Both the position numbers and the translations under genes were made by a program. Under the pieces are notes generated by a model that made no database searches, was not told where the DNA came from, and worked only from the letters and a program-made list of their open reading frames with translations. Below are positions 1 through 64,000 of a stretch of 64,000 bases of DNA, piece by piece; position 1 is the first letter of the stretch, and each line of letters begins with the position of its first letter. Location: the NCBI GenBank assembly GCA_963668695.2, contig CAXXLQ010000004.1, positions 1,024,001 through 1,088,000 of the forward strand. The letters run 5' to 3'. The stretch is from Vicinamibacteria bacterium (GTDB lineage Bacteria; Acidobacteriota; Vicinamibacteria; Marinacidobacterales; Marinacidobacteraceae).

Positions 1-450
1 GTGGACGGCAAAGGCCGCCGGGGTGGCGTGCGTCAGACGCATGTTGGACACGAGGCCGGTGGCGAGGCCTCGCTCCTCAGCCCACTCCAGGATGGTGGGG
101 ATTGGCTCGGCGCTTTCCGGGTCCACGCTGAGCGTCTCGGTGAGCACGCGCCGCCCGGTCGCCATCTGGGTGGCGGCGGCAGCGGAATCGGTGGTGATCC
201 GCGCGTAGGAGAACGGAATCGAATAGCCCGCGCTCCCGGCCTCGGCCAGCTCGGACATTCGGAGCGGCCGGCCCCGCACCTCGGCGGCGTAGGCCATCCC
301 CAGCGCCAACTGGTTCATTCCGAACCCGTCGCCGATGAACAGGATCACGTTCTTCGCCCGCGGGTTCTCCGGCGGCGCACAGCCCGAACCGGTGAGCCCA
401 AGCGCGAGGAGCGCCAAAGGAAGGATCGCGGCGAAGGGCCGCCGCCCGTC
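1..450 (-). CDS. Alkaline phosphatase family lipoprotein (5' part; runs off the window, start uncertain)
   Basis: Minus-strand translation by hand: LLALGLTGSGC lipobox-like signal, then KNVILFIGDGFG...TTDSAAAATQMATG...TGLVSNMRLTHATPAAF, the PhoA-type motifs. Not listed in the ORF track. Confidence 0.85.
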
Positions 451-992
451 TATTGGGGGCTCGTCAGGGCCGCGTAGTTTTCCTTGCAAAACCGCTCCAA
501 TTCCTTCGCCAGCTGGCTGGCGGCGTTGCGCAGGCTGGGCCCGTTTTCCCGCTCGTCCAGCCCGGTCAGGTTCCCCCGCGCCTCGCCCGCCAGCGCGACC
601 GCGTCCACGTAGTGAAATTCGATGATCTCACTCCGCTCGACCAACTCCACCCGGCCGTTCATGATCAACCGTTCGAGCTTCGGCATCATCACCTGCGAGG
701 TCCGGTAGTTGACGACGCGAAGCGTGATGTCCGCGCCGTCCGCGGATTCGGCGATTCGAAACCAGTCGCGGCGACCGCGGACGCGGTCTCGAACCTCCTC
801 GCTCGCCTTCTCCAGCCCTTCCTTGAGCTCGGCGTCCTCGGGGTCGCTCGCGTGTACGAAAACGGAGAAGGGCTCGGGTGGGCGCCGCGGCGCCTGTTCG
901 GTGGCGCCGGCCGCTGAAGCGGCGAACGCCATCAGGAGCAATAGCCCGGCGGGGGCCGCCGGTCGCGGATGTTGAAAGCGGTGGATGGTCAT
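450..992 (-). CDS. Exported protein, paralogue 1 of tandem variable-loop family A
   Basis: Signal peptide; shares PPEPFxVFVH, ITLRxxNYR, HYVDA, LxGLDE and LRNAAxxLAxELERFCKxNY with its neighbours. Confidence 0.8.
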   Translation of the reverse strand: MTIHRFQHPRPAAPAGLLLLMAFAASAAGATEQAPRRPPEPFSVFVHASDPEDAELKEGLEKASEEVRDRVRGRRDWFRIAESADGADITLRVVNYRTSQVMMPKLERLIMNGRVELVERSEIIEFHYVDAVALAGEARGNLTGLDERENGPSLRNAASQLAKELERFCKENYAALTSPQ

Positions 993-1114
993 GATGCCTC
1001 CCCGTGGTGCGCGAAGCCGGAAGGAGGGGCTGCACGCCCCGGAATCATTGCACGGTGGAGCGGGGCACGATGCTCCGCGATGCCGGGCGAGAGTTTCCTT
1101 TCCGGGAACAGCCG

Positions 1115-1762
1115 TCAGTCGCGGCTTGGGGAGGTGTTCCGTGACCGGGGAGCGGCACCACCGTCCCCCGGTTCGTCCGGTCTCGTCTCAGTCCGGAGTT
1201 GCCTGAGCGGACCGTAGTTGTCCTTGCAGAACCGCTCCAACTCCTTCGCGAGCTGGCCGGCGGCGTTGCGCAGGCCGGATCCGCCGTTCCAATGCCCTTC
1301 GTCCAGCCCCGAGAGTTTCACGCTCACCCCGCCGCCCCAAACGACCGCATCCACGAAGTGGTACGCCCGGCCCCGGTTAACCCACACTCCCGGCATCGTG
1401 TCATTCCCGCGGTACGGGGGATACCGGACCCGCCCGGTCCGGTAGTTGACGATGCGAAGAGTGACGTCCGCCGTCTCGGCGGAGACGGCCAGGCGGAACC
1501 ATTTCCGCCGTCGCTCCACCCGTTCCCGAACCATCGGTATTGCTTCCTCGAGCTTCGCCTTCAGCGCCGCGTCGGCCGGATCGCTGGTGTGGACGAAAAC
1601 GCGAAATGGCTCGGGAGGGTGCCGGGGCGCCTTTTCCTGTCCGCCGGCCGACGGCGTCCCGGTCGCCAACAGGGCGAAAACGACGAGTGCCCCACCGGGC
1701 CGATTCCAAAGGCGGGGCTGTTTCCCGGCCACTGCCGTCGCGGAAACCGTGTTGGAACGCAA
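1115..1762 (-). CDS. Exported protein, paralogue 2 of family A (start TTG 1762 or GTG 1732)
   Basis: 3' part of ORF 1115..1984; same scaffold motifs and a hydrophobic signal segment. Confidence 0.75.
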   Translation of the reverse strand: MRSNTVSATAVAGKQPRLWNRPGGALVVFALLATGTPSAGGQEKAPRHPPEPFRVFVHTSDPADAALKAKLEEAIPMVRERVERRRKWFRLAVSAETADVTLRIVNYRTGRVRYPPYRGNDTMPGVWVNRGRAYHFVDAVVWGGGVSVKLSGLDEGHWNGGSGLRNAAGQLAKELERFCKDNYGPLRQLRTETRPDEPGDGGAAPRSRNTSPSRD

Positions 1763-1860
1763 ATCAGTTTCCCGGTTGCATCGGCGGCGCCCCGCCATCT
1801 GCTCCTTCGCCAACCTCGGCCCCTGCCCGGAGCCGGCTGAGGGCGCCGTAGTTGTCCTTG
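1572..1860. repeat. 289-bp direct repeat, copy 1 (copy 2 at 2206-2494)
   Basis: Identical at an offset of 634 nt except one mismatch seen (ggcggggctg vs ggcggcgctg); spans a gene end plus the start of the next gene. Confidence 0.9.
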
Positions 1861-2396
1861 CAGAACCGCTCCAGCTCCTCCGCGAGGTGGCTGGCCGCAT
1901 TCCGAAGGGCGGGGCCGATGCCCACAGGACGCTCATCCAGCCCCGAAAGCGTCGTCCTGACGTCCCCGCCCTGAACGATCGCATCCAGGAAGTGGTATTC
2001 CCGCCCTCGCTGCCCCGGGTCTCCCGGTATCCCCCAAGGCAGGGTCCTCCTGAGAATCCAGTGCTGCTCGGCCCGGTAGTTCACGATACGGAGGGTGATC
2101 TGCGCCGCTTCGGGCAATTCCGCCAGTCGGAACCATTTCCGCCGCCGCTCCACCCGCTCCCGCACCATCGGCACCGCTTCTTCCAGCTTTGCCTTCAAGG
2201 CGGCATCGGCCGGATCGCTGGTGTGGACGAAAACGCGAAATGGCTCGGGAGGGTGCCGGGGCGCCTTTTCCTGTCCGCCGGCCGACGGCGTCCCGGTCGC
2301 CAACAGGGCGAAAACGACGAGTGCCCCACCGGGCCGATTCCAAAGGCGGCGCTGTTTCCCGGCCACTGCCGTCGCGGAAACCGTGTTGGAACGCAA
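1764..2396 (-). CDS. Exported protein, paralogue 3 of family A (start TTG 2396 or GTG 2366)
   Basis: Part of ORF 1764..2447; same scaffold motifs. Confidence 0.75.
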   Translation of the reverse strand: MRSNTVSATAVAGKQRRLWNRPGGALVVFALLATGTPSAGGQEKAPRHPPEPFRVFVHTSDPADAALKAKLEEAVPMVRERVERRRKWFRLAELPEAAQITLRIVNYRAEQHWILRRTLPWGIPGDPGQRGREYHFLDAIVQGGDVRTTLSGLDERPVGIGPALRNAASHLAEELERFCKDNYGALSRLRAGAEVGEGADGGAPPMQPGN

Positions 2397-2494
2397 ATCA
2401 GTTTCCCGGTTGCATCGGCGGCGCCCCGCCATCTGCTCCTTCGCCAACCTCGGCCCCTGCCCGGAGCCGGCTGAGGGCGCCGTAGTTGTCCTTG
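2206..2494. repeat. 289-bp direct repeat, copy 2
   Basis: Near-identical to 1572-1860. Confidence 0.9.
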
Positions 2495-2997
2495 GCGAAC
2501 CGCTCCAGCTCCTCCGCCAGATGACTCGCGGCGTTCCGAAGACCGGGTCCGGTGTCGACGCACCGATGGTCCAACCCCGACAGCCGCACCCTCAGGTCAC
2601 CGGCGAGGACGACCGCATCAACATAGTGGAATTCCGTGGCCCAGCAGTCGCCCATCGATTCGGTCCGGCCGCCTCGTACGCCTCCTTGTAGATCCCTTGG
2701 GTGCCCCTGCCGGTAGTTCGTAATCCGCAGCGTGATGTCGCCGGTCTCAGGGGAATCAGCCAACTGGAACCATCTCCCCCGCCGCTTCACCCGCTTCCGG
2801 ACCATCGGCAACGCCTCGTCAAGCCGCGCCTTCAACGCGGCATCGGCCGCTTCGATGGCGTGGACGAACACCCGAAACGGCTCCGGGGGGTTGCGGGGAG
2901 CTTTTTCCTGTCCCCCGGCAGCCACGGCAAACGCCGCGAGGGAGATCAGGGCGAGCGGCGCGCTCCGGGTCCGGTTGCCGGGTTTGCGAAGAGACAT
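2398..2997 (-). CDS. Exported protein, paralogue 4 of family A
   Basis: Signal peptide and scaffold motifs. Confidence 0.8.
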   Translation of the reverse strand: MSLRKPGNRTRSAPLALISLAAFAVAAGGQEKAPRNPPEPFRVFVHAIEAADAALKARLDEALPMVRKRVKRRGRWFQLADSPETGDITLRITNYRQGHPRDLQGGVRGGRTESMGDCWATEFHYVDAVVLAGDLRVRLSGLDHRCVDTGPGLRNAASHLAEELERFAKDNYGALSRLRAGAEVGEGADGGAPPMQPGN

Positions 2998-3000
2998 GGC

Positions 3001-3543
3001 TCACCGGGACCCGGTGTAGCTTTCTTCCGCGAATGTTTCGAGCTGCCGGACGAAGTCCGTGGCGGCGGACCGGAAACTGCCCACTTCCGTCGCTCCGGCG
3101 CCCGAACCCTTCACCTGTTTGCGCTTGCCGTCCACCCGGACGATGGCGTCGAAAGAGAAGAAGTCGCGGCCGCGCGATTCGAAGACGCGGTTCGCGATGA
3201 ATCCGGCAGGACCGCCGACGTGTCTCAGCTCGCTGGTGGCGGCCTGCGCATCGAAGACCGTGACCCGGATGTTCGCCGCGTCTCTTGAGTCGGTGAGCCG
3301 GAACGAGGCCGGGTGCTCCTCGAGTCCCTCCGCAAGCGCGCCGACCGCGTTCTGGAGGTGCGCATCGAGTTGGGCGTCCGCCTCACCGGCATAGGAAACG
3401 AAGACCGAATACGGCTTCGGAGGAGAGTCGGGAAGACTCATGGGCCCCAGCGCTGCAATGGGCGAAGCAGCTACCAGGGCCAAGGCCGTCACCGCTGGAA
3501 GAAGGAGTGACGCTCGGGATGAGCGAGCAGCAGAATCCGGCAT
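3001..3543 (-). CDS. Exported protein, divergent paralogue 5 of family A
   Basis: PPKPYSVFV...NIRVTV...FFSFDAIV...FRSAATDFVRQLETFAEESY aligns with the family scaffold; RBS ggagg upstream. Confidence 0.7.
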   Translation of the reverse strand: MPDSAARSSRASLLLPAVTALALVAASPIAALGPMSLPDSPPKPYSVFVSYAGEADAQLDAHLQNAVGALAEGLEEHPASFRLTDSRDAANIRVTVFDAQAATSELRHVGGPAGFIANRVFESRGRDFFSFDAIVRVDGKRKQVKGSGAGATEVGSFRSAATDFVRQLETFAEESYTGSR

Positions 3544-3653
3544 GGCGACCTCCTGTTCCTAGCTCAAGGCAAGCAAGACTCGTGCTAGGCGGGCACGTCC
3601 GGCGCGCGCAAAGTCGAACCTTCTTCGGCGGGGGACAACGCCCGCCGGGCCGG

Positions 3654-4958
3654 TCACCCGTCCACGGTGTTCGGGACGAAGCGATCGGCCGCCGGGGCGA
3701 ACGCCTCGACTTCCTCGCCGCCCTCGAAGGCGCCGACTACCGATTCCAGTAACGACGTCCTCACGACTTCCGCAGGATCCGGAAACAGTCGCTCCTCCAG
3801 GCGCGCGACCCGCCTGGGGTCCGAGCGGGTGCGGGGCGACCCGGCAATCAGGGCGCAGCAGTCTTTCGCGGGAATGGCGGAGATTTCCCAAGTCCCGATT
3901 TTTTGTGCCCGGTCCATGATCGCGAGCTTGTCGAACCCGACCAACGGGCGGAGGACGGGCAGGGAAACCGCGGCGTCGGCGCTGATCAGGTTTGCCAGTG
4001 TCTGTGACGCCACCTGCGAGAGACTGTCGCCCGTGGTGAGCGCCTCCGACCCGAACCTTCGGGCCACGGCTTCACCGCAGCGGAAGGCAAACCGCCGAAA
4101 CAGCACGGCCTCGTAGCCAGTCCGGCTGCCGGTGAGCCTCAGATCGAAGTGGGTGTACGGGACCAACACGAGTCGTGACCGGCCCGTGTAGCGCGAAAGG
4201 GCGCGGACCAGTTGGGCGGCCTTGCCCGCGGCGGGTGAGGACGGATCGGGGCGGGACGGCGTCAGATGGACGAAATCCAGCGATGCACCCCGGCCTGCCA
4301 TCATCCAGGCAGCCACCGGCGAATCGAAGCCGCCGGAGAGCATCGCGACCAGCCGGCCCGCAACCCCCACCGGAAGACCGCCGGGCCCCCGCACCCGATG
4401 CGTCCAGACGTAGATGGCTTCTTTGTGGGGCTCTACGAACACGGTGAGCGCCGGATTCGAGAGGTCGACCTGATCCCAGCCGGTGCGCTCCAGAATGGCG
4501 CTTCCTACCGATTCGGCAATCGCTAGCGACCGGATCGGGAAACCCGGGTCGCGGCGCCGCACCCGCACGGCAAAACCCGCCCCGGGCGCCGTTCGGCCCT
4601 CCTCCGCCAATCGGCAGCACAGCGTCGTCGTTGCTTCCAGAACACGTTCCACCGGGAGCGCTTCGCCGCCTCGAACGCGCGGAATCACGAAAGCCGGGAG
4701 CGCCAGCTCGACGCCGAAGACGGTGACGATCGCTTCGAGAGCCCGGTCCAATTCAGCGATTTCCGCGGGTGGAATCTCGATCCAGACGCGGTCGCCGGCC
4801 GAACTCGCCCGCCAACGGAGACCGATCCCGCGGAGCCGCTGGCCCAGGTTGCGTTTGAGCGCCTCCCGGAAGGAGGGGCGGTTCCGGCCCTTGATGCGGA
4901 TCTCCGGCGCGCGGATCAGAATCCTGCGGGGCGAATCGGAGCCGGGAATCGCAGCCAC
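3654..4958 (-). CDS. thiI: tRNA 4-thiouridine synthase ThiI (start approximate)
   Basis: EIRIKGRNR N-terminus, THUMP region, PP-loop SGGFDS, GDSLSQVASQTLAN and DCC motifs. Confidence 0.9.
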   Translation of the reverse strand: MAAIPGSDSPRRILIRAPEIRIKGRNRPSFREALKRNLGQRLRGIGLRWRASSAGDRVWIEIPPAEIAELDRALEAIVTVFGVELALPAFVIPRVRGGEALPVERVLEATTTLCCRLAEEGRTAPGAGFAVRVRRRDPGFPIRSLAIAESVGSAILERTGWDQVDLSNPALTVFVEPHKEAIYVWTHRVRGPGGLPVGVAGRLVAMLSGGFDSPVAAWMMAGRGASLDFVHLTPSRPDPSSPAAGKAAQLVRALSRYTGRSRLVLVPYTHFDLRLTGSRTGYEAVLFRRFAFRCGEAVARRFGSEALTTGDSLSQVASQTLANLISADAAVSLPVLRPLVGFDKLAIMDRAQKIGTWEISAIPAKDCCALIAGSPRTRSDPRRVARLEERLFPDPAEVVRTSLLESVVGAFEGGEEVEAFAPAADRFVPNTVDG

Positions 4959-5115
4959 CCCACCGGGGCGTTCAGCAGCTGCCCGAGCGCCCTCTGGGGC
5001 AAACGAAGTGAGAAGGCTGTCCTGCAAGGCTACGACCGGGGTCAATCTCGGATGCTCCGGCCGAAAAGCGATGGTACGCGGGCCGGGCCGGCAGACGCGG
5101 TGAAGGCGCATCGGG

Positions 5116-5192
<77 letters not shown>

Positions 5193-5211
5193 AACCCGAT
5201 ACGAACCACGC

Positions 5212-5287
5212 TGGTACGCCTGAGAGGATTCGAACCTCCGACTTCTTGCTCCGGAGGCAAGCGCTCTATCCCCTGAGCTACAGGCGC
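5212..5287 (-). tRNA. tRNA-Arg(CCG)
   Basis: Reverse complement GCGCCTGTAGCTCAG...CTTGC-CTCCGGA-GCAAG...GGTTCGAATCC...GGCGTACCA. Confidence 0.95.
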
Positions 5288-5308
5288 TCCCAGCGGAACG
5301 CGGAAGGT

Positions 5309-5493
5309 TAACAGCCTGTGGTGAAACCCAGGCGGCGTTCGAGCGGCGATCCATCCCGCCTGAACCGCGCCGCTTTGCGGCGCTCTGCGTTGCGTTTCGG
5401 TCGAAATACACCCGGTATTCCTCCCTCACGCGCCTTGTCAGCCGGGCGCCTCACCGCTCTCGGCGCTCACCCGGGTTCCACCACAGGCTGTTA
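5309..5493 (-). mobile_element. Palindromic MITE copy 1
   Basis: Ends taacagcctgtggtgaaaccc and gggttccaccacaggctgtta; core shared with the other copies in reverse orientation. Confidence 0.8.
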
Positions 5494-5520
5494 GCAGTCC
5501 GAAGACAGAGTGGATCGCGG

Positions 5521-6483
5521 TCAGCTTCCAACGAGCCTCCGTAGGAGTTCCTGCTTCAGTTCGGGGTGAGGGGTATGGCACCAGGTGACGGGCCAACCCC
5601 GTTCCGCGCCGACGCGCACCAGCCACGGCTTTGTTTGGGTGGTATCCGAAGATGCGTCGGCAGGCCCCTCCCGGACGACGACCTGGGTCCGGTCGCACTC
5701 CAGAAGCTCCGGCGCCACCAGAAAGGAAACCGCGAAGGAATCGAACGGGTAGGTGGCGCGCTGTCCATAGTTCTCCCCGAACCAGTCGAGATAGTCCTCG
5801 ATCGGCTCGCGGAAGAAATCCCCGAAAGGGGTGTCCCACAGTTCGGCCCAGTCCTCCGCGGATATCGGCAACTTCGCCGCGAGTTCGAAGGGGGCCAGCA
5901 CCACCGGAGCGCCGCTTTGAAGCACCACCTCTGCCGCGTTCGGATCGAGTTCGAAGTTGAAATCGAGCAGGTTGGGGCCGCCTCCGGGAAAGGTCAGCGC
6001 CTCCCCGGCGCGCCGACCGATCACCAGGATGACGGTTTCGATGCGCTCCGCGAGATCCGGCCGTTCCCGAAGCGCGGCGGCAACGTTGGTCGCCGGGCCG
6101 AGGGCCAGCACGGTCAGCGGCTCTCGCTCGAGCGCCGCAATCAGCGCCCGGGATGCGGGGGTCGGATCGGGGGAAGGCCCGGCGCTCCCCTGATGAACCG
6201 CGAGCCCGGGCGGGGCGAAGCGCGCGACGATCTCCTTCGCGATGGGATACCCGCGTTCCACGGGCGCGTTTCCGAACACCACGCTCACCCCCGCCACTCG
6301 CAGCTCCGGCGAATGGAACGCCTGAACCATTGCCACCCCGTCATCCGGCTCGTGCCCGCCCGGCATGACCGCGGGGTCCACGTCGAGCCAGATCGCTCGG
6401 GGCGGTGGCGGGTGATCAGGGACACCCCCGCAGGCGGCGGCGAGCAACACCGCGGCCGGCAGCAAGGCGCGCGTGCCGCTCAA
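5521..6483 (-). CDS. Nucleoside hydrolase family lipoprotein
   Basis: C-terminal part of ORF 5521..7776: lipobox LAAAC, LDVDP...DD, GPATNVA, DFNFELDPNAA; TTG start overlaps the upstream stop. Confidence 0.85.
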   Translation of the reverse strand: MSGTRALLPAAVLLAAACGGVPDHPPPPRAIWLDVDPAVMPGGHEPDDGVAMVQAFHSPELRVAGVSVVFGNAPVERGYPIAKEIVARFAPPGLAVHQGSAGPSPDPTPASRALIAALEREPLTVLALGPATNVAAALRERPDLAERIETVILVIGRRAGEALTFPGGGPNLLDFNFELDPNAAEVVLQSGAPVVLAPFELAAKLPISAEDWAELWDTPFGDFFREPIEDYLDWFGENYGQRATYPFDSFAVSFLVAPELLECDRTQVVVREGPADASSDTTQTKPWLVRVGAERGWPVTWCHTPHPELKQELLRRLVGS

Positions 6484-8396
6484 ACCCCGACAGGCGTCCC
6501 GGCGACCGGCTCCGGAAGCGGCGCCTCGACCGCCGCCGGCGGGTCGTAGAGATTCGGAACCCGGCCCTCGAGCAACGTGGGGAAGCCGTCCCTCAGGAAA
6601 TCCTGAGCGAGGGCGTACGTCTCCTGGTCCTGATTTCGCCGGAGCCCGCGTCTCAACTCGCCGATCCGGGTCCTGGATCCGGCGCAAAAACTCTCGACCA
6701 GCGGCAAGACGTCCTCTCTCCGCGCTCCCCGGGCGAGGAGCGCCTCGGCGTGCACGACGGTGGCGACCTGGGCGTAGAGCTCGGCGCCGAAATCCACGAA
6801 ACGCCAGAGAAGCATCTGTCGCTTTTCGAGCCCGGGCCCGTAGCGCAGCATGGCGTGGAAGAGGCTTCGCGCGAGACGATGGCTGCTCTTCGCGACGAAG
6901 CGCAGGTGCCGGCGCGCCCAGGCGTCGCCGCCTCCCGGCGCCATCGCCGGAAGCCATTGTCTGACGTACCAGGGGACATAGAAGAGACCAGCCCGGAGGG
7001 CCGTCGCCACCCGCTTCGAAAGCGGCAGCGCGGGATTCATCACCGGGCCGGCACGCCGGAGGTGAGGATCGAGCACTTCGCGGGCGATGAACAGCCGCAG
7101 GATTTCGCTCGATCCCTCGAAGATGGTGTTGATCCGGTTGTCCCGAAGCGTCCGCTCGGCCGGGAAGGGACGTTCGCCGCGTGCCGCGAGCGATGCCGCG
7201 GTTTCGTAGCCCCGTCCCCCCAGCACCTGGACGGTCTCGTCCGCGATCCGCCACGCCGCCTCGCTCGCGTACATCTTGGAGATGGCGGCCTCGATGCGAA
7301 TGTCCGCTCCCCCGATGTCCACGAGGAGCGAAGTGAGATCGGACATCGCATCCATCGCGAAGGTCGTGGCCGCCATCCGCCCGATCTTGTCGGCGATCGC
7401 GGCATGCTCCCCGATCGGGGCTCCCCACTGCACCCGCTCCCGCGCCCAGGTCCGGGCGATATAGAGCGATCGCTTGGCCGTTCCGATGCAGATCCCCGGG
7501 AGCGTCAGGCGACCCGTATTCAGGGTGGTAAGCGCGACCCGGAGCCCCTTTCCGACCGGACCGAGGACGTTGTCCCTGGGGATCCGCACCTCGGTAAAGC
7601 GCATCACGCCGTTGTAGAGCGCCTTGAGCCCCATGAAATGGCAGCGCCGGACGACCTCGACGCCCGGCCAACGGGTATCCACGATGAAGGTGGTGATCCC
7701 CTCGCGCCCTCCGGGTGTTTCGGCCGGGGTGCGCGCCATCACCACGAGCCAGCGGGCCTTGGTGCCATTCGTGCACCAGAGTTTTTCGCCGTTGAGGATG
7801 AAGAAGCGGCCGTCGGGAGTGGGTTCGGCAAGCGCCTGCATCCGCGCGGCGTCCGATCCGACCGTCGTCTCGGTCAAGGCGAACGCCGAGATGTCTCCCG
7901 CGGCTACCTGGGGCAGGAACTCCCTTTTTTGCTCCTCGGTGCCGAACAACAGGATCGGCTGCGCGATCCCGATGGATTGATGGGCGGAGATCAGCGACGC
8001 GAGGCTCCCGCAGTGGCTCCCGAGCAGAATCGCGGATCGGGTGTAGATCCGCTGGGAGAGGCCAAGTCCCCCGTAGCGCTTCGGTATCTTGATTCCGAAG
8101 GCGCCCATCGCCGCCAGATCTCGAAACACCGAATCCGGGATTTCTCCGGTACGGTCGATCTCGTCGGCGTCCACCGACTCCAGCAGGAAGGTCTCAAGCC
8201 GCTCGAGGAAAGCCTCCCCCTCGGGCTCCACCCCGCTGTCGGGGTAGGGCCGCACGATCCCGGTGGACAGGCGGCCGAGGAAAAGACCACCGGCAAAGGT
8301 CGGGTACCGCCATCCCGTCTCCCGCGCCGCCTCTGCGAGCTCGAAAGCCGCCCGCTTGCCGGCCGACATCCGGGAGGTATCAATGGGGGTGGTCAT
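6480..8396 (-). CDS. Acyl-CoA dehydrogenase (long, VLCAD/FadE-like)
   Basis: AFALTE..GSD, LNGEKLWCTNG, TLNTGR, GGRGY and IFEGSSEI motifs. Confidence 0.92.
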   Translation of the reverse strand: MTTPIDTSRMSAGKRAAFELAEAARETGWRYPTFAGGLFLGRLSTGIVRPYPDSGVEPEGEAFLERLETFLLESVDADEIDRTGEIPDSVFRDLAAMGAFGIKIPKRYGGLGLSQRIYTRSAILLGSHCGSLASLISAHQSIGIAQPILLFGTEEQKREFLPQVAAGDISAFALTETTVGSDAARMQALAEPTPDGRFFILNGEKLWCTNGTKARWLVVMARTPAETPGGREGITTFIVDTRWPGVEVVRRCHFMGLKALYNGVMRFTEVRIPRDNVLGPVGKGLRVALTTLNTGRLTLPGICIGTAKRSLYIARTWARERVQWGAPIGEHAAIADKIGRMAATTFAMDAMSDLTSLLVDIGGADIRIEAAISKMYASEAAWRIADETVQVLGGRGYETAASLAARGERPFPAERTLRDNRINTIFEGSSEILRLFIAREVLDPHLRRAGPVMNPALPLSKRVATALRAGLFYVPWYVRQWLPAMAPGGGDAWARRHLRFVAKSSHRLARSLFHAMLRYGPGLEKRQMLLWRFVDFGAELYAQVATVVHAEALLARGARREDVLPLVESFCAGSRTRIGELRRGLRRNQDQETYALAQDFLRDGFPTLLEGRVPNLYDPPAAVEAPLPEPVAGTPVGV

Positions 8397-8577
8397 GACT
8401 GGCCGGTCCCGATTCTACGCACCTCGCAGTCGCGACCGAGTTCCGGTCCCGGTATCCTCCAGCGCAAGGACGTCGGCCGGCGGGGCTTCCTCGGGTGGAG
8501 GAGTTGATTTCTCCATTTCCTGCTCTCGAACCTCTCGAGATGCCGATCCGCTGAATGGCCCGACCAAGGAGGACGAA

Positions 8578-9024
8578 GTGAACAGCCTACTGATGGTGTC
8601 CCTCGCCCTGGTAAGCGCGCAGTCCGCGCAGTCATGGAAGCCCTTCGAATTCATGGGCGTCCACGGCGGCGAATTCATCGCCGCGGAACACACTGCGATC
8701 GTGGTTCAGTGCAGCGAGGAACAGGAACAGATTCTCGTTACGGTGCACGTTCCACACCCGGAGGTACCGGGGCAGACGGTGCTGAGGCAGCAGACCCTCT
8801 ACCTGGAGATGGACGGCGGCGAGACCCGGACCTTGGAGAAGACGGAGGACCGGCCTTTCCCGGGGATCTTCCAGTTCGAGCCGGAAGAGTGGTTCGTGGA
8901 CTTCCTTCTTGCCGGTGGCACTCTGGGGGCGAGGTTCGAAGGCGTGACGCTGGAAGTCCCGGTGGACGGAGCCTTCATGAAGACAGCCCTCGACCACTGC
9001 ACCGGCGGCGAACACGCCCACTGA
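8578..9024 (+). CDS. Hypothetical secreted protein
   Basis: GTG start after RBS aaggagga; short signal peptide; codon usage typical of the window. Confidence 0.6.
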   Translation: MNSLLMVSLALVSAQSAQSWKPFEFMGVHGGEFIAAEHTAIVVQCSEEQEQILVTVHVPHPEVPGQTVLRQQTLYLEMDGGETRTLEKTEDRPFPGIFQFEPEEWFVDFLLAGGTLGARFEGVTLEVPVDGAFMKTALDHCTGGEHAH

Positions 9025-9097
9025 TCGCACCCCGCGGGGGCGGACAGCAGCGCGGCGCCGCGCCGCCGGTCTCGCCGTGAGATAGCCGGCCCGGGCC

Positions 9098-9925
9098 TCA
9101 CCTCGTTCGCGGCCGGCCGGAAAAGGTGTCCATGGCGGCATGGATACCGAAGAACGCCGCAATTGGATCGAGCCAGCCGGCGGGAAGCAGACGCAGCAGC
9201 TTGAGGGAGTGGACGAACCAGGGGAGGACGACCATCGCGCGGTCCTTCTCGATCGCCCGCACGGCAGCCTCGGCGACTCTTGACGGTTGGAGGATCGGGA
9301 GAAGGAACGGAAAACGAGTGCGAACACCCGCAAACATGCCGGTGTCCACGAAAAAGGGGCAGATCAAACTGCTGCGCACGCCGGGCGCGGTACGGCGCAA
9401 TTCGCTCCGGAGAGATTCGTGGAATCCGACGGCCCCGAATTTGGAAGCGCAGTAGTCGGAAAGGCCCGGGACTCCAATCAGGCCGGCGGCGGACGCCATC
9501 GTCACGAAGTGCCCTTCGCCCCTTTCGATCATGGAGGGAAGGAACGCGCCGGTGGTCCAGAAGAGCGCCGCCGTGTTGACCCGAAGGGTGCGTAGAACCT
9601 CCTCCGGAGAGAGGTCCACCAGGCGCTTTCCCGAGACGACGCCGGCGTTGTTGACGAGCACATCTACCTCGCCGAACGAGGCTCGGAGCCGTTCGGCGGC
9701 GCCCGAAACCGCGTCCGGATCCCCGACATCCACCGCATCCGAAACGACGATCTGATTCTCGTTCCGGCGAGTGGCGGCAATCCGGGAAACCGCGTCAGGA
9801 AGGGCCCTGCCGTTCAGATCCCAGATGGCAACGTGCGCTCCCCGCGCTGCCGCCCCGCGGGCGATCAGCAGGCCCATGCCCTGCGCCGCGCCGGTCACCA
9901 ATAGCCGGCGGCCAGCGAGCTTCAC
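9098..9925 (-). CDS. SDR family oxidoreductase
   Basis: TGAAQGMG, NNAG and YCASK motifs; GTG start overlaps the upstream stop. Confidence 0.9.
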   Translation of the reverse strand: MKLAGRRLLVTGAAQGMGLLIARGAAARGAHVAIWDLNGRALPDAVSRIAATRRNENQIVVSDAVDVGDPDAVSGAAERLRASFGEVDVLVNNAGVVSGKRLVDLSPEEVLRTLRVNTAALFWTTGAFLPSMIERGEGHFVTMASAAGLIGVPGLSDYCASKFGAVGFHESLRSELRRTAPGVRSSLICPFFVDTGMFAGVRTRFPFLLPILQPSRVAEAAVRAIEKDRAMVVLPWFVHSLKLLRLLPAGWLDPIAAFFGIHAAMDTFSGRPRTR

Positions 9926-10790
9926 CGCGAGCCTCCGGCGCTGTTCCCGAAGTAGGGGCAGAGCGCCGATTCGGGAGGGGGCGCGGAGAACCGGCTGACC
10001 ACCACCCCCAATACCAGGGAAACCAGCACCCCCGGCGCAGCCGGATGGATGAACTCGGGGCCCCATCCCGGCCAGGGCAGCACGCCGCTCTGCCAGACGA
10101 AAACTCCCGCCACTCCGCCCACCATGGCGGCGAGAGCACCTTCCCGGGTGAGTCCCCGCCAGAAGACCCCGAGTACCACCGGAACGAAGAAGGCGCTGGC
10201 CATGATCGCGGTGAAGAGCAGCACGATGAACTGCACGAGTTCCCCCTCGCCGACTCCGCTGAGAATCAGCACCAGGGGAGCGATTCCAACGATCAGAATC
10301 CCCAGCCGGGCCGCGAGCATCCGGGACCGCGGGCTGGCGCCCGGCCTCAACACTCCCAGCAGATCATGGGAAAGAGCCGACCCGGCAACCAGCAGCAGCG
10401 AATCCACGGTGGACATGATCGCCGAAACCACGGCCGCAAGCAGCACCGTTCCGAGAACCGGCGGCAGCGCGTAGAACGCGATGAGCGGCATCGCGAGGTC
10501 GCCGCTCGGGAGGTTGGGGAATAACCCCATGGCGCCAAGTGCGATCAGGAACACCAGCAGGTTCACTCCGGTGGCAACGATCATGGCGAGGAAGAGACCC
10601 CGCCGGATTTCGTGCTGATCGCGCATCGCGTAGAGGCGCACGAGTTTTTCGGGCGTGGCCACGCCTCCCAGCAGGAAGGAAATGCCCATCGTGAAGAGCA
10701 GCACCCCGGGAAGGGAGCCGAATTCGAAGGCCTCCGGCCGAAGAGCCTCCACGGCGGCAAAGAGCGGTCCCGGCCCGCCCAGCAGGCGGT
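9922..10790 (-). pseudogene. Sodium:solute symporter, C-terminal half only
   Basis: SAIMSTVDSLL and W.GLTREGALAAMVGG SSS motifs; the N-terminal helices are missing. Confidence 0.75.
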
Positions 10791-11417
10791 CAACCCGCCG
10801 TCGTTCGCTTCCTTGAGGCCGCTCCCGAGCACGTTTGATTCGCTGTAGGTGATCCCCATCTCGCGGACCCCGAAGCCATGGAGGACTTCCACCCGATCGA
10901 GTTCGTTCTCGATGGGCGCCGCTCCTTCGATGGCCGCCACCCAGGCAATCCGCCCCTCAGCGTGGGCTCTCAGGATGTCATCCACGGTTTTGCAGTGGAT
11001 GAGGAAGTCCTGGTGGGCGATATCCGCGAGGCGCATTCCGAGGTCGTGGAGCACCTCGTTCCACTTCCAGCCGGTCCGCGATTCGATCCGGCAGATCCCG
11101 TCGAGCAGGTTGTCGAAGACGCAGTCCCAATCGGACCCGGCGAGCGCTTCGAAAGGGGTGAAGACCCGCCCTTCGCGGACGTACGCCGGAGTTCGGTGGA
11201 TGTCCCGGGGAAAGCTGCCGAGGTGTTCGTGGAGCGATATCAGCACCAATTCACCGGCGAGACGTTCGGCGCGGGCCTCCTCTTCGGCAGAGAGCGGAAC
11301 CGGGTGCGCCGGAAAGAGTTCAGCGTCCTCCACCAGGTCTTCCGGGCGGTAGTCCTCGCCCGGAGTCAGATAGCCAAACGAGCGGTAGCCGGCCGCGCCG
11401 CGCTTGTTTCTTCCCAC
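10787..11417 (-). pseudogene. Membrane dipeptidase (M19) family, 3'-truncated
   Basis: SLHEH and EGA...ITYSESN.LGSG...DGGLT, then the sequence switches to off-frame symporter DNA; the DxSH half is absent. Confidence 0.75.
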
Positions 11418-11595
11418 GAACCGATGCTACCAGCGGCTGGAGGCCCGGTCTTCAGGCCGGCATCGCTCCCGGAGGGGGCGAAAGAAGCGGCTCCCAGCCA
11501 CTGGAACAACGGCCCCCGCGGGATCGGCCCGGCAGGCTCTCGGGCTGATAGCGTTCTCCGCCGCCCGGTTGGGCCCTTCCGCTGCGGAGAACTCC

Positions 11596-13023
11596 ATGAG
11601 AACAAAGACCAAAACCCCCACCCTCGTCGTGCTCGCGCTCGCTGGTTTCAGCGTCCTGGCCGCCGCCCAGGACTATGGAAGCCGCGGCAACCTGGGAGCC
11701 TCGGCTACCGAGGCGGAACGCGCCGAGATCGAGGCGATCTACCAGCGGTTCGTTCCCTACATCGACCGGGCGCGCACCGAACTCACGATGGTCCGCGAAA
11801 CCGTCGCCTACGCCGAGGCCCGTGGCTTCCGCGCGTGGGATCCGGCCATCCGGGAAATGAACGCCGGCGACCGCTTCTACGCGATCAACCGGGACCGGAC
11901 GATGCTCCTGTGGATTGTCGGCAGCGAACCGCTGGCCTCCGGGATGCGCCTCATCAACAGCCACATCGACTCGGTTCGGCTCGAACTGAAGCCGCATCCA
12001 CTCACCCGCAAGAAGGACGCCGCGGCGCTCGACACCCTGGTGCACGGCGGGGTCAAGGCGTACCAGTGGGTAAACGTCCCGCTTGGGCTCACCGGGCGGG
12101 TGGACCGGAAAGACGGATCGGTGGTCTGGATCGACTACGGCTTCGACGAGAACGATCCGGTGTTGCTGATTCCCGATCTCGCCCCGCATGTGGACCGCGA
12201 TTTCCGGGATCGGACCCGGGCCGAGGCGATCCACCGCGAGGAACTCGATCCGCTCATCACTTCAGCGCCCACCGGCGGCGATGACGGGATGGACGCAATG
12301 GAGCGCGCCGTCTCTCTGATCGAGTCCGAATTCGGGATCGAGCCGGAGGACTGGGTCAGCAGCGACGTCCAGATCGTTCCCGTTACCAAGCCGCGCGAAG
12401 TCGGTATGGATCGAGCGCTCTTCGCCGCCTTCGGCCTCGACGACCGGCTGACCGGGGTCGCGAACGTGTTTGCATTGGAGGATCTGGAGACTCCGACCCA
12501 CACGGCGATGGCCTACCTGGTCACCGACGAGGAGGTCGGGAGCGGCTCCAACATCAGCGTCGGGTCCGAATGGTTCCGCCGGGTCGTCGCCGAAATGATC
12601 CGCGCCGAAAAAGGATCGGTCAGTGCGCTCGACGTGATGGAGTGCTTCGGCAACACCGACATGATCACCGCGGACACCACCACCGCGACGAACCCGCTGT
12701 GGCCGTCGCCCCAGGCGCCGGACAACGCCTCGCTGCTCCACCACGGACTGGTCATCAAGCTGTATGGCGCCGGCCGCAGCGCGAACAGCGAATTCGTGGC
12801 CCGGCTGCGCCGGATGCTCGACGACGACGACGTGGCCTGGCAGAGCCACACCTACAAGGCCGGCTACGGCGGCGGGACCATCGCCCGCTACTTCAACCAG
12901 ATGAACATGGAGGTCACCGACTGGGGCGTCGGCATCCTCTCGATGCACAGCACCTACGACGTCGCCTCCAAAGCCGACCTGTGGGCGCTCTACAAGGGGT
13001 TCGTCGCCTTCTTCAAGAGCTGA
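11596..13023 (+). CDS. M18 family aminopeptidase with N-terminal signal peptide
   Basis: SHIDS, GLDDR, DEEVGS, GGTI and MHS motifs; RBS ggaga before the ATG. Confidence 0.85.
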   Translation: MRTKTKTPTLVVLALAGFSVLAAAQDYGSRGNLGASATEAERAEIEAIYQRFVPYIDRARTELTMVRETVAYAEARGFRAWDPAIREMNAGDRFYAINRDRTMLLWIVGSEPLASGMRLINSHIDSVRLELKPHPLTRKKDAAALDTLVHGGVKAYQWVNVPLGLTGRVDRKDGSVVWIDYGFDENDPVLLIPDLAPHVDRDFRDRTRAEAIHREELDPLITSAPTGGDDGMDAMERAVSLIESEFGIEPEDWVSSDVQIVPVTKPREVGMDRALFAAFGLDDRLTGVANVFALEDLETPTHTAMAYLVTDEEVGSGSNISVGSEWFRRVVAEMIRAEKGSVSALDVMECFGNTDMITADTTTATNPLWPSPQAPDNASLLHHGLVIKLYGAGRSANSEFVARLRRMLDDDDVAWQSHTYKAGYGGGTIARYFNQMNMEVTDWGVGILSMHSTYDVASKADLWALYKGFVAFFKS

Positions 13024-13088
13024 CGCTTCCCACCCTTCCCCCGAGACTCGCCCGGAAATACCTCCGCTCCGCCAACCGCCGCCCCGGC

Positions 13089-13265
13089 ATGAGCGTCCGC
13101 GACCTGGAGGCCGAACTCTGGAACTGCGCCCAGATCCTGCGCGGTAGCGCCGTGGCCCGCACCGACTGGAAGACGCACATCCTGCCGCTGCTGTTCTTCA
13201 AGTAAATCAGCGACGTCTGGGACGAGGAGACCGCAGCCGCGATAGACACCTACGGGGAAGCCGAC
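13089..13265 (+). pseudogene. hsdM: Type I R-M HsdM N-terminal fragment
   Basis: LEAELWNCAQILRGS...DWKTHILPLLFFK*ISDVWDEE with an in-frame TAA at 13203-13205. Confidence 0.8.
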
Positions 13266-13457
13266 AAGGACGGCGGGCTTGACCTCCAGGAAGTGAAGGA
13301 AATCGTGGTCCGAAGAACTGATCTTGACAGGTACACCCTTCGGCGCGGCGATGTGCTGATGACTGAGGGCGGAGACCTTGACAAGCTCGGCAGAGGCACA
13401 GTCTGGCAGGAAGAGGTCGCTGGCTGTCTTCACCAGAATCACCTCTTTGCAGTTCGT
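13266..13457 (+). pseudogene. hsdS: Type I R-M HsdS target-recognition-domain fragment
   Basis: GDVLMTEGGDLDKLGRG.VW...CLHQNHLFAVR, in frame with the hsdM fragment. Confidence 0.75.
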
Positions 13458-13764
13458 ATTCTGGAGAAGGCGATGGAGACGACGAAGCGCGCCGCTGCCG
13501 GCCCGTCGATATTCGATGTGACGGTCGAAGTGACAAAGGAGAAATCATGAGGAAGGATCCGGCTGAAGAGTTGGGGGTCAGACTGGTTCACCTGATCGTG
13601 CTGATTCCGGTGGTCTGGTTCGTCCTGTGCTTTTTTCGCACCAGGATGTATCCGCGATGCACTCATCTGGCCGGATGAGTACATCAGCGGTGAACCGAGC
13701 GCGTTACGCGACACAAGGCCTGAATGGATGAAGGAATGATGGCCGCGGCCTTCCCACCAAGTCC

Positions 13765-13915
13765 CCGTCGAACCCCACTTGCGCGAGGCGTTGATTCGGC
13801 TGAATCCGGAGATCGCGGCGCAGCTCGACCGCACCGACGAGGTCCTGTACCGGCTGCTGGCCATCCTGATGACTGTCCGGACCGAGGGGCTGGTCAAGGC
13901 CAACAAGGAGTATCG
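13765..13915 (+). pseudogene. hsdR: Type I R-M HsdR N-terminal fragment
   Basis: VEPHLREALIRLNPEIAAQLDRTDEVLYRLLAI...GLVKANKE. Confidence 0.65.
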
Positions 13916-14588
13916 GAATGTGGGGGTGACGAGCCAGGGAAAGGCAAAACATGTGACATATAGGCCCGTTTTTCACCGAATATCGGCAACCATCTGCACA
14001 CACTTACCCCCGTGCCTAGAGTTTTTCCGGCGCTTGTGGAGCGGCGACTTCGTTCGTTCCTGATCGTCTGAGCGGAGGAGGAACGCTCGCGGCGGAACAA
14101 CCCGGATCCGACGTCATCACCAGGCAGAGCCGCACCGACAGGGTCGGCGAGGGCGGTTGCCTCTCCCACACTCGCGGCGCCTCCGTCCGCGCGATCGGAT
14201 CGGGGCATGATCGAGTGTGGATCGAGGCATGATCCACGGGCGCTCGTCACCCGCAACGGCGACGGACTACGGTCAGGCGTCCGGCGGATCGTGTCAATTT
14301 GATGATGCGATGGAGAAACTGACATAGCAGCCCCGACGCCATCGGCGGCCTGGAGTGCTGGACATCACTCCCGGGCAACCCCCTCGTCCACGGCGGCGAC
14401 GACATCTACTCATTGAAGGGCTTTCGCGTCGCCCCCCGGTTCCTGGCTGCGGGGCCATCCTGAACTCGGATGCCGGCTCCGAATCGCCCCGCGCGGCCCG
14501 GCAGGGATGCCGGGCCGGCCGGCCACGGAACCGGGAACTCCGCTCTGGGCAGTTGCCATGATTTTCCCTAATCTCTACACTTGCGAGG

Positions 14589-15287
14589 ATGTCAAGTCAC
14601 AAGGTGCACTCCGGGGCGCTTCAGCCGGAGTCCTTGATCAGCGTCGGCCTCGACGCTGACGACCTTCGGGCGCTCCCGGAAACGCTTCGTGAGCAGTGTG
14701 GCGTCCTCTGGGAGGGGCCTTCAGGGGACTGGACCTTGGTGGGCACCCGCGACACGGAACTGGCGCAACTCGTCCGGAGGGTACTTGCCCGCCTGGAACC
14801 GATGGCGGCCATGCACCGCCGGAGGCTCAGCGAGCGGAACATTGATCTCTTGTTGGAGAGCATTCTCTCCGACACTCCGCGGGACGACATCCACGCTGTG
14901 CTCGAGATGGACAACGCCAAGCTGCGCGCCGACTATGTGGAGGAGACACGCCTGCTCACCGGGGCCGAGGTTCGCGCCGCGTCGGGTCTCAGCCCGAAAA
15001 ACGCCAGCGAACCGGCCTCGCGCTGGAAGCGCGAGGGCAGAGTCTTCGCGGTGCGCCACGCCGGGCGGGACCTCTATCCGGCGTTCCAGTTCGCCGACGG
15101 GCAGCCGAGACTGGTCATCAAACAGATCCTCGCCGTCATGCCATCCTCGGCGACACCCTGGCAGATTGCGCTGTGGTTCGCATCCGGAAACGGCTGGCTC
15201 GACGGCGCGGAACCGCGGGCGTGTCTCGACGCCACCGATGAAGTCGTTGAGGCAGCCCGCGATTTCGCCAACCCGGTCGAGGGCTGA
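14589..15287 (+). CDS. Antitoxin of a RES-type TA system (MbcA/Xre-like)
   Basis: ASRWKREGRVFAV...YPAFQF...W.IALWF...NGWLDG..P; lies directly upstream of the RES gene. Confidence 0.75.
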   Translation: MSSHKVHSGALQPESLISVGLDADDLRALPETLREQCGVLWEGPSGDWTLVGTRDTELAQLVRRVLARLEPMAAMHRRRLSERNIDLLLESILSDTPRDDIHAVLEMDNAKLRADYVEETRLLTGAEVRAASGLSPKNASEPASRWKREGRVFAVRHAGRDLYPAFQFADGQPRLVIKQILAVMPSSATPWQIALWFASGNGWLDGAEPRACLDATDEVVEAARDFANPVEG

Positions 15288-15301
15288 CGGAGGCCCGGAT
15301 C

Positions 15302-15937
15302 GTGACGATCCTGGAGCCTTCCGCACGATTGGCCACTCCCAATCCCAAGATCCTCGGATCCGGGACTGCTCTGCACCGCATCCATGACAGGGATCGGCCC
15401 GCCAACGCCTTCAACCCGTGTCGAGGGAGGCCCACGCGCTTCGCGCCGATCGTGGATGCCGACGGACGCTGCGTGCCCTCCCTCTACGCGGGGAGTTCCT
15501 TCGACTCCGTCGCGTATGAAACCCTGTTCCGCGGCATCCCCGTAAGTACAAGACGGAAGACGGCTCCTACATCCGCGATGGTCACCCGTGCCCACGGCAT
15601 ACTCCAGACGCAGCGCAATCTCACGCTCGCCTCGCTGCGGGCACCCGATCTCGCGAAGTGGGGGGTTTCGCGCGATTCGGTGAGCGCTTCCTCGCCGAAG
15701 CTCTATAAGGCGACGGCCGCCTGGGCGACGGCCATTCACGACCAGTTTCCGGACATCGAGGGTCTGGTGTGGACTTCGAACCGATGCGATCCGGACGACG
15801 CCTACCTCTTCTTCGGGGATCGGGTGAGCGCGACGGATTTCCGAATCGCCTCCGTCCGGGACGGCCGCGCGGACCCCCCGCTCCTCGCCGATGTGCGGCG
15901 GGCAGGACAGCGCGCCGGGATCACGATCGTGACCTGA
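15302..15937 (+). CDS. RES domain toxin
   Basis: TRF...LYAG...YETLF...GLVWTS: the R, E and S signature residues are present. Confidence 0.8.
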   Translation: MTILEPSARLATPNPKILGSGTALHRIHDRDRPANAFNPCRGRPTRFAPIVDADGRCVPSLYAGSSFDSVAYETLFRGIPVSTRRKTAPTSAMVTRAHGILQTQRNLTLASLRAPDLAKWGVSRDSVSASSPKLYKATAAWATAIHDQFPDIEGLVWTSNRCDPDDAYLFFGDRVSATDFRIASVRDGRADPPLLADVRRAGQRAGITIVT

Positions 15938-16165
15938 TCAGGCGAGCTGCGAGAGGAGGGCCAACGCCGGGGCGACGCGGATTCCATCGGCGGTCTGGTA
16001 GTCCTTCATTCCTGCCGCAGAGATTTGCCACGCCGCGGCGTGTGGAAACTTCCCTTTGAAAAAGCGGAGGCTCCGGGCCACCGGCGCGTCGGACCACTTG
16101 CACTCCACCAGTAGCTGCGGCTGCTCCCGCGACGTCACCACGAAGTCCACCTCATGGCCATCCTC
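15938..16165 (-). pseudogene. C-terminal fragment of an AAA+/DUF4143 (PD-(D/E)xK) protein
   Basis: GHEVDFVV...LVECKWS; the ATPase part is absent. Confidence 0.6.
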
Positions 16166-16218
16166 TTGGCCATGACGGTCCCGCCGGGCCGATGGACAAA
16201 CTCCACCCAAGTTGCCGC

Positions 16219-17121
16219 TTACGTCGTCCCGTGCGCGATAGTGGTTCCGGCGACGTCCTCGCAGTAGCGGGCAATGGCCGCGTGGTCCTCGCGGGCGTGG
16301 CCGTTATCCACCAAGGTCTTCACGAACTGGCGGACCACGGTGGTGACCGGAATCGGGCTCCCGTTCCCGGCGGCAGCCGCCAGCGCGTTGTTCAGGTCCT
16401 TGAGATGGAGTTCGAGGCGGAATCCCGGTTGCCAATCGCCCGCGATCATCTTCCCCGCCTTGGCATTCAGCACGGCGCTGCCGGCGAGGCCGCCCTGAAT
16501 CGCCGACACCACCACCCTGGGGTCCAGGCCGGATCGAACCGCAAACACGAGCGCTTCTCCCACGGCCTGGATGTTTGCGGCCACGACCATCTGGTTCGCG
16601 AGCTTCACGGTATTCCCCGCTCCCGCCGGACCGCAGAGCACCGCGCTCCTTCCGAGCACCTCGAACACCGGACGGAGGGCCTCGAAGGCCGCCTCGCCGC
16701 CTCCCGCCATGATCGCGAGTTCGCCGGCAATGGCGCCAGGCTCTCCTCCGCTCACCGGAGCGTCCACGAAGGCGACGCCGCGCGCCACGGCGGCCGCGCC
16801 GATCTCCCGTGAAACCCCGGGCTCGATCGAGGACATGTCGGTCACCAGGGGCGGCAGTTCTGCCGCCGCCAGGACCCCGTCCGGACCGAGCATCACGAGT
16901 TCCGAATCCGGAGAGTCCGGGAGCATGAGGATCACCGCGTCCTGAGCGCTCGCGCACTCGGCGGCGGATGCAGACCTGCGCGCCCCGGCAGCGGCCAGCT
17001 CGTCCACCGGCCCCCGCGAGCGGCTGTGGACCGTGAGGTCGAACCCGGCCGCGAGCAGATTCTTCGCCATGGGCCTTCCCATGACTCCGAGGCCGATGAA
17101 TCCGATTTTGTGGAGTGACAT
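16219..17121 (-). CDS. garR: 2-hydroxy-3-oxopropionate reductase (beta-hydroxyacid dehydrogenase family)
   Basis: IGFIGLGVMG, DAPVSGG, KLANQ and LHLKDL motifs. Confidence 0.8.
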   Translation of the reverse strand: MSLHKIGFIGLGVMGRPMAKNLLAAGFDLTVHSRSRGPVDELAAAGARRSASAAECASAQDAVILMLPDSPDSELVMLGPDGVLAAAELPPLVTDMSSIEPGVSREIGAAAVARGVAFVDAPVSGGEPGAIAGELAIMAGGGEAAFEALRPVFEVLGRSAVLCGPAGAGNTVKLANQMVVAANIQAVGEALVFAVRSGLDPRVVVSAIQGGLAGSAVLNAKAGKMIAGDWQPGFRLELHLKDLNNALAAAAGNGSPIPVTTVVRQFVKTLVDNGHAREDHAAIARYCEDVAGTTIAHGTT

Positions 17122-17133
17122 GATGCGCCGAGG

Positions 17134-17327
17134 CTAGCAGCTGGTGGACAAAGTAACGCGAGCACCGAGGCCGGTGAGGCGTCCGTCTGACAAGGCGCAA
17201 ATCGGGAGGCATACCGAGTGTATTCCGACCGATTTGCAACGCAGAGCGCCAGTTCTCCCGGTGGGGGGCGGTCAGATGGAATGCATCGCCGGTCGAAAGC
17301 CGGGATACTTTAGGCACGGGCTGCTGA
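17134..17327 (+). mobile_element. Palindromic MITE copy 2 (divergent, with compensatory changes; one 19-nt insert)
   Basis: ctagcagctggtggacaaagt...ctgacaaggcgc...atac-cgagt-gtat...gcaacgc...cacgggctgct. Confidence 0.7.
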
Positions 17328-17414
17328 CACCGAGACGAGGCTCGAACGGGCCTTCCGGACGCCTTCCGCGCTAGCCTCGCGGATGAACACAAAACGACTG
17401 ATTGGAGAAACCAC

Positions 17415-17747
17415 GTGAGTCATTACTACGACGACCACGATCTGTCCCGGTTCGGCGAAATGGGCCGTAACGCACCAGACCTCTGGGAGAAATTCAACGC
17501 TTGGTACCAGGCCACCTTCCAGGAGGGCTCGCTCACCGGACGGGAGAAGGCATTGATCGCGCTGGGTGTCGCCCACGCCTTACAGTGCCCCTACTGCATC
17601 GACGCCTGGTCGCAGGAGTGCCTCGAAAAGGGTTCGAACCTCGATCAGATGACGGAGGCCGTCCACGTCGCGGCCGCCATCCGGGGCGGGGCGGCGCTGG
17701 TCCACGGCGTCCAGATGCGGAAACGCAACGCCCAGTTGAGCATGTAG
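17415..17747 (+). CDS. Carboxymuconolactone decarboxylase / peroxidase-like protein of the ArsS-associated type
   Basis: YY...DL..F...REKALIAL.VAHALQCPYCID...AAIRGGAALVHG; RBS ggaga. Confidence 0.85.
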   Translation: MSHYYDDHDLSRFGEMGRNAPDLWEKFNAWYQATFQEGSLTGREKALIALGVAHALQCPYCIDAWSQECLEKGSNLDQMTEAVHVAAAIRGGAALVHGVQMRKRNAQLSM

Positions 17748-17759
17748 GGCGGCGGTCCG

Positions 17760-18779
17760 ATGGAAGCCCTGCTCGAACTCCCCACCCGTAACGCGCACTT
17801 CGCCCCGCGGCCGTCCGAGACGCGGTTCCCGTCTTTCAATTCGGCGCTTGCCCGCCACGGCCTTCATCCCCTCCGTGCGACCGGGATCGAGATCTTCCAG
17901 ATCAACGTGGGCAAGCTCTGCAACCAGACCTGCCGGCATTGCCACGTCGACGCCGGACCGGACCGCACCGAACGGATGACCCGGGAAACCGCCGAGGCCT
18001 GTATGGCGGCCCTGGAACGGACAACCGCCACCACGGTGGACATCACCGGCGGCGCGCCCGAACTGAACGAGAACTTCCGTTACCTGGTGGACGCCTCGCG
18101 AGCTCGCGGGCGCCACGTGATGGACCGCTCCAACCTCACCGTGCTCCTGCTTCGTTCCCAATCCGACCTCGCCCAGTTCCTCGCCGACCGCGAAGTCGAA
18201 GTCATTGCCAGCCTCCCCTACTTCCTGGCGGAACGCACCGATGCGCAGCGGGGAGCGGGCGTCTTCGACAAATCCATCCGCGCGCTCCAGCTTCTGAACC
18301 GCCTCGGCTACGGCCAGGGCGGCTCCCTGCGGCTGCACCTCGTCTACAACCCCACCGGGGCGTTTCTCCCAGGAGACCAAAACGCCCTCGAACGGGAGTT
18401 CAAGCGCGAACTCGATCGGCGCTTCCAGATCCGATTCGATCGGTTGTACGCGATCACCAACCTGCCGATCAGCCGTTTCCTGGATTTCCTGCTCGAGACC
18501 GGCAACTACGAGCGATACATGGAGCGGCTGGTCAACGCCTTCAACCCGGCAGCCGCAAGGGCAGTGATGTGCCGAGACACTCTTTCGATCGGCTGGGACG
18601 GGCAGCTCTATGACTGCGACTTCAACCAGATGTTGGACGACACCGTGGGGTTTGGCGCACCCGCCCATCTCCGGGATTTCTCCCCGGAACTGTTGGAGAC
18701 GCGGCGCATCGTGACCGGCCTCCACTGCTACGGCTGCACCGCCGGGGCTGGCTCGAGCTGCGGAGGAACCACCGCTTGA
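17760..18779 (+). CDS. arsS: Arsenosugar biosynthesis radical SAM protein ArsS family
   Basis: QINVGKLCNQTCRHCHVDAGP (CxxxCxxC), YDCDFNQML and C-terminal HCYGCTAGAGSSCGG. Confidence 0.88.
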   Translation: MEALLELPTRNAHFAPRPSETRFPSFNSALARHGLHPLRATGIEIFQINVGKLCNQTCRHCHVDAGPDRTERMTRETAEACMAALERTTATTVDITGGAPELNENFRYLVDASRARGRHVMDRSNLTVLLLRSQSDLAQFLADREVEVIASLPYFLAERTDAQRGAGVFDKSIRALQLLNRLGYGQGGSLRLHLVYNPTGAFLPGDQNALEREFKRELDRRFQIRFDRLYAITNLPISRFLDFLLETGNYERYMERLVNAFNPAAARAVMCRDTLSIGWDGQLYDCDFNQMLDDTVGFGAPAHLRDFSPELLETRRIVTGLHCYGCTAGAGSSCGGTTA

Positions 18780-19873
18780 GGCGGACGGCGCGGGCGGCGG
18801 TGCTGCCTGCGCCTGGCCGACCCGTCGAAATCCGGGAGGTTCCCGTCCCGGACCCGGGACCCGGGGAAATCCTGCTGGAGACCCTCGCTTCCGAGGTGTG
18901 TGGCACCGATGTCCACCTCCGGGAGGGTCGTCTCGCCGGAGTTCCTTACCCGATCATTCCCGGCCACGTCAGTGTCGGCCGGGTCATCGAAACCGGCGGA
19001 GTATCCAAGGACGCCGTCGGGAATCCACTGGCGCTCGGAAGCGTGGTGTCCTTCTTCGATGTCCACGCGACCTGCCACGCCTGCTACCAGTGCCTGGTGG
19101 CGCGCCAGCCGAATCGCTGTCCGTCGCGCCGGGTGTACGGCATCACCTATTCCGCGGACGAGGGGCTGCTCGGAGGATGGGCGGACAACATCCTGCTCCT
19201 TCCGGGAGTCCGGACCGTGGTCCTGCCTGACGAACTCTCGGTGGACGACCTCATCGGTGGCGGCTGCGGCCTGTTCACGGGATTTGCGGCGGTGGACCGC
19301 GCCGAGATCCGGCTCGGTGACAGCGTCGTGGTGCAGGGCGTCGGTCCCGTAGGTCTGGCGGCCATCGCTTTCGCCCGGACCTCCGGCGCCGGAACCATCG
19401 TGGCGGTCGGCGAGCCAGCGGCGCGCCGTGACCTCGCGCTCCGCATGGGCGCCGACGACGCCCTCGCACTCTCGGACAGCGATTCCGAGGGACGGGCGGA
19501 AGCGGTACGAGCGGCAACCGCGGGGCGTGGCGCCGACTTGGTGATCGAGGCGAGCGGCAACCCCCTCGCGGTCCCGGAAGGCTTCGCCATGCTCCGCGAC
19601 GGCGGCCGCTACGTCATTGTCGGCCACTACACCGACGCCGGGAGCGTTCCGGTGAACCCCCATGTGGACATCAACCGAAAACATGCGGAGGTCCGGGGCC
19701 AGTGGGGCAGCGAGTTCCACCACTGGACCCGGGCGCTCGACACGCTGGTCCGCTATCGGGACCGCATCCCCTTCGCCTCGGTGATCGGCCGCCGCTACCG
19801 CCTCGAGGAGGCGAACCAGGCGCTCGACGACGTCGAGGCGCTCCGGGTGACCAAGGCGATCATCGTTCCCTGA
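18776..19873 (+). CDS. Zinc-dependent alcohol dehydrogenase
   Basis: CGTD, GH, structural Zn CHACYQC...C and G.GPVG; 4-nt overlap with arsS. Confidence 0.88.
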   Translation: MRRTARAAVLPAPGRPVEIREVPVPDPGPGEILLETLASEVCGTDVHLREGRLAGVPYPIIPGHVSVGRVIETGGVSKDAVGNPLALGSVVSFFDVHATCHACYQCLVARQPNRCPSRRVYGITYSADEGLLGGWADNILLLPGVRTVVLPDELSVDDLIGGGCGLFTGFAAVDRAEIRLGDSVVVQGVGPVGLAAIAFARTSGAGTIVAVGEPAARRDLALRMGADDALALSDSDSEGRAEAVRAATAGRGADLVIEASGNPLAVPEGFAMLRDGGRYVIVGHYTDAGSVPVNPHVDINRKHAEVRGQWGSEFHHWTRALDTLVRYRDRIPFASVIGRRYRLEEANQALDDVEALRVTKAIIVP

Positions 19874-19906
19874 CCGGTTTCGCGCCCGGGCTCGGAGCGG
19901 GCGCGG

Positions 19907-20518
19907 CTACTGCGGATTCCTGATTCGCGCCGGATCGAGGTAGGCGATTTCCCGGCCGCGGCGCGCGAGCGCCGCCTCGCGCTGCTGTTCCCGGGTCCGG
20001 AACATGTCGCGCGCGGGCATGCCGAACGAGTCGCACAGCCGGTCCAGCAAATCCTTCTGCGACACCAGGCGGCCGTCGGGCAGGATGTGCGCGACACAGA
20101 CACCACGCTCCGCCAGCGCGGGAGCTACCAGCATCGCTCGGTGGCAGTTCCCCGGGTCGCGCTCGGCGCAGAGCAGGACCACCCGGGGACCGGCCGCGTG
20201 TTCCGTGACGCATTCGATCCCGCGAAGAAATATGCCGGCCTTCGCCAGACGGCCAAACCGCACTCTCCCCTCTTCGTCATAACAGGAGAGGTCTTTCGAG
20301 CGCGCGCCGAGTTCGGCGCCGAGGAAGAGATAGCGGAAGCCACCTTCCTCAAGCGCTCGCTGGAGGGGGCGCCGGCTGAACTGTGGATACCGCCGGCTAT
20401 ACGGGACGGAACGGACATCAGCCACGACCGCGACCGAATGCTGCTCGAGCAGCCGCAGAAAGTCCTCGAGAGGATGATTGGAATGGCCGACGGTCAGGAC
20501 CTCGAGCAACCCGCTCAT
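19907..20518 (-). CDS. DUF488 family protein
   Basis: TVGHSN, DVRSVPYSR, LGAELG and LLCAE...CHR motifs. Confidence 0.85.
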   Translation of the reverse strand: MSGLLEVLTVGHSNHPLEDFLRLLEQHSVAVVADVRSVPYSRRYPQFSRRPLQRALEEGGFRYLFLGAELGARSKDLSCYDEEGRVRFGRLAKAGIFLRGIECVTEHAAGPRVVLLCAERDPGNCHRAMLVAPALAERGVCVAHILPDGRLVSQKDLLDRLCDSFGMPARDMFRTREQQREAALARRGREIAYLDPARIRNPQ

Positions 20519-20601
20519 GGCGCCGCGCGGCGAAGCGCGCGCTGCCGCTGGTACGCGTACCATCGCGGTAGCGGGTCTTCGCAGCCCCGGGTGGAAACCG
20601 C

Positions 20602-21513
20602 GTGATGGCCAAACCGCGGCGTCGGGAGGAACCGGAAAACCTCGCCCGCGTGCGCGGCAGCCAGACCGCCGAGCTCGTCGCCGCCGCGCGGACAGGACAC
20701 TTCGCCAGGGCGGCACGCCCTCTGGTCATCGAGGATCCCTTTGCGATCCACCGCGCCGGCGACCGCTGGCGGCGGGTGATCGGTTCGGACTTCCGCCATT
20801 GGCTGGTTACGCGCGTGCTGCTCCGGAAGGTCAGCCCGACGACCACCTACGTTCTCATCAGGGCGCGGTTCACCGACGACCGCGTCCTGCGAGCAGCGGA
20901 GCGGGGGGTTCGGCAACTCGTGATCCTGGGGGCGGGGTTCGACACGTTCGCGCTCCGGTACCCCGATCTGGGTATCGACGTATTTGAGGTGGACCTGGCC
21001 GCGAGCGGGGCCCTGAAACGGAAACGGCTGGCGGCCGCCGACATACCGGTTCCTGAGCACCTTCATTTCGTGAACGTGGATTTCGAGCGCGACGATCTCG
21101 GCGAGCACCTCATCGCCGCCGGCTTTCGTCCTTCCGAACCGGCTTTCTTCAGCTGGATGGGAGTGACCTACTACCTCGCTCACGAGGCCGTGCCGGGCAC
21201 CCTCGCACAGGTCAGCGCCCTTGCCGCTCCCCAATCCGAATTGGCTTTCGATTACCTGAACGCCCGGGATTTCGTTGCTGCGAAAGACCTCGCGCTGTTC
21301 GACAGCATGCCCCGCTTCGTCAAGAAACACGGCGAACCGATGATCACAAACTTCGACCCCGGGACGGTTGTGCAGCAGGTGGGACTCGGCGACGGCTGGG
21401 AAGTACTCGAACATGCGTCTCCGGCCGAGGACCCGAAGCGCCATCTGGGGGAGCGTACCGACCTGCCGCGGGTAGCGCCCCTCTTCCGCCTGCTTCATTT
21501 ACGGCGACGGTAG
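20602..21513 (+). CDS. SAM-dependent methyltransferase (LCM-like)
   Basis: RARFTDD, QLVILGAGFDTFA.R, FEVD and WMGVTYYL motifs. Confidence 0.88.
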   Translation: MMAKPRRREEPENLARVRGSQTAELVAAARTGHFARAARPLVIEDPFAIHRAGDRWRRVIGSDFRHWLVTRVLLRKVSPTTTYVLIRARFTDDRVLRAAERGVRQLVILGAGFDTFALRYPDLGIDVFEVDLAASGALKRKRLAAADIPVPEHLHFVNVDFERDDLGEHLIAAGFRPSEPAFFSWMGVTYYLAHEAVPGTLAQVSALAAPQSELAFDYLNARDFVAAKDLALFDSMPRFVKKHGEPMITNFDPGTVVQQVGLGDGWEVLEHASPAEDPKRHLGERTDLPRVAPLFRLLHLRRR

Positions 21514-21562
21514 GGGCTGCGAGGCGGACAACGATGTGCCGCCCGCGGGCCTTCGGCCGGCT

Positions 21563-21848
21563 GTGCCGACCGGAGGTCGGCGCTCCAAGCCGTCCGCGCG
21601 CTTTTTCTCGGTCGGCGGTACGCGGCTTCGCGGCCCTGCGGCCCGCGGTGCCGGTCTGATCTGAAGGGCCCCACCGGGAGAAACCCCCATGATCGGGTCC
21701 TGCTGCACACTTGGCCCGTCATGAAAGTGCAGTTCCTGAGTTTGCCGGGCCGCCTCTACGTTTGGGGTCCACGCCGAGACGGGAACCGTCCCGGCGTTGG
21801 GCTTCTTCACGCCGCGGCCCTGCGGGCCGCTGTGCCGACCAGAGGTCT
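21563..21848. repeat. Degenerate REP-like hairpin repeats
   Basis: gccgacc-gga-ggtcggc-gctcca at 21565; a related tgtgccgaccagaggtc near 21832; gcggccctgcgg occurs twice. Confidence 0.45.
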
Positions 21849-22041
21849 ATACCTTTCCGGGCATCACATTTTCATGGGGCAGACACCTTGCGAACGAATG
21901 GCGCCGGACGGGGTGCGTTGGGGCGCGGCAGGTAGCCGGGAGGCGGTGTCAAGAGGAGGAAGGCGGCGAAGGTTCCGGCGTTCCCTTGCCGGCGTCCCGT
22001 GAGGGTGAGCGACGGAGAGCTGAACGAGCAAGAAAACAACC

Positions 22042-22212
22042 GGCAGCGAACTCCGTTCGCTGCCCGCGTGTTCGGGGGAAAGTGTGAAAGGGGGAAAACT
22101 CCCCCTTTCACAAGAAAACAACGACCAATCGGAACTCGCCGCCGCGCGCCGCAGGCGCGCAAGGGAGTTCCGATTGCCGGCGCGCAGCGCCGGGCGGACC
22201 GCAAGGGGGGCG
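22042..22212. other. Multi-hairpin non-coding element downstream of tRNA-His
   Basis: Stems ggcagcgaac/gttcgctgcc, tgtgaaaggggg/ccccctttcaca (22083-22112) and caatcggaactc/gagttccgattg. Confidence 0.5.
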
Positions 22213-22280
22213 CACCTGAAACCAAATCGGTCTCCCGCCCCAATCCTTGACTACGCGCCCCCCTTGCGGCCCGCTCGACG

Positions 22281-22353
22281 GGTGGATGAGGGGACTCGAA
22301 CCCCCAACCACCGGAACCACAATCCGGCGCTCTACCATTGAGCTACATCCACC
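22281..22353 (-). tRNA. tRNA-His(GTG)
   Basis: Reverse complement G-GTGGATGTAGCTCA...CCGGA-TTGTGGT-TCCGG...GGTTCGAGTCCC; G-1 present, CCA not encoded. Confidence 0.93.
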
Positions 22354-22378
22354 ACCAACGAAGGAAGTAGCGGCCGGT

Positions 22379-22455
22379 TGGCGCGCCAGGGAGGATTCGA
22401 ACCCCCGACCCGCGGCTTAGAAGGCCGCCGCTCTATCCTACTGAGCTACTGGCGC
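22379..22455 (-). tRNA. tRNA-Arg(TCT)
   Basis: Reverse complement GCGCCAGTAGCTCAG...GCGGC-CTTCTAA-GCCGC...GGCGCGCCA. Confidence 0.95.
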
Positions 22456-22504
22456 TCCCGCGCTTTGTGATCGGACCCGGCCCTGAGCAGTCGCGGAGCG
22501 CCCG

Positions 22505-22578
22505 TCGGGGCGAGAGGATTTGAACCTCCGGCTTCCTGCTCCCAAAGCAGGCGCGCTGCCAGACTGCGCCACGCCCCG
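22505..22578 (-). tRNA. tRNA-Pro(TGG)
   Basis: Reverse complement CGGGGCGTGGCGCAG...CCTGC-TTTGGGA-GCAGG...GGTTCAAATCC. Confidence 0.95.
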
Positions 22579-22583
22579 AGAAA

Positions 22584-23234
22584 CTACGAGATTATAGGCG
22601 GCTCGGCGGCGAGAGCCGCCACCAGGAACCGTCGTACGGGGCGGAGCGCCCGGCCGCGATGGCTGATCCGCTCTTTCTGCGCGAGGCTTAGTTCCGCCAT
22701 CGTCTTCCCGTATTCGGGCACGACGAACACCGGGTCGTAGCCGAAGCCTCCGCTGCCGCGGGGAACCGTCGCGATTTCTCCCCCTACGGTCCCGGTAGAG
22801 CGGAAGACGATGCGTCCCCCAACGGCGATGGCTACGGCCGATCGGTATCGGGCTCCCCGTCTGGTGGCGGGGTCCCCGTTTACGAGCTCGAGCAGGCGGC
22901 GGTTCTTCTCCTGGTACGGCGTTTCCCGGCCCAACCACCGCGAAGACCGAACGCCAGGTCCGCCGTCCAGGGCGTCCACCTCAAGACCGGAATCCTCCGC
23001 GAGCGCGATGAGGCCGGTCGTCGCCTGATAATGGAGAGCTTTGATACCGGCGTTGGCGAGGAATCCCTCCCCCGTTTCCTCTGGCTCCTCGGGCAGGGAT
23101 CCAGCGATATCTCCGAGGCCCAGAAGGCGGACGCCCGTCCCGGCAAGAGCTGCCCGCATCTCTCGCACCTTGCCGGTGTTTCCGGTTGCGAGCAGGACCT
23201 GTGGCTCGCTCGCAGATGCGCGATGCGTTCCCAC
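22584..23234 (-). CDS. rdgB: Non-canonical purine NTP pyrophosphatase
   Basis: ATGNTGK, EDSGLEVDALDGGPGVRS, GFGYDPVF and ISHRG motifs. Confidence 0.93.
   Translation of the reverse strand: MGTHRASASEPQVLLATGNTGKVREMRAALAGTGVRLLGLGDIAGSLPEEPEETGEGFLANAGIKALHYQATTGLIALAEDSGLEVDALDGGPGVRSSRWLGRETPYQEKNRRLLELVNGDPATRRGARYRSAVAIAVGGRIVFRSTGTVGGEIATVPRGSGGFGYDPVFVVPEYGKTMAELSLAQKERISHRGRALRPVRRFLVAALAAEPPIIS
22591..22596 (-). promoter_or_regulatory. Candidate -10 box for the tRNA Pro-Arg-His cluster
   Basis: Perfect TATAAT on the minus strand 12 nt upstream of tRNA-Pro in a GC-rich context; no clear -35. Confidence 0.4.
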
Positions 23235-23240
23235 GAGCCG

Positions 23241-23975
23241 TCAGTCCCCGTCCGGCATGGGAATTCCGGCCAGCACCGCCCGCTGCCGCGCGGCGAGGGT
23301 CGCAATTCCCCCAAGGGCCACGTCGAGGAGTTCGTTCAGGGTTTCCCGCCGGAACGGGGCAGCTTCGGCGGCACCCTGGACTTCGATCAACTCGCCGTCG
23401 GCCGTTGCCACCACGGTGAGATCCACCGCCGCCCGGGAATCCTCGGAATAGTCGAGGTCGAGGAGCACCTCTCCGCCAACCACCCCAACGCTTACCGCCG
23501 CGACCTGGCGGCGCAACGGATTCTCGGGCAGATCGCCGCGGCTCCGGAGCCGGTGGAAGGCCAGGGCCAGCGCGACGAAGGCCCCGGTTATGGAAGCGGT
23601 CCGGGTGCCGCCGTCGGCTTCGATGACGTCGCAGTCCACTCGAACGGTCCGTTCTCCCAACCGCGAGAGGTCCACCGCCGCTCGAAGCGAGCGGCCGATG
23701 AGCCGCTGGATCTCCGCGGTACGCCCGGGAACCCCATTCCGATCCCGCCGGATTCGTTCTCCCGAAGAGAGCGGAAGCATCCCGTATTCGGCGCTCAGCC
23801 AGCCGCGACCTCTACCCCGGAGCCACCCCGGCACACCGTCTTCGATGCTGACCGCCGCAACCACCCGGGTATCTCCCTGTCGAACGAGGATCGAACCGGG
23901 GGCGCGCCGTAAGAAACCTGTCTGAAGCCCGAGGTCACGGATCTCCCGCGCCCCTCGGCCGCCACGCCGTTTCAC
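23241..23975 (-). CDS. rph: Ribonuclease PH
   Basis: AEYGMLP, EIQRLIGRSLRA, ADGGTRTASITG and LDLDYSED motifs. Confidence 0.96.
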   Translation of the reverse strand: MKRRGGRGAREIRDLGLQTGFLRRAPGSILVRQGDTRVVAAVSIEDGVPGWLRGRGRGWLSAEYGMLPLSSGERIRRDRNGVPGRTAEIQRLIGRSLRAAVDLSRLGERTVRVDCDVIEADGGTRTASITGAFVALALAFHRLRSRGDLPENPLRRQVAAVSVGVVGGEVLLDLDYSEDSRAAVDLTVVATADGELIEVQGAAEAAPFRRETLNELLDVALGGIATLAARQRAVLAGIPMPDGD

Positions 23976-24589
23976 CCGCGACCGCCGTCTGGATCCGCCA
24001 GCAGCCGTTCCGGGGCCCGCCCGAATCCCGACCGGAGATCAAGGTGCCCAGCGAGGGTTTCGGTCTCTCGTCCCTCGACGAGGAGCCGGACCTCAGCAAT
24101 TGCCGGAAGGCTCTCCACCAGGGTGTGACTCAGGCTGTACACGGTCAATTCCTCGGCGTGCAACCCGCCGGAGTGTCCCTCCAGCAAATCGAGTGTGAAG
24201 TTGATGACGGCGATACCGCGACCGCTCACGAACACATCCAGAACCTGTACACCCTCTGGAAAAGTCCCCGACTCTTCGACGATCTTCTGCACCAGCGCCT
24301 CGGCGCGACCGCGGGTGGTAGGGACGCGGGGTAGCTCCACTTCCCGGGCGTGAAGGAGGCCGTCTGCGCCAGCCGCGAACAGCTTTGCTGTGTCCAGGAC
24401 TTCCTGATCCTGAACCTGGAGAGCCTCCGCGGGTTCCGGGAGGGCCGGGGAAACCGACGCCAGGTCTTCCGAAGCCGGAGCGGAGTCAGATTCGTCGGCC
24501 GGAACAACCCCACACGCGGCGAGCCCCCAAGAAACTGCGGCCGCGAGCAGCACCGCCCGCAGAAACCCGTCGCACCCTCCGGGTTTCAA
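23972..24589 (-). CDS. GerMN domain lipoprotein
   Basis: Lipobox LAAC; EELTVYSL..TL...VRLLVEG...ETLAGHLDL. Confidence 0.8.
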   Translation of the reverse strand: MKPGGCDGFLRAVLLAAAVSWGLAACGVVPADESDSAPASEDLASVSPALPEPAEALQVQDQEVLDTAKLFAAGADGLLHAREVELPRVPTTRGRAEALVQKIVEESGTFPEGVQVLDVFVSGRGIAVINFTLDLLEGHSGGLHAEELTVYSLSHTLVESLPAIAEVRLLVEGRETETLAGHLDLRSGFGRAPERLLADPDGGRG

Positions 24590-26085
24590 CGCACGTCTCC
24601 CGTCGGGCGAAAGCTCGTCAGTGAGCGCTGGTAGCGGAGAATCCCGGCGACCAGCGCTCGCGCCGCCTCGGTCGGGAATCCCGGATTCGACAGCCGCGGG
24701 AGATCGCGGGCCGACGTGACAAAACCGAGTTCCACCTGCACGGCTGGCATCGCCGCTCCCCGTAGAACCCTCACGGGAGCATCGGCGACACCGCCCGCGG
24801 CGATTTCCAGTCCTTCCAGTTCCGTGGCAAGCGCCTCGGCAAGCGCCCGCGACGCCGGAACAAACCGGGCCTGGGCGCTGTTCCACGGCACGAAGTGAAC
24901 TGCATTCCCTGCCGGCGGACGGCCGGACGCCTGCGGGGTGAGGTGGTACACGAGGCTCCCGGAAGCGGCCGGACTCGGCGAGGCGTTCAGGTGGATACTG
25001 ATCAACAGGTCGGCGCGGGCGGTATTGGCTGCCGCGATCCGGTCGTCGAGCGCGACATCGCGGTCCGCATCCCGGGTCAGCACCACCCGAAATCCATGCT
25101 GCCGCTCAAGCACATCACCAAGCGCGAGCGCTACTGACAGGGCCACGTCCTTCTCGGTCACTCCCCCGCGACCGGCGGCCCCGCGATTGGTTCCTCCGTG
25201 GCCCGGATCGATGGCGATGGTGCGGATTTCGGTGGGCCCGACCGGGTCCCGGCGACGGCGTGCTTCCGGCGCCGGCCGCACCGCCAGCACATCGGCTCCG
25301 GACGCGGCGCGGACTCCGGCTCGGATCAAATTGAGCGTCAGGGTGCCCGGGGTTCGTTCCTGGAGGAAGCGCCCGTAGTTGCGCCCGGTCGTGATCTCGA
25401 GAATGTAGCCACTCCCGCGCCGGATGAGATGCACACGATCCACAACGCCGTCCCGCGGCGTTTCATCGGAGAAGGAAGTCTCGACGAATGCCGTCTGCAC
25501 CAGAACCGAAACACGGCGTGGCCCTTCTTCGATGTCCAGCGGGACGGGAGGGTTCGTGCGCACAATCACCCGGGTGGATCCCGGGCGGCTCGCGATTTCG
25601 ACGTCGAGTTGCGGGTACCCCTCCCCCACCGCCAGGGTCCTCGCGTTCCCGTCGTACCGCGTCCGGCCAGGGAGGATGTCCGGCAGAACCAGCGACACGA
25701 AGTCGAGCGGCACGAACCACTCACCGCCACGCCGAACGCTCGGATTTCGCAGGACACGGGTCGCGCCTCCCACCCGGACGAAACTGCGTCCGGCATCGAA
25801 GCGAACCGTCTCGCCCCGAAGGCGGAGCACCGCTTGCCGCTCACTCTCTCCCGGTCGCACGGTGCCGCCCAGGGCTGCGGCGACCTCGGCGAGCCGCACC
25901 ATCTCGACGCCTCCGAGTCGCCGCACGGCGAGGGCGGAGGCATCACCCTGGTCGATGATCCAGAGCTCGGGAGACCGCTGAGCGGCGGGGGCGAGAGGGC
26001 TCGCCGCGGAGGCCGAGATCCAGACAGAACCCACCAATCCCAGTGCGAGGAAGAACAACCCGAAACGGAAGGCGCCGCGACGCAT
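24586..26085 (-). CDS. N-acetylmuramoyl-L-alanine amidase
   Basis: Signal peptide; IDPGHGG, EK, LTRD, ISIHLN and VELGF motifs. Confidence 0.92.
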   Translation of the reverse strand: MRRGAFRFGLFFLALGLVGSVWISASAASPLAPAAQRSPELWIIDQGDASALAVRRLGGVEMVRLAEVAAALGGTVRPGESERQAVLRLRGETVRFDAGRSFVRVGGATRVLRNPSVRRGGEWFVPLDFVSLVLPDILPGRTRYDGNARTLAVGEGYPQLDVEIASRPGSTRVIVRTNPPVPLDIEEGPRRVSVLVQTAFVETSFSDETPRDGVVDRVHLIRRGSGYILEITTGRNYGRFLQERTPGTLTLNLIRAGVRAASGADVLAVRPAPEARRRRDPVGPTEIRTIAIDPGHGGTNRGAAGRGGVTEKDVALSVALALGDVLERQHGFRVVLTRDADRDVALDDRIAAANTARADLLISIHLNASPSPAASGSLVYHLTPQASGRPPAGNAVHFVPWNSAQARFVPASRALAEALATELEGLEIAAGGVADAPVRVLRGAAMPAVQVELGFVTSARDLPRLSNPGFPTEAARALVAGILRYQRSLTSFRPTGDVR

Positions 26086-26194
26086 GAAAGGCAGCCGGAA
26101 AACCCTTGAAGTGACAGAATAGCGTTTCGCCGTTCGCGGAATGGCACCGCTGGCAGGGGTCATGCGGGGCGTTGCCGTAGAATCCGCCGCCTTC

Positions 26195-27529
26195 ATGACA
26201 AAAACGGGATTTACGGTTCAACCCGCAGACGGTGGCCTCATCGTGCTGCTCCCCGGCCTTGGGGCAGTCAGCACGACGTTCATCGCTGGAATTCACGCGA
26301 TTCGCAAGGGGCTTGCCGCACCCATCGGGTCGGTGACCCAGATGGCAACGATCCGGCTGGGCAAGCGCACGGAAGGTCGGACCCCCCTGATTCGGGACTT
26401 CGTTCCCATCGTCCCGATCGAGGATCTTTCCTTCGCGGCGTGGGACCTGTTCGAGGACGATGCCTATACCGCGGCGCAGAAGGCCGGGGTACTCGAACCG
26501 GCGCTGCTCGATGCGGTCCGGGAGGAACTGGCGGAAATCCGTCCGATGCCGGCGGTCTTCGATCGCGATTTCGTGAAGAATCTCGACGGCTCGTTCGTCA
26601 AGTCGGGCGCCACCAAGATGGACCTGGCGGACCAGCTCATCGAGGACATCGAGCGTGTCCGGAAAGCATCGGGGGCCGCGCGGGCGGTGATGATCTGGTG
26701 CGGCTCAACGGAGACCTTCCTGGCCGAGGCGCCTGTCCACCGGGACCTCGAGAGCTTCGAGGAGGGGCTCCGCACCAATTCGCCCGATATCGCACCCAGC
26801 ATGATCTATGCGTACGCGGCTCTGCGCTGCGGGGTCCCCTACGCGAACGGGGCTCCGAACCTCAGCGCCGACATTCCGGCACTTCGTGAACTGGCGTCGG
26901 CCCGTGGCGTCCCGGTAGGCGGCAAGGATTTCAAGACCGGGCAAACGCTCATGAAGACGATCCTGGCCCCCGGGCTGAAGGCCAGGATGCTCGGCCTGCA
27001 CGGCTGGTTCTCCACGAACATCCTCGGCAATCGGGACGGCGAGGTGCTTGATGATCCCGGTTCTTTCAAGACCAAGGAAGAAAGCAAGCTGAGCGTGCTG
27101 GAGTACATCCTCCAGCCGGACATGTATCCCGACCTGTACGGCCACTTCTACCACAAGGTGCGCATCAACTATTACCCGCCCCGGCGCGACAACAAGGAAG
27201 GTTGGGACAACATCGACATCTTCGGCTGGCTCGGCTACGAAATGCAGATCAAGGTGGATTTCCTCTGCCGCGATTCCATCCTCGCCGCCCCGCTCGTGCT
27301 CGATCTCGCCCTCTTCCTCGACCTCGCCTCGCGCGCCGGTCTCCGTGGGATCCAGGAGTGGTTGTCGTTCTTCTTCAAGAGTCCCATGAGCCCGCCGGGG
27401 GTGTATCCGGAACACGACCTCTTCATCCAGCGAAAGAAGATGACCAATACGCTTCGTTATCTCATGGGAGAAGAGGTCATCAGCCACCTCGGCGAATACA
27501 CTCTGGAGACGAGGGAAACGTCGGACTGA
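26195..27529 (+). CDS. ino1: Inositol-3-phosphate synthase
   Basis: GLGAV, GKDFKTGQT, NILGNRDG, DNKEGWD and RDSILAAP motifs. Confidence 0.93.
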   Translation: MTKTGFTVQPADGGLIVLLPGLGAVSTTFIAGIHAIRKGLAAPIGSVTQMATIRLGKRTEGRTPLIRDFVPIVPIEDLSFAAWDLFEDDAYTAAQKAGVLEPALLDAVREELAEIRPMPAVFDRDFVKNLDGSFVKSGATKMDLADQLIEDIERVRKASGAARAVMIWCGSTETFLAEAPVHRDLESFEEGLRTNSPDIAPSMIYAYAALRCGVPYANGAPNLSADIPALRELASARGVPVGGKDFKTGQTLMKTILAPGLKARMLGLHGWFSTNILGNRDGEVLDDPGSFKTKEESKLSVLEYILQPDMYPDLYGHFYHKVRINYYPPRRDNKEGWDNIDIFGWLGYEMQIKVDFLCRDSILAAPLVLDLALFLDLASRAGLRGIQEWLSFFFKSPMSPPGVYPEHDLFIQRKKMTNTLRYLMGEEVISHLGEYTLETRETSD

Positions 27530-27532
27530 TCC

Positions 27533-28324
27533 ATGCAGATCTCGAAGAGTCGCTGCGTCGGCTGCGGGAACTGCGTAGCGGTCTGTCCGGTGTCGGCCAT
27601 CAGTATCGGTGACGACGGGCGGGCGGTGGTGAACAGCGACCAGTGCGTCGAGTGCTACACCTGCTACCGCGGGCTCAGCACCGAGCGGCTGAACCCAACG
27701 CTCATCCGAACCGTCCGGCGGGTACTCGGCTGGGTGCGACTCCGCTTCGACCCGGAGCCGGACATTTGTCCGACATCGGCGATCGAACCCGAGGAACTCG
27801 CATGGCCGCGCGTGGTGCGACGCGCCTTCAGCGATCCGCTCGTTTCCCACGAGGCCACCGGCGTCCACGGCCGGGGGACCGAGGAAGTCAAGACGAACGA
27901 CGTGACCGGCAGAGTCTCGGTCGGCGAATGCGGGATGACGGTGGAGTTCGGCCGACCCGGGGTGACCGCAAGTTTCGCCGACATGGACCGGGTTACCCGT
28001 CGGCTGGCGGCGCTCGGCGTGCACTTCGAGCAGAAAAATCCCGTCACCAACCTGATGAGCGACGTTGCGACCGGCGCGATCCGGGAGGATCTGCTCGGCG
28101 AACGGGTCCTTTCGGCAATCGTGGAAATCAAGGTCAACCTGGACCAGGTTCCCGCGGTGATGAAGGAAGTGGAGGCTGCCGCCGCCGATTCGGAGACGAT
28201 CATTTCCGTGGGCGCCGCCACTCGCTGCGGCCCGGACGGCGAGGACACCCTCGGGGCGCTGCTGCGCGAGCACGGATACACCGCTTTTCGGGGCAAGACC
28301 AACCTCGGGCTCGGCCGGGCGTAG
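27533..28324 (+). CDS. 4Fe-4S binding protein with an uncharacterised C-terminal domain
   Basis: CVGCGNCVAVCP and CVECYTC...CP; GRGTEEVKTNDVTGR block. Confidence 0.8.
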   Translation: MQISKSRCVGCGNCVAVCPVSAISIGDDGRAVVNSDQCVECYTCYRGLSTERLNPTLIRTVRRVLGWVRLRFDPEPDICPTSAIEPEELAWPRVVRRAFSDPLVSHEATGVHGRGTEEVKTNDVTGRVSVGECGMTVEFGRPGVTASFADMDRVTRRLAALGVHFEQKNPVTNLMSDVATGAIREDLLGERVLSAIVEIKVNLDQVPAVMKEVEAAAADSETIISVGAATRCGPDGEDTLGALLREHGYTAFRGKTNLGLGRA

Positions 28325-28341
28325 CCGCCGGGGGAGCGCCC

Positions 28342-29496
28342 TCAGGCGCCCAGCACCGCGACGAGCGCCTCGACTACCTCATCCAATTCCGCCTCGGTAA
28401 TCACCAGCGGGGGCAGCAGCCGGATCACGGTTGCGCCTGCCGGCAGCGCCAGCACCCCCTTTTCCATCAATGCGGTCAAGTACGGGCGGCAGCGCTCCCG
28501 GAGTTCGATACCGATCATCAACCCCGTCTGGCGCACCGCGCGGACCCGCGCGGGCCGCTGATCGGCGAATCGCTCGCTGAACCGGGCGCCCAGCGTCTCC
28601 GCCCGGTCGGCCAAGCGCTCGTCTTCCATGAACTGGATCGCGGCAAGCGCCGCGGCGCATGCGAGCGGATTGCCGCCGAACGTGGTCCCGTGCTTGCCGA
28701 CGAGCGGCGGTAGCCGGTCACCCGCCAGCACCGCACCCATGGGCACGCCTCCGGCGATGGCTTTCGCCAGGCAAAGCAGATCGGGCTCCACTCCGTGGCG
28801 TTCGCAGGCGAACATCCGGCCGGTCCGGCAAAAGCCGGTCTGCGACTCGTCGAGAATCAGCAACGCGCCGGTCTCGTCGCAGAGGGCACGGACGGCGCGC
28901 AGGTAGCCGGCCTCGGCCGGCCGCACCCCGCCCTCCCCCTGGACTGGCTCCAGCACGACGGCCGCGGTGCCTTCGCCGACCGCGGCCCGCATCTTCTCGG
29001 CATCGTTGAACGGGACGAATGAAAACCCCGGCACCAGCGGGGCAAAGGGTTCCCGGTAATCCTTCCGGAACGTTGCGCTCAGGGCTCCCATCGTGCGGCC
29101 GTGGAACCCGCGCATGGCGGAGACGATCCCGGTGCGGCCGGTGGCGACGCGGGCGAACTTGAGGGCCGCCTCCACCGCCTCCGCTCCCGAGTTGCAAAGA
29201 AAGGCGCGCGTCAGGCCCGGCGGCGCGATGGAAGCCAGCTTCTCCAGGAGAAGGGCGCGCTGGTCGTTGTAGAAGATTCCCGGGCAGGTCACCAGCGTCC
29301 GCGCCTGATCGGCGATCGCCCGCGCGACCGCGGGGTTGGCGTGCCCGATGCTCGCCACTCCGATACCGGCCACGCAGTCGAGATAGCGGCGGCCCCGATC
29401 GTCCCAGACCTCGGCGCCCTTCCCCCGCACGAGCGTCAGGTCGCGCTTCGGGTAGACCTCGAGCCCCCACGTCCGCTCGGCCTCCTGGAAGTTCAC
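28342..29496 (-). CDS. lysJ: [LysW]-aminoadipate semialdehyde / acetylornithine-type aminotransferase
   Basis: Class III PLP motifs FHGRT, EPVQGEGG, DESQTG, LAKAIAGG and HGTTFGGNP; LysW operon context. Confidence 0.85.
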   Translation of the reverse strand: MNFQEAERTWGLEVYPKRDLTLVRGKGAEVWDDRGRRYLDCVAGIGVASIGHANPAVARAIADQARTLVTCPGIFYNDQRALLLEKLASIAPPGLTRAFLCNSGAEAVEAALKFARVATGRTGIVSAMRGFHGRTMGALSATFRKDYREPFAPLVPGFSFVPFNDAEKMRAAVGEGTAAVVLEPVQGEGGVRPAEAGYLRAVRALCDETGALLILDESQTGFCRTGRMFACERHGVEPDLLCLAKAIAGGVPMGAVLAGDRLPPLVGKHGTTFGGNPLACAAALAAIQFMEDERLADRAETLGARFSERFADQRPARVRAVRQTGLMIGIELRERCRPYLTALMEKGVLALPAGATVIRLLPPLVITEAELDEVVEALVAVLGA

Positions 29497-30302
29497 TCGA
29501 TCACCGTTCCCCGTCCGGCCAGAGCATCCCGAACCGGATGCGCGACGCGTCCGTCGCCGATCACCACGGGGGTTCCCCCCGTTCCCCTGGATCCCCCGGT
29601 TCCGACCAGTCGGCTCAGCGCGAGCATTTTCCGCTTCATACGGCCCGTTACCAGCGCCTCCCGGCGCAGAACCTCGGCGGAGGACATGCGCGGGACGAGC
29701 GAGGCAGGGTCATTCTCATCCTCCAGAAATCCGGGCGCTTCGATCAACTGGATGACCCGCTCGGCCGGGAACGCCGCGTTGAGCACCCCCACGATGTCGT
29801 CGTTCTCCGAATTGATGGCGAAGCCGCGTTCATCGAGGATGGGAACGGTCAGGACCGGCGCCAGACCGCTGTCCAGCAGGAGTCGGAGCAATCCGACATT
29901 CACCTCGGCGGGCTTTCCCGACAGGTCGCGCTTGATGAGGGTCTTCCCGCCCTCCCGGACGCGGATTCCCCGGTTCCTCCTGCCCCGAACCAGTGCGCCG
30001 TCGAGGCCCGTGAGACCGATGGCGTTCACGCCGCGCCGCTGCAACAACTCCACGATCCTCTTGTTCCGCAGTCCGGCGTAGGCCATGAGGATGAGATCGA
30101 CGGCCGAGGCGTCCGAGTACACGCTCGCGTAGCCGGACACCGAAGTAAGCACCCGCTTCTCGATGCCGAGCCGCCGGCCGAGCTCGTCGCGCAGGGCATT
30201 CGCGCCATGCACGATCACGAACGGCGATGGGACCTCGGCGAGGTCGGAGGCGATTCCTTCCAGGTTGATGGACGCTCCGCCGCCGATCTTGATCAGCAGC
30301 AT
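29493..30302 (-). CDS. lysZ: [LysW]-aminoadipate/glutamate kinase
   Basis: IKIGG, VHGAN, SVSG..S.Y.D and GRMKRK motifs. Confidence 0.88.
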   Translation of the reverse strand: MLLIKIGGGASINLEGIASDLAEVPSPFVIVHGANALRDELGRRLGIEKRVLTSVSGYASVYSDASAVDLILMAYAGLRNKRIVELLQRRGVNAIGLTGLDGALVRGRRNRGIRVREGGKTLIKRDLSGKPAEVNVGLLRLLLDSGLAPVLTVPILDERGFAINSENDDIVGVLNAAFPAERVIQLIEAPGFLEDENDPASLVPRMSSAEVLRREALVTGRMKRKMLALSRLVGTGGSRGTGGTPVVIGDGRVAHPVRDALAGRGTVIE

Positions 30303-30327
30303 GTCGCGGCCACTTCGGTTGAGCGCA

Positions 30328-30975
30328 TCAAAAGGAGCGGACCGTGCCGTTCGCGATGGGTGTCCATTCCGTCGGAGCGCCGAGCGCCGGATAGGGTTCG
30401 GAGCACACGACCCGGACGTCGCCGATGGTGGCGCGGCGCATCTGAAAGTAGTCCGGATCCTCGTTGAAGCGGCTGGCCACGGTGACCCGGCGCGAGGCAT
30501 CCGCCACGATGACATTCATCGCCCGGACGTAGCGGGTGCGTTTCTCGATCAGCTTCAATCCCCGTGCGAGGGCGTGGCGCATGTCACCGCGGTCGAACCG
30601 CTTGACGAAGTTGAAGACCTTCTCGGCGCCGATGCGCCCCTGTTCCCGGATGCGCACTCCCCGAAGTTCCCCGTTGAACAGGAACACGCGCTCGCCGTCA
30701 AAAAACGGCATGTTGTTCTCAACGCGGATCCCCTCGTTGCGGAACGCGCTCCGCGCGTGGGCCAGCAGCAGCGGCGTGCGACCGCGGGGTCGATTCCGGT
30801 CTTCCCAGATGGGGGTAATGCTGCGGTAGATGCGCCAGCCGCCTCCTTCGAGCCAGGCGCAACCCCAGCCATGCCCCTGGAACTCCCGGCTGTTTTTCGC
30901 GACCTCGCTGAACGCCGCCAGATGATCCTGCACGTCGAACTCCTCCTCGCCGCGGACGCATAGGAGACGGCACAT
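30328..30975 (-). CDS. Class II glutamine amidotransferase-like Ntn hydrolase (YafJ/EgtC/Dug3-like)
   Basis: Met-Cys start MCRLL, HGWG, AHARSA, N.MPF and FNG; stand-alone, 215 aa. Confidence 0.8.
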   Translation of the reverse strand: MCRLLCVRGEEEFDVQDHLAAFSEVAKNSREFQGHGWGCAWLEGGGWRIYRSITPIWEDRNRPRGRTPLLLAHARSAFRNEGIRVENNMPFFDGERVFLFNGELRGVRIREQGRIGAEKVFNFVKRFDRGDMRHALARGLKLIEKRTRYVRAMNVIVADASRRVTVASRFNEDPDYFQMRRATIGDVRVVCSEPYPALGAPTEWTPIANGTVRSF

Positions 30976-31006
30976 GGGAAGGATGCCCCGGTCGGCGGGC
31001 GTTCCC

Positions 31007-32032
31007 TCAGATCGGATGGAGGCCGGCGAACTCCAGCCCGGCCGTCTCCGGAAACCCGTACATCAGGTTGAACGCATGCGCAGCCTGCCCGGCCGCCCCC
31101 TTCATCAGGTTGTCCAGGGCGCTCATGGCCACGATCCGGTTCGTGTGCGGATCGCGCTCGAACCCCACATCGCAGAAGTTCGTGCCCGCGAGGATCTTGG
31201 GGTCCGGGTAGCGGTGGATGCCGCTGTGCCCCTTCACGACGCGAACGAAGGGCTCCCCCGCGTAGGCGTCGCGATAGATCTTCCAAAGCGCCTGGTCGTT
31301 CAGCGCCCGATCCGTGAACACATGGCAGGTCGCCAGCACCCCGCGCACCATTTCGATCGAGGTGGCGGAGAAGTGGAGTTTGTCGATCCCCAGGGCCTCG
31401 GCGATCTCGCCCTGATGGCGGTGCCCGGTGGGCTTGAAAGCGCGCGCTGCTCCGCTCCGCTCGGGATGATGGCTCGCCGCGGTCGCCCGATTGCCGGCTT
31501 CACTGGATCCGACCAGGACTTCGATCACCGCCGATTCGACCCCTCCGGCATCGCACAGCGGCTTGAGCGCCAGGATGGCGGCCGTCGCGTTGCACCCGGC
31601 GCAGGCCACCAGCTCCGCATCCCTCAGCGCCTCCCGATTCAGTTCCGGAATCCCGTAGACAAAGCGGCCGAGAAGATCCGGGCAGGGATGCGGTCCACCG
31701 TACCAACGCTCGTAGGCCGCGGTTTCCCGCAACCGAAAATCGGCGCCCAGATCGATGACCCGACCGGCGATGCGCCGGAAGTCCTGCATGCGGCGCGCCG
31801 ATTCGCCGTGCGGCAGGCAGACGAAGAGCGCGTCGCAACGGGAAAGGCGGTCCAGCTCGCAGAACCGCAGCCGGGTGGCGCCGCGGAGGTTCGGATGGAC
31901 GCCGTGCGCGTACTTCCCGGCGAGGCGTTCGGAGGAGATGTCGGCTACCTCGACCTCGGGGTGGCCAAGCATCAGACGCAGCAACTCGCCGCCCGCGTAT
32001 CCCGAGGCACCGGCGATGGAGACGCGGATCAT
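31007..32032 (-). CDS. lysY: [LysW]-aminoadipyl-phosphate / N-acetylglutamyl-phosphate reductase
   Basis: [28 protein letters not shown] and DNLMKGAAG motifs. Confidence 0.88.
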
Positions 32033-32865
32033 CGGTCCGGCGACAGGAGGTAGGACACGATCTTCTCCGGGATGTTCACTCCCGTGACGTCAATGCTGTT
32101 CCGGAACTCCATCGTGTAGTTGACCTCGTTGACCAGGAGTCCGTCCCCGGTCTCGAAGAGGTCCACCGCGAGGACGCCGCCGCCCACCGCCTCCGCGGCC
32201 CTGAGCGATATCTCGGCGAGCTCGCTGGTCACCGGACAATTGGAGGTCCGCCCGCCGCGGGCGGTGTTCGTGATCCAGTGCTCCGATGTCCGATAGACGG
32301 CGGCAATGCACTCATCCCCGACCACAAAGCTGCGGATGTCCCGCCCGCCCTTCTCCACATACTTCTGAGCAAAGAAGATCGAGTGGTGGTAGCTGCCGAG
32401 GATCGCCTTGTGCTCGATCACGGTTTCGGCCGCCTCCCGATCATTGATCCGGGAAAGCAGCCGCCCCCAGGATCCGACCGCCGGCTTCAGCACCACCGGA
32501 TAGCCGAGCTGTTCGATGGCTTCCAGGGTGGAGCCTTCGGTAAACGCGACCCGCGTTTCCGGCTGGGGCACTCCGAACTCCTGCAGCGCGACGGCAGTCA
32601 GGATCTTGTCGCCGCACTTGCGGGCGACTTCGTAGCGGTTGATGCATTCGATGCCCACGCTCTCGAAAAGCCGCAAGGCGTGCATCGCCCGAGAATGATT
32701 GATGCTTCGCTCGAGGACGATGTCCACCTCGGGTCGCGCCCGGAGGTCGAACACCAGCCGCCGGTCATCGAGAAGGACCAACTCGACACCGGGGCGACTT
32801 CGCAGCTCCCGGAGGAGGAGTTTTTCTTCTGGACGAATCAGCGAATGAAGGAAGCCGACCCTCAT
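32029..32865 (-). CDS. lysX: ATP-grasp LysW ligase LysX
   Basis: [25 protein letters not shown] and NEVNYTMEF motifs. Confidence 0.92.
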
Positions 32866-33026
32866 TCACCCCAATCCTCTTCCGCCTCGGGGGCCTCGCC
32901 CAGGACGATCGGGTCCAGAGCCAGAATCTCGAGTTCGCTGCCGCACTCCGGACACTCAAGGAGCTCGCTTTCGACCGGGTCGTCAGATATGTCCACCGCG
33001 CCGCCGCACACCGGGCAGTTCGTCAT
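32862..33026 (-). CDS. lysW: Amino-group carrier protein LysW
   Basis: 54 aa, CPVC...CPEC zinc finger, C-terminal EDWGE; RBS ggaga. Confidence 0.95.
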
Positions 33027-33154
33027 CGTTTTCTCCCATGGTCTCCCGGAGACGCGACGGAATGTACCCGATCCCCCAGCCGGACCGACGTTTCGCACGG
33101 GCTCGGCACGGTGTGCCAGCTGGCGCTGTGGGATGAACCCCCACCGCCCCGGCG

Positions 33155-33811
33155 CTACTCCCGCAGGATGCGGCAGGCGCGGGTGGTGTTGAAAATTCCG
33201 CAGGAGCAGAAGCGCGCCATCGTCTCCGCGCACTCTTCCGGGGAACGCCGCCCGGTCCGTACCCAATCCAGCATCTTCCGGGCAAACCCGAAAGAGAGCA
33301 TCCCGTGTCCGCACATCGTGGAAAGCTGGAGCGTGGCGCGGTCCGGAAGCCGGTCCAGGTTCCCGAAGAATCCCAGGCTGTACTCGACGCTGTGCCGCAC
33401 GATTCCGGCCTCCTTGGCCAGTGCGGCGGCGCGATCAGTCAGGCCGCTGATATTGACGCTGATGCCGAGGTCGGCTTCCTTCAGGTCCGCGAGGACCGCG
33501 ACCAGCGCTTCTTCGGTGTCGAATACCGCTGAAACCACGGTCGGGGCATCCACGCCCTTGCGAATCGCGTCGGCAGCCAGCCGCTTCCGCCGCCGCCAAT
33601 GCGCCAGCGGGTTGAGCCGGGAAGAACGGAAGATCCCTCCCTTGGTCGCGTCCCCCAGATTGATGGGGCCGTGCCGCAGGGCGATCTCGGTGAATCGCCG
33701 CAGCTTCTCCGGGGACCCCTCGTCGTTGATCCCCCGCGCCGCCATCGCGAACACGATGAAGTCGTCCTTCAGGGTCTCCGGCGCGCCGTAGCGGTGGAGG
33801 GTGTTCGTCAT
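33155..33811 (-). CDS. Hypothetical protein with a Cys/His-rich C-terminus
   Basis: Starts MTNTLHRYG; motifs STMCGHGM and CSCGIFN suggest metal binding. Confidence 0.7.
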   Translation of the reverse strand: MTNTLHRYGAPETLKDDFIVFAMAARGINDEGSPEKLRRFTEIALRHGPINLGDATKGGIFRSSRLNPLAHWRRRKRLAADAIRKGVDAPTVVSAVFDTEEALVAVLADLKEADLGISVNISGLTDRAAALAKEAGIVRHSVEYSLGFFGNLDRLPDRATLQLSTMCGHGMLSFGFARKMLDWVRTGRRSPEECAETMARFCSCGIFNTTRACRILRE

Positions 33812-33906
33812 CGGCGCCCGCAAGCATACGGGCTCGCCGGCTCCATCCGGGACGGAGCCAGCGGTAGTCCATCGGTCAGCGCCGATGTCTCCGGTGCTTA
33901 GAATCG

Positions 33907-35343
33907 GTGGCCATGTCCCCGAACGCGGCAAGCCTCTGGGCCACCCGCCCGACGTCCCTCGCCGGTTCGGAAACCGAAAACGCCAATCCGGCCATTTCGG
34001 CGGCAAACGGCTGGCCTCCCCACCGGAGACCCTCCGGCGGGGGACGGTGGCTCCTGGTGCTGAGCTGCGACGGTAAGTTGGCCCGGGCCACGGCGGCCGA
34101 GGCAGTGTCCGGAGAGCGTCAAGTCGTGGCGCCCGCCCCGGCAATGGAGGACCTGCCGCTTTCCTTGCACCGCCTGGACCCCATTCCGGGCCAGGCGGGC
34201 GCCGTCCTGCTCTCCGACTTTCATCGGGCGTTCCCCTGCCGGGCCGTAGTCCGTCGTCGGGGAAGACTCGACGAAACGCCGCCCCTTCCGGCGGTCGCCA
34301 CTCCCGCCTATGTGCTGGCCCGTCTCAGCCAGCTCGGAGCCGGAAACCGGTTGGTCGTGGCCTCCGCCCAGGAGGACGAAGTGGTGCGTCGCGCCGCCGA
34401 TATGCTCGCTGGAGGGGGCGCCGCCTGTCAGTTTGAGGTGGCGCGCGAACCGGTCTCGCCCGCATCCGCGGCGCCGATTTCGGGGCCGGGCGAAGCGGAA
34501 CTGCATCGCGCGGGAAGTGGCGCGGAGCTACTGCGAATTGCGCTCCACGCTCCAACCGCGGTCGTACGCGTCAAGGCGGCGGCGGCAGCGACCGCCGAGG
34601 ACGGGGATAGCCCGATGGGCCACCTGCTGGCCGGTTGTTCCGCGAACGAACAGAGGAAACCGACGGAGGCGGCAGCTGCGTTTCGGCGGGCAATCGAACG
34701 CGATGAAACGCTGGCCGCGGCCCACTTCGAACTCGGCAAGACCCTGATCGTCCTCGACGACCTGGAAGCGGCGCTCGATTCCTTTCGCCGCACGACGGAC
34801 ACGCTCCCGGAATTCGCTCCCGGTTGGGCGAACGCCGGGGCGGCCCTTGGCGAGCTGGAACGAGCGGACGAAGCGCTCGCCGAGCTGGAGAGGGCCGCCC
34901 ACCTCGATCCGCTCAGCCACTCCCTCGCGTCGAACCTCGGGGTCACCCTGCGGGAACTCGGCCGGCTCGCAGAGGCAGAGCGCGCTTTCCGGTGGGCGCT
35001 GGAACTCGCCCCCGACTTCGTCTTTGGACACTACAACCTGGCGAACGCGGTGTACCTCCAGGGCCGCCATCAGGAAGCGGTCGGGCTCTTCGAGAAAGCC
35101 CAGGGGATGGACCCGTCGGGCTCCGACCGGCAGCGGTTGCTCCTCGCGACGGCCCGGCTGGCGGCCGGAGATCTGGACGGAGCGATCCGGGACTATCGCG
35201 CGGTCTTCGATGGCCTGGACGGCCAGCTGCGGCTGGATATGCGGACGGTCGCGCAGTGGGACCTGAGAAGGCTGGCCGAACGGGTCGGAATCAGTCCGGG
35301 AATCCGGAGCGCCGCAGAATTTGTCCGTTCCGTCCGCGTCTGA
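33907..35343 (+). CDS. TPR-repeat protein (start uncertain)
   Basis: About six TPRs in the C-terminal half (AHFELG, GWANAG, NLG, HYNLA). Confidence 0.75.
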   Translation: MAMSPNAASLWATRPTSLAGSETENANPAISAANGWPPHRRPSGGGRWLLVLSCDGKLARATAAEAVSGERQVVAPAPAMEDLPLSLHRLDPIPGQAGAVLLSDFHRAFPCRAVVRRRGRLDETPPLPAVATPAYVLARLSQLGAGNRLVVASAQEDEVVRRAADMLAGGGAACQFEVAREPVSPASAAPISGPGEAELHRAGSGAELLRIALHAPTAVVRVKAAAAATAEDGDSPMGHLLAGCSANEQRKPTEAAAAFRRAIERDETLAAAHFELGKTLIVLDDLEAALDSFRRTTDTLPEFAPGWANAGAALGELERADEALAELERAAHLDPLSHSLASNLGVTLRELGRLAEAERAFRWALELAPDFVFGHYNLANAVYLQGRHQEAVGLFEKAQGMDPSGSDRQRLLLATARLAAGDLDGAIRDYRAVFDGLDGQLRLDMRTVAQWDLRRLAERVGISPGIRSAAEFVRSVRV

Positions 35344-35413
35344 CTTGCCGGTGGCCCGCCGGGCCGGGAGGCGGATCAGGCCTCCCCGCGGGCGGCTGAG
35401 AACGGCATCCCAT

Positions 35414-35443
35414 TTGACTTCAACCCCCCGTCAGCCGTATAAG
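35414..35443 (+). promoter_or_regulatory. Candidate sigma70 promoter for the 35510-38647 operon
   Basis: TTGACT, 18 nt spacer, TATAAG. Confidence 0.45.
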
Positions 35444-35509
35444 CACTGGTTCCCGCGACAGGAATTCCTTGCCCGCCGGCCATCCTCGGGCGAACGGAGT
35501 ACTCCCCCC

Positions 35510-36994
35510 ATGAAGAGCCACTACCGCCATCTCAAGACACCCAAAGGCTCGGCAGTCGGCCTTCTCGCCGTTGGCGCCGCACTGCTGTTGCTCGGCGGGT
35601 TTGCCGCGGCGCAGGACGAAAAAGCGGAACCGAAGCCACCCGAGGGCAAGACGCATCCGCTCCTTGAGCCGCACGACGTGCTGAACGAGTTCGGGGTGAT
35701 GAGTTCGAGCGGACACGATGACGGCGGCTGGGGTCTGGCGCCCGAGCTTCGCGTCCCCGAGCAGTACCAGTACCGGCGCCGCGACCAGCAGCTCAAGGAA
35801 GTGGACCTCACCGGCAACCAGCTTCCGCCGGTGCTCACCGAGATGAGGGTGCTCTCCAAGGAGGTGGCTCCGGGAGAGGAGGTTCGCGCCATCGCCCGGG
35901 TGCTTTCCCCCTACAACAAGGCCCAGTCGTTCGTCTCCCTGTTCTACAACCAAGAGCTCGGCCGCGCGGCCACCATGTACATCAACTTCAAGCCCCACGA
36001 GGACGACGAGACCCTCTTCCTCGGCCGCGGCAAGCTCTCCCGCTTCGCGGCCCCCGGCCGCTATGTGGTCGGCACCACGATCATCGCCGACAAGGTCGGC
36101 GACCGGAAGGCCTATTGGGCTGATTTCCACCGGGCGATGCAGGACGACGACGGCGAGCCGATCGGCTTCGAGGTGACCCCGAGCGACAGCGTGGACATCA
36201 CTGCACCGACCCTCAAGTCCGTCGCGGTCGAAACCGACCGTGTCCGGGCCGGAAGCGGCCTCATCAAGTACAGCGTGATCGCCGAGGACGAGGTCTCCGG
36301 GCCCACGGAGGCGGAAACGGTCTGGGTTTCGCCGAGCGGCTACCATCAGATTCGCTCGACCATGGTGATGGTGGGCGGCCAGCCGGGCCTCTTCCGGGGC
36401 GCGCTCCAGATCCCGCAGTGGTACGAGGGCGGCGAATGGCAGCTCATGCGCATCACGCTGAAGGACCACGCGACGAACATCCGGTACTACTTCAACCGGA
36501 CCGAACCGCTGATGGAAGCCGCCACGGTGCAGGTGGACCAGGAGAGGGAAATGATCGACCAGGTGCCGGCCAAGGTGCTGGCGGTCCAGTTCACCAAGCT
36601 CGAAGCCAAGCTCGGAGAACAGGTTGGCCTCACGGTCCTCGCCGAGGACAACCTCTCGGGCGTGCATGGAATCGAGGGATACGTTCGTTCTCCAAACGGC
36701 GCCGATGCCATCAAGGTGAAGCTCAAGAGCCTCACCCCGGAGATGGGCGGCTTCGTGGCGCTGAACCGTCCTTCGAAGCTCCCCGAGCCCCACATCTGGA
36801 CCGGCTCCTTCACCGTCACCGACACGATGGAGTGGGGGGATTGGGAGCTGGTGCGGCTCGGCATCTCCGACGAGGCGCGTAACTTCTACACGTACTACGA
36901 GGATCGCGATTCCGAGATAGACGGAATCACCGTGAACTTCTACAACGAAGACACCGAGACCGCCGAAGAAGGCGGCAAGGAGGGTCCGCGATGA
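35510..36994 (+). CDS. Secreted protein with three Ig-like beta-sandwich repeats
   Basis: Signal peptide; repeats such as DITAPTLKSV...AEDEVSG...GEWQL..I.LKD...N and DQVPAKVLAV...AEDNLSG...GDWELV. Confidence 0.7.
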   Translation: MKSHYRHLKTPKGSAVGLLAVGAALLLLGGFAAAQDEKAEPKPPEGKTHPLLEPHDVLNEFGVMSSSGHDDGGWGLAPELRVPEQYQYRRRDQQLKEVDLTGNQLPPVLTEMRVLSKEVAPGEEVRAIARVLSPYNKAQSFVSLFYNQELGRAATMYINFKPHEDDETLFLGRGKLSRFAAPGRYVVGTTIIADKVGDRKAYWADFHRAMQDDDGEPIGFEVTPSDSVDITAPTLKSVAVETDRVRAGSGLIKYSVIAEDEVSGPTEAETVWVSPSGYHQIRSTMVMVGGQPGLFRGALQIPQWYEGGEWQLMRITLKDHATNIRYYFNRTEPLMEAATVQVDQEREMIDQVPAKVLAVQFTKLEAKLGEQVGLTVLAEDNLSGVHGIEGYVRSPNGADAIKVKLKSLTPEMGGFVALNRPSKLPEPHIWTGSFTVTDTMEWGDWELVRLGISDEARNFYTYYEDRDSEIDGITVNFYNEDTETAEEGGKEGPR

Positions 36995-38331
36995 CCGCCA
37001 AAACGCTCGACCGCCGCGACTTTTTCAAACTGGGCGCGGCAGCCAGTGCCGGTGCAGTGCTTTCCACGCGGAACGCCGCCGGCAGCCCCATCTTTGAAGC
37101 GGGCGCCGGGATCCCTCAGGGCGGCATGGTGCTGCCGGCGAATCCGGGCTTCAAGACGAAGCATCTGGTGACCATCATTCTGGGCAACGGCGCCCGGAAG
37201 ATTGACGTCATCGACAACCCGGAGCACTCGCCCTACCAGACGAAGATGGCTGCCGACGGCACGGTCTTCACCGAGGATTACGGCGAGACCGCCAACCTCC
37301 ACGGCTACATGTACTCCGAGGTGCTCAGCGGCGTGGATGCTCCCGCCCAGCGGCCCCGCTACCCCACTTGGGCCGAGTACATCCGGAAGAAGGCCGGCGG
37401 GAAGGCGACCGACTTCTGGACCCTCCAGGGTGCGTCCTACTACCGCGCCTGGACCTGGGACGTGAAGCACTTCAGCCAGCATCCGGAATACGGCGTGAAG
37501 CACGGGTCCACGAGCCTCACGATGAACCGGATCTTCTATCCGGAACAGAAGCTCACCGGCGCACAGATCGTGGATCTGAACGTCGAGAAGGGCCTCGGGC
37601 ATACGCCGAAGGAGCGGCAGCAGGTCGTGGACTTCGTCGACGGCGTGCTGGCGCAGAAGTCGTACATCCCGCCATCCACCCGAGAGCCGGTCATCAACCG
37701 GGAGATCCCCTACGGGGACGCCCAGGTGCTGACCCTGGTGCCTCAGATCCTCAAGGAGTTCAAGCCGAAGTCCATCACCGCGCAGATCCTCGCGCTGGAT
37801 GACGCGCACGCCGACTTCGGGTTCTGGGACTACAACACGGACTACTGGGAGTACATCAAGCACATCAAGACCACCGATGAGCTGATCGGCAACCTGTGGC
37901 GCCAGATCCAATCCGACTCGTACCTCAGGGACACCACCGCCTTGGTGATCCGTCCCGAGTGCGGCCGCGACGACGAAGTGAACATCTACGGGCAGCTTGG
38001 CCACAGCCCGGGCAACTACTACGCCCACTACGTGTGGTTCATGGCGCTCGGGCCCGACTTCAAGAAGGGCCACACCGTGACCGAGCGGGTGCAGCGGCGG
38101 GACGTCGTTCCGACGCTGGTCTACCTCATGTCGGGTGAGAACGCCGAGTACGCCACCGGGCACGTCCGGACCCAGATGTTCAAGGACGAGTACAACCTGC
38201 CGAAGTACATCCTTCCGCCGACCGCCGAGGTGAAAGAGCCCGCGGTTGACTGGGAGAAGATCGTGGAAGAGCGCCGGACCGCCGAGAAGATCAAGGAGTT
38301 TGCGCGCTCGACCGTCGGTTACGGCGACTGA
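36991..38331 (+). CDS. Tat-exported alkaline-phosphatase-superfamily-like protein
   Basis: DRRDFFK Tat motif; KHLVTIILGNG.R, DDAH, TDELIG.LW, PECGRD, H...WFMALGPDF and RDVVPT. Confidence 0.7.
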   Translation: MTAKTLDRRDFFKLGAAASAGAVLSTRNAAGSPIFEAGAGIPQGGMVLPANPGFKTKHLVTIILGNGARKIDVIDNPEHSPYQTKMAADGTVFTEDYGETANLHGYMYSEVLSGVDAPAQRPRYPTWAEYIRKKAGGKATDFWTLQGASYYRAWTWDVKHFSQHPEYGVKHGSTSLTMNRIFYPEQKLTGAQIVDLNVEKGLGHTPKERQQVVDFVDGVLAQKSYIPPSTREPVINREIPYGDAQVLTLVPQILKEFKPKSITAQILALDDAHADFGFWDYNTDYWEYIKHIKTTDELIGNLWRQIQSDSYLRDTTALVIRPECGRDDEVNIYGQLGHSPGNYYAHYVWFMALGPDFKKGHTVTERVQRRDVVPTLVYLMSGENAEYATGHVRTQMFKDEYNLPKYILPPTAEVKEPAVDWEKIVEERRTAEKIKEFARSTVGYGD

Positions 38332-38377
38332 GCAGCGGACCCAGGTCCCGACCAACAAACCAAGGAGATCACCCAAA

Positions 38378-38647
38378 ATGGACGACCTGAACCGTCGCGC
38401 ATTCCTCAGGAGGGCCGGCTTCGCCTTCGCCGGCGTGGTGGGCGCCGCCTCGTTCGCGGCTGCCCAGCAGCAGGAAGAGGAAAAGAAGGAAGACGAAGAG
38501 ACGCAGGAGGAGATCGATTACGACGCCCTCTTCGCCGAGGACTCCGGGGACGAGGACACCCGGGCCTGCCCGCAGTGCGGGGCTCTCATGTACCGACAGG
38601 GCCGGACCTGGACCTGCGAGAACTGCGGCTACAGCTACGTCGAATAG
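38378..38647 (+). CDS. Small Tat-signal protein with acidic linker and zinc-ribbon-like C-terminus
   Basis: NRRAFLRR; CPQCG...CENCGY; RBS aaggag. Confidence 0.75.
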   Translation: MDDLNRRAFLRRAGFAFAGVVGAASFAAAQQQEEEKKEDEETQEEIDYDALFAEDSGDEDTRACPQCGALMYRQGRTWTCENCGYSYVE

Positions 38648-38672
38648 CCTCTCGCGGCTGCTGAGACGCTAA

Positions 38673-38717
38673 GACGGCGCCGTCGGATCTGCGGTTTCGC
38701 AGGTTCCGGTGGCCGTC
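38673..38717 (+). terminator. GC-rich hairpin after the operon
   Basis: gacggc...ctgcg-gttt-cgcag...gccgtc; no U-tract. Confidence 0.3.
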
Positions 38718-38764
38718 GCATGTTCCCGCTGGCGCTCAGGCGGCAGCGGGACTTCTCGCTCGGG

Positions 38765-39070
38765 CTAGTAGCCTGTGGTGGAACCCGGGTGAGCGCCGAG
38801 CCCGGTCAGTCCTCCCGGTGGGGGCGAGGCGCCCGGCTGACAAGGCGCGTGAGGGAGGAATACCGAGTGTATTTCGCGAGTGTATTTCGACCGAAACGCA
38901 ACGATGAGCGGCGCGCAGCGACGCTGTTTGGCCGGGATGGATCGCCGGCCGAGCCCCCACCGGGAGAACTGGGCCGCGTGGGTTCCACCACCCGCTGTTT
39001 GGCCGGGATGCATCGCCGGGCGAGCCCCCACCGAGAGAACTGGGCCGCTCGGGTTTCGCCACCACCTGCT
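38765..39070 (+). mobile_element. Palindromic MITE copy 3 (right half duplicated, three 19-nt inserts, 13-bp internal duplication)
   Basis: ctagtagcctgtggtggaaccc...; cgagtgtatttcg occurs twice; tttggccgggatg...ccacca occurs twice. Confidence 0.8.
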
Positions 39071-39079
39071 CACGCGCGC

Positions 39080-39811
39080 TCAGGCGGGCGCCGGGATGAG
39101 CAGGTGTCCGAAGACGATGAAGAAGAAACCCGCGGTGGAGAGCATCGCGTGCTCGGCGCTGCCCCGCCGATAGCTCCAGAAGCGGAAGCCGGCGGCCGGA
39201 GTCCTGCCGTCCAGCACCGCGCGGGTGTAGTAGATCCGCTGCGCTGCGATCACATTCCCCAGGATCGCGACCACGATCAATGAAGCGTGGACGTTCCCGG
39301 CCACGAGTCCGACGATGATGCCGACCGTGCGTTCCGGACGCTCCAGGAATCCGATTTCACAGCCGGGAATGACGTTCTCGGCGCGGGCGCGGGCGTATGA
39401 AGTGGCGACAGTCCCCGCGGTGGCGAGACACCAGATCGCGAGCCAAAGACCCTGTTCCGGTCCGTGGGAGTACGCGAGCAGATACACGAGCAGACCGAAC
39501 ATAAGCAACATGTCGGCGTAGCGATCCACTACGGAATCCAGATAGGCGCCGAAACGCGTGACCCCGCGGGACATGCGGGCTACCGCACCATCAAGCGCAT
39601 CGAAGGTGATCGCGAGCAACCCTACCCAGCCGGCGGTCCACTGATCCCCCTCAAGGAGGGGCCAGAAGACGAACGTCATCGCGACGGGACCCGCGAGGGT
39701 CACGGCGTTCGGCGGGACGTGCGCCCGTATGATCCCGCGCGCAATGCCGTCCCGAATTCCCGCCATCAGGCCTGCCAGGAATCGGCCCAAATTGCTGAAG
39801 AACCGGTTCAC
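39080..39811 (-). CDS. CDP-alcohol phosphatidyltransferase
   Basis: DALDGAVAR...FGAYLDSVVDRYAD, SYARARAE and G.LERPER (PgsA/PIP-synthase-like). Confidence 0.88.
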   Translation of the reverse strand: MNRFFSNLGRFLAGLMAGIRDGIARGIIRAHVPPNAVTLAGPVAMTFVFWPLLEGDQWTAGWVGLLAITFDALDGAVARMSRGVTRFGAYLDSVVDRYADMLLMFGLLVYLLAYSHGPEQGLWLAIWCLATAGTVATSYARARAENVIPGCEIGFLERPERTVGIIVGLVAGNVHASLIVVAILGNVIAAQRIYYTRAVLDGRTPAAGFRFWSYRRGSAEHAMLSTAGFFFIVFGHLLIPAPA

Positions 39812-40006
39812 GGGGTCTCGGATCGCAGTGCCGGCGCAGTCGCGGCCCGGCAAGACTCAGGGCGTGGCAAGGGGACGGTGGCGGGCGCCTTCAAGGGGGA
39901 TAGGGGCAAGGGCGCTCTGGCGGAGCGGCGCCGCGTGTGGCGCCCTGCCGCGCCGAGAGGCGAGTAGCATATGCGCGATCACGCGTTTGGTCGGGGTTTC
40001 AGTGGA

Positions 40007-40939
40007 ATGAGCGGCCTTCCCCTGGTGATCGCAAACCCCCAGGCCGGGGATGGCAGCGGACGGGATCGTTGGTGGGCCGCCTCCGGACTCGTCGCCGATC
40101 GGCTTGGTCCGCACGATCTCGTCTGGACCGAGGAGGCTGGCCACGCGGAGCGGATCGCCCGGGCGGAGGGTAACGAGCGGTCCCTCCTGATCGCCTACGG
40201 GGGGGACGGCACTGCCTCCGAAGTGGCCCGGGGTCTTGTCCTGTCCGGCGGCAGCGCCGAATTGGGCCTTCTTCCAAGCGGCACCGGCAACGACTTTGCC
40301 AGCGATGCCGGGATCCCTGCCCGCCTGCCGGAAGCGGCCCATTTCGTGAGCCGGACCCCGGCCCAGCCTACGGATCTCGGGTATATCGAGGACGCGGCCG
40401 GGTCCTCCCGATTCTTCCTGAACAGTTTCTCCTTGGGGCTCGCGGCGTCGGTTGCGGAAAGGGCTTCCCGGGGCAGCGGCTCGGGCCGGGCTACCTACGC
40501 AGCGGCCGCGGCGCGGGAAATCACCGTCTTCCAGCCGCTGTCGTTCCGCGTCGGCCTCAACGGAGCCCCCGCGAGACCCCGAACGCTCCTGAACCTCACC
40601 TTCCTCAACTCGCGCCGATTTGGTGGTGGGATTCGCCTCGCCCCACCCGCCGACCCCGGTGATGGGCTACTGGATGCGGTTCTGGTCGGACCGCTCGGTC
40701 CTCTCGCGCTGCTGGATGCCGTGTTCCGGCTCACCCGGGGAGCACACTTCGGACGCCGGGAGATCGAGCATCACCGGATCTCGCGCGCCGTGATCGAGGC
40801 GCTGGATTCGTCCCGCGACACGGGACACGGACACGAGCTGCTCTCCGAAGTAGACGGTGAAATCGCTCGCTGGCAGGAAGCGCTCACCGTGTCGGTGGCC
40901 CGCGGCGCGGTCCGGATCAGGAGAGCCGTCGACCTCTAG
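40007..40939 (+). CDS. Diacylglycerol/lipid kinase family protein
   Basis: ANPQAG, GGDGT, GTGNDFA, GGG, DGLLD and DGE motifs. Confidence 0.88.
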   Translation: MSGLPLVIANPQAGDGSGRDRWWAASGLVADRLGPHDLVWTEEAGHAERIARAEGNERSLLIAYGGDGTASEVARGLVLSGGSAELGLLPSGTGNDFASDAGIPARLPEAAHFVSRTPAQPTDLGYIEDAAGSSRFFLNSFSLGLAASVAERASRGSGSGRATYAAAAAREITVFQPLSFRVGLNGAPARPRTLLNLTFLNSRRFGGGIRLAPPADPGDGLLDAVLVGPLGPLALLDAVFRLTRGAHFGRREIEHHRISRAVIEALDSSRDTGHGHELLSEVDGEIARWQEALTVSVARGAVRIRRAVDL

Positions 40940-41122
40940 CAGCCCATGGTGAAACCCAAGCGGCGTTCGAGCGGCGATCCATCCCGTCTGAACCACGCCG
41001 CTTTGCGGCGCTCTGCGTTGCGTTTCGGTCGAAATACACCCGGTATTCCTCCCTCACGCGCCTTGTCAGCCGGGCGCCTCGCCGCTCTCGGCGCTCACCC
41101 GGGCTCCACCACCGGCTGCTAG
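40936..41122 (-). mobile_element. Palindromic MITE copy 4, flanked by CTAG at both ends; an orphan terminus follows at 41119-41143
   Basis: ctagcagccc...ggctgctag; very similar to copy 1. Confidence 0.85.
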
Positions 41123-41153
41123 CAGCCCGTGGATGAAGTGACGGGATCGCCGG

Positions 41154-42167
41154 TCAGACGCCCCGTGATTTTGTTCGCGGGCCTTTGAGCCAGTTCACCG
41201 TCTCCAGCAGGGTGACCCGTCCGTCGCGCGCCTCGTGACCCAAGTCCCGGGCCGCCTTTTCTGAAGTGAAGTACCAATAGCAGGCGGCCATTTCCCGGCT
41301 GATACGGTCTACCGCGGGTTCCCGGCCGATCTGGCGGGCGAGTTCCTCGGTCAACAGGCCTCCCACCGTATAGAGGTTGCGCGAGAGCCGAAGGCGGGGC
41401 GCCGGGGTGCCCGAGACCTCACCGAGTCGGGCAAAGAACTCTCGAAAGCTCCAGTTGTGGCCCCCGAGCAGGTAGCGGTGGCCGCTTCTACCCTTGACCA
41501 TGGCCGAGCGGACCCCGGCGGCGGCGTCCCGGACATCCACAAAGTTCAGCCCACCGGGAGGGATCACCCTCACCTGACCCGAGAGAAAGCGCAGTACGTC
41601 ACCGGTCGAGGACAGCCTTTCGTCTCCGGGGCCGAGGAGCAGGGACGGATTCACGATCACCACCCCGGTGTCGCCGGCGGACCCCAGGAGCGTCCGTTCC
41701 TGCAGCCATTTGCTCCGGTAGTAAGGCCACCCTCCGATCAGCCCGATGGGGACGGGCGCGGTCTCGTCACACTCGGGTTCGGGGTTTCGGGAGACGGCGA
41801 TCGTCCCGCTTGTCGAAACCAGCACGATCCGCTCCACTCCGGCTTGCCGGGCGGCCTCGGCCAGTTTGCGCGTCCCTTCCACATGGACCCGCTGCAGGCC
41901 GGCCGCCGCCTCGGGGTCTCGGGAGACTCGTCCGGCCAGGTGGAAGACCCGGTCAATCCCATCGAGGGCCTCACGCAGTCCGGCTCCCGACGCAACATCG
42001 CCCAGCACCACTTCGATGCCGCGATCCGTGAGGTCGGGCGCCGGCTGCCGCGACAACACCCGGACCGGCGCGCCGTCCTCAAGCAACAGCGGCAGCAGGT
42101 GCCTTCCCAGAAAACCCGTCGCTCCCGTAACCAGCACCGCAGGCGATCGCGAACTCTCTCCTGGCAT
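41154..42167 (-). CDS. NAD-dependent epimerase/dehydratase (ElbE-like by context)
   Basis: TGATGFLG, YYRSK and VDVRD motifs. Confidence 0.85.
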   Translation of the reverse strand: MPGESSRSPAVLVTGATGFLGRHLLPLLLEDGAPVRVLSRQPAPDLTDRGIEVVLGDVASGAGLREALDGIDRVFHLAGRVSRDPEAAAGLQRVHVEGTRKLAEAARQAGVERIVLVSTSGTIAVSRNPEPECDETAPVPIGLIGGWPYYRSKWLQERTLLGSAGDTGVVIVNPSLLLGPGDERLSSTGDVLRFLSGQVRVIPPGGLNFVDVRDAAAGVRSAMVKGRSGHRYLLGGHNWSFREFFARLGEVSGTPAPRLRLSRNLYTVGGLLTEELARQIGREPAVDRISREMAACYWYFTSEKAARDLGHEARDGRVTLLETVNWLKGPRTKSRGV

Positions 42168-42186
42168 CGGGCGCTCGTTCCTGTTC

Positions 42187-42372
42187 TTAGCAGCCTGTGG
42201 ATGAAGTGACGTGAGCGCCGAGACCGGTGAGACGCCCGGCTGACAAGGCGCGTGAGGGAGGAATACCAGGCGTATTCCGACCGAAACGCAACGATGAGCG
42301 ACGCGGCGCGGCGCGGTTCAGCCGCGATGGATCGCCGGTCGAACGCCGCGTGACTTTGTTCACAGGCTGCTA
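42187..42372 (+). mobile_element. Palindromic MITE copy 5
   Basis: ttagcagcctgtggatgaagt...actttgttcacaggctgcta. Confidence 0.85.
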
Positions 42373-42376
42373 CAAC

Positions 42377-45300
42377 TCAGCCGACCGGGGTGGGCTCCGC
42401 TCTCGGCCGGGACCTCGTAGAAGGTTCCGGGGCCTTCCCCGGGCGGCCGGCCTCATCAAGGATGCGGGCGGCCTGTTCCTCGAGATGAATGGGTTCCTGC
42501 CGACCCAACCGTTCCACGATCTCCTGAACAAGTACGGTCACCCGCCGCTCCGCGACCGCGCTCCCGACCCCACCCTCAGTGAAGCGGAGCAGAAAGTCGG
42601 GGGAAAGGAAAGGACCGATCCGGGCCGCTACCGAGCGCGAGCGGAGGCCGACCGCGCCCGGTGGGAATGCGCTCCACGTGTCGAGGTGCATCGGGAGGAC
42701 TCCCACCCGGCTGCGGAAAGCGAGATGGGCGAAGCCACGCCGGAATTCCTGGATGCGGCCGCTCCGCGAACGGGTCCCCTCGGGAAAGACGAGCACGCTG
42801 TAGCCCTGGTTCAGATACCCCGCGGCACGGTCCAGTGATTCGCGGAGCGAACCCCGACGCTCCATCGGCACCACATTGGTGAAGTTGCGGAAGAAAGTGC
42901 GCTTCACGCGATTGTCGAAGAAATAATCCGCCGCCGCCAGCGCCACCAGGTTCGCTCCGGCGTCTCCGAGCGCCATCTTCACGAGTCCCATGTCGAGATG
43001 GGAGCCGTGATTCGCCACCACCAGATAGTTCGTGTGGTTCGGGACATACGCCCGTCCCGTGAAGGTCGGGTCCAGAACCTGGTGGTAGAACCATCGCTGG
43101 ACCTCGACGAGGGCGGCCCGGCCGGCTTTGGCGACTGCCGGCGGGATGTTGATCTCGTCCTTCTCTGCCTTTCCTGCCGGCTCGGTACGGCGTGGGCGGC
43201 GCCCCTTGCTGCCGGACCCGGAGGAGCGGACGGCGGCGACCAGTTCCCCGATCGTGCTCATGTTGGCGAGCGCCTCGGGAGCCACCGTTTCCCCGAATTC
43301 GCTCTCCAGCGCGGCCGCGAGTTCGTTGTACATGAGGCTGTCGAACCCGATTTCAGCAAGGGATCCGGAAAGCCTGATCTCCGAAACCGGCCGTTCGGAG
43401 ATGGAGGCGATTACCTCGAGGATCCTGTTGCCCGCCTGAGCATCCTCGCCAGCTTCGGCGGCCGCTTCGCGGCGCCGGTCGCGCAGCCAGCGCACCAGTT
43501 CGGCCCGCTTCACCTTGCGGGTAGCGGTGCGCGGCAGGGCCTCTTCCCGGAATTCGAGGGTCTTCACGCGCTTGTGAAGGGCAAGCCGGGACGAGATGGA
43601 CCGGAAGTGGGTCTCGACCCGCTGTCTCCCTTCCGGTGTTTTTTCCTTGGGAACGACGATCGCAGCCACCTGTTCGGCCATCCCGTCGGGCAGTCCAACC
43701 ACCGCAAGTTCGCCGATCAACTCCGGCGCCGCGTAGATCTCCTCCACCTCGTCCGGGTAGATGTTCTTGCCGCCGCTGTCCACGATCACGTCCTTGCGAC
43801 GGCCGACCAGGAAGAGGTGTCCTTCCTTGTCGATTCGTCCCAGGTCACCCGTGTAGAGCCAGCCGTCCCGAAGCGCCTCCGCGGTCGCTTCTTCGTTCCC
43901 GTAGTACCCCGCCATGACGGTCGGGCCCTTGGCGGCGACTTCGCCGACCCCGGAGGCGTCGGGATCCACGATGCGAATTTCGATGCCGGGAAGCGCCTTG
44001 CCCAGGCTGCCGACCGGAACGGCACCCTCGGGCGGAGTCACTGTCAATACGGGCGCGGCCTCGGTGAGGCCGTATCCCTGGCCGATATGGAAGCCGAGGC
44101 CCCGGAAAGTCTTCCAGGTGGCCTCGGAAAGGGCCGCGGCGCCACTGATGAGATAGCGGATCCTGCCGCCCAGCGCCATGTGTACGGGAAGGAAGACCGC
44201 GGGACCGATGTTCACCCCCGTGTCTTCCCGGAGCAGATGCGCCGCGTCGATCAGAGCGGTGGCGAGATCCTCCGCACGTTGGGATCGCTCAGCGAAAGGA
44301 GCCAGAATGCGTCGCCGCAGAAGGTCCCAGAGGGCCGGAACTCCCACGATGCAGGTGGTATGCCCTTTCTGGAGTTCGCTATTGATCGCTTCGGGCCCGA
44401 TCTCCTCCAGATAGGCGATCTGCGCGCCTCGCGACAGCGGGAGCAGGAAGCCGGTGGTGAACTCGAACGAGTGGTGAAGCGGCAGGATGCTGAGCGCACC
44501 GTCCTTTTCGTTGATGTCGTAAATCGACAGCAGCTTCGCCACCAGCGCCGTGAAATTCCGGTGGGTCAGCATCACCCCCTTGGGCGTCCCGGTCGTTCCG
44601 GAGGTGAAGAGGATGGAAGCGAGCGCACCCGGGCTGGACCTGACGGGTGCTGAGGGATCCGCCTCCTCCGCTGGTTCCTCACCAAGGGCAAAGACCTCCC
44701 GAAATGGGTGTGCCGCAACCGGTGGCACCGCGCCGTTTTGACTGGAGAGCCCCGAATGCCGCTCGTATAGCGAATCACTCATCAAGATCGCTTTGGCGTC
44801 TCCCAGACGGAGCAGCCGGGCGATTTCCTCGCGACGCAAATCGCGCTCGAGAGGAATCGCGGTCGCTCCGATTCGCTGGATCGCGAAGTACGCCATTCCC
44901 CACTCGGGGGAGTTTTCTCCGATCAGTCCGACGTGATCGCCCGCGGTCAGCCCCTGCCCGGCCAGGAATGCGGCGGCTCTGACGACGCATTCCCGGAGGT
45001 CGGCATACGTGTACCGCTCCTCTCGACCGTTCCGGGTGATCCGCATCGCGACCCGTCCGGCGTGGTTTTTGGTACAGGCTTCGAAGAGCTCGTTGAGGGT
45101 TCGGTAGGTATAGACCCGGCGCTGCGCCCGCCGTTGGCCGCGCTCCTGATCCTCGAGGGCCGGGAAAACCCAGCGCTCGAGCCCGGGCAGGTGTACGTGG
45201 AGCCAGTAGTCGTACCAGTCGATTTCTTCGGGATTGAAGAAGAGCTTTCCGTCGTTCCCATCGAGTCGGGAAAAAAGATCCCGCGTGTGGTCGGCGCGGA

Positions 45301-46792
45301 AAATGAACTTTTCGCCAGCGATGAACGGCCGGAAGGTGTGGTACTGGCGTTCGCCCTGGACGACAAAGTCCTCGAACGAATCCACGTTCCGCTGCAATGC
45401 CTCGACGACTCCAACCAGGGGGCCAAGGGGCCCGTCGCCAACCCGCTCCAAGGCATCCGAGAGCGCGGAAGCGGACCGGCGCATCCACTGGAGGGTGTGT
45501 TTTTCGAAACGATCGGCGCGAACCGCCTGCGCCTCCATCCGGGCGAGCGCCTCGTTCCAAAGCTTCACCCCGGTCGGTTTATCGCGGAAGTGGCGACGCT
45601 TGTAGATCCCCACGAGGTCGACGAGTCGTTCCACCCGCGCCGGATTGCGGTCGCCGCTCGCCACCTGGTACACGAGGTGGGGCTCCGACACCATGGTTTC
45701 GGCAGCTACGGCAAGGGTGGCCGACGCAACCAGGTCCACCGGCACGATATCCAGGACCACCCCCGAGCCCACCGGAAACAGATTCTGTCCGCGAAGGGCC
45801 ATCCGGACGAGCGGAGCGCTCGTGGTAAAGCCCTCGTTCCACCCGGTGTGGGGGAATGAGATGGCGCTTTCCACTACTGCGGGACGGACGATCGCCCGCG
45901 CAACCCCCTCCGCACCGGCGACGAGCTGGTCTCCCAAGCTCTTTGTATAGGTGTAGATGTTCGGCCAGCCCCAGCCTTGCGCTTTCTCGATGCCGAGATC
46001 CCGGAGCCGCATCCGGATCCATTCCTTCCGCTCCCGGGCAATGGCGAGCGACAGCGAACGCAAATCGTCCGGATCACGACCTTCCTCGGCAAACCGCCTT
46101 CGCGCGGCTTCCTGAAAAGCATCCACCCGCGACTTGTCCTCCGCCTCGTCGCGCACCCGCGCCGCGAGCCTCTCGCAGTCGTCGATCTCCTTCTCCACCG
46201 AGAATTCCTGATCTTCGCGATCTCGCCGCGGGAAGTAGCCGATCAGCGGTTCGTCTTCCCGGATCTCGCCGGATCGCATGCCCGCGACAAAGCACGTGCT
46301 GATGTGCACGAGCGCCGGCCGTTTCATCCTCCGGGCAAAGGCGATGGTGTTCCTGGTGCCGTGGACGTTCGTCTGAAGGGCGGCATCCAGGGACGGGTTG
46401 AAAGTCACGCGGCCGGAGCAGTTAAGGACAAGGTCGATGTCAGCAGCCACCTCGGCGGCCCGCGCTTCCGAATAGCCGAGGTTGTCGCTCGTAATGTCGC
46501 CGCCGAGGACGACGACCTTTTCGTCGAGGAAATCGCGGAGGCCGGTCCCGTGACGCTCGCGAAGCGGCGAAAGGGCCGGGGAGTTTTCCATGATGTCCTC
46601 GAAACGCACCCGACTTTCCCGCTCGCCGACCGCCCGCACCATGAGGTACACCCGGCGGATCTCGGGGAAGAACTCGAGCAGCATCCCGAGGCACACCTTG
46701 CCCAGGAACCCCGTTCCGCCGAGCAGGAAGATGCTTCGTCCGGCGAAGGCTTCGCCCACATGGATTCGGGGCCGGGGGTTCAGGTCGGTCAC
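42377..46792 (-). CDS. elbD: Multidomain fatty acyl reductase / AMP-ligase / ACP / acyltransferase (ElbD-like)
   Basis: GGTGFLGKV and YTYTK (FAR); FTSGTTGTPKG, GYGLTE and YTGDLG (adenylation); GFDSL (ACP Ser); NHGSHLD and FPEGTRS (acyltransferase); 1471 aa. Confidence 0.82.
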   Translation of the reverse strand: MTDLNPRPRIHVGEAFAGRSIFLLGGTGFLGKVCLGMLLEFFPEIRRVYLMVRAVGERESRVRFEDIMENSPALSPLRERHGTGLRDFLDEKVVVLGGDITSDNLGYSEARAAEVAADIDLVLNCSGRVTFNPSLDAALQTNVHGTRNTIAFARRMKRPALVHISTCFVAGMRSGEIREDEPLIGYFPRRDREDQEFSVEKEIDDCERLAARVRDEAEDKSRVDAFQEAARRRFAEEGRDPDDLRSLSLAIARERKEWIRMRLRDLGIEKAQGWGWPNIYTYTKSLGDQLVAGAEGVARAIVRPAVVESAISFPHTGWNEGFTTSAPLVRMALRGQNLFPVGSGVVLDIVPVDLVASATLAVAAETMVSEPHLVYQVASGDRNPARVERLVDLVGIYKRRHFRDKPTGVKLWNEALARMEAQAVRADRFEKHTLQWMRRSASALSDALERVGDGPLGPLVGVVEALQRNVDSFEDFVVQGERQYHTFRPFIAGEKFIFRADHTRDLFSRLDGNDGKLFFNPEEIDWYDYWLHVHLPGLERWVFPALEDQERGQRRAQRRVYTYRTLNELFEACTKNHAGRVAMRITRNGREERYTYADLRECVVRAAAFLAGQGLTAGDHVGLIGENSPEWGMAYFAIQRIGATAIPLERDLRREEIARLLRLGDAKAILMSDSLYERHSGLSSQNGAVPPVAAHPFREVFALGEEPAEEADPSAPVRSSPGALASILFTSGTTGTPKGVMLTHRNFTALVAKLLSIYDINEKDGALSILPLHHSFEFTTGFLLPLSRGAQIAYLEEIGPEAINSELQKGHTTCIVGVPALWDLLRRRILAPFAERSQRAEDLATALIDAAHLLREDTGVNIGPAVFLPVHMALGGRIRYLISGAAALSEATWKTFRGLGFHIGQGYGLTEAAPVLTVTPPEGAVPVGSLGKALPGIEIRIVDPDASGVGEVAAKGPTVMAGYYGNEEATAEALRDGWLYTGDLGRIDKEGHLFLVGRRKDVIVDSGGKNIYPDEVEEIYAAPELIGELAVVGLPDGMAEQVAAIVVPKEKTPEGRQRVETHFRSISSRLALHKRVKTLEFREEALPRTATRKVKRAELVRWLRDRRREAAAEAGEDAQAGNRILEVIASISERPVSEIRLSGSLAEIGFDSLMYNELAAALESEFGETVAPEALANMSTIGELVAAVRSSGSGSKGRRPRRTEPAGKAEKDEINIPPAVAKAGRAALVEVQRWFYHQVLDPTFTGRAYVPNHTNYLVVANHGSHLDMGLVKMALGDAGANLVALAAADYFFDNRVKRTFFRNFTNVVPMERRGSLRESLDRAAGYLNQGYSVLVFPEGTRSRSGRIQEFRRGFAHLAFRSRVGVLPMHLDTWSAFPPGAVGLRSRSVAARIGPFLSPDFLLRFTEGGVGSAVAERRVTVLVQEIVERLGRQEPIHLEEQAARILDEAGRPGKAPEPSTRSRPRAEPTPVG

Positions 46793-46806
46793 TCTGGCTG
46801 CAGACC

Positions 46807-48405
46807 TCAGGACACCTCGGGGATCATGATCGGCGGAACGTGGAGCATGGTGATTTCAGCGGACCGGCCGTGCGTGCTCCGCGCCATGGCGATGGCTTCG
46901 GTCACCGTTTCCGCCGATTCCCAGCCGAGGATTTCGGGGACGTGCTGGTTCTTCGCCCCCGCCACGATGATCCGCCCGACGTGCTGGCGTCCGTTTTCGC
47001 CCCAGTACCACATGAAGAACGGATGAGCTCCGTGGTACGCGTTCCCGTCCCGGTACATCTGCACATAGGACGGGTTATGGGCGAATTCCTCCTCGTACTT
47101 GGTCCGCAGCACGAACGGATCCCGCGTCTCCGGGAGCAACCGGTGGAAGAACTCGATGTAGCTGGGGTGAAAGAGCGGATCGAAGTCGTCGTAGCAAGGG
47201 TGGGCGAGGATCAGCGTGCCGCCCTTCTTGATCAGGGGTTTGCCTCGGTAGAGGTTGAACAGGTAGCCCGGCCCCATGACCTGCACGAGCAGCGGGTTCA
47301 GGATCGAGTTCACGTTGTAGGGCGAGATGTAGGGAATCCCGGAGAGCAGAATGTCGCACTGTCCCTTCACCGGGACGGTGTACTGCTGGAACGAACGCTC
47401 GAGCGTGCGCTCGTGGACGGGCTCCGTGCGGCCTGCGTAGCAGCCGATCAGTTCGAAGGCGCCGGGGATGCGGTGGAGAAACTTCCGCTTCGCCGCCGGG
47501 GGTAGCCGGCTCAGCGCCCAGCGGGTCCCCGCGAGCTTCAGCCGGTCGAGATCGCTGAACTCATCCTCGTCCTTCCCCAGGAACGAGAGGGCATCCGCGT
47601 ACATCCGATTGTTGAGCACCGTTTCCACGTGAAACACGTTGAGGTGGCGGTCCACGATCTTCCCCATCCGGTCCACCTTGCGGCTGAGCTCCGACCGGTC
47701 CGGGTCCATGTAGCCGTCGGAATCGCGGATCGTCTGCGGCTCGTGGTGGGGCCTCAGGCTTTCGTAGTCGCAAAGACCCACCGTCACCGACTTGTGACCC
47801 CCATCCATGGGGACGAGGTTGATGTTCAGATAGATGACGAGATCGCTCTCCGTAACCCGGCGATTGATCCGCACCGGCTCCCCGTGACGGGTCTTTCCCA
47901 AGGGAACCATCCCGTTCGGATCCTCGGCATCGTGGTTGTAGTAGCGACTCGGGTAGAACGCCTTGTGGATGTCCGGACCCACCATCCGGCGCATCTCCGA
48001 CTCGGTCATCTTCCGATGCAGCGAGTTCGCGATGATCAGGTGAACATCGTCCACGCCGTGGTCGCCGAGCATCTCCAGCACGATCTCGAGAGCGGTCTGG
48101 CGCACGTCGGGAGTCGCCATCGGCGGCAGGGGAAGGCTGATGTCGTCCAGAGCGATGGTGACCCGCATTCCGGGACGAAGTTGCGCGTGGAGCGGATCGC
48201 AGCCCAACGGGTGGTTGAGGGCGTGCCGGATCGCGCCGCGCGGATTCGGCAAGCCCCGGATCGGCGGCGGCGGATAAATGACCCGGGTTCCCACCGGGAG
48301 GTGCTCCTCGAGAAAGTCCTCCCCGTAGTGCAGGACGCGGGCAGCCGAATCGTTATCGATGAAAACGATGCCGGGATCGGTCTTATGGCGCAGGGCGGGG
48401 GTCAT
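46807..48405 (-). CDS. LarA/DUF2088-domain protein (ElbC-like by context)
   Basis: ALNHPLG, DDISLP, IANSLHR, NHDAED and GGHKS; position between the HAD gene and elbD. Confidence 0.75.
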
Positions 48406-48428
48406 GGGGTTCGCATCCTTCCTAACGG

Positions 48429-48617
48429 TTAGCAGCCTGTGGATGAAGTCGCGTGAGCGCCGAGGTCGGCGAGGCGCACGGCTGACAAGGCGCGCGAGGG
48501 AGGAATACCGAGTGTATTTCGACCGAAGCGCAACGATGAGCGACGCGCAGCGGAGTGTCTCAGCCGGGATGGATCGCCGGCCGAGAACGCCGCGTGACTT
48601 CGTTCACAGGCTGCTAA
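48429..48617 (+). mobile_element. Palindromic MITE copy 6
   Basis: ttagcagcctgtggatgaagtc / gacttcgttcacaggctgctaa, a 22-bp TIR with 2 mismatches. Confidence 0.85.
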
Positions 48618-49333
48618 AGCGCTGGGGTGGCGTTCGGCCGGCTCAAATCAATGACCGGCCAATCGTGGTGACGCGCCGTGCTCCTCAATCGGACATCGGG
48701 ATTGGCTGCGGTCGGATGTCCCACCACGCTCAACATGGGCAGGTCGGACATGCTGTCCGCGTAGGCGTAACTATCGTTCAACGAAAGCCCTTCGCGCTCC
48801 GCATACTCGCGGATCCAGAGCGCCTTGCTGGCGCTCGCCATGACCGGCGGAGACAGCCGGCCGGTAGCCCGGCCGTCCGCAAACTCGAGGCGATTCGAGA
48901 CGAACTCGGTAATGCCCAGGTCGTCGAGAAGAGGGCGGACGGACACCTCCAACGCCCCCGTAACGACGACCTGACGGAGACCGCTGCGACGCGACTGCTC
49001 GATGAGCGCCCGGGTTCCCGGATAGATCCCGGGACGGATCACCTGTCGGTACAGATCGCCGGAAAGGGAGCGCAACCGGTCGTAGGACTGGCCGCGGTAC
49101 CACTTGAAGAAGAGATCGTTGAAGAGTTTGCGGCTGTAGAAGTCGGTCGCCAGGAACAGGGGAATGCCGACCAGCGTCGACATGGCCGATTTGAGACTGC
49201 GAAGAAGTCCCTGGTCGTTACGGGCGTAGTACCCGAGAACATGGACGAGGTTCGTGCGAATCAGGGTGCCGTCCAGATCGTAGAACGCGGCCGCCTCCGC
49301 GGGCGGACGAGTCGCTGGGTCGTCACGTGTCAT
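48614..49333 (-). CDS. HAD-IB family phosphatase (ElbB-like by context)
   Basis: DLDGTL, VTGA, K and YADSMSDLPML...NPD motifs. Confidence 0.88.
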   Translation of the reverse strand: MTRDDPATRPPAEAAAFYDLDGTLIRTNLVHVLGYYARNDQGLLRSLKSAMSTLVGIPLFLATDFYSRKLFNDLFFKWYRGQSYDRLRSLSGDLYRQVIRPGIYPGTRALIEQSRRSGLRQVVVTGALEVSVRPLLDDLGITEFVSNRLEFADGRATGRLSPPVMASASKALWIREYAEREGLSLNDSYAYADSMSDLPMLSVVGHPTAANPDVRLRSTARHHDWPVIDLSRPNATPAL

Positions 49334-49475
49334 CGAGTCAGATTATCGCTGCCCGACGGTTCCCGACGGGCGGGCACCGCCACCCCCCACCCGAAAAAGC
49401 GGCCCTTGCAGGCGCTTGGCGGCCCGTGAACAAAGGGTCGTGAGGGCCGAGAGTCGCGTTCTGGCGTACCATCTC

Positions 49476-49656
49476 GGAGCCTGTGGATGAAGTGGCGTGA
49501 ACGCCGAGAGCGGCGAGGCGCCCGGCTGACAAGGCGCGCGAGGGAGGAATACCGGGTGTATATCGACCGAAGCGCAACGATGAGCGACGCGAAGCGGCGC
49601 GGTTCAGCCGGGATGCATCGCCGCTCGAACGCCGCGTGACTTTGTCCACAGGCTCC
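49476..49656 (+). mobile_element. Palindromic MITE copy 7
   Basis: ggagcctgtgga...tccacaggctcc; both ends changed in concert. Confidence 0.82.
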
Positions 49657-49709
49657 TGAAGGCCGCCGCCGATCCTCGAAACAGATTCACGCCAGGGAAT
49701 GAGAAGTTT

Positions 49710-50780
49710 GTGATTCAACTGCCTAGCTCTGAACGGACCTCCCACGCCATTCGCCGGGTCGCGATCAGTGCGGTCGGGGCCTATCTTCCGGATCGCGTGC
49801 TATCGAACGACGATCTGGAAAAGATGGTGGACACATCAGACCAGTGGATCCGGGACCGGACGGGCATCAGCGAGCGCCGGATCGTCGAAAAGGGGACCGG
49901 GTGCTCCTTCCTCGCCGCCCGAGCTGCTGAAGACGCGCTTCGCCGGCGCGGAATGTCGGCGGAGGACATCGACCTGATCGTCGTCGCAACGGTCACTCCC
50001 GACATGAACTTTCCGGCAACCGCGTGCCTGGTTCAGGACCAGATCGGAGCCCGACGCGCCTGGGGTTTCGATCTCTCGGCCGCCTGCAGTGGCTTCAACT
50101 TCGCCCTCGCCGCGGGGACCCAATTCGTCGCTAGTGGGGCCGTGGAGCGGGCGCTGGTGATTGGAGCCGACGTCATGAGCTCGATCACCGATTACGAAGA
50201 CCGCTCCACCTGCATCTTGTTCGGAGACGCTGCGGGGGCTGTCCTTCTTGAAGCTGCCAACGACGGCGAGGGCATCCTCGGGTTCAACAATAAGGTGGAC
50301 GGCTCCGGGTGTGACCTGCTCAAGATGCCGGCGGGCGGCAGTGTTCGCCCGTCCACCCACGAAACGGTGGACCGCAGGGAGCACTATCTGAAGCAGGAGG
50401 GGAAAGCCGTCTTCCGCTTCGCCGTGCGCAATTCTGCCGAGGCCGCCGAAGAACTGTTGGCGGAATTGGGACTCTCCCGCGAGGAGATCTCCGTTTTGGT
50501 GTGCCATCAGGCGAATGCCCGGATCATCGACGCGGTCGCGCGGCGGCTTCAGCTTCCTCCGGAGCGGGTAGTCAAGACCATTCACAAGTACGGCAATACG
50601 ACTGCTGCTTCGATTCCCACCGCGCTCCGCGACGCTCTCGACCGGTCGTTGTTGGCCCCAGGAGATCTGATTCTGTTCAGTTCGGTCGGCGCGGGATTGA
50701 CCATCGGCACGGCCGCGATTCGCTGGGGCGGCGAACGACTCGCCGCAACGCCGGCGGAGACGAATTCCACCGGCCCCTGA
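49710..50780 (+). CDS. fabH: 3-oxoacyl-ACP synthase III
   Basis: [18 protein letters not shown] and GNTTAAS motifs. Confidence 0.95.
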
Positions 50781-50806
50781 GCTCCAACTTCTCTCGGGAC
50801 GATTCG

Positions 50807-52897
50807 GTGGCGGAAGCCGCAACCGTGGCCGGCAACCGGCTCGCACTGGAGACGAGCCCATACCTCCTCCAGCACCGGGAGAACCCCGTCCACTGGCAAC
50901 CGTGGGGGCCGGCCGCCTTCGAAGAAGCCGCCCGGCGCGACTGCCCGGTGCTGCTCTCGGTCGGATACTCCAGTTGCCACTGGTGTCATGTGATGGCGCA
51001 CGAGTCCTTCGAGGACGACGCCACCGCCCAGGTCATGAACGACTCGTTCGTCCCGGTGAAAGTGGATCGGGAAGAGCGGCCCGATGTGGACGAGATCTAC
51101 ATGGCCTTCGTTCAGGCGACCACCGGGGCCGGGGGTTGGCCGCTCACCGTTTTCGTGGCGCCGGACCGCACCCCGTTCTTCGGCGGCACGTATTTTCCGC
51201 CGGAAGATCGCTGGGGGCGCCCCGGCTTTCCGCGCATCCTCGCCGGCATCGCCGCCGTCTGGCAGGACCGGTCCCGGCGGGCCGAGCTCCTTCAGGGCGG
51301 CGTGCGGCTTCTCGATCGCCTCCGCCAGGCGGCAGAGCTACCCGGGCACCTGGCTGCACGCGGGACGCTCATCACGTCGGAACCGGTGAGCCGTGCCGCA
51401 AGGCAGTTTCTCGATTCGTACGACCGGGTGCACGGCGGATTCGGATCGGCGCCGAAGTTTCCCCCCAGCCGGCAACTCACGCTGTTGCTCCGGCATCACC
51501 TGGAACATGGCAGCGCGGCGCCGCTCGATGCGTCCTTGCTCACGCTCCGGCGGATGGCGGACGGTGGTCTCTTCGACCAGCTCCGCGGCGGGTTTCATCG
51601 GTATTCCACCGATGCGGAATGGTTGGCGCCCCACTTCGAGAAAATGCTCTATGACAACGCGCTGCTGGTCCCCGTGTATCTGTTGGCGCACCGAATCACC
51701 GGAGACGCCCCCCTCGCGGAGGACGCGCGAGGCGCCCTCGACTGGATGAAGGGCGAAATGCTGAGCCCGGACGGGGCGTTCTACTCCGCGCTCGACGCTG
51801 ACTCCGAGGGAGAGGAAGGGCGCTACTACACCTGGACAGCTGAAGAAGTGGACACCGTCCTCGGGACGAAGAACCAACTCTTTCGGGCCGCCTACGACGT
51901 TCGGGACGGTGGCAACTGGGAGGGCCGGACGATCTTGCGGCGGGTGGCTTCCGATGCCGCTCTCGGTGAAAAGTTCGCGATGCCCGCGGACAAGATCGCG
52001 CCTGCCTTGGCCGCGGCGAGGAGACGGCTCCTCGCTGTCCGCGCGCAGCGGGTGCGCCCGGCCCTCGACGACAAAGTCCTCCTTTCCTGGAATGCGCTGG
52101 CCGTGACCGCGTTCGCGCGGGCTCATCGGACACTGGGTGACGAGGATGCCCTCCGGGTTGCTCGGACGGCGGGCCGGTTCGTGCTCGAAAACCTCCGGTC
52201 AGCGGGGCGCTATTTCGCGGTCTGGAGCCGGGGACAAACGAAGGTCCCCGCGATGCTCGAGGACCACGCCTTCTGGCTGCAGGCACTCCTCGATCTCTTC
52301 GAAAGCGACCTCGATGAGATCTGGCTCGCAGCAGCCGGCGAGGTGGCGGAGATTCTGGACCGCCACTTCGCGGCTCCCGGGGGCGGCTTTTACACCACCG
52401 CCGACGACCACGAGGCGCTTCCCGTCCGAACCCGCACGGGATACGACGGAGCTCTTCCGTCGGGTAACGCGGTCGCTGCCGACGCACTGCTGCGCCTCGC
52501 AACCCTGACCGGCTCGCCGCACCGGCGCAATACCGCACGCGGAACCATCTCCGCGTTCTTCGCCCAGGCTGTCGAGAGCCCCGTGGGTTTCGCCACGATG
52601 CTGACGGCCGTGATGCGGTACCTGGCCGAGCCGCGGCAGATCGTGGTCGTCGGACCCGGCGATGCGGCGGAGACGCGCGAGGCGCTCCGCCGCCTCTGGC
52701 GCATCCCGTCGGGAGACGCCGTCGTGCTCCTCGCCGACTCCCGGAGCGCGAATTCAAGCGCCCTCCCGGCGGTCCGGGCTGCTCAGGAGGCTGGAAGGAC
52801 CAAGGACCGCGGTTTGTCGTTCCTTCCGTGCCGGGGGGGCGTCTGTTCGTTACCGCTGGCGAACGTCGAGGCTGCCTGCGACTACCTGAGCTCGTGA
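50807..52897 (+). CDS. Thioredoxin-domain protein, YyaL/DUF255 family
   Basis: [25 protein letters not shown] and [11 protein letters not shown] motifs. Confidence 0.9.
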
Positions 52898-53044
52898 CCG
52901 TCGGGCGGCACCAGCCCGACCCCGGCGAGCTGTCGCCTTGCCTCACATGAGCGAATCGATGGACAGGAGTACGATGTGGAGGCCGACCCCCGCGACCCGG
53001 CATCCGTGGCTGGGGTGTCCCGCCCCTGCCTTCGACCATCTTCC

Positions 53045-54631
53045 ATGAAGCTGAGCCGTACCGAGCATCCCCGAAACTCTACGGCGTCGAACCGCACTCC
53101 GGCCGGCATCCCGCATCGCCTGTCACGCCTCCGAGCCGCTCCGTTGCTCCTGCCGCTCCTCGTTGCCTGCACCGATGACCTGGCCCAGGACGAAGGCCCT
53201 GCCCGTTCGCCGAACGTCCTGTTCATCGCCGTTGACGACCTGAACGACTGGATCGCGCCGCTCGGCGGACATCCCCAGGCGCGGACACCCAACATCTCGC
53301 GTTTGGCCGACGAGGGCGTGCTCTTTACCCGCGCCTTCACCCCCTCTCCCTCGTGCAACCCGGCGCGAACTGCACTCCTGACCGGCCATCACACTTACAC
53401 CTCGGGCATGTACTCGAACTATCAGTGGTGGCGTGAAGTAATGCCCAACGTGGTGACTCTTCCCCGGTACTTCGGCGACCACGGGTATTGGGCGGGGGGC
53501 GCCGGGAAGATCTTCCACAATAACCAGCCGGATCCCAGGTCCTGGGACGATTACTTTCCGTCCCTCGAGCAACACATGCCTTCGTCTCCGCGCCCCGAGG
53601 GAGAAGGCGCCGTCAACATGCCCGCCTTTCAGGACATGTACACCGCTTTCGACTGGGCGCCCCTCGACGTCCCGGACGAGGAAATGGGCGACCATCAATC
53701 GGTCGCCTGGGCCATCGAGCAGTTACAGCGGCAGCACGAGGAGCCGTTCTTTCTGGCGGTCGGCATTTACCGCCCCCACCTTCCCTGGTACGTCCCCCGG
53801 AAGTACTTCGAGATGTTTCCGCTCGATGCGATTCAACTCCCGCAGCTCGTCGAAGACGACCTCGCAGACGTCCCCGAACGCGGGGTCGAGATCGCTCAGC
53901 GGGGCGGGAACTACCACGAGCACGTCCTGGCGGCCGATCAGTGGCGTCAGGCCGTGCAGGGCTACCTGGCCTCGATCGCCTACGCCGATGCGATGGTCGG
54001 CCTGCTCCTCGACGCGCTGGACGCCAGCCCGCACGCGGCGAACACCATCGTTGTCCTCTGGTCGGACCACGGATGGCAGCTCGGGGAGAAGGAGCACTGG
54101 AGGAAATTCGCTCTTTGGGAAAACCTCACCCGCGTCGTCTTGATGTTCCGCGTGCCGGAGGGAACTGTCGGCCTCCCCGAGGGAACCCCCGCGGGGGCCC
54201 GCTCCGGGAGGACGGTCTCCCTCCTCGACCTCTATCCCACGCTGGTGGAGCTCGGCGGGCTCCCCGAAAAGCCTGGTCTGGACGGCCGGAGTCTCGTGCC
54301 GCTCCTTCGGGACCCGGATACTCCTTGGGATCGTCCCGTCATCAGCACCTACCAGTTCTCCGAGTACTCGGTCCGGGGCGAACGCTTCCACTACATCCGC
54401 TACATCGACGGGAGTGAGGAGCTGTATGACATGGAAGCGGACCCGGAAGAGTGGAACAACCTCGCCGATGACCCCCGCTACGCCGCCGAGAAGGCGCGGC
54501 TGGGCGCCCTTCTGCCGACGGATCCGGCCCCCTTCGTGGACACCGACTATCCCCTCGAGCCTCACCACATCCCGCCGCTTCGGGGGACCCTTGACTATCT
54601 CGAGCGCAAGGCGGCGGGAGCCCGGAGGTAG
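53045..54631 (+). CDS. Sulfatase (iduronate/choline-sulfatase-like), probable lipoprotein
   Basis: NVLFIAVDDL, CNPAR (CxPxR), GKIFH, SDHG and ELYD motifs; LVAC lipobox. Confidence 0.9.
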   Translation: MKLSRTEHPRNSTASNRTPAGIPHRLSRLRAAPLLLPLLVACTDDLAQDEGPARSPNVLFIAVDDLNDWIAPLGGHPQARTPNISRLADEGVLFTRAFTPSPSCNPARTALLTGHHTYTSGMYSNYQWWREVMPNVVTLPRYFGDHGYWAGGAGKIFHNNQPDPRSWDDYFPSLEQHMPSSPRPEGEGAVNMPAFQDMYTAFDWAPLDVPDEEMGDHQSVAWAIEQLQRQHEEPFFLAVGIYRPHLPWYVPRKYFEMFPLDAIQLPQLVEDDLADVPERGVEIAQRGGNYHEHVLAADQWRQAVQGYLASIAYADAMVGLLLDALDASPHAANTIVVLWSDHGWQLGEKEHWRKFALWENLTRVVLMFRVPEGTVGLPEGTPAGARSGRTVSLLDLYPTLVELGGLPEKPGLDGRSLVPLLRDPDTPWDRPVISTYQFSEYSVRGERFHYIRYIDGSEELYDMEADPEEWNNLADDPRYAAEKARLGALLPTDPAPFVDTDYPLEPHHIPPLRGTLDYLERKAAGARR

Positions 54632-54774
54632 GGCCGCCCGGATTCGAGCGAGGCCGCCGGACACCGGATCCTGGAAGGGACGGCGTACCGCTCAGGAGCC
54701 CGGCCCGATCGGTTGATCCAGGATCCGCCGAGGGGTGGAGGCCCGGGCAAGGGAGGGCGAGGACGCGCCTACGG

Positions 54775-55269
54775 CTAGGGCGACTTCTCGTCCGATCTCA
54801 GGTGGGCGATGAGGTAGACGAGGGATACGATCTCGAGGCCGATTCCCGCGCCGAGCATCAACTTGGTGGGAGTTTCGAACCCTCTCCTCTCACCGTCTTC
54901 CGTGTAGCACGTGCGGTATTTCGTATGTTTGGTGAACTCGTTGGGGCGAAGTCCCTCTGCGGAACTTCCCTCAAGGGCGTTCCTACACGGCAGCCATCGC
55001 CAGAGGGCGGCCCCGGTGAGCGCCGCAGCGCCGGCGATTGCAAGAACTATCGCGCTTCGCTTCTTGTCATCCTCCCGGATCCTGCCGGTGGTGCGGCTGG
55101 CGGTGTTCTGCGCTCGATAGGCGCCGCTGGACGCGGCAATCTCGGCCGCCTCCAGAATCGAAGGCGCGGTTCGCGCAGGAACAGCTCCCGACGACGGAAG
55201 CCGCGCATGCGCGTGAAGCGGCGTCACCGCGATGCTGAGCGCAGCGAGCAGGGCGGCGAAAGTCTTCAT
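54775..55269 (-). CDS. Exported two-TM protein, paralogue 1 of family B
   Basis: Signal peptide; TTGRIREDDKKRSA, LWRWLPCRN...CY and PTK...YLIAH shared with neighbours. Confidence 0.75.
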   Translation of the reverse strand: MKTFAALLAALSIAVTPLHAHARLPSSGAVPARTAPSILEAAEIAASSGAYRAQNTASRTTGRIREDDKKRSAIVLAIAGAAALTGAALWRWLPCRNALEGSSAEGLRPNEFTKHTKYRTCYTEDGERRGFETPTKLMLGAGIGLEIVSLVYLIAHLRSDEKSP

Positions 55270-55375
55270 GCCGATGTTCCTTGGTGCGAAAAGAGCGGAA
55301 AGAGCCCTACGGCGAAACGCCGGGCCGGACACCATGCGACCTTCCTGGGCGCGTTGAGAAGAGATGTCTTTCCTG

Positions 55376-55828
55376 TCAGTTGTCGTCCGCTCTCACGTGA
55401 GCGATGAGATAGAACAGAGATAAGACTTCAAGGCCGATTCCCGCGCCGAGCATCGCTTTGGTAGGAGTATCGAGTCCTTTCCTTTGGTCATCCTGGGTAT
55501 AGCACTTGAAGTACCCCGATACGTTCGTCGCGTCGATTGCCCCATGCCGGGTGACATTTCGGCACGGCAACCATCGCCAGAGGCCGGCTCCGGCGAGCGC
55601 GGCAGCGCCGCTGATCGCGAAGGCGATGGCGCTCCGCTTCTTGTCATCCTCCCGAATCCGACCGGTGGTGATGGTGGCGGTGTTCTGGGCCCGATACGTC
55701 CCGCTGGCGGCGGCGATCTCGGCGGTTTCCAGAATGGATGGCGCCGTCGTGAGACCTGCCGGGGTGGCGGCGTAGAGAGGCGCCACCAGGACGCTGAACG
55801 CAACGAACGCAGCCAGGGGCTTTTTCAT
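55376..55828 (-). CDS. Exported two-TM protein, paralogue 2 of family B
   Basis: Same scaffold. Confidence 0.75.
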   Translation of the reverse strand: MKKPLAAFVAFSVLVAPLYAATPAGLTTAPSILETAEIAAASGTYRAQNTATITTGRIREDDKKRSAIAFAISGAAALAGAGLWRWLPCRNVTRHGAIDATNVSGYFKCYTQDDQRKGLDTPTKAMLGAGIGLEVLSLFYLIAHVRADDN

Positions 55829-55908
55829 GCCGAGTTGCCTTTCTGCGATGCGCACCGTTGCGGAGGCGAGGTGGCCCGGTCGTCGGTCAAACGGGAATTC
55901 TCAGCCGG

Positions 55909-56367
55909 TCAGTTGTCGTCCGACCGCATATGGGCGATGAGATAAGCCAGCGAGACGAGTTCGAGTGCGACCCCGGCCCCGATCAGAGCCTTGGTGGGAG
56001 GTTCCAAACCCAGCCGCTGACCATCCTGGTCGTAGCACTTGTCGTACCCCTCAATCTGAAGACCTCCAATCGAACTCTCTCCTGGCTTGTTTCTGCAGGG
56101 CAACCAGCGCCAGAGGCCGGCTCCCGCGAACGCCAAGGCTCCGCTGAGCGCGAAGGCCAGGGCACTCCGCTTCTTGTCGTCCTTCCGGATCCTTCCGGTG
56201 GTGAGTGTGCGGGTGTTTTGGGCGCGATACGCGCCGCTGGTTGCCGCGATCTCCGCGGCTTCCAGAATGGTCGGCGCCGCTGCCGGGGCCGTCGCTGCTG
56301 CCGCGTGGGCATGCAGCGGGGCTACCACGATGCCGAACGCGACGAGGAGGGCTGCAAACGTCTTCAT
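55909..56367 (-). CDS. Exported two-TM protein, paralogue 3 of family B
   Basis: Same scaffold; leader aaggaacatcggc is identical to that of paralogue 1. Confidence 0.75.
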   Translation of the reverse strand: MKTFAALLVAFGIVVAPLHAHAAAATAPAAAPTILEAAEIAATSGAYRAQNTRTLTTGRIRKDDKKRSALAFALSGALAFAGAGLWRWLPCRNKPGESSIGGLQIEGYDKCYDQDGQRLGLEPPTKALIGAGVALELVSLAYLIAHMRSDDN

Positions 56368-56481
56368 GCCGATGTTCCTTTAGGGATTGCGCCAGTCTGG
56401 AACGCCTGGCAGGCTGTGGAAGAACCTACCAGCGTTCACCCGCGGGGTGGGGTGGGGTGGGGAGTTTCCTCTCCACGAAAA

Positions 56482-56997
56482 TCAGTTGCGGATACGGACG
56501 GTTACGTTCCCCGCAATGACGGTTTCTCCGCTGCGCTGGAGCCGCAACCAGACGCGATAGGTGCCCGGCAGCGAGAAGCGGTGACTCGAGAAGAAGAACG
56601 TCTCGATTTCGGTGCCTTCTTCGTAGGGATCGCAGTCCGGTTCGTACACCGACTCGGTGTCGTCATCCCAGTCCCAGACTTCTTCCAGGCAGTAGTAGTC
56701 CTCGGGGTTTTCGGCGGTGTCCAGATCTTCGAAACGCGCGCTGACCCGGACATCGAGTGAGGGCCGACGCGACTCCCCAGGCATTCGGGGACGAAGGAAC
56801 AACTGCCGAGGGGCTCGTAGCGTTAACTTCGGCTCGGCAGCGGTCGCCGCAAGCCCGATGAAAGGCTCTCCCGCGACCACGACGCCCTCCGGCCGGCCGT
56901 CTTCCGTGACGCCGCCCGCCAGCGGAGCGGGCAGAAAAGAAACGATCAGGAGGCCGATCGGTGCCGCAGCGAAAGGAGCGGGAACCCGAATGCGCAT
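56482..56997 (-). CDS. Secreted protein with a PKD-like domain
   Basis: Signal peptide; WDWDD...H.F..PGTY.V.L. Confidence 0.65.
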   Translation of the reverse strand: MRIRVPAPFAAAPIGLLIVSFLPAPLAGGVTEDGRPEGVVVAGEPFIGLAATAAEPKLTLRAPRQLFLRPRMPGESRRPSLDVRVSARFEDLDTAENPEDYYCLEEVWDWDDDTESVYEPDCDPYEEGTEIETFFFSSHRFSLPGTYRVWLRLQRSGETVIAGNVTVRIRN

Positions 56998-57015
56998 GCG
57001 GCACATTCTACGACT

Positions 57016-57734
57016 GGCAGCCTTTCGACAAAATGGCGTGAGCGCCGAGGCCGGCGAGGCGCCCGGCTGACAAGGCGCGCGAGGGAGGAATACCGGGTGT
57101 ATCCCGACCGAAACGCAACGATGAGCGACGCGGTGAACAGCCGGTGGTGGAACCCACGTGAGCGCCGAGGCCGGCCAGTCCTCCCGGTGGGGGCGAGGCC
57201 CAGTTCTCCCGGTGGGGCCAGTCCTCCCGGTGGGGGCCCGGCTGACAAGGCGCGTGAGGGAGGAGCCCCCACCGGGAGAACTGGCCCGGGTGTATTCCGA
57301 CCGAAACGCAACGATGAGCGGCGCGTAGCGACGCGGTGAACAGCCGGTGGTGGAACCCACGTGAGCGCCGAGGCCGGCGAGGCGCCCGGCTGACAAGGCG
57401 CGCGAGGGAGGAGCCCCCACCGGGAGAACTGGCCCGGGTGTATTCCGACCGAAACGCAACGATGAGCGGCGCGCAGCGACGCGGTCAGCCGGGATGGATC
57501 GCCAGCCGAACGCCGCGCGGGTTTCATCACCGGTTGTTTGGCCGGGATGGATCGCCGGCCGAGCCCCCACCGGGAGAACTGGGCCGCGGGGGTTTCATCA
57601 CCGGTTGTTTGGCCGGGATGGATCGCCGGACGAGCCCCCACCGGGAGAACTGGGCCGCGTGGGTTTCATCACCGGTTGTTTGGCCGGGATGGATCGCCGG
57701 CCAAACGCCGCGTCATTTTGTCGACAGGCTGCTG
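57016..57734 (+). mobile_element. Composite/nested MITE copy 8 (3 left halves, 4 right halves, seven 19-nt inserts)
   Basis: Outer ends gcagcctttcgacaaaatg / cattttgtcgacaggctgc; inner left ends at 57136 and 57339; right modules at a 71-bp period (57539, 57610, 57681). Confidence 0.82.
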
Positions 57735-57741
57735 ACGTTCG

Positions 57742-58164
57742 CTACTGCGCGTTCGCTTCTGCCTCCGCCGCTCTGACGCGCGCCTCCGCCCGCGCTACCG
57801 CGCGCTGCGCGCGCTCCACTTCGTAGCTGGCGCCGAACTCCTCAAGACGGGCCCTCGCACGGACGAGCGCGCTTTCGGCGCGCCCCAGATCGATGTCCTG
57901 GGGTCGCTCCGCGGTCTCGGCGAGCACGGTTACGGTGTCGTCCAGGATCTCCAGAAAGCCCCAGTGCACGGCCAGGAAGTGGTCCGCTTCCCCCTGCCGG
58001 TACTGGAGCCGACCGCTCCGGATCTGGTAGAGGAGCGGCGCATGGCCGGGGAGGATCCCGATGTAGCCGAAGACGCCCGGCGCCTCGACGTAATCCACAT
58101 CGTCCCGGAACACCACCCCGCCCGGCGTGATGACTTCGAGCCGAAGCTGTTCGGAGCCGCTCAT
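57742..58164 (-). CDS. atpC: ATP synthase F1 epsilon
   Basis: LEVITP, GILPGHAPL, GFLEI and ARAEAR. Confidence 0.95.
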   Translation of the reverse strand: MSGSEQLRLEVITPGGVVFRDDVDYVEAPGVFGYIGILPGHAPLLYQIRSGRLQYRQGEADHFLAVHWGFLEILDDTVTVLAETAERPQDIDLGRAESALVRARARLEEFGASYEVERAQRAVARAEARVRAAEAEANAQ

Positions 58165-58181
58165 CAGGACGCTCCTCTTTC

Positions 58182-59864
<1,683 letters not shown>

Positions 59865-60746
59865 TCAGTCGAGCGCCTCTGCGCCCCCTACGACTTCGAG
59901 AATCTCATTCGTGATCGCTGCCTGCCGGACCCGGTTCATGGTCAGGGTCAGGTCGGCGATGAGTTCGTTCGCGTTCTTCGTCGCGTTCTCCATGGCGGTC
60001 ATGCGCGCCGCCTGTTCCGCGGCTACCGACTCGAGCAGCGCCCGCCAGATCTGGTATTCGACGTGCCGTGGGAGGAGTTCCGCGAAGATTTCCCCCTCGG
60101 TTGGTTCATAGAAGAACTCACGGGCCGGCGCGCCATCCGGAACCGGCAGGTCCAGCCTCTCGAGCGGCAGCAACCGCTCGACCCGGACGTCCTGGCGCAG
60201 GATGTTCTTGAATTCGTTGAACACCAGATAGATCGCGTCGAGGCCCTCCGGATCCGCCGGATCCTCACGGCGATAGCGCTCCATCAGGGGCGCCGCGATC
60301 TCTCGAGCATGCTCGTAGCCGAGCGCCCGGTAAATGTCCTCGAGGGGGTCCACCAGGCGCACACCGCGCCGCCGGAAGTGCTCCTTCGCCTTGCGCCCGA
60401 CGGCACGGACCCCAACGTCCTTCTCGCTGAGGGACTTGAGGAGGATTTCGGCGCGCTTCAATACGTTGGTGTTGAAGGAGCCGCACAGCCCGCGGTCGGA
60501 GGTGATCACCACCACTTCGACGCGCCGGGGCGAACGCTCACGGAGCAGGGGATGACTCTCGGACTTCGCTCCCACCACGACCGAGTTCAGCACCTCCAGA
60601 ATGCGCGCCGCGAAGGGACGCGCAGAGACAATCGCCTCCTGGGCCCGCCGCAGCCGCGCGGTGGCGACCATCTTCATCGCCCGCGTGATCTGCTCGGTGT
60701 TCCGCACGCTGCGCGTGCGGCGGCGGAGTTCGAGAAGGGTTGGCAC
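59865..60746 (-). CDS. atpG: ATP synthase F1 gamma
   Basis: ITRAMKMVA, DRGLCG and RQAAITNEILE. Confidence 0.97.
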   Translation of the reverse strand: MPTLLELRRRTRSVRNTEQITRAMKMVATARLRRAQEAIVSARPFAARILEVLNSVVVGAKSESHPLLRERSPRRVEVVVITSDRGLCGSFNTNVLKRAEILLKSLSEKDVGVRAVGRKAKEHFRRRGVRLVDPLEDIYRALGYEHAREIAAPLMERYRREDPADPEGLDAIYLVFNEFKNILRQDVRVERLLPLERLDLPVPDGAPAREFFYEPTEGEIFAELLPRHVEYQIWRALLESVAAEQAARMTAMENATKNANELIADLTLTMNRVRQAAITNEILEVVGGAEALD

Positions 60747-60752
60747 GGGAGG

Positions 60753-62315
60753 CTACGCAGTGACCGGCTCTCGGGCCTCGGCGCCCGCTCGTACGGCCGC
60801 ACCACTGGCGCGGAAGACATCGCGTTTGAACTCCGCGATCGCATCCCGGAGCGCCGCCGTGAGGGAATCGGCGAGTTTTCGCTCGTCGCGGATGCGGGCG
60901 AGCGTGCCCGGATGACGGGTCTCAAGGAACTCATCCAGCCCCTTTTCGAATGTCCGGCAGTCGGCGGGGGGCAGATCGTCCAGAAAGCCCTCGTTCGCCG
61001 CGAAGATGATCGCTACCTGTTTTTCGACCGGCAGGGGCTCGTACTGATTCTGCTTGAGGACTTCGGTCAGGCGCTCTCCCTTGGCCAACTGGGCCTGGGT
61101 GGCCTTGTCGAGATCCGAACCAAACTGGGCGAAAGCGGCCATCTCCCGGTACTGGGCCAGCTGCAAGCGCATGGTGCCGGCCACCTGGCGCATCGCCCGG
61201 ATCTGGGCCGAACCTCCCACCCGGCTCACCGAGTTGCCGACGTTGATGGCTGGCCGGATTCCGGCGTTGAACAGATCGCCTTCCAGATAGATCTGTCCAT
61301 CGGTGATCGAAATCACATTCGTCGGCACATAGGCCGACAGGTCACCCGCCTGGGTCTCGATGAAGGGGAATGCCGTAAGAGAACCGGCTCCCTCCTTGTC
61401 GGAGAGCTTCGCGGCACGCTCAAGCAGCCGCGAATGGAGATAGAAGACGTCGCCGGGGTATGCCTCCCGGCCGGGCGGCCGCCGCAGGAGCAACGAGATT
61501 TCGCGATACGCGGCAGCGTGCTTGGAGAGATCGTCGTAGACGCAGAGGGCGTGACCCCCGCGATCCATGAAGAACTCACCCATGGCGCACCCTGAATAGG
61601 GCGCGAGGTACTGGAGCGGGGCCGGTTCGGACGCCGCTGCGGAGACGATGATCGTGTGGTCGAGCGCCCCGTGGTCTTCCAGGGTGCGAACCACCTGTGC
61701 CACCGTCGAGAGCTTCTGGCCGACCGCGACGTACACGCAGACGACCCCCGTATCCCGCTGGTTGATGATCGCGTCCACCGCGATCGCCGTCTTGCCCGTC
61801 TGACGGTCCCCAATAATCAGTTCGCGTTGTCCGCGGCCAATGGGGATCATGGCGTCCACGGCCTTGATCCCGGTTTGGAGCGGCTCCTTGACCGGCTGCC
61901 TCGCGACGATTCCGGGAGCAATTCGCTCCACGGCGCCGGTTTCGGTCGTGTCGATCGGTCCCTTGCCGTCGAGCGGGCGCCCCAGCGCATCGACCACGCG
62001 GCCCTTCATGGCCTCACCCACGGGCACCTCGAGAATCCGTCGCGTCCGCTTCGCCGTGTCACCTTCCTTGATCGAGGTGACATTGCCGAAGAGGACGAGT
62101 CCTACTGACGTTTCTTCGAGGTTCAGCGCAAGTCCGAAGACGTCGTTGGGCAGTGCCACAAGTTCGCCGTACATGACCCGTTCCAGGCCATGCACGCGGG
62201 CGATCCCGTCACCGGATGAGACGACGGTTCCAACTTCCGCGACGTCCACGCCGGTTTGGTGGCCGGCGATCTGTTCCCGCAGCAGGGCGGCGATTTCGTC
62301 TGCTCGAATTCTCAT
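60753..62315 (-). CDS. atpA: ATP synthase F1 alpha
   Basis: GDRQTGKT and [15 protein letters not shown]. Confidence 0.98.
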
Positions 62316-62358
62316 TGATGTTCCTGTAACTCGTTGACTTGCGGCTACTTAATGTAAA

Positions 62359-62907
62359 TCAAGCTCCGTATTTTTCCTCGAATCGGGAAAGCTGACGACT
62401 GACGCTGCCATCGTAGATGCGATTCCCGATGCGCATGACGAATCCGCCCAGCAACTCCGGGTCCTCCCGGAAGTGAAGCCGGGGAGTGCCGGAATAGGCC
62501 GACTTGAGAGCCTCCCGAAGACTCGCGCGGTCGCGTTCGTCGAGCGGCCGGGCGGACACCACATCCGCCTCGACGATTCCCCGATGCTCATCCAGCACCG
62601 CCCGGAACGCAGCTGCCGTTTCCACGAAGTGCTCCGACCGTTCCCGGGCCACCATGACCGCGGCGAAACGTCCGAGCCGGGAGCCGGGCAGGATCCGATC
62701 GGCGACTGTCTCGGCCAGCCCGGACCGCCGCGGCCGCGGGATCGCCGGCGATGACAGCGCCTCGCGGAGATCCGGAGAGCTCTTGAGCAACGCCGCGAAT
62801 TCATCCAAACCCGCTCCCAGCCGCTCCAGGCTTTCCTCGCCATCCCCGCCGACGACGGCGGTGTCCAGGAGAACGCGCGCGTAATGGCGGGCTACTTCAT
62901 TCGGCAC
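62359..62907 (-). CDS. atpH: ATP synthase F1 delta
   Basis: VARHYA, DPELLGG and YDGSV. Confidence 0.93.
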   Translation of the reverse strand: MPNEVARHYARVLLDTAVVGGDGEESLERLGAGLDEFAALLKSSPDLREALSSPAIPRPRRSGLAETVADRILPGSRLGRFAAVMVARERSEHFVETAAAFRAVLDEHRGIVEADVVSARPLDERDRASLREALKSAYSGTPRLHFREDPELLGGFVMRIGNRIYDGSVSRQLSRFEEKYGA

Positions 62908-62920
62908 TTCAGCTCCCGGC

Positions 62921-63529
62921 TCAATCGCGGCGAATCGCGGTAATCCCGGCGTCCATCAAACGCTGATGGTCCTCGTCGGACATGGTGTCCCGAAGCCGCC
63001 CCCTCGCAATCTGAACCGCCGCCCGCGCCGCTCCGGCTGCAAGGCGGCGTTCTGCAATCCGTACTTCCTTGTTCAACTCGGCCTGAGCCGCGGCGCTGAT
63101 CTTCTTGGCCTGTTCTTCCGCCGCCGCCACGATCCGGCGACCCTCGGCGCTCGCGGCATCCGCAATGCGCGCCCGGGCCGCCTGCACCTCATCCTCGAGT
63201 TCTGCTGATCGCTGAGCCGCTCTTTCCGCCGCGCGAGCCGCTTCCTCGCGGTTTGACCGGGCCTCGGAAAGCTGCTCCCGAATCTGGAGGGCTCGGGCCT
63301 CGAGGTAGGCGGCGAGTGGTTTCCGGAGGGCGAGGACGAGGATGGTCGCGAGAATGGTGAAGTTGACGATCTTCGGCAGGTTTGAGGCCGATCCCTCTTC
63401 GGCAGCAAGCGCCGGCGACGCCATGACGCCCAGGAAGAGGGTGACGCACGCGACCAACACCGCGCGTCGCGGCAGCCGGATCCGCATGGCTCTTCCTCTG
63501 CGAAATTCGTTCCGGCGGCGGGGCTTCAT
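62921..63529 (-). CDS. atpF: ATP synthase Fo subunit b
   Basis: KIVNF TM segment followed by a coiled coil; operon position. Confidence 0.85.
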   Translation of the reverse strand: MKPRRRNEFRRGRAMRIRLPRRAVLVACVTLFLGVMASPALAAEEGSASNLPKIVNFTILATILVLALRKPLAAYLEARALQIREQLSEARSNREEAARAAERAAQRSAELEDEVQAARARIADAASAEGRRIVAAAEEQAKKISAAAQAELNKEVRIAERRLAAGAARAAVQIARGRLRDTMSDEDHQRLMDAGITAIRRD

Positions 63530-63954
63530 GAGGCGCGGCGAAGGATCCTTGCTGCAAGATCGCTCGCCAGACCGTGTGCGGTTCGTTCGAGTTCGGCTTC
63601 GGCGCGAAGGGTCTGCTCCCGGAGCGACTCCTTGCCCGCTGCCAAGGTCGCCGCAGCCTGGTCGCGCGCCACCAGAAGGGTTGCCTCGGCGCGCTCACCG
63701 GCTTCCCGGCGTATCCGGTCCATCTCCCGGTAGCCATCCTCGCGTACGGCGGCGACCGCGTCGGTTACCCGAGCCTCGGCGGCGGCGATCTCGGCTGCTC
63801 CCTGATTCCGCCCCTGCCGGGCTTCGCCGACTTCTTTTTCCCGCGCTTCCATCGCGCGCGCCAACGGCTCGAAGAACTGAGTCTTCAGAATCAGCGTCAG
63901 ACACACCACGATCGCTGACACGATCAGGGCGGTCAAGTCAGGAATGATCGTCAC
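63526..63954 (-). CDS. atpF2: ATP synthase Fo subunit b'
   Basis: IPD-TM-FFEPL...R followed by a coiled coil; operon position. Confidence 0.82.
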   Translation of the reverse strand: MTIIPDLTALIVSAIVVCLTLILKTQFFEPLARAMEAREKEVGEARQGRNQGAAEIAAAEARVTDAVAAVREDGYREMDRIRREAGERAEATLLVARDQAAATLAAGKESLREQTLRAEAELERTAHGLASDLAARILRRAS

Positions 63955-64000
63955 GAAACCTACCGTCTGAGGAACGCAAGGTAAACGGGCCGCCCCACCA

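Follow-up and report, generated by a model that had tools for sequence, protein, structure and literature searches.

A LysW carrier-protein operon in the 64-kb stretch of DNA analysed here (the window) contains, between lysY and lysZ, a gene for an Ntn-type hydrolase that probably acts as a LysW γ-amidase doing the job of LysK and that, in relatives, would also carry out a Gln-to-Glu deamidation of LysW. We found no description in print of an Ntn enzyme in this role; the releasing step would thus have an enzyme not described before. We infer its substrate, both reactions and the individual residue roles from comparisons of genomes, sequences and predicted structures. The original prediction of a non-orthologous replacement of LysK by a cysteine Ntn hydrolase is supported by these comparisons, namely by the absence of a LysK above cut-off, the mutual exclusivity of the two genes, an EgtC-like fold and the existence of LysW genes ending in Gln.

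The six genes lie close-packed on the minus strand in the order lysW-lysX-lysY-[215-aa Ntn gene]-lysZ-lysJ. The lysW gene (32862–33026) codes for a 54-aa zinc-ribbon amino-group carrier protein with the C-terminus EDWGE and a net charge of −16 (PF21344, 61.3 bits; TIGR01206, 56.4 bits versus a cut-off of 53.2), and lysX (32029–32865) codes for an ATP-grasp ligase (TIGR02144, 332.3 bits versus 275.6; PF22626 and PF08443), the enzyme that attaches the substrate amino acid to the γ-carboxyl of the C-terminal Glu of LysW. They are followed by lysY (31007–32032; ArgC-family [LysW]-aminoadipyl/glutamyl-phosphate reductase; TIGR01850, 370.4 versus 233.6), the Ntn-type gene (30328–30975), lysZ (29493–30302; [LysW]-aminoadipate kinase; NF010659, 232.3 versus 223) and lysJ (28342–29496; class III aminotransferase of the ArgD/LysJ family; PF00202, 375.9 bits). 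Thus, all five standard genes were present, with LysW, LysX, LysY and LysZ over their NCBIfam cut-offs and LysJ above the ArgD-subfamily cut-off only (TIGR00707, 433.1 versus 410; NF042418 LysJ_Th_th, 477.3, below its cut-off of 700). Overlaps of 4 bases at the W/X, X/Y and Z/J junctions, gaps of 31 bases between lysY and the Ntn gene and 25 bases between the Ntn gene and lysZ, and the gene calls themselves bear out the tight gene order originally described.

The sixth enzyme of the LysW pathway is LysK in known operons; the inserted gene codes for no such enzyme, and its product gave no M20 match with the Pfam and NCBIfam profiles. No LysK-type M20 above the family cut-off was found in the window or in the genome, where the best match to TIGR01902 scored 82.8 bits versus a cut-off of 163.1. 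None of the 22 genome-wide PF01546 (M20) matches fell inside the window (C4:1024001-1088000), which agrees with the earlier observation that it contains no M20-family LysK or ArgE, and the proposed genome-wide search for lysK likewise returned no match above cut-off. The assembly (G000) has a completeness of 91.7% and a contamination of 9.3%, so that a missing LysK in this one genome does not amount to proof; 14 congeneric genomes gave the same result.

Housekeeping ArgE/DapE-like M20 hydrolases, found in every genome searched, could in principle be the product-releasing enzymes, leaving the Ntn enzyme as a maturation deamidase (Gln to Glu) or an accessory. The only LysK-like M20 of G000 (338 aa, 82.8–87 bits to TIGR01902) has counterparts of ~338 aa in most of the 41 relatives (77–101 bits to TIGR01902), and promiscuity has been described for both Thermus LysK and ArgE-type enzymes (PMC12998189). 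However, this M20 protein, whose nearest NCBIfam models are DapE/ArgE and which scored 103 bits with NF003367, the model for [LysW]-lysine hydrolase, stayed below every NCBIfam cut-off and was also present in relatives lacking LysX as well as beside a true LysK in one relative (G032), indicating that its presence is no substitute for LysK there. Release by such a promiscuous enzyme seems unlikely to us, also in view of the LysW termini discussed below.

Mutual exclusivity of the Ntn gene and lysK, put forward as a check of the replacement, was found in all three genome samples. Among 301 Acidobacteriota genomes, 33 carried LysX (called at E≤1e-60), and these divided into 17 with the Ntn gene only (16 without the unpublished G222) and 16 with LysK only, none having both or neither. 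The 41 relatives included 23 LysX-bearing genomes, counting one (G028) with a partial LysX below the cut-off; 22 had the Ntn gene only, and the remaining one, G032, had only LysK (294 bits) and a lysW-X-Y-Z-J operon without the insert. The 11 LysX-bearing genomes of a 151-genome Gemmatimonadota sample split into 9 Ntn only and 2 LysK only, again with no genome having both or neither. TIGR01902 at E≤1e-30 was absent from all 36 Ntn-bearing genomes from several phyla searched at that threshold, and it was found at the same threshold in the control genomes of Thermus, Deinococcus, Haloferax and Sulfolobus. LysK was not found in any Ntn-bearing genome searched, and hence a lysK residing elsewhere and routinely co-occurring with the Ntn gene, the observation that would speak against the original prediction, was not encountered in these genomes. 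Three genomes of the Acidobacteriota sample were off-pattern: G102 had a partial Ntn gene with no LysX match, and G298 (324 bits) and G236 (a partial match of 143 bits) had LysK-like matches unaccompanied by LysX at E≤1e-60. When LysX, LysY, LysZ and LysJ of 49 operons were concatenated for a tree, built by a quick method under LG+G4, the LysK-type and Ntn-type labels needed a single change (SH-aLRT 100), suggesting that the complementarity reflects one ancient swap, not many independent replacements. This swap appears to have been inherited and transferred with whole operons.

The C-terminus of LysW provided evidence that the original prediction had not foreseen. LysW genes ending in EDWGQ-stop occurred in 8 of 13 Ntn-type operons of the Acidobacteriota sample and in 7 of 72 among the best 80 GTDB loci, and in none of 17 LysK-type operons. 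A metagenome scan seeded with the EEDWGQ-stop pattern alone yielded 80 loci and, in these, 50 LysW tails; each of the 15 that reached past lysZ/lysJ contained the Ntn gene and none contained LysK. Mapped on the operon tree, the LysW terminus switched between Gln and Glu at least 5 times. In Natrinema, the terminal Glu is described as essential for the carrier (PMC10433800). A Gln-ended LysW would need γ-deamidation, which is the chemistry of the class to which the Ntn enzyme belongs, and the confinement of Gln ends to Ntn-type operons points to action of this enzyme on the same bond as that cleaved by LysK. The Gln-ended genes would also suit a maturation deamidase. However, the Ntn gene was kept beside Glu-ended LysW in the window itself, in 64 of 72 operons from the best 80 loci and in 5 of 13 Acidobacteriota operons, and deamidation alone cannot explain this retention.

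The product of the Ntn-type gene starts with MCRLL and was predicted by AF2 to be a single 215-residue domain (pLDDT 96.5, pTM 0.92), with no synthase domain or partner gene, which upholds its earlier description as a Met-Cys protein of class II GATase fold free of a synthase domain. The AF2 model and Foldseek comparison showed the four-layer α-β-β-α Ntn fold. The best PDB match was EgtC (TM 0.75–0.80, identity 18–20%), followed by 1te5, 3mdn and the glutaminase domains of PurF and GlmS, all, including EgtC, at a probability of 1.00. The protein scored 17.6 bits with Pfam GATase_4 (PF13230), below the gathering cut-off of 23, and 39.9 bits with the EgtC equivalog TIGR03442, far under the cut-off of 218.65; precomputed PF13230 matches were few among its database relatives, and no dedicated Pfam or NCBIfam model for its family was found. 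The protein is a member of a distinct family.

In the family alignment, C2, directly after the initiator Met, was invariant in all 43 aligned members; R75 (in HARSA), N101 and G116 were invariant too, and G102 (in FNGEL) was nearly so. R75, N101 and G102 correspond to the α-carboxylate Arg and the Asn-Gly oxyanion hole of class II enzymes. The roles of R75 and G102 were transferred from PurF, where a glutamine analogue is touched at its α-carboxylate by Arg73 and at its side-chain oxygen by the Gly102 backbone N (PMC7953260). The profile alignment to 3mdn paired GSTDSE with G-x-x-G-A-E (G-k-i-G-a-e), so that the conserved Asp of the class II (S/T)D(S/T)E motif is missing and is replaced by the invariant Gly116. 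In class II enzymes, this Asp binds the free α-amino group of glutamine, and its loss would fit a substrate with the α-amino group engaged in a peptide bond. Removal of Met1 would expose Cys2 as the N-terminal nucleophile, which would attack the γ-glutamyl isopeptide carbonyl of LysW-γ-lysine (or LysW-γ-ornithine), with the oxyanion stabilised by the Asn101/Gly102 pair and Arg75 gripping the free α-carboxylate of the terminal LysW residue. The amino acid would then depart and water would resolve the LysW-γ-glutamyl thioester to free LysW; in relatives with Gln-ended LysW, the same enzyme would deamidate Gln to Glu first, after which LysX could load the carrier.

The Ntn protein is basic (pI 9.93, net charge +9), and its charge, opposite to the −16 of LysW, was counted in favor of LysW as a partner. 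Modelling of the complex with the acidic LysW, also proposed earlier, passed at the level graded as weak support and gave no interface, with a score of 0.49 compared to 0.01 for the best of three controls; the runs shared at least 74% of contacts, with partner pLDDT of at least 79. Of 80 solved complexes, 58 came up to the mark, as did 2 of 110 mismatched pairs; at scores of ≤0.60, it was passed by only 7 of the 80 solved complexes and by both of these mismatches. These counts hold only roughly because our own alignments were used in the prediction.

Of the best 80 GTDB loci, which span several phyla, 79 had LysW-pathway genes adjoining the Ntn gene, with LysY in 76, LysX in 74, LysW in 72, LysJ in 71 and LysZ in 70, and LysK was found within 8 kb in none of the 80. 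One locus (L095) had no LysW gene within 8 kb, and LysZ was located elsewhere in its genome. Three loci (L138, L140 and L143) showed the order W-X-Y-HCS-Z-J-Ntn, placing the Ntn gene at the terminal position where lysK stands in LysK-type operons, as compared in the 14 of L119–L134 with the whole operon covered (L127 and L130 end after lysX). The second option of the original prediction, a transpeptidase-type transamidase, gained no support here, and we consider it quite improbable. Catalysis by Cys-Ntn enzymes involves a thioester acyl-enzyme intermediate open to attack by an amine, and the thioester might be resolved by the α-amino group of aminoadipate or glutamate or by another acceptor; this would reload the carrier with no need for ATP, or pass the product on, and LysW ending in Gln would serve as a donor that is already activated. 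However, the ATP-dependent loader LysX was retained next to the Ntn gene in those 74 loci and in each of the 15 fetched Ntn-type operons of Acidobacteriota, no additional acceptor-related gene was conserved in the Ntn-type operons, and EgtC, the closest solved relative, is deposited as a hydrolase.

The released product may be either lysine or ornithine. A further reading, that some other amino compound is built on LysW in a manner known from the carrier-protein pathways of actinomycete secondary metabolites, with the Ntn enzyme releasing it, strikes us as very improbable. It would suit the canonical argC-argD-argF'-argB cluster located elsewhere in G000 together with lysA over cut-off, the DapA over cut-off in three Gammaproteobacteria carriers of the Ntn gene, and the failure to find a homocitrate synthase orthologue in G000. 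In contrast, 13 of 15 Acidobacteriota Ntn-type operons contained a synthase gene with homocitrate synthase as its best NCBIfam match, below cut-off, LysX, LysZ and LysY scored over lysine-pathway cut-offs, nothing but the Ntn gene accompanied the five standard genes in the operons, and LysY was the sole ArgC-family gene in one genome (G045).

The proposed LysW γ-amidase would hydrolyse the same γ-glutamyl isopeptide, between the LysW Glu and the product, as LysK (M20 metallopeptidase; TIGR01902, NF003367). Its gene lies in the same kind of operon as lysK, at the same terminal position in some lineages, and has a complementary phyletic pattern. It differs in fold and mechanism, LysK being a di-metal M20 hydrolase and the Ntn enzyme having an unrelated fold with a Cys N-terminal nucleophile, and it should accept the primary amide of Gln-ended LysW, which the carboxypeptidase-type LysK would not be expected to do. 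EgtC of ergothioneine biosynthesis (PDB 4zfj, 4zfk and 4zfl) is likewise a stand-alone domain of ~220–235 aa starting with MCR, and it cleaves a γ-glutamyl amide from which a bulky amino acid departs, as proposed for the Ntn enzyme. However, EgtC is encoded in the egt cluster and acts on a free γ-glutamyl donor, whereas the Ntn gene, which falls outside the EgtC family, neighbors lysY and lysZ, its proposed donor is a protein C-terminus, and Gly116 stands in place of the conserved Asp in the GSTDSE motif of 3mdn. The Ntn enzyme also shares its fold with GlmS, PurF and the stand-alone 3mdn and 1te5, together with the N-terminal Cys, the arginine of HxR and the Asn-Gly oxyanion pair, and the GlmS/PurF-type enzymes differ in having a synthase domain or partner and the TDSE-type Asp. 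A parallel in logic only is the Dop/Pup system, in which Dop deamidates the encoded C-terminal Gln of Pup to the ligation-competent Glu and also cleaves the isopeptide, Pup being encoded with Gln (PupQ) or Glu (PupE) in different species (PMC8599861). Both systems would combine a small acidic carrier or tag, a Gln or Glu end and one dual-action enzyme; yet Dop, with its glutamine-synthetase-like fold, is homologous to the ligase PafA (PMC8599861), whereas the LysW enzyme would perform the two reactions with an Ntn fold unrelated to its ligase LysX.

The six genes of the window's LysW operon lie on the reverse strand in the order lysW (32862–33026; 54 aa, four cysteines, C-terminal EDWGE), lysX (32029–32865), lysY (31007–32032), the Ntn gene (30328–30975; 215 aa, beginning Met-Cys), lysZ (29493–30302) and lysJ (28342–29496). 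The products of lysW, lysX, lysY and lysZ scored over their NCBIfam cut-offs, and LysJ passed that of the ArgD subfamily. Three junctions are 4-base overlaps, and the Ntn gene is bordered by 31- and 25-base gaps. Gene calls and profile searches thus bore out in every particular the original prediction of a six-gene operon with a Met-Cys insert and no M20-type LysK in the window. RNA-library contigs (four metatranscriptome libraries, two studies) covered parts of the Ntn gene and bridged both of its junctions; transcription, strand and level are not readable from such contigs. Immediately upstream of lysW, a 218-aa protein without a Pfam match (33155–33811, reverse strand) showed 92–97% identity over 12 congeneric loci, above that of the adjacent operon genes, and was missing from the other 68 of the best 80 loci. 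Convergent with lysJ, the forward strand at 26141–28324 carries a myo-inositol-1-phosphate synthase-family gene and, 3 bases further on, a gene for a 263-aa protein whose N-terminal domain is a 4Fe-4S ferredoxin, a pair kept in 11 congeneric loci only. Both the 218-aa gene and this pair were rejected as parts of the system because their synteny holds within the genus only (12 and 11 of 80 loci).

A search of the whole source genome (G000; 91.7% complete, 9.3% contamination) for a lysK outside the operon found none above the cut-off, the best TIGR01902 match reaching 82.8 bits against 163.1, and none of the genome's 22 M20 (PF01546) matches fell in the window, which spans C4:1024001–1088000 of G000. 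A 338-aa M20 protein encoded beside fabF and mutY (C4:2379391), nearest to DapE and ArgE in NCBIfam, was rejected as a candidate for a hidden LysK: it lay below every NCBIfam cut-off, and look-alikes occurred also in LysX-less relatives and alongside the true LysK of G032, a relative with a LysK-type operon.

The two genes proved complementary in wider samples. Among 41 relatives, LysX over the cut-off and the Ntn gene were each found in 22, and 21 genomes had both; one relative (G028) carried the Ntn gene with a partial LysX (226.7 bits). Only G032 had LysX and lacked the Ntn gene, and in none of the other 40 did TIGR01902 exceed its cut-off, whereas G032 reached 294 bits. The G032 operon reads lysW-X-Y-Z-J with lysY abutting lysZ. 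An evenly drawn sample of 301 Acidobacteriota genomes (≥85% complete; LysX threshold E ≤ 1e-60) contained 33 with LysX, of which 17, including one unpublished genome (G222), had the Ntn gene without LysK and 16 had LysK without the Ntn gene; none had both or neither. Among 151 Gemmatimonadota genomes, 11 carried LysX; nine of these had the Ntn gene alone, while G413 and G464 had LysK alone. TIGR01902 had no match at E ≤ 1e-30 in 36 Ntn-bearing genomes chosen from Gemmatimonadota, Gammaproteobacteria, Spirochaetia and Vicinamibacteria, and matched at that threshold in the controls Thermus, Deinococcus, Haloferax and Sulfolobus. The mutual exclusivity proposed as a check was therefore found, with no LysX-bearing genome of the relatives, Acidobacteriota or Gemmatimonadota sets holding both genes; the operons are related by one split, and these counts are not to be read as a statistical test.

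Three Acidobacteriota genomes outside the 33 departed from this pattern. G102 had a partial Ntn gene and no LysX match, and G298 (324 bits) and G236 (143 bits, partial) had LysK-like proteins and no LysX at E ≤ 1e-60, which may reflect family members used in the manner of ArgE, or gaps in the assemblies. Four weak Ntn-like matches (E 1e-10 to 1e-12) in LysX-less genomes presumably belong elsewhere in the superfamily. In G192, the Ntn gene was matched in two adjacent pieces (C70:10882–11622, locus L143; profile positions 1–79 and 63–208), suggesting a frameshift or assembly error.

We placed the two operon types on a concatenated LysX, LysY, LysZ and LysJ tree of 49 operons (Acidobacteriota supplied all 14 of the LysK type; of the 35 of the Ntn type, 22 were hand-picked from the best 80 loci), built by a quick method under LG+G4 after leaving out rows with HSPs shorter than 80% of the query. 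A single branch with SH-aLRT of 100 split the types, so that one change suffices and the complementarity does not represent many independent events. The types were scattered over organismal families, family f3 having both, and the window's operon nested among those of Gemmatimonadota and Gammaproteobacteria. This interspersion indicates that whole operons moved and that every recipient operates the pathway with no LysK, which supports a self-sufficient Ntn-type operon.

Scanning species-representative genomes gave at least 540 loci that encode a protein related to Ntn. The nearest loci with a name (96% and 92% identity) place the source organism in 'Candidatus Marinacidobacterium', within the Vicinamibacteria of the Acidobacteriota. 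The best 80 loci (57–96% identity) came from Acidobacteriota, Gemmatimonadota (Longimicrobiales, Palauibacter), Spirochaetia, KSB1, Calditrichaceae and Gammaproteobacteria (Woeseiaceae, Ectothiorhodospiraceae, Thioglobus, Acidiferrobacteraceae). Out to 8 kb from the Ntn gene, the neighbourhood contained LysY in 76 of these 80 loci, LysX in 74, LysW in 72, LysJ in 71 and LysZ in 70, and LysK, searched with the G032 protein, in none. L095 was the only one without a nearby pathway gene; LysZ was over the cut-off elsewhere in its genome and in those of four split operons (5/5). Such split operons were seen in eight gammaproteobacterial MAG loci (L076, L084, L087, L094, L096, L097, L105, L106), where lysW-lysX-(gap)-lysY-Ntn stay together, lysZ and lysJ are over 8 kb away, and LysW is Gln-ended in six of the eight. 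The commonest order was W-X-Y-Ntn-Z-J. Three Acidobacteriota lineages (L138, L140, L143) have W-X-Y-HCS-Z-J-Ntn, in which a distant family member (~30% identity to the window's protein) occupies the place of lysK in LysK-type operons, as judged from the 14 loci of L119–L134 that cover the whole operon (L127 and L130 end after lysX).

The Ntn protein matched GATase_4 (17.6 bits, cut-off 23) and EgtC TIGR03442 (39.9 bits, cut-off 218.65) below threshold, and neither Pfam nor NCBIfam held a model for its family (June 2026). At E ≤ 0.001, word-indexed searching of clusters at 90% identity found 2854 relatives; few have names, and those read 'hypothetical protein' or 'predicted glutamine amidotransferase'. 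When representatives at 50% identity were searched exhaustively, 360 clusters were recovered at E ≤ 0.001 and 207 at E ≤ 1e-10, almost all of them 195–250 aa long with alignments starting at residue 1, and by these measures the family is compact. Its most distant members share 27–35% identity, one of them occurring in operon L138, and an alignment of 43 diverse members left C2, R3, G38, W57, R75, P90, N101, G113, G116 and Y176 invariant.

The AlphaFold2 model (pLDDT 96.5, pTM 0.92) was closest among solved structures to the ergothioneine Ntn hydrolase EgtC (TM 0.75–0.80, 18–20% identity), followed by the stand-alone domains 1te5 and 3mdn and then by the PurF and GlmS glutaminase domains; a profile search of PDB sequences agreed (3mdn, 1e-9; EgtC, 9e-7). 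The class II catalytic set is present: the N-terminal Cys, R75 as the Arg of HxR, and N101 and G102 as the Asn-Gly pair. In PurF, the equivalent Arg73 touches the α-carboxylate of a glutamine analogue and the backbone nitrogen of Gly102 touches its side-chain oxygen (PMC7953260). One canonical residue is absent from the Ntn protein, where the GSTDSE of 3mdn reads G-x-x-G-A-E, with the invariant Gly116 in place of the Asp. The Asp of this motif holds the free α-amino group of glutamine, and a Gly at this site would be expected if the α-nitrogen of the γ-glutamyl substrate bears a peptide chain.

Taken together, these results establish a LysW-pathway variant with the Ntn gene that is real and widespread. 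Complementarity, fold and operon position support the core of the original prediction, and we consider it very probable, from comparative sequence evidence, that a Cys-Ntn amidohydrolase replaces LysK in this variant. In the mechanism that we propose, removal of Met1 would expose Cys2 for attack on the γ-carbonyl of the terminal residue of LysW, N101 and G102 would stabilise the oxyanion, and R75 would bind the free terminal α-carboxylate, with the space left by Gly116 serving as a passage for the LysW chain. Lysine or ornithine (or ammonia, from a Gln end) would then depart, and water would hydrolyse the thioester.

The electrostatics of a basic enzyme and an acidic carrier fit such a partnership: the Ntn protein has a pI of 9.93 and a net charge of +9, LysW has a net charge of −16, and the family's median pI is 8.34 (above 7 in 27/43). 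The suggested modelling of the complex with acidic LysW was run with Ntn residues 2–215 and LysW, each with its own alignment, and three controls. It returned weak support for the pairing, with a median score of 0.49 versus 0.01 for the best control, agreement between runs on at least 74% of contacts and a partner pLDDT of at least 79; no interface was reported. The score mark was reached by 58/80 solved complexes and 2/110 mismatched pairs, but at scores up to 0.60 only 7/80 solved complexes passed and both passing mismatches fell there, and this calibration is only rough because own alignments were used. The prediction is a small addition to the case.

The boldest reading is of an enzyme that is both transamidase and hydrolase, in which the α-amino group of the next aminoadipate or glutamate would capture the LysW-γ-glutamyl thioester, formed from LysW-γ-Lys or from an encoded Gln end. 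The carrier would then be reloaded free of ATP, LysX serving as starter or repair ligase only, which would make this a carrier-protein pathway that recycles itself and whose pro-carrier is pre-activated. We regard this as improbable and retain hydrolytic release in place of LysK as the preferred reading.

Gene content bears unevenly on whether the product is lysine or ornithine. In 13 of the 15 Ntn-type operons from Acidobacteriota, a synthase gene of the HMGL family, matched best in NCBIfam by homocitrate synthase (280–310 bits, cut-off 413), lies at either the lysW/lysX or the lysY/lysZ junction (L135–L148; e.g. L139 2407–3618, L138 6332–7423), which suggests, on sequence similarity, lysine synthesis via aminoadipate in these operons. 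No such gene was found in the window's operon or in the 80 closest loci, and no orthologue of it in G000, whose two HMGL-like genes are a LeuA (597 bits) and one without assignment. G000 also has a canonical argC-argD-argF′-argB cluster (C4:2194030–2198143; L269 4923–9303; argF′, carbamoyltransferase) and consequently two sets of ArgB/ArgC/ArgD-type genes. Its lysA was over the cut-off and its dapA below; as dapA (TIGR00674, E ≤ 1e-40) was absent from all 25 genomes of family f1 (G000–G024), including nine without a LysW operon, the contrast between genomes with and without the operon is uninformative on the product. Other carriers differ: LysY is the sole ArgC-family gene in G045, and DapA was over the cut-off in three Gammaproteobacteria. 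The window's LysX contains an Asn-Thr pair (WITNTARGG) that is like, and may be equivalent to, the Asn-Thr reported for the aminoadipate-specific Sulfolobus LysX.

Synthesis of lysine and arginine on LysW is a model of amino-acid pathway evolution, and its six steps have been thought fixed. In the full-text literature, with subscription journals largely outside the search, we found neither a Gln-ended LysW nor a release enzyme from outside the M20 family described; the original remark was likewise that no such enzyme was known. In the accessible portions of recent work, LysK is the hydrolase throughout a 2025 Thermus paper (PMC12998189), the GapMind 2026 paper only lists a diverged LysK in Nitrosopumilus, and a Deinococcus preprint makes no mention of either feature. 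If LysK is indeed replaced, at least 540 loci in Acidobacteriota, Gammaproteobacteria, Gemmatimonadota, Spirochaetia and others would use an unrelated release enzyme, pathway-prediction tools that demand LysK would mis-score these organisms as lysine or arginine auxotrophs, and a 'hypothetical' or 'predicted glutamine amidotransferase' family of 360 clusters at 50% identity would gain a function.

Finally, alignment of LysW revealed copies ending in EDWGQ-stop instead of EDWGE-stop. In the best 80 loci, 7/72 LysW proteins ended in Gln, 64/72 in Glu and one was frameshifted. In L044 (5961–6101), the lysW frame of a MAG departs after residue ~34 into unrelated sequence and loses the EDWGE tail, probably through a frameshift or sequencing error. 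Gln ended 8/13 and Glu 5/13 LysW proteins of Ntn-type operons in the Acidobacteriota sample, and Glu all 17 of LysK-type operons; on the operon tree, the two residues interchanged at least five times, always within the Ntn type. A metagenome contig scan, in which a back-translated EEDWGQ-stop pattern was the only query, returned 80 loci, 50 of them LysW tails. All 15 contigs reaching past lysZ or lysJ carried the Ntn gene and none LysK (a sixteenth contig, L214, ends inside lysZ), and LysK was absent from all 14 whole genomes with Gln-ended LysW.

The terminal Glu is the essential attachment point: in Natrinema, a Glu54Ala change abolished arginine synthesis, and Thermus, Sulfolobus, Thermococcus and Natrinema share the EDWGE motif (PMC10433800). 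A Gln end would accordingly need deamidation of its γ-carboxamide before use by LysX. Hydrolysis of the glutamine γ-amide is the ancestral reaction of class II amidotransferase-type enzymes. The Ntn enzyme thus probably also matures Gln-ended carriers, a role predicted here from these patterns. Pup in some actinobacteria is likewise encoded with a C-terminal Gln, and Dop deamidates it to a ligation-competent Glu and later cuts the γ-glutamyl-lysine isopeptide (PMC8599861). Pup and Dop are the closest parallel to Gln-ended LysW and the Ntn enzyme, and an inactive Gln-ended carrier, if the proposed role holds, would be a second case of the same logic carried out with a different fold.
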